Shown one piece after another: positions 1 through 64,000 of a DNA stretch of 64,000 bases. The position numbers were made by a program, and so were the translations under genes. The stretch covers positions 1,073,957 through 1,137,956 of the forward strand of contig NW_004797378.1 of assembly GCF_000002075.1 (NCBI RefSeq). The letters are read 5' to 3'. Position 1 is the stretch's first letter. Every line of letters starts with the position of its first letter. Below the pieces are notes generated by a model that saw only the letters and a list, made by a program, of their open reading frames with translations, was not told where the DNA came from and did not search any database. Origin of the DNA: Aplysia californica. Its lineage: Eukaryota.

Positions 1-92
1 ACACACACACACACACACACACACAACAACAACAACAACAACAACAAAAATAATACAACACCACCACCACTAACAACAATCACAACAACAAC
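1..92. repeat. (AC)n/(ACA)n microsatellite
   Basis: Read directly. Confidence 0.9.
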
Positions 93-786
93 GGATAAGA
101 GTGATTGTCCACTAAACCTACATACACCTCAAATGATATTGGATAGAACTTAATTTTATAATTTGTAGGCTTTGCAGTATACAATATTATTATATATGGA
201 GTTCTCATAGGGCCTAAAGCTAGGCCTTCTCAGTCTGAGAAAGCCTATGGCCTAAGTCTAACTCAAAATTGAAAGGCGATGAGCGGGTAATGTTCTAGGC
301 CCACTTCGACTGAATTTAGAAGGACAGGTTGGAATTTTACCGAGCAGATACAATGAACCAGTAGTGAACAAACACATTTCTCGCTAAAATCAAAGTTATG
401 GGTTTTATGTACGAGGAGGCGGGTGATCCCAGGGAAAACCATCCTGTTATTATTAATTTCATAGTTCACCGACAAACTTGTCCATGTTTGTCAGAGTGAC
501 TTCCCATTTCCAATGTTTACTTCCTGTAAGCGTAAAAGGAAACTGAATGAATGAAACATGGTTCTTGGTGTTGTCTAGGAGGTAGATCTAGAAATCTAGA
601 AGTAAATGGCTTGTCAAACAACAGTTCCTCACTGACAACAAATCTAAACGAGACACGAACTTTTTACTGGTAGAAGGAGTGGACGTTTTTATGAGGGCAG
701 CGGTAACGTTGCTCCGGAATAAGGAGCCTGGAGGGCTGAGACGATGAGAACCACCGATTTCGCTACTAATCTTAGAGACAGAAAAT

Positions 787-3700
787 ATGGAAACGAAGAA
801 AGCAATTCTACGATTCTTGCTTTCCCTTTTGGTAAGACTTTGATTGAGGCTGTAAAAGTATGACAGCATGTGTGTATAATGATGTCCAATATGATCTTTT
901 GGCCACCTCTATTCTCACCCGGAGTGAGAATAGTGCAGGCGAGTCTTGTGGCTATTCTCACCGAAAGTGGCTATTCTCACCCGCCGGAAGTTCTCGCAAG
1001 ATCAACTCCGGCTCTCCCCTCTTCTCTCTCTCTCTGTTTCTTTCTGAATACTGTCTATCGGTGTGGACGATCAAATTGACCAAAACAAAGTTAAAAAATG
1101 ATGTTAGTTAAAACACAAAAGTAAATTAATTTGGTTGTCTACAAAGTCGACAAAGATGCTACGGCCATTTAACTTTTTGAATCGAGCCGAACTACGCGGG
1201 TCGCCATTTTGTTTTGCCCGGAAATTCTCGTGCTNNNNNNNNNNNNNNNNNNNNNNNNNNNNNNNNNNNNNNNNNNNNNNNNNNNNNNNNNNNNNNNNNN
1301 NNNNNNNNNNNNNNNNNNNNNNNNNNNNNNNNNNNNNNNNNNNNNNNNNNNNNNNNNNNNNNNNNNNNNNNNNNNNNNNNNNNNNNNNNNNNNNNNNNNN
1401 NNNNNNNNNNNNNNNNNNNNNNNNNNNNNNNNNNNNNNNNNNNNNNNNNNNNNNNNNNNNNNNNNNNNNNNNNNNNNNNNNNNNNNNNNNNNNNNNNNNN
1501 NNNNNNNNNNNNNNNNNNNNNNNNNNNNNNNNNNNNNNNNNNNNNNNNNNNNNNNNNNNNNNNNNNNNNNNNNNNNNNNNNNNNNNNNNNNNNNNNNNNN
1601 NNNNNNNNNNNNNNNNNNNNNNNNNNNNNNNNNNNNNNNNNNNNNNNNNNNNNNNNNNNNNNNNNNNNNNNNNNNNNNNNNNNNNNNNNNNNNNNNNNNN
1701 NNNNNNNNNNNNNNNNNNNNNNNNNNNNNNNNNNNNNNNNNNNNNNNNNNNNNNNNNNNNNNNNNNNNNNNNNNNNNNNNNNNNNNNNNNNNNNNNNNNN
1801 NNNNNNNNNGAAAGAGACAGAGAGAGAAAGAAGAGGGGAGGAGTTGATCTTGCGAGAACTTCCGGGCGGGTGAGAATAGCCACTTTCTTATCTTTTCTTC
1901 CAAACCCATCTAGATCTAGATCTAGATTCGAAGTGTATACAGACCCGGTAACCGGGAACGAAGTCACGAAGTATGTATACAGACCTGGTAGGGGAACTCT
2001 TACATTTTGTGATTTCGGAAAGTTTCAGCGCCCAGACCCGGTAGAGAGAGAGTGAGAGTGTGTGTGTGTGTGTCAGTGTGAGCGAGAGAGAGAGAGGAGA
2101 GAAGTGCTAGCAAAATGTAAGAAATGGTAGCGTCAATTGCCACCGAGTGATGCGGTGGCAAGTCTGAAAACGACACTATCTTTAGCATTATACATAATGT
2201 GTGTCTAATGGGTCAATTTGTTTTCAACTAATTTCATTGGACGAGCATCTAATTTTTAGAGCTATGGTACCAACTTGGCGTGTTTTCAATGAGACGTAGG
2301 CCTAGATCTAGGCTAGACTTAGCCTACACTTGGTGTAGAACCAACACTGGCAATTCTAGAAGTAGAAGGTCACAAATGCACACAAACTCAAGCAGAAATT
2401 CACGTTATATCGGGGAACATATATTGGGGGACGTGGGTCAGGAAAACACACACACACACTCACACACACTCACACAAACACACATGCGCACACACACGGA
2501 GGGACAGAGAGGCGAACGCACAACACCGAGCACTCAAGCACAATAAGCTAGATCTACCCACCAACGCAAAAGAGCTCCAATTTACTCGGTGGCAATTGAC
2601 AAAACGAAAGCGTTGACAAAAAGTCAGTTTTTGTCAATTGCCACCGCGTCACTCAGTGGCAATTGACACTACCTTAAGAAATACCTCATTTGGCAGGAGG
2701 GAACGAGAGAAAGATAGAGTGGGAGATAGGTGGGGAGAAAGAAAGACAGAGACAAACAAAGAAAAAGAGAATGCGAGCGACTCACTCGCACAGAGAGAGA
2801 GAGAGGCAGAGAAGTAGAGAGGGGACAGCTCAATTGAAATTATGACATCGTTCTTTTCTTCAAATTGTGATTCCTCCAACTCCAAAATGGAGAAAAAACG
2901 ATCGTTCATCGAAGAATCTTCAATCTTCATTTAGATCTAGATCTCTAGCCTCGAAACTAGATCAATGATTTTTATCTGTTAGTCTAGATCTAGACCTAGG
3001 CCATAAAATAGATCTAGAAGAACCTAGGTCTACCTTAGTGTGTATACTTCTGTGGTCTACCCTGAGCCAAGAGGGCGCTGAAACTTTCCGAAATCACAAA
3101 AGAGTTCCCCTACCAGGTCTGTATACTTTGTGACTTCGTTCCCGGTTACCGGCTCTGTATACACTCCCATCTAGATTATCTTGACTTTACTACTGAACTG
3201 TACTAAACTTTAGATTTTCGGATTGATTATTCTCACCCGGGGTGAGGATAAATTGGGTATATATATATATATTATTCTCACCCGGTTTTTTCATTTCGGG
3301 CATCATAGGACCCCTGTCACTGAGCGCTCCAGGCAACAAAACTCGCCTCCCTCTCTCTCACTCTGCTGAGCGTGCGAGGCGACTAAAATTGCCAACGGGC
3401 TGGCCAGCTCTCGAGCGAGGGAGGCAACTATTTTCGATTTGGGGGAAAACCTTTTACGAAGTGACTATTCGGACTCGAATCCGAATATGAAAAAATGTTA
3501 TTCGGACTCTGATTTTTGTCCAGCATGACATCACTCCCGACTTACGACTTCCTGTGACTCATGACTCCGGCTTCCTGTCNNNNNNNNNNNNNNNNNNNNN
3601 NNNNNNNNNNNNNNNNNNNNNNNNNNNNNNNNNNNNNNNNNNNNNNNNNNNNNNNNNNNNNNNNNNNNNNNNNNNNNNNNNNNNNNNNNNNNNNNNNNNN

Positions 3701-6700
3701 NNNNNNNNNNNNNNNNNNNNNNNNNNNNNNNNNNNNNNNNNNNNNNNNNNNNNNNNNNNNNNNNNNNNNNNNNNNNNNNNNNNNNNNNNNNNNNNNNNNN
3801 NNNNNNNNNNNNNNNNNNNNNNNNNNNNNNNNNNNNNNNNNNNNNNNNNNNNNNNNNNNNNNNNNNNNNNNNNNNNNNNNNNNNNNNNNNNNNNNNNNNN
3901 NNNNNNNNNNNNNNNNNNNNNNNNNNNNNNNNNNNNNNNNNNNNNNNNNNNNNNNNNNNNNNNNNNNNNNNNNNNNNNNNNNNNNNNNNNNNNNNNNNNN
4001 NNNNNNNNNNNNNNNNNNNNNNNNNNNNNNNNNTAATGTGTAGGTGCCAGGTGGTCTGCTTATCTTCAATTTTACCTTTTTCTACAACAAAGAATGTGGG
4101 AAACATGGGGGGGTGGGGGGCGTATCAATGAGGCGGCGGGCATTTGATCGGCAGATAAGGTGTGGGGGAAACTAAAAAATGGCGGAAAATTGGAAGCACT
4201 TGACTTAACGTTAGATCTATAGATCGAAGACACTTCCTTTTTTCCGGACCCGAGTCCAAATAACATTTTTTCATATTCGGACTCGAGTCCAAATAAGAAC
4301 TTTTAAAATTCGGACTCGAGTCCGAATATGAAAAAATGTTATTCGGACTAACGACGGCCAAAATTTTAATCTTAAATGGTTTATTAACCGATCAAAATTA
4401 AGAAAAAATAAACCTAGGGTCAAGTGTCAAGGCACTACGTTCCTTAATAAATAATTGTGGGTTCTGTTAGGGATAACAATTAAACATGTTTTTTTTGTGT
4501 TACAAGTAAGCAAATGCCAGTTCTAACATCACAATGACAAACTATTACTAACATTATTTCATTAAACAGCTTTCAGTTAAGGCTATTATTTTTAAAAACA
4601 TACTACTGTGGCAAGTGAATTCCTTTCTGAATTTAGAATATATACACTTGTCTTGGGTTTTGGTGAAGATATACGTGCCTCAAGATTTTTAAAAATGAAA
4701 CAGTAACAATCTCCGCGGGAGCCTAGAAAAATCGGCCAGCACTCTGGGGCAGGTCAAGAACCTCTTACAATTCACAAATTATTTTGTATCATCTGTTCTC
4801 AACCCACCCAGGTAGGCCTAAGAATAAAAATCCATTGCATTCTCAGCCCGGGGGAGAGTAATACTATTTTATTCTCACTCGGGGTGAGAATAATTATTCT
4901 CACCCTGGGTGAGAATTAAAATGGATATTATTCTCACCCCGGGTGAGAATCTATTATCTATTTGTGGTGGCTGAATTTTGTTATTCAAAAGGCTTTTTAA
5001 TGGCTGCATCGATCGACATCTGGTTTTTGCCAAAAGATTCTTTAAAATATTCTCCACATCATGAAGCCTCTCGTTTTTTCAGTTTTGAGACAGTTTTGCT
5101 GCAAAAAGCTAAATTTCTTTATTTTGCCGATCGCTTTTGTAGGCTGACGCTTCTGTCTCTGTAATTTTAGAAAATCCGGAAGTGATATTTCGCGAGGCGC
5201 ATTTTGTTTTGAGAGTATAGATCTAGACCTTATAATTTTTTGCATCTCTCAAGGTTTATTGCCCCATTCCAGTAGAGTGTAAATATAGTAGGCCACTTCC
5301 TTTTGGCTATTCTCACCCAGTGTGCGTTCACCATGATAGCCTAGGCCAACCAGTGTAGCGTTCACCTTGAACAAACATTCCAGCACTCTTGTGTTGAAAG
5401 CATGCAATTTTGTCTGTGGGCAGTGAGAAAGAAAGAGGGGGGGGGGGGGGGGGAGAACTTCCTGGCAAAACAAAATGGCGCCCCGTGTAGTTCGGCTCGA
5501 TTCGAAAAGTTAAATAGCCGTAGCATCTTTGTAGACGACCAGATTAGTTTACTTTTGTGTTTTAACATCATTTTTTATCTTTGTTTTTGTCAATTTGATC
5601 GTCCACTGCGATAGACAGTATTCAGAGAGAGAGAGGAGTAGATCTTGCGAAAACTTCAACTAACAAAAGCACATTTTTGTTTTACCCATTTTAACGGTTT
5701 ACAGAATCATTGAAATCTCTAAGTATTCTTAATCACTTTTGCGACCTTCTCGTATGCCTTGTTCAATATCAGAACCCAAAGAAATAATTTGTTTTTCATT
5801 TAGAGACTGGATGATTAATGATGTGCAAATTCAACCTAAAATGACAAAACAGTGCTGGGTTTTTAAAATGCCCGCTGTAACTCATCTCACCAAAAAAAAA
5901 AGCAGCAAAAATAAAAAATAAAAAAAACCTAATGAATCAAGGGACACAACTACTGTAATAACAGGCATTGAATAACATGCTTTCCCTTTTTGCGATTGCT
6001 GAGAGCGATCGTGGGTTGGTAAATAGTGTAAAAAGAGTGTCCAGAAATTGAAAGTGACGTGGGTGTCGGTTTGGGGGTTTTTCGTTTGAGGCCTATCAAG
6101 GCTGTGTCGGTATCAGTGGTCACTGAATTAATGTATTACAGCATCAGCCCTGATAATTGTTCAGTACAGTGGAATCCTGTTATAACGAGAGGGAGGGGAC
6201 CGGTGTGAAATGTCCGTTATAGCAGGATTCTCGCTATAATGGATCCAGTAATAAATCCAAGGGAAATAGTAAAGTAGGCCTAATCTATGAGTTAAGTGTT
6301 CTGTTTATTCCTTTTTGTATTTCCCCTGATGATGATTTTGTTCAACTTGATTTCTAGGTCTTACTTGATCAAAAATCGAATCAGGTTTCTTTCTCTAGCA
6401 CTAGCAATGTTGACAGCTCGGCGTTGGCGATCAGAAAGAAGGGGCTCTGGCTCTAGGCTAACTCACCCGCTGTGTTGTCCCCCACCCCACCACACCCTGT
6501 GGTGCGTTACGTCTGCTTGCGCCAGTCACACAGTCACTCCATCTATCACAGCATTGTGACCTCTCCATCCCGCACCAGAGAAATGAGAGGCACGGTATGC
6601 CTAGATAAACTAGACTGGGCTGGCCTATCAGTATCACGCGATGCGTTCTGCGTGTCTGCGCGTGCCACACCCTCTCCTCTCATTCGCTCCGGCCTTCCAT

Positions 6701-9700
6701 TGTTGGTTTGCATGGGCTCTCCCATTCTTTGTTTCGGGATCACAAGCAACTTTCTCAACTGGCGAGTTGTTTATATATGTTTAATTGATCTGTGCGCTGT
6801 GCACATCATCATTGCTTTTCTCACCCTGGGGCAGGATATAGGCCACAAACAAACACTCTCCACCTTTCCCTATCCTGGGCTAGTCGCTTGATGTCACTCC
6901 ACGTCTTCCCACTTTTCTGTACATCCATTTCCGTGACTCTTCTCCAGGTTCCACGAGGTCTTCCCCTTGATCTTTTACCCCTGCAGCTGCTTGACTTCCT
7001 GAGAGTGCGTCCAATCCATCACCAACGTCATCTTCCCCCCTCATCTCTGAACGGGCTCTGTCTGGTTCTTCTTAATACTTCCTCGTTGGTGATCCTGTCT
7101 GTCCATTTGAACCTCAGCAGCCTCCTCAGACACTTGTTCAAGAAAACCTGGATCCTCTTTATGCACATATGGGATGCAATCCACGTCTCACATCCATACA
7201 ACAAGACTGACTTCACATTTGAGTTGAAAATTCTAAGCTTTGTTTGTAATGAGATATCCGTGGTCCTCCAAATCCTGCTCAAAGAAACAAATGCAGGCCT
7301 ATCAGTATCACGCGATGCGTTCTGCGTGTCTGCACGTGCCACACCCTCTCCACTCATTCGCTCCGGCCTTCCATTGTTGGTTCGCATGGGCTCTCTCATT
7401 CTTTGTTTCGGGATCACAAACAACTTTCTCAACTGACGAGTTGTTTATATATTATGTTTAATTGGTCTGTGCGCTGTGCACAGCAGCAGCAATATTCCGT
7501 TATAACCGGCATGTTTGTCTGATGGCGCAATAGCAGTATTTTATTTACAAAGATAAAGAAGGGAAAAAACGGGGGTTTTAGAACAGTGTCTTTATAACAG
7601 ACTTCTCGTTATTTCAGGACTCGTTATAAGTGGACTCCACTGTACCATTCTAAGATTTATAAGTTATTAGTCAAAACTGTTCGATCCCAGTCATTTTTCA
7701 ATTTTGCTCAGGTCCCCTCATTAATGATGACACTCTCGTCCTCCGAGGTAGCTAATTTGTGCACCATATTTTCTTTTGTTTTTTCTTTGAAGGTATGCGT
7801 GTGGCAATATGGTTTGGTGTGTTCAACAAAGATATGTTCCAGAGATCAATCGAGAGTGGTTGCGCGTATCGTTAAAGAGGTAAGACACATATCTTTTTCA
7901 TTGACAAAATGTGAAAGCAGACAAAGCAAATAATTTCTATATCATTGTTTTACCTTTTCAAATTTTATTCATTCTTAATCTTTGTGGTTGTTGGCAGGTG
8001 CTCTGGTGTGATTTGCTCCTTCTTTCCTATCAAGATCTATCATCCTTCTCTCTGTAACGCCTCTAATCTTTGGCACTTATATGACTTTATTATATATTTT
8101 GTTGCAAGTGCCGTAAGACTTTCACTCAAACTAATCAAAATTCTTAGTCTTTGGTCATCATATCATATTGTGTTAAAAGTTATCTTGGTTCACGATTTTT
8201 CTATTCACATGTTTTTTAGAAATGTCCCTGCCCTCATTCATAAATATTCCTCATAATCTTTCAACACAAGGCACAAAGAAATGCCTGATTTTATAGATAT
8301 TTGTTTCATAGATTGTCTTTAAAAGTTTTAGTAATGAGTTCTCTAGTTTGAACAGTTTTTTTCATGTTTTTCTCTTCCAGAGGATAACAAGTCAATGCAC
8401 CATTGACTCTCCTTAGTCAAAATGTGTGATGCAAGTGAAGTGCATGGCCTTTTCTATTTCCTTTTTTATTTTCCTTTAGTAATAGCACCTTCAACTGACC
8501 ACACACTTTATTGTTATAAAGGTCTTTAAAGTTCTTTGTTTGTTATTCAGTTCTGAAGACGAAGAGCTTAACGTGTTTGATGTAGATCTATAAGACCATA
8601 CTTCTTGTCATTCTGTAAGGCTGGTAAACTGACCCATGTCATATTTCTCCGTGGTGTATTTTCTTCATCCCGCTATGGGGCATTTTATTAACCCTATCCG
8701 TATGCCCTGGGGTCATTTTATACCCCTAGGATTGTATTTTTCACATTTTAGAATTCTTCTAGTACAAAGATCTCTTTGACACTTTCAGTATTTCTCAAAA
8801 AATCATTTTGACAGACTGCTATGTAAAGCATACGGATCAGATTAACGAGTACATTTCCTCTTTAAAAGTGGTGGCACAGAGTTCCCCAAGTCGTATGGAT
8901 ACGATAGTAAAACACGGCGTACGGATAGGGACTGTTCTATAGGGTGCATTTTGTGAAAGTTGTGATATTAATATCATCACAGTGAGTGGTTGACGGATGC
9001 TCTGGTGTGGTTTGCTTCTTCTTTCCTATAAAAAGTCTGTCGTCCTCATCTCCCCTCCTTCTTTTTTATGTTTGTTACTCTCTTGTAATACCTCTAATCT
9101 TCTGGTGCTCATATGACCTTATGCAGTTACGAGCACCGTAAAACCTCTACTAAACAAACAATATCATCACTTTGTTTTAATTTTCTGTTTTCTATTCTTC
9201 AGAAAATTTTGCCTGCTTTCAAAGAACATAGAGTTCCTCTGGCCTCAGAATGTCAGTTTGCCACAGACCGAGACATGTACATGGTTCACGAGGACAACAA
9301 GATGATGGAGAACACTGGCCGCTGGGCCTGTGACTTCTGCGGCAAGGCCTTTGTCTCAGAGTATTTTTTGGATGCTCACTTTGGGAATCGTCACTCTGAA
9401 CACATTCAGGTTTTTTTAAATCTTATTTTTGCTCTTGGATTTGGGGTGAATTATAAGGGTTGAGTGCATAGCTGAAAAATGTCAGGGGTCATCAGAGTCA
9501 GCAGGATATTCACTTTACCTTATCTGACATTACTTTCTCCTGTCCTATTTTTTAGGGGGTTTTTTTATTCGATCAATTTGCATATTCAGTTTAAACTTTA
9601 TTTCTCACTTTTGAGTAACAGAGCAGCACTTAATAGCAAAATTTCTGAAGTGATTTATGGTTATCAAAAAGCTGGAAAATGACATGTGAAAGATATAACA

Positions 9701-12700
9701 AAAATCAGCTGCAAGAATGTTCTTGTTTCTCCGTCCGCCTTGGTCCCAATGATGGCTGCATTGTCCATCTGTTCTGTGCACTAAATGTCCAACATTCCTT
9801 TCAACGTGATAAAACTAGTATATCATAGTCATTTGACTGCAGTATAGTATAAGATTTCATAGCTGCCACTTTCCCGCTAAATAGCGGAAACTCCGCTTCT
9901 TCTAGTTTTTCCCGCTACTTTCCTCCTTCCTCCGCTGGACCACTCTCGGTCGCAAATTGCGATACTTTTTTTTTTACACGCGGAAAACACCGAACCGGGA
10001 GAGAGACGAAACGCGGCTTGTGCATGTCCACCCGTAGTTTTCTACTTCCGCTCCTCTTGGCCTAGCGCTAGTTTCACATTGTTTATTGTGGAGCAACACA
10101 GTGTCGATCGAGCATCGGGACGTTGGCGCGCCGAGTTGTCATTGAAAACGGTGGAAATTCGAGAGAAATTGATGCAGAATGCAAAAATAAAAGGTGCTGG
10201 AATATGAAAGAAGCAGCCGGTGTTCGACTTGAGCAATTCATTAGAAAATTGAACGAGCGGCTTGCTGCCCTTTGCGTTTGGTTCAATAAAGTTGCGGCTT
10301 GCGGCTCTCCTGTACAATTGCGGTCCCGTTTGTTTACAGGACGGCTATTCTGGCTGTGACCGTGAATCTAGATCTAGATAATCTATCTCTAGATATAATA
10401 TAGATCTACACATATTTAGATATCTAGATTCTAGATCTAGATTAGACAGCCTAGGCTATAATTTTAATTCAGTTTAGATCTCTAAGTAAGAAACACACTA
10501 CAGGGGCACTAAGTGCAAACGAGGCCGCAATTGTATAGGAGTTCAGAAATCGCTCAGTACAGCAGCAAAGGTGTTGCCTCCTTGATCCAATACTGCTCTA
10601 CATCGATGTGCATGTTTAAAGTGAAAGAAATCTTTTAATGAGACACCAGCTGGCAACAAACACTGGATTTTTAGTCACCAAGTCGACCAAGTCCAAACTG
10701 TGTCAAATTGACTCAAATGCTTGTTAGTCAACTTACTGCCTTTTTTTTTCTCAAATACATTTTAATTCAGTTGCCTATGGTTAACAAACATGACAGTTTT
10801 CCCTTCCAAAACTGTAGGCTAGATTTTCTAGTATATTGCCTCTGGATCTCACTGGTTTTACTCCGGCCTTAGGAGAGCGCATGTACGCCTTTGCGTGAAT
10901 TTCCTCCTTTTTTGAAATTCCTGAGTGGCAGCTATGGATTATACACATTGCAGATTCGCTCAAAAAAAGAAAATAATTCTTTTGTCTACAATTCAGAGAC
11001 AAAGTGAGTTACTCTGGCCACTGCTATTTGCTATTCATTTAGATCCTCTGTTCACACTTAAGTGGAGATTTAGAAGGAACGGCAGAGGTGTTGTTGTTTA
11101 TTCCTTTCAATTTGACGCTGTGCTTTATTTCTGTCTGGCTTTCCATTCTACGCAAAGATGGTCACAAGTCCCCTTTTTCTTTTTGTATGCCTTTACACGT
11201 GGTGTCTTAGAGGCCAACTTTAACTGAAAATGTAGTCTTCTGTAGCATAACTTCCAACCCGTTCAATTTATCTTGGCAAGAATCAGTCTTTGACCTCTTC
11301 TCTTCCTCTCACTTTGTGGTGTTTTCTACAGGTCTGAAGGACATGCTCATCTGTCTGTGGGTGGTTGGAGGGTGCTCGGGTGTGGTTTGCTGCTTCTCTC
11401 CTATGAAACATCTATCGCCCTTCTTCTTTTTATGTTTGTTACTCTCTTGTAACACCTCTAGTCTTCTGGCGCTCAAATGACCTTATGCAGTTGTGAACGC
11501 CATAAAACCTCTACTAAAACTAAACTCAGCTGTCTGGTCAGCTTCTCCGCTAGAGCGTTACAGTCCAGCGTGCACTTAGTGAAACATGCACACAGTGAAC
11601 AGTTTTTCATAAAGTCCAGAACAGGGTGTCCAGCAAAGCCGTATAGTCGTAAAAAAGCCGTAAATTCGACGCCCTGGTCGTAAAGGTCGCAAATGGTAGT
11701 AAATTTGTCTCGAAGGTAGTAAAAATTTGGTAAACGGTCGTAAATTAGCCTGCATACTGAGTGATGAAGCCAGCAAGACTTTTCAGTGAACCCTAGCCTT
11801 GGTACATGACTCCGTTTTTGCAGGTCGCGATTGTGATATAATTATTCGTTCACCTTTTCTCCGTCCGAGAGTACGTTTCACGCGAAAAGCCGGCTATGGC
11901 GGCAGGTGGAAGTGTATGTGACACCGAGGCTCGATCGGGAAAATCAAGATCTACTTTCGCTTTCGTTACCACCCTGAAATTTGACGAAGATAAACTGATA
12001 ACGCAACATTTGTAATATGCAGGTTGTACAGTATAAATGCTGTGTCACCATGCAAACAAAATTTAATAATTACTCGGACCTTTCACTGTGCTGTCACTTG
12101 TGTGGATGGGGGGGGGGTGAAAAGAAAATACAAGCTTTGTCCGATTTTTAGATTGTCGGGTTCGCCAGCGTGACAGGTCAGTGAACCTTCACTACAAGGT
12201 ACGGCATCAGTGAGCACCGGCGTTTGTTGGGGTCGCCAAAGTTCATTAAAAAGTCGAGCGTTACGATGTATAGGACTACGGAATAGGGCAGGGATTATTG
12301 ATTTTTTTAAAGAGACACTCGGGGGAGGGAGGAGCGGATGAAGGCAACACCAGAGGACAAAAACTGTAAGCAAATTTCAGAATTTTGATTAGATTTAGAG
12401 CCCTCTGCAAAGCGCGCGTTGGTGCAGGCCTTGTGTGGAATCGGGATCCTTCATACCTTGTAAGCCGTGTTATTGAAATAAAGTGTTCGCATTTCATTTG
12501 TTGGGTGATAGTAAATTAGAACAATACTGTAGCTTTCTGTTCAAGACTGGCAGATTTTCAGTGCCACTGCCTCTTGCCCTCTCACAGTTCTTACACCTCT
12601 CACACTGAATAGGTTTACTCGAGTCATTACATGTGTGTGTGTGTGCGCGCGTTGTTGTTGTGTAACATGGCCCTGGAAAATGGAGAAGTCGGTTTGGTAG

Positions 12701-15700
12701 TCACCCTGTGTGTACACATTAGGTATAAATCTACCCTCCCTCCCCCTCCCACCTCCACCAAGGCAGTGCTACTGACTGAAACGTCTTTAGGCCATTCCCA
12801 AAGGGAGGATATTAACATGTTCTTATGCACAGTAGAATTGTAAATGGGCTGATTTATCAATGTCATGCTCATACTGTGCTGGACCCGCGTAGAGGACACT
12901 GCTGCCTTTTCTGTCCTCTTCTTTACTATCGTCATTTTCCTCTACTTTTTTTTGTATGTTTGTCGTACTTGTGAACTACTATTTCCGGGGTGCCTTGATA
13001 GTCGAAGCTTGGACTTCTCTGTTGACATCCACCCCTTGTCGCTCATATCACCTATGCAGTTGCAAGCGCCGTAAAAACCTTACTAAATCTAAATCTAGCT
13101 GCAAGCAAGCTTGCGATCGTCTGTCTATCCTCCATTTTGTCGACTGGACTTTGTTGTGTGTTCTTTTCGTTCCATATGTTATGTAATAATAATATATATG
13201 TTATTGATAGCGCAAATTAACTCCCTTTTTCGAGCTGGTGTGGGGCTTGATTTGCTGGGTAGTAAATTTTTTTCCAGGTAGTAAATTTTTTCAGGAAATA
13301 TTGCTGGACACCCTGCAGAATTTTGGTTGTTTAGCAGGTGATCTGATGTGGTTTGCTTCTTCTTTCCTATAAAAAATATATTGTTCTTATCCCTCCTTTT
13401 ATTTGTTTGTTACATACTATCTAGTACCATTTCAAATCTTCGGCACTTATATGACCTAATTGTGTTGCAAGTGCCATAAAGCTCTTACTAAAACTAAAAA
13501 TATCTGGGATTTTCTATTCTTTGTATTTAAAACATTAGCAAAATTCGTACATTACAAGAAAAAGATTAACGTGTCGTGCCAATTTTTAATTTTTCTATGT
13601 GCCTGCTAGATTGTATATGAATAGCTAGACTAGCTTAAAACAATTATGCATGTAGTATGTCTCTCCTTGATTTCAAACAATCAAGTTTTTCTCTGCCAAC
13701 AGAGTGAGAATGCTCTGTGCCTGGCTGACGTTTGCGACGTGTTCCGCTGTGACATTGTGTCGGGGGCGTCCACGCCTGACTACTGGGACATTGCATTGTG
13801 CATGGAAGATGATATGAAAGATCTGTTCTCTCAGTGTGAGGTATGTCTCTTACTCAAACACGATGAAACAAATGCTTTGTTTTCTGTTTGGTTTGAAAAA
13901 AGTATACCATTGGCTAGCTGTTCAGATTTTACTAAGCCCAAAATATTGAATTAAAAAAAAAAAATTCAGTTTTTAAATGTGCTTGTGAAGTATTTTGTCA
14001 AAGTTCAAATTCTAAATGTTGAAAAAAAGAGCATTAAAAAGATTCATAGTTCATGTACTTAAAAAAAAAAAGAATGAAACAGTTTTTTCTCTATCTTAAA
14101 AGTATTCCTTTCTGGGCTTAGAACAGTTGACCAGCTTGCCAACGATACCAATTCAGTGTGGAAAACGTAAAGGGTGTACTTGTAAATGGCAAGTTTGTCT
14201 CAATGTCTAGTGCTCTGCGTTATTTGCAGATCAGTGAAAATATTTCCTATCAGAGATTTTTCACTTTTGTTTTCGTTGTGGTGATCTCCATCAATATGAA
14301 AAAGGTGACCCACTACAATTTGCTAGTTTATCCATTATTCTCACATTTGCCTCAAAACCACCTCTGTTTGGCAGATTTAATATGTAGACTTTAGATTCTC
14401 TTTTTGTTTAAGTGAGTGCTTTACGGCACTTGCAACACAATATAGTCATATAAGTGGCGATAGTTTCTCTTTGACACTGTTCTCTGCATGGGAAAAATAC
14501 CTTTGAACGTTGTGATAGAGTAAGTTTGTTTACCGTTTTTTGTTCATTTTTTATTTTCTTAATCCAGGCACTTGTTGATGAGTGTATCCCAGCAAGTGTG
14601 ACAAAAAATCAGAGCAGATCAATTAAAGGTAAGAGAATTTTTGTTTTCGACAACCTGTCTCATAAAAAATGTCCTTAGAAGGAAATACAGTGGCGTCTAC
14701 TTAAAGCCAAATCTGTGAAACTGCTGGGTTTTCTTTGATTTAGCCAGATTTTCTGTTTAGAAATGTTGCTCGGATAGAAGGAAACCCTAAGAATACATAA
14801 CATTACAACTGAAAGAGCTGCGGAGCTGGCCTACCATAGAAAACTACATCTCCCCCCGACGCTTAACGGCAACTGAGGATGAAAAAGTAAAAAAGTAAAT
14901 GTAAAGTAAGCTCGGATAGAAGAGAAAAAAAGCTTTTTGCAGGTTAATGGTCTTCATTTTAAAAAGACTGCTCTGTTGTATAGACTAGAACGTAAGTTTT
15001 GCAGAGAGGTTTTCTCTGATAGAACATCAGCTATACATTGTGCTCATTACCATCAAAGGAAATCATAATTAATGGAAACAGATGTTCCCACTGACCCGTG
15101 GGAAAGTCAGTGTCAATTATTTTGAGTGATATCATTGCTGTAGATCTTTCTATTTTATATAAGCAAGAGTGATTTAATTTTCTTACTTGAATGATTTTTT
15201 AAACTTGACTGTTTTGAGTGAAGTTGTTATTTTCTGTACTTGTTTGGGGGGCAGATTTAGTCAGTGCTATGGAAGTTAAACCTAAGATTTGTGGAAAGGG
15301 GACTAAATTGTCCCTTTTATGACTAGATCTAACAGTTATGCTCAAACGACATATTCAGTTACAGTTATGCCTTTAAATGTCCTCTTCTTTTTAAAATCTG
15401 ACTCCCACCCTTTTCGTATTTTTATAGCCTATAAGGCTTTCCCTGTTTTATATTCATGGAATGAACACACGCCCGACAGACTTTGATGTACCTGTACTTA
15501 ATATTTATGTATGATAAAAACAGAATCATTATACAGCCAACAACAGTGAACTGATGATTGAAATTTGTTGTCTGTATCGCCGAACTGGGTTGGGTACCCT
15601 GAATATATTATAATATGCAAATGGTAGTGTGAAACTATGGCAATGTATTTAATTTGAAGACATAATTGTTGATGCTCAAGCTCAGCTCTCACAGATAAAT

Positions 15701-18700
15701 ATGTCTTCTAATGAAATAAATTGACATAGCTTCGCACCACTTGATATCTCTATGATTTGTCATGGTCTCAGGTTGCATTAATTTTTTGACTGTAAGTGTA
15801 TGAGTCATTCAATGTCTTTTTTTATAAAAGTTTTATACACTATTCTCCTCACATTAAGTGAACGCTTTTTTTGGGGGGGGGTTTCTTTTCAGACACTGTG
15901 GTAGAAAATGTTTGTTCTTTTCTCACTTGCATGAAGTTTTGGAACACTCCTATGCAGCAGGTAAGTTTTCTATTTTTAAACTTAACAATGGTAATGGTGG
16001 TAATATGTTTTGTTAAATGCTCCCTTTCAGCAGTGTAATTTCATTTAACCCTTAACTGATTCCGTCCATGATTTTTTCAGGCTCTGGACAATTATTTTTC
16101 TTTGTTCAGTTTTAGACTTGGGGTGCATTTATTTAATGCATTACTGTGAAGCTTTAAGTTACTCTAATATGTATTGTCATATACCAAAGTGGTGGGAATC
16201 AATACAGGAATTTTTTTTTACCGATAACAATGACCTATAATCTGTTTGTATTGTACTTTCCGCCATACAAAAACAAATGAGGGAAAAAAATTGCGCAACA
16301 CCTCTTCGAAAATTTCGACTTACCGCATTTTCTCAGCTCTACAAGTCCTTATAATCCATAGGAATCAATACAAAATTGTAGCGATAACACCCTAGCACAC
16401 ATTTATGCAAGAATTTCACAAATTTAGTTGAATATCTTTCTTTGAGGGGCCTTTTTCTTATACCAGGCTCTGTGTTATGTACCCTTAGATCTAGCCTACA
16501 TCACGACAACAAAACAACGATTTTTGCAAGAATTTCGCTGAGTTTCTATCGATATTGGCGCTCAGAGTTTGAGGTCAGGTTTGTTTACAAGTTCTACTTC
16601 CTTTCGACAACGTAAAAAGTAGGAACTAAGTTAAAAAGTGCTCATTTGTTTCGGATTTTGTTGAGCCGCTCACAGCGGTCGAATGGATGCAACGGAAGAA
16701 CTCGGAGCGGCTGTCAGCGGCCAAATGGACGGAATCAGTTAAAACCCTGAATTCTTGTTTTTCCTACCTCCCTAGAATCCTAAATTAAAATCGAGATACT
16801 AGAAGAAATTAGGTTGGTTCATTGTTTTATTTACTGTGTCTTTAATTGTTGTTAGAGTTTAAAAATGTTATGTGTATATATATATATGAATGCACAGTCT
16901 GGACAAAGGGGGAAAAGGTTAACACACTGGTTTTTAGGACCAACTCCATGAGTAAAGTCTTGTGCGTTATCCCTGACTCCTTTTCAGTTAAAGTATCATT
17001 AGACCCAGCGGTAGATCTAGCCTCTGGCAGCTGAATCATCTTAAACATATTTGTATTTTGGTCAGTTCTTGCATATTAGAATAGTTTCTGTACTTAATTT
17101 TCCACTTTTTTGTGGGTTTTTTTTTTTTGGGTAACGATAATATTTTCTTTCCTTCTTTGTGCAGGAGGAGAGCTCCCACATGGCTCTCTACATCGTGCTG
17201 ACCACCATGACCTGTTTTGGCATCATCATCTACAACTTTGTTTTTTACAATTACTTCTTGTAAGTTTTTTTCTTTAAATGGTGTCTAATCGTGAAAACTA
17301 GAAATATCTTAATGACGACCAAAATAACAATTTAAAAGGCTGTACGTGCAGTCAACTCTTTTGTACAGCTGTAAATGTAGAACATTTACAAAAGATAGTG
17401 AAAGTAAAAAACAGGCAACAGAAATGGTGACTGTTGAGAATTTTGTGGAAGGGGGGGGTGGGGGGGGAGATCAATTGAGGTAATGCTGAAAAAAACCCAG
17501 CTTGGGGCTCTCATTAATAAAAGCAAAAAGGAAAAGACAAATGAGGTTTCAGGGACATTTGAATTAACATAATGGTCTTGAACATCTTGCTCTCACTGGA
17601 AATACAGGAGGCAAAAGAAGTGAAAAAGTAGAGTAAGAGCAAATTATTTACTTGATCAGATGGGTGATGGGGAGAGACCAGGTTAACACTTTGCCCCCAT
17701 GGGACACCGATCGGCGCCGGTGTGATATGGCGTGTACCGCACCTGTATCCTGGTCCGTGGGGATAAGTGTTGCGCGCTGTGTGGGTGGAAAGTGTTAATG
17801 TAAGTTTCCTGGGATCATCTGTACAGAGACATGAATGTCGATCCATGATTGCCAATGTCTGTTTCAGACTTGGCACATGATGATGATATTGGTCCTGTTT
17901 TAGAAGTTAACGAAAATACACAATTCTTGTTTGTCAAAAATACTTGTAAGATATTTCTTGTCTTTAATTTTCACCCCTTCTTTCTTCTATGATGTTCTTG
18001 ATACATCACGAAAATGTATAATTTTAAACTTTTTGTCGTACCATGGACATCACAGAAGTTGGCAAATTTGACATTCCTGGTTTCCTAAAAGATGTTACTT
18101 GAGTGCCCTGTTAGTCATCTGGATCTAATTCTTCTGTACGAATTAAGCTACAAGCACAGCATGGATTCGTATTTAGGAATAAAAAGTGCACCTATCAATA
18201 CCAAATTTGCTAGTCTATTATATATTTGGCAACTTGGAAACACTCACTTTTCCCATAAAACTGCGACAGCTACAGAGTTGAAAGTTGGCATGTACCTGCG
18301 AAAAGATAGATAGGTCCCCATGACGGAGCCCGATTTTTGATTATTCATTTCCTGAATTTAGAAAAATATATTTGACAAAAAGTTCCCGTCCTTCTTTGAT
18401 CTTTGTGATTATTCTGCTAAGAAACAAACAAATCTGCGTAGCTCCAAGAGACAGGGTGAGTAATTTTTTAGAGTCACCTGTAATACGTGGAGACGTGATC
18501 CATTGTATGCCTCCAAAGAGTTGTTTTTGATATATGGCCCGAAGAGAAAAACTTTTTAATTACAGAGTCAAGATTTTTTTTTAAAATATTTTTGTTTGGT
18601 CGCTAGCCTGTAGAAGTGCCAGGCAAAGTTTCGTGGGCATAAGTGAATTTGTCAATGAGCTAGATTTTTCTTTAACATTGTCAGAGGAAAATGAACAAAC

Positions 18701-19373
18701 TATAGACACTGCCTCTGTGATTTTGAAGACGTCGGTGTGTTCCTTTTACAGTTGTAGATTTTCATATATCACATAATGATCTTGCTTGTTTGTATTTTTT
18801 TAATGGCCAAGATATCGTGTTTTTTCTGGGTTTGCCAAATGTGATATTTGATCCAATAAATATTAACCTTCTTTTTCTTGATGAGACTGAAAAAATGTAT
18901 CTGGTTTGATGTGTTAGTGAGTTGCATTCTAGAAAGTATATTAGGCAGCTAGCTGTATGAGTCAAAAATGGTTTCTCAGTCAAGTGTGAAAACATTGTAA
19001 GTTTTGGGAGTGTAAAAAATCAGAAAGATTGTCATAGCAATAACATAATTAACAATATTAATGGAAAGCTGGAAAGACAGCTGCATTTCATGGTGTCAAA
19101 GATGCTAGCTTCGGCTCAAGTAAAACTTTCAGTTTGAACTGTATACTGTTAGGAAACCTGTCCTTTTCTTTTCATTTTTACTTTTTGTGTGATGCCCTCC
19201 TTTTCTTATTCAGATTTATTCTTGTGAATTTCAGCTCAGACCTCTCACTAGAATCCACATATAACCCACCACCCCAGAAGAGCAAAAAGAAGCAAACAAT
19301 GTCTCCCTACTCTGAGAGTCGAGAACCCCCGCGACCCAGACGCCCTCCTCCTCGACCCAGACATCAGCTGTAG
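787..19373 (+). CDS. 8-exon gene: type-I membrane protein with signal peptide, luminal Cys-rich domain containing one C2H2 zinc finger, TM helix and Pro/Arg-rich tail (~279 aa)
   Basis: Hand-spliced GT-AG exons with compatible phases: 787-831 (METKKAILRFLLSLL; in-frame TGA upstream at 745), 7793-7879 (VCVWQYGLVCSTKICSRDQSRVVARIVKE), 9203-9409 (WACDFCGKAFVSEYFLDAHFGNRH = C2H2), 13703-13840 (CLADVCDVFRCD), 14568-14628, 15893-15960, 17165-17259 (ALYIVLTTMTCFGIIIYNFVFY, TM), 19235-19373 (TAG). Total 840 nt. The CSR..SR / W.C..C.K.F..E..LD.H..NRH / CLAD.C....CD motifs match, from memory, the Arabidopsis At5g63280-like C2H2 family. Confidence 0.88.
963..1887. mobile_element. Foldback/MITE-like element with long inverted termini spanning an assembly gap
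   Basis: GAAAGTGGCTATTCTCACCCGCC-GGAAGTTCTCGCAAGATCAACTCC at 963 is the reverse complement of ~1840-1887; 987-1230 recurs inverted at ~5452-5657. Confidence 0.6.
1932..3165. mobile_element. Non-autonomous DNA element with ~100-bp TIRs
   Basis: 1932-2033 (AGTGTATACAGACCCGGTAACCGGGAACGAAGTCAC...TTTCAGCGCCC) is inverted at 3073-3165; internal GTCAATTGCCAC motifs in alternating orientation (~2133, 2590, 2634, 2657). Confidence 0.75.
4840..4950. repeat. Cluster of four palindromes ATTCTCACCC-N-GGGTGAGAAT
   Basis: Read directly; the same palindrome occurs at ~910 and ~3229. Confidence 0.75.
6167..7642. mobile_element. Tigger/pogo-type MITE (TA TSD) carrying an RTE insertion
   Basis: TA|CAGTGGAATCCTGTTATAACGAG ... 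CTCGTTATAAGTGGACTCCACTG|TA. Confidence 0.8.
6806..7295 (-). mobile_element. 5'-truncated RTE-clade LINE flanked by ~185-bp direct repeats
   Basis: Translation TKLRIFNSNVKSVLLYGCETW...CLRRLLRFKWTDRITNEEV (RTE ORF2 C-terminus); direct repeats 6622-6805 and 7296-7482. Confidence 0.85.
8692..8930. mobile_element. piggyBac-like MITE
   Basis: TTAA|CCCTATCCGTATGCC ... GGCGTACGGATAGGG; right TTAA missing. Confidence 0.55.
9858..10936. mobile_element. Non-autonomous hAT-like DNA transposon
   Basis: Perfect 13-bp TIR CATAGCTGCCACT / AGTGGCAGCTATG; flanks GATTT/GATTA (possible 5-bp TSD). Confidence 0.7.
11622..13315. mobile_element. Non-autonomous hAT-like (hAT5-type) element with 5-bp TSD
   Basis: Perfect 15-bp TIR CAGGGTGTCCAGCAA / TTGCTGGACACCCTG; TSD CAGAA at 11617-11621 and 13316-13320; subterminal GTAAA repeats. 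Confidence 0.85.
14781..14909 (+). mobile_element. LINE 3'-end fragment with 13-bp TSD
   Basis: GCTCGGATAGAAG at 14768-14780 and 14910-14922; body matches the LINE 3' end at ~40100-40225; (AAAGT)n-like tail. Confidence 0.8.
16049..16742. mobile_element. piggyBac-like MITE
   Basis: TTAACCC-TTAACTGATTCCGTCCAT ... ATGGACGGAATCAGTTAA (18-bp perfect inverted repeat). Confidence 0.65.
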
Positions 19374-20867
19374 ATCAAGTGCTTGAGAGTTTCAGTCTCT
19401 CGCTGGTCGCTCAGTGGACGTGTGTGTTTTGAGCAGCACAACCCCAAGCTGTTGGATTGATGAATGGCTACAAAGGCTGGTGTACTTTGTGACAAGGAAA
19501 GGAAGTTCTTTTTCTATTGTGTGTGGGTGAAGCATTAACACTCTTTTCCTCCACATAGTGTTATAGAGGAGAGAAAAATTTATCTCCAAACTTTAAATTT
19601 AAAGAACTAGGGATACATGAGTATTACTTCCAGGCTCAGATAACATGAACATGGATAACCCAAAATATCAAATAGCCCATTCAGTTGACCATTCCCCCGA
19701 GTGATATCTCATTAATTTTTCACCCTACATTTTACCCGAACTATGGATGTATTGAACACATTTGTCAATTCCCTGACGTGTTTGAGTTATCCATGCCCAA
19801 CTGTTCAATGATTGGATGGATTGTTGTGGAGTCTGTTCCTGTAGTTTAATCAAAGATTGTACATTACAAGATGGTTTGCCCCTCTCTTTGAGGTACCGAA
19901 AAAAAATGTGTGCAGTAATGCCAGTGGCAACGTACATAGTATTGCCCGTTGGATGTTTGTAATTTGTAGGGAGTTATGAGTTTTGAGTACACAGTGGAGC
20001 AAAATTGTGCTACCAGAACTTCTACTTGAGATATAAAGTCAAATGTGGTATCTGCAGCAGTTGCCACATCTATCGTACATAGATTGTAGAGGATGATTTT
20101 TAAGGGAGTGAAGTCTTAAAGTATCCAGTGATTGATGTTATTCAGGCAGGATCAGCTACTCTGGTATTGTCATATTTCCCACCCCCATAATGATTGTCAG
20201 TGTCTTTTATGTTCAAAGTAATGAGAAACAAGGAGGTGATAATAGTCATTTTGTATTTATAATAAAAATTTGAGAGAGATAAAAACTGCAGACAGGAAGA
20301 AGAGGCCGAGGCAACTGATCCTTACACCTACAACTGACAATGTAGCGGGGACTCACGGACTGTCATTAGATCTATTTCTCTCTTTAATAAATAGCCATAT
20401 TGCCTTCTTTTACTCCTCCTTCAGTAATAATTGGTTTTGGATCAGGTTTCATGCTGAAAAGAAATTTTCAAACTGTAGTAACTTTTTTGGTAGACTACTA
20501 GTAAATTATTGTTTGTTTTATTTTATTTTTGGAGGTTTCTTTTTTTTTTTGGGGGGGGGGGAAAGAGGGTTGAGTCAGATGTGTGAAATTGATATGTTTG
20601 AGTTGCCATGTACAATAAGAGTATGTCTGTTACATATGGTTTTCACTATGCAGTTTATGAAAGTTGTAAAAAGTCATTCCTACCATCATCAAACATATAA
20701 TGTTGGAGAGTCTTTTAGTGTCATTACAGTCAGTCAGTGGAATATGTCTTGTGTTTTTGCCTTTTTGTGGAAAGAGAACAGTGTGAAAGAATAATTTCTT
20801 ACTTTTTATGTTACTGTAAATCTTGCATGAAGATGCTTGTGGATGTATGCTTTCATATATATATGGA

Positions 20868-20873
20868 AATAAA
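20868..20873 (+). terminator. Candidate polyadenylation signal of the C2H2 membrane-protein gene (another AATAAA at 20261)
   Basis: AATAAA followed by GT-rich sequence ~1.5 kb after the stop codon. Confidence 0.35.
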
Positions 20874-21019
20874 TGTCGGTGTGCCTTTGGGAAAAGTGTA
20901 CGTGTTATAGTTCATGTTTGGGATGAGAGGGAGAGATTCCATATTTTTAAGATGAATGATTTTGTGTAATAGCATGCAGATGTGCCAGGTTGTAGATAAT
21001 ACATTTGTCTGTCCTTATA

Positions 21020-21642
21020 CAGTAGAAACCTGATATAACAGGGATGGTGGGACCATAGAAAAAGTCCTGTTGTACCCAAACCCTGTTAAATCAGAAATGC
21101 AAGAGAAGTAAGCATTTGTGGACCAATCCAGCTGTATTTATTCTTGGGTAGTTTCCCTTGCCACAAGTACCCACGAACAGGGGTTTTGGCATTGTGGCAG
21201 GCCTGCGCATGACACATTACATGTGCATGTTGCAAGGCTTGGGAATTGATCGAAGTCTGGGGAGCGCTGCGTGTGCTTGCAGTGGCGTGGTTTGCATGGG
21301 CTTGCTCCATCACTGCANNNNNNNNNNNNNNNNNNNNNNNNNNNNNNNNNNNNNNNNNNNNNNNNNNNNNNNNNNNNNNNNNNNNNNNNNNNNNNNNNNN
21401 NNNNNNNNNNNNNNNNNNNNNNNNNNNNNNNNNNNNNNNNNNNNNNNNNNNNNNNNNNNNNNNNNNNNNNNNNNNNNNNNTTGACAAGCTATAACCGACT
21501 GGGTTCCGTTGAGGCCCTGTTATTACCGATAACTTTTAATAGAGACAAAGAGTAGGAAGATACAGGGATTTTAAAAATCCCTGTTATTAACGGATCCCTG
21601 TTATTTCCGGGCCTGTTATACCTGTATATATGGTTTCCACTG
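21020..21642. mobile_element. Tigger-type MITE spanning a gap
   Basis: TA|CAGTAGAAACC...ATAACAGG and CCTGTTAT...GGTTTCCACTG|TA. Confidence 0.7.
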
Positions 21643-22980
21643 TAATTGCTTTGTTTACATAATCTCTTAAATGGATAGAAACACATGTACAGGCTGTAGG
21701 ATAACCCTTCATTACAACTTTGCCATTGTCAAATCTTTTATGCTGCATAGCAGCCCTTCGGAGACCAAAGGATATGCCCCCCCCCCCAAAAAAAAATAAA
21801 AAAAATAAAAACCAAATGGACGCTATGGAATGATTCAAAAGATTAAATTAATTATCAGTATGAAAGGTCAGTGACAGTGGTTTGGTTTGAGCAGAGAAAT
21901 ACACTAACGATAAAACCTTGTCATGTATTGCTGGAACAGAACAAGACCAGCTGAACCAAGAGGCAAAGAAAAGAAACGAAACTTCACAGTTCCCAGTGGT
22001 GGCCTCCAACCACCCAACAGTGTAGTACTAGGAGTAGGTACCACAAAGAAAAAATTCTAATTGCATGAAAATAGATTTTCTTTATAAATTGGACAGGACG
22101 TGCTGTACCATTCAAATTCATAGAAAACGTAGAAAATTCCTTGCAGCATGCAAAACGAGAAAAAAGCAGGACTTGGAACAATCGCACAGTCAGGTAGTGA
22201 CAATACACATCATACAGTAGAAATTTACTACATGTATAGTGGCACCCGCTGCTGCGGGATATATCCCTACAGCGAGACCCTCCGGAATCCCCCTTTTTTT
22301 TCTATGTAAACTCAATTACCTGTGCTTGGGTTGAACAGGGCAAGGAAAGACCTGAACTCGGATACAGCGGAAGTGATCGACGAGCGAGCTCTGGCTGGGG
22401 AGAAAAGGGGGGGGGGGGGGGGGCTGTTACAGGCGGGCTTCAAACCTGCAGTCAGCGGTGCGGCATTGTGGTTGACCAGTCGAGTCATCAGTGAGTGAGG
22501 TGGGGCAGGCGGCAGAAAGAAATAGTGCGGAGAGACGCGTTACGTGAGCCACTCCAAAAGTGATATGCCATAGACTAGACGTTCAGTATGATAGCGTATC
22601 TATCATAGCCCTAGGCTTAGGTTAGGCCAAAAAGTAAAAGAAGAGGAGAGCGTGTAGTGTGTGATTCCTGATTCATTGAATTGCGATCTTTGATGCTCAG
22701 GCATACGCACGCATCCACTTCATCGGTTCTAAAGTAGGCCTACCGGTGCGATAGACAGCAAAAGCGACAAGGCCGAGGAAAAGAAGGCTTCCAACAAAGA
22801 CAAAAGGAATTAATTCTATTCACCCGAACTAAAGACCGAGATAATCAACGAAATTGACTAGAAAAGGAAGACGGATCAAAAGCGCAAATTCTATTGCAAT
22901 GAAAAGGGGGGGGGGGGGGGGGGGGGTAATCGTGTGGCTTTTAAGAAACTTTTCGGTAATTCCCCTTTATATTCCTGTTA

Positions 22981-23163
22981 GTGCTGCGTATCACATGGAC
23001 AGCTAGAAAAACGAATGAAGAAGTCTTGGTTGAAGCACATTACAGACGACAGTACATGACAAATATACGAAAGCGACAGGCAAATTTCACTGGACACAGA
23101 ATAATATGCGGAAAGAAGCATCGGAGAATATTAAACAACAGCGCAAGTTTGAAGGAAAGATAG
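22981..23163 (+). mobile_element. RTE LINE fragment
   Basis: LRITWTARKTNEEVL...IRKRQANFTGH. Confidence 0.65.
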
Positions 23164-24017
23164 GCACTGGCATATAATTCCGATTACGTAAACCCATAAA
23201 ATTGTATGAAAATGGCTTTTCAGTGAACAATTTTTGCTTACTACACCACAGAATGCCAATATTTTGTCCCCGTCGTTTTATGCAAGAAAAGTTTGGAAAT
23301 TATGCAAACTGAGCCCAAAAATGTGAAATTATGCGATTCTGTTAATTAGAAATTATGTAAAAAATGATCAAATTTTACTAAATTATGCCGGGTGCATTAA
23401 ACCACGGGGACGGAATATTAGAGGCATGTTGTTTGGAAAGTTTTTATCCTGTACTGTAATGTCAAAACTTTGTGATGTTTTTTATAACATAGGACAAAGA
23501 ATGTTTGAAGTATGCCATTGTGAAAATAAGCAAATGACTCATTTGGCACCTTGTTAAAAAGTACACGCAAAAGCACAACTTTTGTAAGCAAGTGTAAACT
23601 TTCATAAAATGATAATTATTACAGACGTGAGACTGATATTTCATATTTTAAATTTTTTAAAAACAAAATTGCCGTTAGATTTAACATACAAATACTTTTA
23701 AACGTAGAAAAGGGAAAGTTTACAGTTTACCATTACTTTCGTAATTTTGCTCACACTGGTATTGGTATAGATCTACTCTTCCACATATTCTATTGATAAA
23801 CGTAATTAGGCTATATGTGTAACTTTACTGAATAACAATCACGAAATTAGAAAAGGCTCATTACTTAGTGTAAGAATCTAGCAACTATTTTTCAGAGAAC
23901 AGCGCAAGAAACACTCTTGTTATGTTGTTTATTAGATCTAGCGCACAAACGCTCAGTCTAAAGCGCCCGACTAGGCAGACATCTGGTAGGGAGAGGCACA
24001 AGTGGTTCGGGCTTGGA

Positions 24018-25113
24018 TCGTCAGTAGAGATCAGATACGAACGTGTCACAGTTATTCCCCTACCCCCCCCCCCCCCCTTCCATTGATCAATTTACAATGA
24101 TAAGTTAGTCATGACATAAATCAGCGTAATGAATTGCGCACTGGACTGTAGAATCAAACGTTGCCATATGCCAGGCCCTAACCAACAATATAATTTATTT
24201 GTTCGGCAAACCGTACGTTATAGATGATAGATGACACAGGCGTGCCTTTGAATGAATCGGCCCTTTTGTAATGTCTAGTAAAGTTCAGCGTATTTTCTTA
24301 GAATATTCAAGCATTTTCTTCGGTATGGTTTCAAAGAAACGTCTCATTTGAAACCAAACTACTCAATACATTATACATTACTTGCTCGGAGGCTGTAATG
24401 ATATACACAAAAACTTCATGCTTGCTATAACGAACGCTCGGATTCAACGAAATTGAAGGTCAGGACCGACGACTTCGTTGAATCCTAGTTCCACTTCAGA
24501 GACCGGCACACCTGTGGTTGTGTTGTGTGTATGTGTGTCTTTGGGGAGGGGGCACAAGCGGACGGGCGCTGGACGTCAGTAGAGATACAAATGCGCCTGT
24601 CATTTTCCACTCCGATTACTAATCAATATTACAATGATATGCTAGTTTTGACTTAGGTTTACATAATGGATTGCGCACTGATCCGTGGAATCAAGCATTG
24701 CTGTTGGCTTTACACTACAGCAACACAACTTGTTGGGTGAACCATAGATGACACAGACGTGCATTTGAACGAACCGGCCCTTTTGTACAGAGCGTGTTTG
24801 GTAGAGTTCAGTGTATTTTTTTGGGGGGGAGGGGGGGGGATTTTCCAGCTTTAATTTCGGTATGGCTTCAAAGACACGAAAATGCCTCTCATTTGAAACC
24901 AAACTATTTTTGACTGAGGAAGTCGAAAAGAGGCTAAAAAGTAGACATTTCAGGGTAGCCTACAACGTTACTTCCCTTTACCCTTTATGCATTACTTGCT
25001 TAGTGCCTGTAATTATTTATATAATAAAAACCTCGTGTTTGCCATAACGAACACTCGGATTCAACGAAATTGAAGGCCAGGCCCGACTATTTCGTTGAAT
25101 CCGAGTTCCAATG
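24018..25113 (+). mobile_element. Two tandem Tigger/pogo deletion derivatives (~24018-24495 and ~24574-25113)
   Basis: MASKTRKCLSFETKLFLTEEVEK (pogo/Tigger N-terminal HTH-like) and right ends CTCGGATTCAACGAA...TTCGTTGAATCC.AGTTCCA.TG|TA. Confidence 0.7.
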
Positions 25114-25115
25114 TA

Positions 25116-37749: not shown

Positions 37750-40225
37750 CCTGGAAAGTGCCAGTTTTCAATATTTACAGAGACATCTCTTTGATAAGTC
37801 ACACGGGGAAAGAACATGCAAAGATCTTAGAACAGCAGATAAGACCTATTGAAGAGACAAACCCGAGCAAAGCTCAGTTTGGATTCCGAAAGGGAAGAGG
37901 ACACACGGATGCTATAGATTTATTCGCATTACGACAGCTATGTGAGAAAACCATCGAACACAGCAAAGAATTCAACATCGTCTTTATAGACCCGGAGAAG
38001 GCTCTTGACAGAGTGGATCATGCAAAACTGGAAAACGCTCGAAAAGTATGGCGTCAGAGGACAATTTTAAGATAATGGCAGAGCTCTATATACCAACAGC
38101 TGACGCTAAGTAAGAACAAAGGAAGACAATACAGACTGATTCAAAATAAGATCTGGAGTACAAAAGGGATTCGTTTTTTCTCCCATCCTGTTTATATAAC
38201 GGAAGACGCAAACTAAAGACCAAAAAGCCTAAAAAAACTTCTAATACTTTTATATGCAGACGACCAATAAGTGTCACGACGAGGTGGAATCAGAAGCTCG
38301 TCAATTTTGGGGCATGTGGAGTTATTGGTATCCTCTGAAAGCTGATTTATTTGCTTTGCTTCTAATGAAATAAATATCCATTTATCTTGAATAAAAATCA
38401 TGATGTTTGCGATTGAACGAAGTGAGGTCGCCTGGTTTCAGTGGTGGAATTAGCGAGAAAATGGCCGCCAAAGTTTGGTAATTCCAATAGCTAAATAGTC
38501 TTTAAAAACTGAAAAATGACATAATATATTGTACCTTTTATCAATGTTTTTCTGTAAAATTCACACGAAAATATGTTTTTATATGGACACGTAAGATGTA
38601 AAGCCAAAAAATAAAAATGCGATAAAATTTACAAACTGTTGGGAAAATGCGTTGTTTCTCAACACCTTCGTTATTTTGACGAGCGCCTGATTTCACAACG
38701 CTGTCTCACCCAATGTCTTATTCATCCAAACTAACAAAGCCTCTAGAATCATACAACACTGATCGGAACAACAGTTGCAAGAAATTTGACTTAAAAATAA
38801 GAACATCAAAAATAGAAGTTATGAAAGTGAGCCGAAACCATAGTTCCTTGAATATGCATGTCAAAAGTAAACAACAGAAACAGGTGAAGGAGTTTAAATA
38901 GATCTATATAGGCAACACTTTTTTCTGAAATCGGATCCATAGACAGAGAAATGCGACATCAAAAAGCCAACGCTGTCTCCTACCCGCTCGCACCCCTCAT
39001 ATCTCATCACAAAACAACTCCAAGTACATAAAGTGACAACTTATTACTTCAATATTTATACCAACATTATGCTATCAGTGCCAGACCTGGACTTAAAAAA
39101 AACCCCATGAAAGCAAAACCACTGCATGCAAGATGAAACGTCTCCGCAAAACCCTTTAGGGGAGGGGTTGGTTTATAAACCTAAATCGGTAACTATGGCC
39201 TTTTTAGATAAAGCCCTATAGCATTGAGGTATAACAGGAGAACATAATATGTAAAATGTAACTTTAATTTTTTTGTTTAAGTATACGGTTGCCTTGGTAA
39301 CGGCCGCCATATTGAAAATAAACAGCTTTCATTTGGTATTGAGTATATTTCTCCATGTACCAAAAATTTGGCTGGTAAATTTTAAAAATCCTTTTTTACT
39401 TTTAAAAATAATTTTGTATTTACCGACCAACAAATTTGGTACATGGATAGATATACTCAATACAAAATTCCAAACTTTGGGATCTTGGATATCTTGAATA
39501 GGAAAAAAGATAGAGATGGGTAACTGACCTACCCCCTCTTGTCTCTGAATTCGATTACATGTTCATCCATTTAACTCACTCATGAATGCTTCGATTTTTT
39601 CCCCACTTGTATAAAGTTAGGTTAGGGTTGAATAACAAGCCCTGAAAATTTCATTGGAATTAAAAGGAAAATTAAAAAAGTAGATGAGAAAAAAACATTA
39701 AAAAATGGGCGTTTTGCGAAAAACATAATAGGCAAGATCAAAGTTCTAGGACAGAAAATCGGAAAGATGATGATTGTAACACAAAAAGGAAGCACGTTTT
39801 AGATTTACAAGTGATTGGAGTTATATATTACGTACAAAGTCCGGATAGCATAAATTGATCAAACCCCTCCCCCCCTTTAACATCACAAGACGAGACAGAC
39901 AGAGAAATGAGGAAGTAAGAGCAGCTACTGGCACTGATTCCTGCCTGCATTTTATAGAAAGACAGAGAATAAAATGGTTTGGCCTCGACCTGTTACGTAT
40001 GTCACCTAGCCAGCAAGCCTCGAGAGCCTATAACACCAAGCACTGAAGGTAAAAAAGGAAGAGGAAGGCCACGCAAAAGGAGGATTGAGGGCGTCAAGGA
40101 AACCATGAGAAATCATAATTATCCAAATTAAATGAGCTGCGGAGCTGACCTACCACATAGAACTGCATCTCCCCTCGACGCTTAACAGCAACAGAGGAGG
40201 AAAAAAGTAAACGTAAAAAAGTAAG
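37750..40225 (+). mobile_element. Degenerate RTE-like LINE interrupted by two MITEs (~38277-38700 and 39158-39876)
   Basis: YRDISLISHTGK..AKILE..AQFGFRKGRG..DAI..LRQLCEK..VFID.EKA.DRV; later KQVKEFK and IERQRIKWFG; TIRs GTGGAATCAG..GCTCGTCAA and AGGGGAGGGGTT. Confidence 0.8.
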
Positions 40226-40546
40226 TACCGAGTGTTGTTGAGTGACTGTCATGGTCTGGTCACCGGTATACTATTGTTGTTGATCAGACAGAAGTATTAC
40301 TCAGATCTGTGTGCTTTCGATTGAAACATTGCTAGTGCAAAGTATTTCTCCCAGAAGAAGAAAAAAAGAGAAAGAATAAGTGTTCCTCACTCTCTAATAA
40401 AAAATAATGACAAAAATACTGAAGAACTATCTTAGATGAGAACATCTTCCTGCTAAAAGACAACACAGCAACACGCAATCTAAAACACAACCCCCCCCCC
40501 CCCCCCCCCCCCGAAAATATACTGCAATTACCCTTTGAACGGTATA

Positions 40547-41863
40547 TAGTGACGTCCCAAACAAACTTAAAAACGTAATCACCCACTCATCATATTATAG
40601 CCTTGCACTACCCGCTCATGCTGCAAACCAACTTAAAGCTTAATAAATTCTGCATCATCTGACACAATATTTCATCACGAGCGCGTGTTAATAGACGCCC
40701 AAGATTTTGTCACTTAAAATTTACTTTAAAAAATCAGGCTTGGCAAAGTTTTTCGAAATAGGAGGAACGTAAAATGGTGTTTTTGCGCGAGGAATGGACT
40801 TGTATAGAATATCAAATGAAAAGAGAAAACCACTGCCTCTACAATATACAGCATCTTCTGATGATACGTTTCAAACAGTTGGAAAACAGAACAGTTACGA
40901 ATTGTTTTTGTCAAGCAGGAAACCTTCTTTTTGCAAATGGACTTTCTTAGCTAGATTTTCGACATATCCATCTGTCATTGAGGAACAAAGGCGACGAAAT
41001 CTCCATGGTTTTGGGTGGTCTGGGGTGAAATGAACAAAACCACCCTCATGAGAATCACTCTATGGCTTGGTTTAGTGAACTACATCGCGCAAGTGCTGGA
41101 ACGGCATGTCTTACCCTTATTTCCGTCATGGTGTCATTCAAATAGCCGTCTCCATGCATAGCAAAGCACTTTCTCACAGTGCTATTGCCACTGGACAAAT
41201 TGTGGAACATTAGATTAAATCAATGTTATACTGGTCACCAATAAATAGCCCCGATATGGATCCCAAAGGTATGCAAAGTCCCATGAAACAGCAGCTAAAG
41301 AAAAGCGACTTTGCTCCCAAAACAGAAATTCTGTTTGCAACCCACTGTGACATTTGGGATGAAATGACACATAATTATATATAAAATTTAATAGAGTCAA
41401 TGGCCACTCAACAAAACGAATGGCCCCTAATCAAAATAACAATAAGGACATTTTAATATTAAGTCCAAGTTTTGCGTGATATAAATTTGTGATTGCTCTG
41501 TCTTCCATTTTGTTTGAAATCGTCACAAAATACAGTAGAAGCAAAATATCGTTTTTACAGAGACAAAATTCTCCATACGTTGGATACGCAATTCGTGTCC
41601 ATTCTATCAATATTGATGCTCCTCAATACACGCGTGAAGACACTTCTACGTTTCTTTGCTTTCGCACAATTTTGCTAACCCTGATTTTTTAAGGTCAATT
41701 TTTACCATATCTAAGGCGTCTCTTAAGAGATGATTTAATAAAGTGTCACAATATGACGCAGAATGTATTAAGCTTTAAATTGATGTACCACATGCGTAGG
41801 TAATGCGAGGCTTTAACACGATGATTGGGTGATTCCATTTTCAAGTTTCTTTGGGCGCCACTT
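40547..41863 (+). mobile_element. Fossil Tc1/mariner element with long (~130-bp) imperfect TIRs
   Basis: 40549-40670 is an imperfect inverted copy of 41740-41862; internal relic YIAQVLERHVLPLF (41081-41122) resembles Tc1 transposase. Confidence 0.65.
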
Positions 41864-42572
41864 TGGAGTACCACCAAGATGTGACAGGATTTCAAAAACT
41901 TTGTAAGGAAATGCAAGAAAATCAAAGGAAGTTAACATCACACAAAAGAAAGAAAACAAAACTGTCAAATAAAATAAAAAATCTCCACAGGCTTCCAAAT
42001 CTGTGCTTCCGATCAGTTCACTATGTCAAACCTTCAATGTTATTGAACTATCATTGAGAGCAAGATCTGAAAAACAAGAGCATTTCAGATTCATTTTGTA
42101 TATGGCAACATTTGTCCAAAATACAGAAGATTTCTTATAGTGTAATGGCGAAAAATATTTCACGTTTTCTTAGCTCCTCTTGTGGACTCTCTCAACTAAG
42201 TGCACTTTTGTCACATCAGCCCTGTCTCAAAGCAGGACGTTGAAGTTCACACACAATCATACACACAGACAATCCAAATCAACTGAGTTTTGAAACAGTG
42301 ACATCCCCAACTTGCACATTTTGAATATGACCAGAGCATGTCACAACTTTGTGGATAACACACACACAAGCACTATCCGTATCGTCGTTATATTTTTGAC
42401 GTTGATCTACTCAATATTGTACTCTTAAACATTCCATGTCTCTAGACTTTTGCTTAATTTTATATGCAAAATTCGAACATTTACAATATATGCATGAACA
42501 GGCCACAATGTTGTACAAACACACAGCATACATGTACCTCCGAACAAAACAATATCATTTTCACATCTCCCT

Positions 42573-45135
42573 CTAATCAGAACAGTTTCTTTCTTGTCGT
42601 GATGAGTTCTCTTGCTCTTCGTCCAGTACTAAGTTCCCCTGAAGGCAATTGCAGTCACAGCCAGTGAGAAATACAATCTGTGGGCTGAATAGTCTTTTAG
42701 CCATTTAATCCCTCTTTGTAAGTGAAGTACAACGACAGCAAGACTTACATTGGCTGCTGCATACTCAAAAGAGAGGCGAGACTCCTGCCTGGAGATTCCA
42801 GAAGCGACCAAGTCCATCATAGGTGGGTCTTTATCCCAGAACATGCAGCAGATCATAGCCATCGTCTGTACATCTCGTACTTGACCATAATGGGACAAGC
42901 TGAAAGACAAAATCCAAGCACCATGATTACTTGGAAACCACACAAAATAATACTGAGAACATTATCAAGATTTTCGATAATACTTTGTCATAGCTATGGT
43001 TTTATATTGGAAAATTTGTAGGAAATTTGTAAACTGCGCCTAAAAATATTTGCTTTCTACAAGTCAAACTTTTGCTTATATTTTCAACAAGCACTTTTTT
43101 TTAAAATTCCATGCTGTGACCACTTTCATTTTTAAAAGATTGTTAAAGCGAAAACATAGTTAACACTACAACATTAATAACAAATGGTGTGACACACGAC
43201 AACAGTATTAATCAAAACTTCAACTCTTTCAGAATAAAAAGACTTTTACCTGCTATAAGAAATCAGAACTTTCCTAACACTATTGTACTCACTCAATGTA
43301 ATATACATACCACAAAATGACATGAGAAAAAAATAAGCAGATACTGCCCCTGAACTTTACATTACTACTACTACTACTAATAAATAGCATTTGTATAGCG
43401 AGTGTCCCAACTCACCCCAGCAGACAATAGAACACTCAGAAACATTCTCAGCTTCCCGGGAAGCATATAGTGCAAGCAGCTGGTTTAGCGCTCAAACACT
43501 AACAAACTGACAAGATCTTTCACTGTCTATAGCTGGATACTCATTTTCACCTGGGTGAAGTGGGGAAAATTCGTGTAAAGTGCCTTTCCCAAGGACACAA
43601 CCACGGGCCCGCGGCTTGAACCCCCGAACCCGCAACCTCACGTTTACGAGTCCGGTAGCCTAACCACTAGGCCACCGACGCCACACATACTAGTGGCAAA
43701 CTGTCTAGAAAATAAACAGAGTACAGCCCATGTGAGAAAGAATGAGTTGATACCTTTTCGTAACAACGGCAAAAACAAAAATATGACAAGTAACATACAT
43801 AGCAAAGGTTGTTTTTTTTTTACTTTGTTTAGTTTTTTGTTTTGTTTCCACGCCCAAGAAGGTTAAAATACGAACAACTAATAACAAGTCAGGTTGTTGT
43901 TTTTTAATCCTCTTAAAATGTCTCGCAGACGACAAAACGTGAACAAAAGTACAACGGGAGCAAACACCAGCAACAGTGTCGTCAGCTCACAATGTTTCCA
44001 CTATGCCCCGACCAAACGGGTGGTACGCCCATGGAGGTCCCAGCTCTACGTTAGGTGAAGGACGTTGCACTGGATGAGACATCCGATGAATCAGTTTCCA
44101 CAGTTGAAACGTGGGGATTCAGAACAAGCTTCATTACTCGGAGTTAACTTGATGATTGTTGGAGTATTGAGTCATTTTATCTGTGCGGACCCGTCCGACG
44201 GATCTCCAACCTTATTATGATGGAAACTGTAAGCAAACAGACCCTGGGATGGATCCTGAAGAGGTTGGGGGGGGGGGGTAGAGCAGAGATGGACATGTTC
44301 CGACTGTAGTGACCCCAACACTGTGGACAAGGCGTGACAAGGTGTGTGTTATTTTGTATTCATTTGACCCCCTTCTCACGATGATCTAAATACCCAGTTG
44401 TGAACACTTGTGAATGGGAGGCAGAGGCTGTTCTTCAAGACTCAGTAAGGTTTTGATGGTTACAGACTTACATACCACACCGCCGGCAAACAATAATATA
44501 GAAAAGAATATTGTTAAAATAATTTACTTCATGTTCATTCTGACAACAGTCACAAATATCTTGCATCATGAAAACCTTTTTAACCAAGTTAGCTTTTTGA
44601 GTCTGTTAGTCAAGGCGAGCAAGGGTTGGTTTAATTTGAATAAATAGAAGTGCATCCACTATCCACCCGACAAAGATCCTTTAGCTCGGGGAAAAGGCAA
44701 AACAGACAGATAGAAACAACAAAAAGCAGTAGACCTTACAGTAGCATTCTCCAAACATCTACTGAAAAAAAAGATAAGCATCAAGAGACACAACCACAGT
44801 GTAGAGTTTAAATGCATCTCTCAATTTTCTAGGGTTATGTAAGTTTTAAGTGATATGACCCCCTTATTCAACATCCATCTCCAGTAGAACCGAGACAGGT
44901 GGACAGCGTTGAAATCTCCTCAAACAGAACAAGCTCAATAAATGCCCCACTGAGGGAACATGCACACCATTACAACTAAGAATATAAAGAAATACACTGA
45001 AATGTGTGTAGTACGTTGTAAAAAAAGACATGACAAGTACATAAAGATTCGTTGCCTGCACCACGTCCTTCGTCCAATTTTCATGGCCACCGCAGCATTG
45101 TGGTCACAAGTGCCCGGAGTATCCTGCAAATCTTG
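42573..45135 (-). pseudogene. WDR59: Decayed, intron-containing 3' fragment of a WDR59 (GATOR2/Sea3)-like gene
   Basis: Minus-strand exon relics in colinear order: 45135-45056 (DLQDTPGTCDHNAAVAMKIG..KDVVQ, 1-nt frameshift), 44103-43991 (LWKLIHRMSHPVQRPSPNVELGPPWAYHPFGRGIVET; acceptor reads CAA), 42899-42749 (LSHYGQVRDVQTMAMICCMF...), 42665-42573 (TGCDCNCL...stop). These match remembered human WDR59 segments ETCQKNAASALLVGRKDLVQ, PWARHPFGRQLLESL, LAHYCRLRDVQTLAMLCSVF and CPTGCGCHCL. The 43991/42899 junction is phase-compatible. Confidence 0.8.
43365..43685 (-). mobile_element. tRNA-derived SINE (Meta/MESC-like core, L2-like tail)
   Basis: Minus strand: GGTGGCCTAGTGG (A box), GGTTC.. (B box), GTTGTGTCCTTGGGAAAGGCACTTTAC..CACCCAGGTG core, tail CGCTATACAAATGCTATTT(AGT)n; absent from the homologous site at ~26160. 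Confidence 0.8.
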
Positions 45136-45836
45136 CCCCCAAAAATACATGAATAAAAGTCATCAAAACATGCAAGTGGTGAGATCCAATGTCTTTCAGC
45201 CCTTCTATATTACTTTTAGGACGCAACATGTCATACATACACAAAGAGCAGGAACAAAGATTGCTTAAATAGAACTTCTATTCAAGTCAAGAATATATTT
45301 TTAAAATGAAGGTACTTTATGCCCCCATTAACACAATTCAGATCATCCAGAAACTCACGGAGCCAACCCAAGCTGAGAGCAATACAACATCCCAGCAGAA
45401 AGACCGAGATACTTTATACTACAAATTCTTCCTTAATAGGAACCCAACTCAGGCCTTCCATGTGCGACGACAAAGTAATTTCAGTGAGAACTCTGGGGTC
45501 ACATAACGTGGCTATTGGTGATCAGAGATAAACAAGGTCACACAGATTTTGCTGGTTGATACACATATCTCTCCATTAGCAAGCTGTTCTCCTACACAGG
45601 GTCAGTGCCTGCAAACCCATTTCAGTTTTGTTATAGTACAGGTTTTACGGCGCTCGCAACTGCATAAGGTCATATGAGCGCCAAACCCATTTTCATTATC
45701 ACCAACAATCAAATTATACAGATATCAATCTATATGTGCCTCTTTTACTTTGATACACGGGGAACGAAACGGCAGAAATCTGCCAGCACACACATTTTAA
45801 TCATGGTAATTATATAAAGATGAGCTATCCAACCTG

Positions 45837-45846
45837 TATAAATATA
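45837..45846 (+). promoter_or_regulatory. TATA box of knottin copy 2
   Basis: TATAAATATA 78 nt upstream of ATG. Confidence 0.7.
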
Positions 45847-45914
45847 AACTGACAGTAGTTAACACCCCAACTGTTTTCGAACCAGCACACAGTCAACACC
45901 GCTCAAGATACATC

Positions 45915-48900
45915 ATGAAGGTCCTACTCTCTACACTGACCCTCATCATGATGATAGGCTTCAGTCACCAACAGATATGTAGGCGAAGGAACAGGGAATG
46001 TCAGGTGAACTTACACATAGAGAAAAATGGAACAACATTGTACTCTTTGTTCATTACAACAAGCTAAACCTAATGATTTTACCACCATGAAGAGATTTAA
46101 AACGTTAGCTAAGCGTCTGGAAAGTTTATTCACCTTGCTTCATTTTGCTGAAATCTGCATATATGTAATGTAATGGCAAGGCACATGGATATGACAATTC
46201 ATCTAGACATCAATATTTCAATAACAGTTTTTGAGGAATCAGGACAGGAACGTCAAAGGGACAAAAAAAGAAAGCCCAGATTTCATGTTCAACCATAAAC
46301 TATTCTAAAAAATTAAGTTCACTGAAACTGCCAGGCCCTTTGAATTATGAAACTGACTCTTTTTTCCTTTTAAAACATGGAACCAATTTTTAGTTTTAAA
46401 GACACCAAGACAATTTATTGAAAAATTCAGGAGTTTCCTACATGTACTTAATGGGTCTTTTCAATCTACCTTTAGGTACAAGGAAAAGATATCATCTTTT
46501 CCAAAACACCAACACTTAATTCTCATATTTTTTTACAAAACAGAATATTACAAAAGTGTTTGTGCTCATGAGTCTGGAACTTACGAAAAACAACAAACAA
46601 ACACTGTAAAAGGCCATTACGGGACATGGTCTGTTCAAACTTGTGACACCATGGGGCCTGATATTTACAGAAATGTGACAGACTATGCAGTTAAAACAGT
46701 ACCACTCAACTCCTCCAAAACGCAGTTCTCTGGAAATATCTGTGTTATTTCCCTTTTTGGCTGACTGTGAGGATACACCGGAAAATAAAGAAAAGAATGC
46801 AAAGTAACAAAAGAGACATGGGTACATGATTAGTATAAAAAATAGAGAAGATTCGAATAAAAGATTGCAAATACGAGCATTCTAAAATCAAAGATGTAAG
46901 TGGGAAGATAGGATGCCCTATGAAAAAGTCTAGCACCAGAGACATCTAAAACAGTGTGGCTTTGTTCTTGACAAGGGTACCTGGAATGCTATAACCTAAC
47001 AATACGAATGGAAAGGAAGATTGAGGCACAAAAAGATGTATATTTATGTTTCATTGATTAATCAAATGCTTCCAACAAACGCAACCAGCTATTCAAAATT
47101 CTGAGAAAGCTAGGCATAGATTGAAAGAATTTAAGAACTCTTTGGGAATTTTTACTGAGACCAACCCCGCTACAAAATTGAGGGAAAGAACAGAAGATGT
47201 AAACATATTTTAAGAGGTATTAGGAGTGGCTGTATACATCCCAAGACATCTTTAACGTATACACTGAAACAATTCTAAGAAGTCCAAATGAAAGTACAGC
47301 ACTCAAAGTGAATAGAGAAAGTATTAACAAAATCACATATTCTGAGATTGAGTTTAAGTAAAGAGAAGCATTTTGACACAATAATGCCAATGGTCATTTC
47401 GTGCAGGGAAGAAGCAATCAACAGAGGGAAACAAAAGAAGTGGGACCTGTCAGTGGCGCCGCCCAACAACTTTCAGATATGCTGACAACTTACGTTTAAT
47501 TGCACATTCATGGACCTTCCATTGTTTCTAAATATTTGTGTAATGGAAAGTGGAAAAAAGAGGTTATTTTCAAATGTTCAGAAACTAATTGGCATTGCAA
47601 TGTCTAAAAAAAACCCTGTTAATCCGATTAGTAACCTTGTAAGCAAAGGTGAAAAGATTCAGCACATAACACTCTTCAGATATCAAGGAAATACAGTATA
47701 TCATTACATTCAATGCCACGTGTACCCCGGAAAAAATCCCCAAAATTGCAATAGCTAAAGACAGGCTTTTTTAATGAGTCCAGTCCTCAAAACAAACATC
47801 TCACTGAAAACCAAAAGAAGAGTTTTAAAAGACTGTGTGTCGCCAACCCCTCTCTGTGGCTGTGCAGCTGTGAATGCTGACCCAAGACAAACACAATACT
47901 TAAAGAAAAAGAAGTGTGTTTTCATAGGAGACCATTGGAAGGAAAAGAAATCAAATAAGATAGTGGGAAGGAAGCGTGAGGGGGTGCTCACTAATAAAAA
48001 CAGAAAGAGACAAATACAGTGTCTGGACTTTTGAAAAAGGCCTTGAACACCTTGTTCTAACTGGAAAAACTGAGGGCAAAAAGAGACAGGACACGACCAG
48101 GAACTTAGGAAAACGAACTGATGGGTGACAGGGACTAATCAGGAAAGTGTTCGGTTTTTTTTAGAGCATCAGAGAAGATAAATAAGCGGCAAACCATGAC
48201 TGTCAATGTTTGTTTCTGATTTGCCACTTCATGAGGATGATAATACTGTTACAGATAAAAATCCCAGCAGATGCAAATATCCAATTCCTACTTGAATTTG
48301 TTTAGAAAAAAATATGTATAGAGTCTTTCCCAAAAATGTATCTCTGACTGAGCAGCCAGCAATCAAACGGCGTGCTTGAGTTAAAAAGAAGGCGGTAAAA
48401 TCATAAAGGCCAATTCCAGCATAGAAGAAACAGGATAGACAGACCAACAACAGACGGATAGAGCATAAATACCTCCTACATGTGGCACCCTTAAACCACT
48501 CACTGTGATAATGTTCTGCCCTCTAACTCAAACAAACAACATGTTGCTTTCACTATTCAGGTTGGGAGAAACCAGTGCTGTGACAACTTGGTCTGCAGGC
48601 AAAAGAATCTGGGATCTTCCAGAACAACATGTCAGTTGAGAGATACGGTAGGCCAATGCAGGTCAGAGGACCAGGCATGCGACACAGACCTCAACTCCAG
48701 ATGTTGCGCAGGTAACTTGGTTACTGTTGTCCTGGTAACTAATCACACTGTCTCAACAGACGTTTGCCTGATTAATTAAGTTCTGGGCCCTTTTAGCACA
48801 GTGTGATGTTTCCATGAAAAAGAACAGAGGAAACTTTAGGGACTGTGTTTGGTTATTCTGAGAACCATCCAACAAAAAGAAGTTGGTGATTGTACAGGTT

Positions 48901-64000: not shown

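Follow-up and report, generated by a model that had tools for sequence, protein, structure and literature searches.

How did pieces of the GATOR2 gene WDR59 come to lie antisense before a gene for a knottin-like protein in Aplysia californica? The window, a 64,000-nucleotide stretch of one genomic contig (here C108), had been interpreted from its letters in an earlier sequence-only reading, which saw four WDR59-like peptides upstream of a knottin gene and offered two origins for them: either the ancestral knottin gene was nested antisense in a WDR59 intron, or a WDR59 fragment was captured beside it. We find that the four segments are decayed copies of WDR59 exons 19, 20 and 21 and of the end of exon 26, and that they probably stem from tandem duplication of a segment with a nested knottin-like gene inside it, followed by large deletions. 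The features on which the argument is built are collected in Table 1. Coordinates are those of the window, and numbers above 64000 run on along C108 (contig position = number + 1073956).

Table 1. Features of the WDR59 and knottin-like array in order along the contig
Feature	Position	Strand	Remark
Leftmost copy of the unique flank marker	21849..22024		Recurs after copies 1, 2 and 3; only those three places, among 20 genome matches
WDR59 intron 20 relic, joined directly to the copy-1 upstream region	25845..26245	-	80% match to host intron at C108:1170931-1171336
Knottin-like copy 1 (exons 26616-26711, 27710-27854, 30359-30630)	26253..31309	+	Reading frames open
WDR59 3' UTR and last 92 coding bases of exon 26 (TGCDCNCL), relic	41872..42689	-	blastn 72% vs intact 3' end at C108:1147733-1148527, E 1e-130
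Exon 21 relic (42899-42749, RDVQT) and intron flanks	42698..43367	-	Both splice sites intact
Dispersed high-copy repeat, insertion in relic intron	43414..43685		92-96% matches on many contigs
Intron 20, exon 20 (44103-43991, HPFG) and intron 19, relic	43688..44886	-	Acceptor CAG>CAA
Exon 19 relic (45136-45056, CDHN)	45009..45137	-	Acceptor lost, 1-base deletion, GC donor
Spacer common to copies 2 and 3: ~160 bases, then old dispersed repeat reaching the knottin upstream region	45138..45476
Knottin-like copy 2 (exons 45915-46004, 48561-48711, 51514-51785)	45446..52137	+	NCBI XP_005095662.2 (database protein P0007), keratin-associated protein 4-1-like
WDR59 intron 19 and exon 19 relic before copy 3	59967..60806	-	15/82 exon bases differ
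Knottin-like copy 3 (exons 61528-61617, 63745-63895; exon 3 1.2 kb past window end)	61093..64000	+	NCBI XP_012936425.1
Intact WDR59, 26 exons	143370 to 74480 (C108:1217326-1148436)	-	Outside the window, starts 10 kb right of window end
Knottin-like copy 4	118906-123259 (C108:1192862-1197215)	+	NCBI XP_005095663.1; inside WDR59 intron 11

The four peptides were found on the minus strand in the order given by the sequence-only reading, at 45111-45073, 44037-43993, 42898-42839 and 42665-42642. A tblastn search with P0002, a full-length homologue of 1023 residues, confirmed three of them as WDR59 (E 0.003, 5e-9 and 3e-19; search space 263 kb). The fourth, TGCDCNCL, was not significant at the protein level (E 5.8), and its identity was established by the DNA match over 41872-42689. 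A PDB search using two of the relic segments alone retrieved only WDR59 or WDR59-containing chains, with weak scores (E 0.03-0.06), and the two segments correspond to adjacent stretches of human WDR59 (7uhy_D 709-732 and 734-758). The proposal that the relic is a DNA-level copy with its introns kept also stood, as 2632 of the 3266 bases of 41872-45137 align with the host gene.

Each of the lesions that had been read from the letters could be assigned. The frameshift is a 1-base deletion in exon 19, the CAG>CAA acceptor belongs to exon 20, and the loss of sequence after the RDVQT exon amounts to ~22 kb, from intron 21 up to the final 92 coding bases. To these are added the vanished acceptor of exon 19 and its GC donor; the relic moreover extends through the 3' UTR to 41872, and copies 1 and 3 are preceded by relics as well. 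Compared with the host, the exon 26 piece differs at 20 of 92 coding bases and at 103 of 648 UTR bases, exon 21 at 3 of 151 (every one synonymous), exon 20 at 6 of 113, and exon 19 of copy 2 at 7 of 81. The disabling lesions of the copy-2 relic thus comprise a frameshift, two dead acceptors, two large deletions and the absence of the 5' half; with introns kept and an intact parent elsewhere, it is an unprocessed partial pseudogene. Read by eye, the junction of the 22-kb deletion (42689-42698) has a few inserted bases next to a short microhomology, GACT, the kind of trace that microhomology-mediated joining leaves.

An intact WDR59 was present where the sequence-only reading had suggested looking for it, to the right of the window on the minus strand. 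Its 26 GT-AG exons encode an open frame of ~1020 residues, with 717 of 992 aligned residues (72%) identical to P0002. The latter matches 7uhy_D at E 4e-214 and WDR24 (7uhy_C) at E 4e-33, which identifies WDR59 rather than WDR24. P0002 contains PF00400 (WD40) and PF17120 (zf-RING_16), and in the Aplysia gene PF17120 scores above its cut-off in exon 26. The gene is transcribed: a spliced RNA contig over its exons has exon 20 joined to exon 21 across a GT-AG site, and the donor positions of exons 19 and 21 were taken from RNA joints.

All three exons of copy 4 of the knottin-like gene sit on the opposite strand in the 12.4-kb intron 11 of this intact WDR59. The intron is of phase 0 with GT-AG ends and joins residues that are contiguous in P0002. 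A knottin gene antisense inside a WDR59 intron, the first of the two origins that had been offered, is therefore a feature of the present-day locus. The other origin, in which a WDR59 fragment was captured from elsewhere in the genome, is not supported, given that 22 of the 23 genome matches of P0002 fall in this locus (20 in the intact gene and two in the relic). The remaining one, a weak match to the WDR59 RING region at C595:27089-27268 (41%), likely represents another GATOR2 subunit.

The knottin-like gene occurs in four copies in the genome, all on this contig (4 matches among 7 candidates). In every copy, three exons with open frames encode a protein that begins like a signal peptide and goes on with four C-C-CC-C-C repeats. 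In proteins P0005-P0007, these repeats hold 24 cysteines, and PF07740 reaches 20.5 bits, just below its cut-off of 21. The predicted knottin character follows from cysteine spacing. A single-sequence structure model gave a pLDDT of 64 and a pTM of 0.32, and the best Foldseek matches were double-ICK toxins at E 0.014 and 0.029, which are not significant, none lying at E <=0.001. The NCBI name for copies 2, 3 and 4 is keratin-associated protein 4-1(-like), while no database protein was found for copy 1. HMMER against 1.84 billion representatives returned eight hits, of which seven were distant, and the five distant ones inspected were cysteine-repeat proteins; an Atlas search with one knottin exon gave only leads below 0.9. 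As judged from sequence similarity in the databases searched, the four-member family appears to have no close relatives elsewhere.

Copy 3 is transcribed and spliced. A knottin RNA contig carries its letter at 27 of 28 listed places, that of copy 1 at 12 and that of copy 4 at 7 (here and below, comparisons of RNA-contig letters cover only the places listed). Copy 4 is represented as a gene by an NCBI protein model. For exon 3, comparisons of copy 1 with the other copies give pN/pS values of 0.9-1.1, and the comparison of copies 2 and 3 gives 0.42.

The arrangement of the free copies points to the source of the relics. Host DNA, in host order, precedes all three, and the plus-strand order of 3' UTR, exon 26, exon 21, exon 20, exon 19 and knottin is identical in copy 2 and in the host. 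A common flank follows each free copy; that of copy 1 enters the relic 3' UTR just as that of copy 3 enters the 3' UTR of the intact gene. Each host-plus-knottin unit has the flank marker in front of it, which makes four occurrences in register, and the array reads flank-host-knottin four times over, the last unit with the whole host. A knottin remnant was sought in the 86 kb left of copy 1, a stretch with N gaps, and none was found. A candidate fifth remnant at 17504-17616 proved to be a dispersed repeat and was rejected, and direct repeats flanking copy 4, considered as a target-site duplication, were discarded as members of a very abundant family. Elsewhere in the window, exon-like pieces of a C2H2 zinc-finger gene lie at 9098-13954 on the plus strand (CDFCGKAFVSEYFLDAHFGNRH), and decayed reverse-transcriptase/RNase H-like frames of non-LTR retroelements were recognized by eye at 7028-7444, 28279-29016, 33013-33573, 37719-38075 and 54510-55667.

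Divergences within the array are of similar size for host and knottin DNA. Relic and host introns differ at 43 of 319 (13.5%) and 47 of 319 (14.7%) positions, and free and nested knottin copies differ by 13.8-16.1% over 927 columns of non-coding DNA. Copy 1 stands 16-17% apart from copies 2 and 3 in non-coding sequence, which are themselves separated by 6.5%, and the leftmost flank marker differs from two others at 28 of 159 and 36 of 167 positions. These values fit an early duplication, a second one soon after and a later one that would have given copies 2 and 3.

Since host order is preserved before all three free copies, the flank marker recurs four times in register and the divergences are equal, tandem duplication followed by deletions is the likely course of events. 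A stretch of ~50 kb, made up of the 3' half of WDR59 and the knottin-like gene nested in intron 11, would have been duplicated in tandem. The new copy would have lacked the WDR59 promoter and the first 11 exons, and its WDR59 part would for that reason have been dead from the start. The relic before copy 2 would then have been eroded by deletions of ~18 kb and ~22 kb and by point lesions, while the knottin gene, carrying its own TATA-containing upstream region, would have survived outside the host. Further unequal crossovers likely made copies 1, 2 and 3, with copies 2 and 3 arising last. The direction and order of these events are what we infer, and the nested copy is, with good probability, the ancestral one.

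The ends of the knottin units bear on that direction. Homology between copies 1 and 4 stops exactly where a repeat starts in copy 1, and 12 of 38 matches to this repeat start there or one base earlier; copy 4 therefore looks like the empty, older state at its right end. At the left end, an old repeat before copies 2 and 3 crosses the point where copy-4 homology starts (10 of 41 matches), so that here copy 4 is the derived one and must have lost that flank in place. Against nested ancestry, the 18-kb deletion that it needs must end at the first base of exon 19, exactly where the host homology of the copy-2 relic stops. The adjoining spacer (45138-45300), compared with the deleted host interval, gave no match beyond shuffled controls (score 39-42; shuffles up to 48-55).

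An 18-kb deletion is not needed if the knottin gene originally lay downstream of WDR59, as its neighbour, and copy 4 entered intron 11 in a separate insertion. The duplicated unit would then begin in the knottin upstream flank, take in the 3' part of WDR59 and end where exon 19 starts; the point at which exon 19 meets the spacer in copies 2 and 3 would be the duplication breakpoint itself. Such an insertion would explain the cut repeat at the left end of copy 4, and it is the usual origin of nested genes according to the parts of PMC8467205 considered here. It is kept alive by the left end, where copies 1 and 4 both drop the older upstream repeat within ~8 bases of one point, 360-470 bases before the start codon. 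This history, however, presupposes one more knottin at the far left, ahead of the flank marker at 21849, where none was found; the right end of copy 4 would match the repeat terminus in copy 1 by chance, and the equality of relic-host and free-nested divergence would be a coincidence. Because a lost leftmost copy and two coincidences have to be granted, we consider separate insertion unlikely. The cut point shared by copies 1 and 4 may mark the edge of the knottin promoter. By eye, the upstream repeat contains a reversed tRNA B-box-like motif.

A second question is why parts of the copy-2 relic have remained so close to the host. Relic and host are distinguished by 16 of 345 bases in the internal exons (19-21) and by 180 of 1176 in the introns, a contrast that is in part expected because the host is constrained. 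At intron-derived neutral rates, these exons should have accumulated 14.3 synonymous and 20.6 amino-acid changes; 9 and 7 were observed (P 0.10 and 5e-4). For exon 21, the figures are 3 synonymous changes (at 42800, 42806 and 42863) against 6.0 expected and no amino-acid change against 9.2. Amino-acid changes do not make up a significantly low fraction of all changes (P 0.16), and exons younger than their flanks, as after gene conversion, therefore fit the data. The close match of exon 21 to the host most likely reflects later conversion from the intact gene. Among the five relic exon pieces, the exon-26 piece and exon 19 of copy 3 have decayed at least as far as neutrality predicts (10 amino-acid changes each vs ~5). 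In exon 19 (81 bases), private changes number 8 in copy 3 and 1 in copy 2, compared with 12 and 15 in 529 bases of intron (Fisher P 0.002), a contrast also to be expected had conversion brought copy 2 back closer to the host. The 8 private changes in the copy-3 exon 19 relic (60724-60805) are clustered, at ~4x the local rate.

Some observations fit conversion less well. Conversion ought to reduce synonymous differences as well, yet these fell only from 14.3 to 9 (P 0.10), and exon 21 is the sole relic exon that retains both splice sites, with all its differences silent and its frame open for 39 more codons. A sharp-edged conversion tract could not be demonstrated, since low divergence tracks the exon plus 15-40 bases; in the parts of PMC2720389 considered, conversion tracts cross introns too, though that study selected for such cases. 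Ongoing conversion was considered from a contig of a probable DNA run that has host letters at 2 of 3 diagnostic exon-21 places and was rejected, because its depth of 75, compared with ~55 nearby, fits a merge of two paralogues.

Transcript data cover the same interval. Four runs were aligned to 41500-53000, and two of them contain spliced RNA contigs; in both, the spliced contigs over the relic exons carry the intact-gene letter at all 6 listed exon places. No transcript of the relic or of copy 2 was seen among the contigs listed for these two RNA-contig runs; contigs drop rare variants, and this absence is consequently not proof of silence. In one raw-read run, the exon-21 bin has no depth in either host or relic, though host reads, being 98% identical, would map there; this run therefore has no bearing on the relic. 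A search for RNA datasets over 42400-52300 returned none and favours neither view.

Use of the copy-2 relic as coding sequence, whatever its origin, would be another reason for the closeness of exon 21. The knottin promoter might drive divergent transcription of a short WDR59 fragment, or exon 21 might be used, far from the rest of the gene, as an alternative last exon without the RING domain. The intact splice sites of exon 21 and its three silent differences in 151 bases agree with this, as does its frame, which runs 39 codons to a stop and then into the old 3' UTR with an ATTAAA; exon 19, furthermore, contains an in-frame ATG and faces copy 2 head to head, with ~780 bases between its start and the copy-2 start codon. 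Set against these points are a frameshift in exon 19 and a dead acceptor in exon 20, an amino-acid share that is not significantly reduced, and the two RNA-contig runs, in which no contig with relic letters is listed and 42268-42651 is without depth. We regard coding use as rather improbable, and equally so a RING-less WDR59 fragment that ends in relic exon 21, is made from the knottin promoter or by read-through splicing from WDR59, and is kept by selection. If real, such a fragment could act on GATOR2/mTORC1 signalling. Gene conversion is the likelier account of exon 21, and we infer that the copy-2 relic is probably without function, leaving the conservation of this one exon as an oddity.

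That the array is an assembly artefact, with collapsed or duplicated haplotypes of the WDR59 region, is scarcely credible in spite of N runs at 21318-21480, 35108-35412 and 56231-56383, given copies 6.5-17% apart, a transcript of copy 3's own and a contig of a probable DNA run that covers 42300-42768, and with it the 22-kb deletion junction, at 2 differences, even if that contig may not be independent of the assembly.

Tandem duplication with subsequent deletion is a known kind of partial gene duplication, and the locus is a clear local case of it, not a new mechanism. It illustrates a route by which a nested gene can move out while the host itself is preserved: the segment is duplicated and the host half decays, with the probable ancestral state and the derived one both visible within 125 kb. 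Unnesting is reported to be rare in the parts of PMC8467205 considered, and a case with readable breakpoints is useful for that reason. A family of four knottin-like proteins, predicted to be secreted and built of four repeats each, also comes to light here under the mistaken name of keratin-associated proteins. In practical terms, the relic can mislead read mapping to WDR59 exon 21 (98% identical), and it could pass lesions to WDR59 by conversion, as TNXA does to TNXB. Searches of the open-licence literature retrieved no paper on the locus or on the activity of the knottin-like proteins.

Several known systems resemble parts of this locus. The tandem multi-ICK peptides Hi1a, xibalbin-3 and DkTx, the top fold matches, share the signal-peptide-like start and the tandem C-C-CC-C-C repeats; the Aplysia proteins differ in having four repeats rather than two, their fold matches have E values of 0.014 and weaker, and toxin activity is not known for them. 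The Drosophila "tinkering loci" (bioRxiv 10.64898/2026.08.09.743762), in the portions of that preprint considered, likewise place duplicated gene fragments beside other genes and repeats. Their fragments come from many unrelated genes, whereas the Aplysia fragments derive only from the adjacent host, in host order, and re-transcription was not seen; the relic stretch holds host DNA and repeats only and is therefore not a tinkering locus.

A parallel in working, though not in membership given that no genes are shared, is the human RCCX module. As described in the parts of PMC8362596 considered, intact duplicated genes there have as neighbours the 3' fragments STK19B and TNXA, left by a tandem segmental duplication whose breakpoints fell inside genes. 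The second of these fragments is a truncated pseudogene on the opposite strand, and unequal crossover and conversion act on the RCCX repeats. In Aplysia, 3' gene fragments also stand beside intact duplicated genes, but the retained gene was nested wholly in an intron of the broken one, most of the host copy has been deleted, and the copies are much older, being ~15% apart compared with the 96-98% identity of the CYP21 pair. Intronic antisense nested genes are the other close relation. The portions of PMC8467205 considered describe mammalian nested genes as arising mostly by insertion of young duplicates, with unnesting rare (4 events in human and mouse, against 56 lineage-specific nestings), and hold no description of escape by tandem duplication with host relics. 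Copy 4 resembles these cases in being short, in occupying a large intron of a long gene and in lying on the strand opposite to it; it differs in that it has three exons and in that it stays put while its duplicates leave the host.
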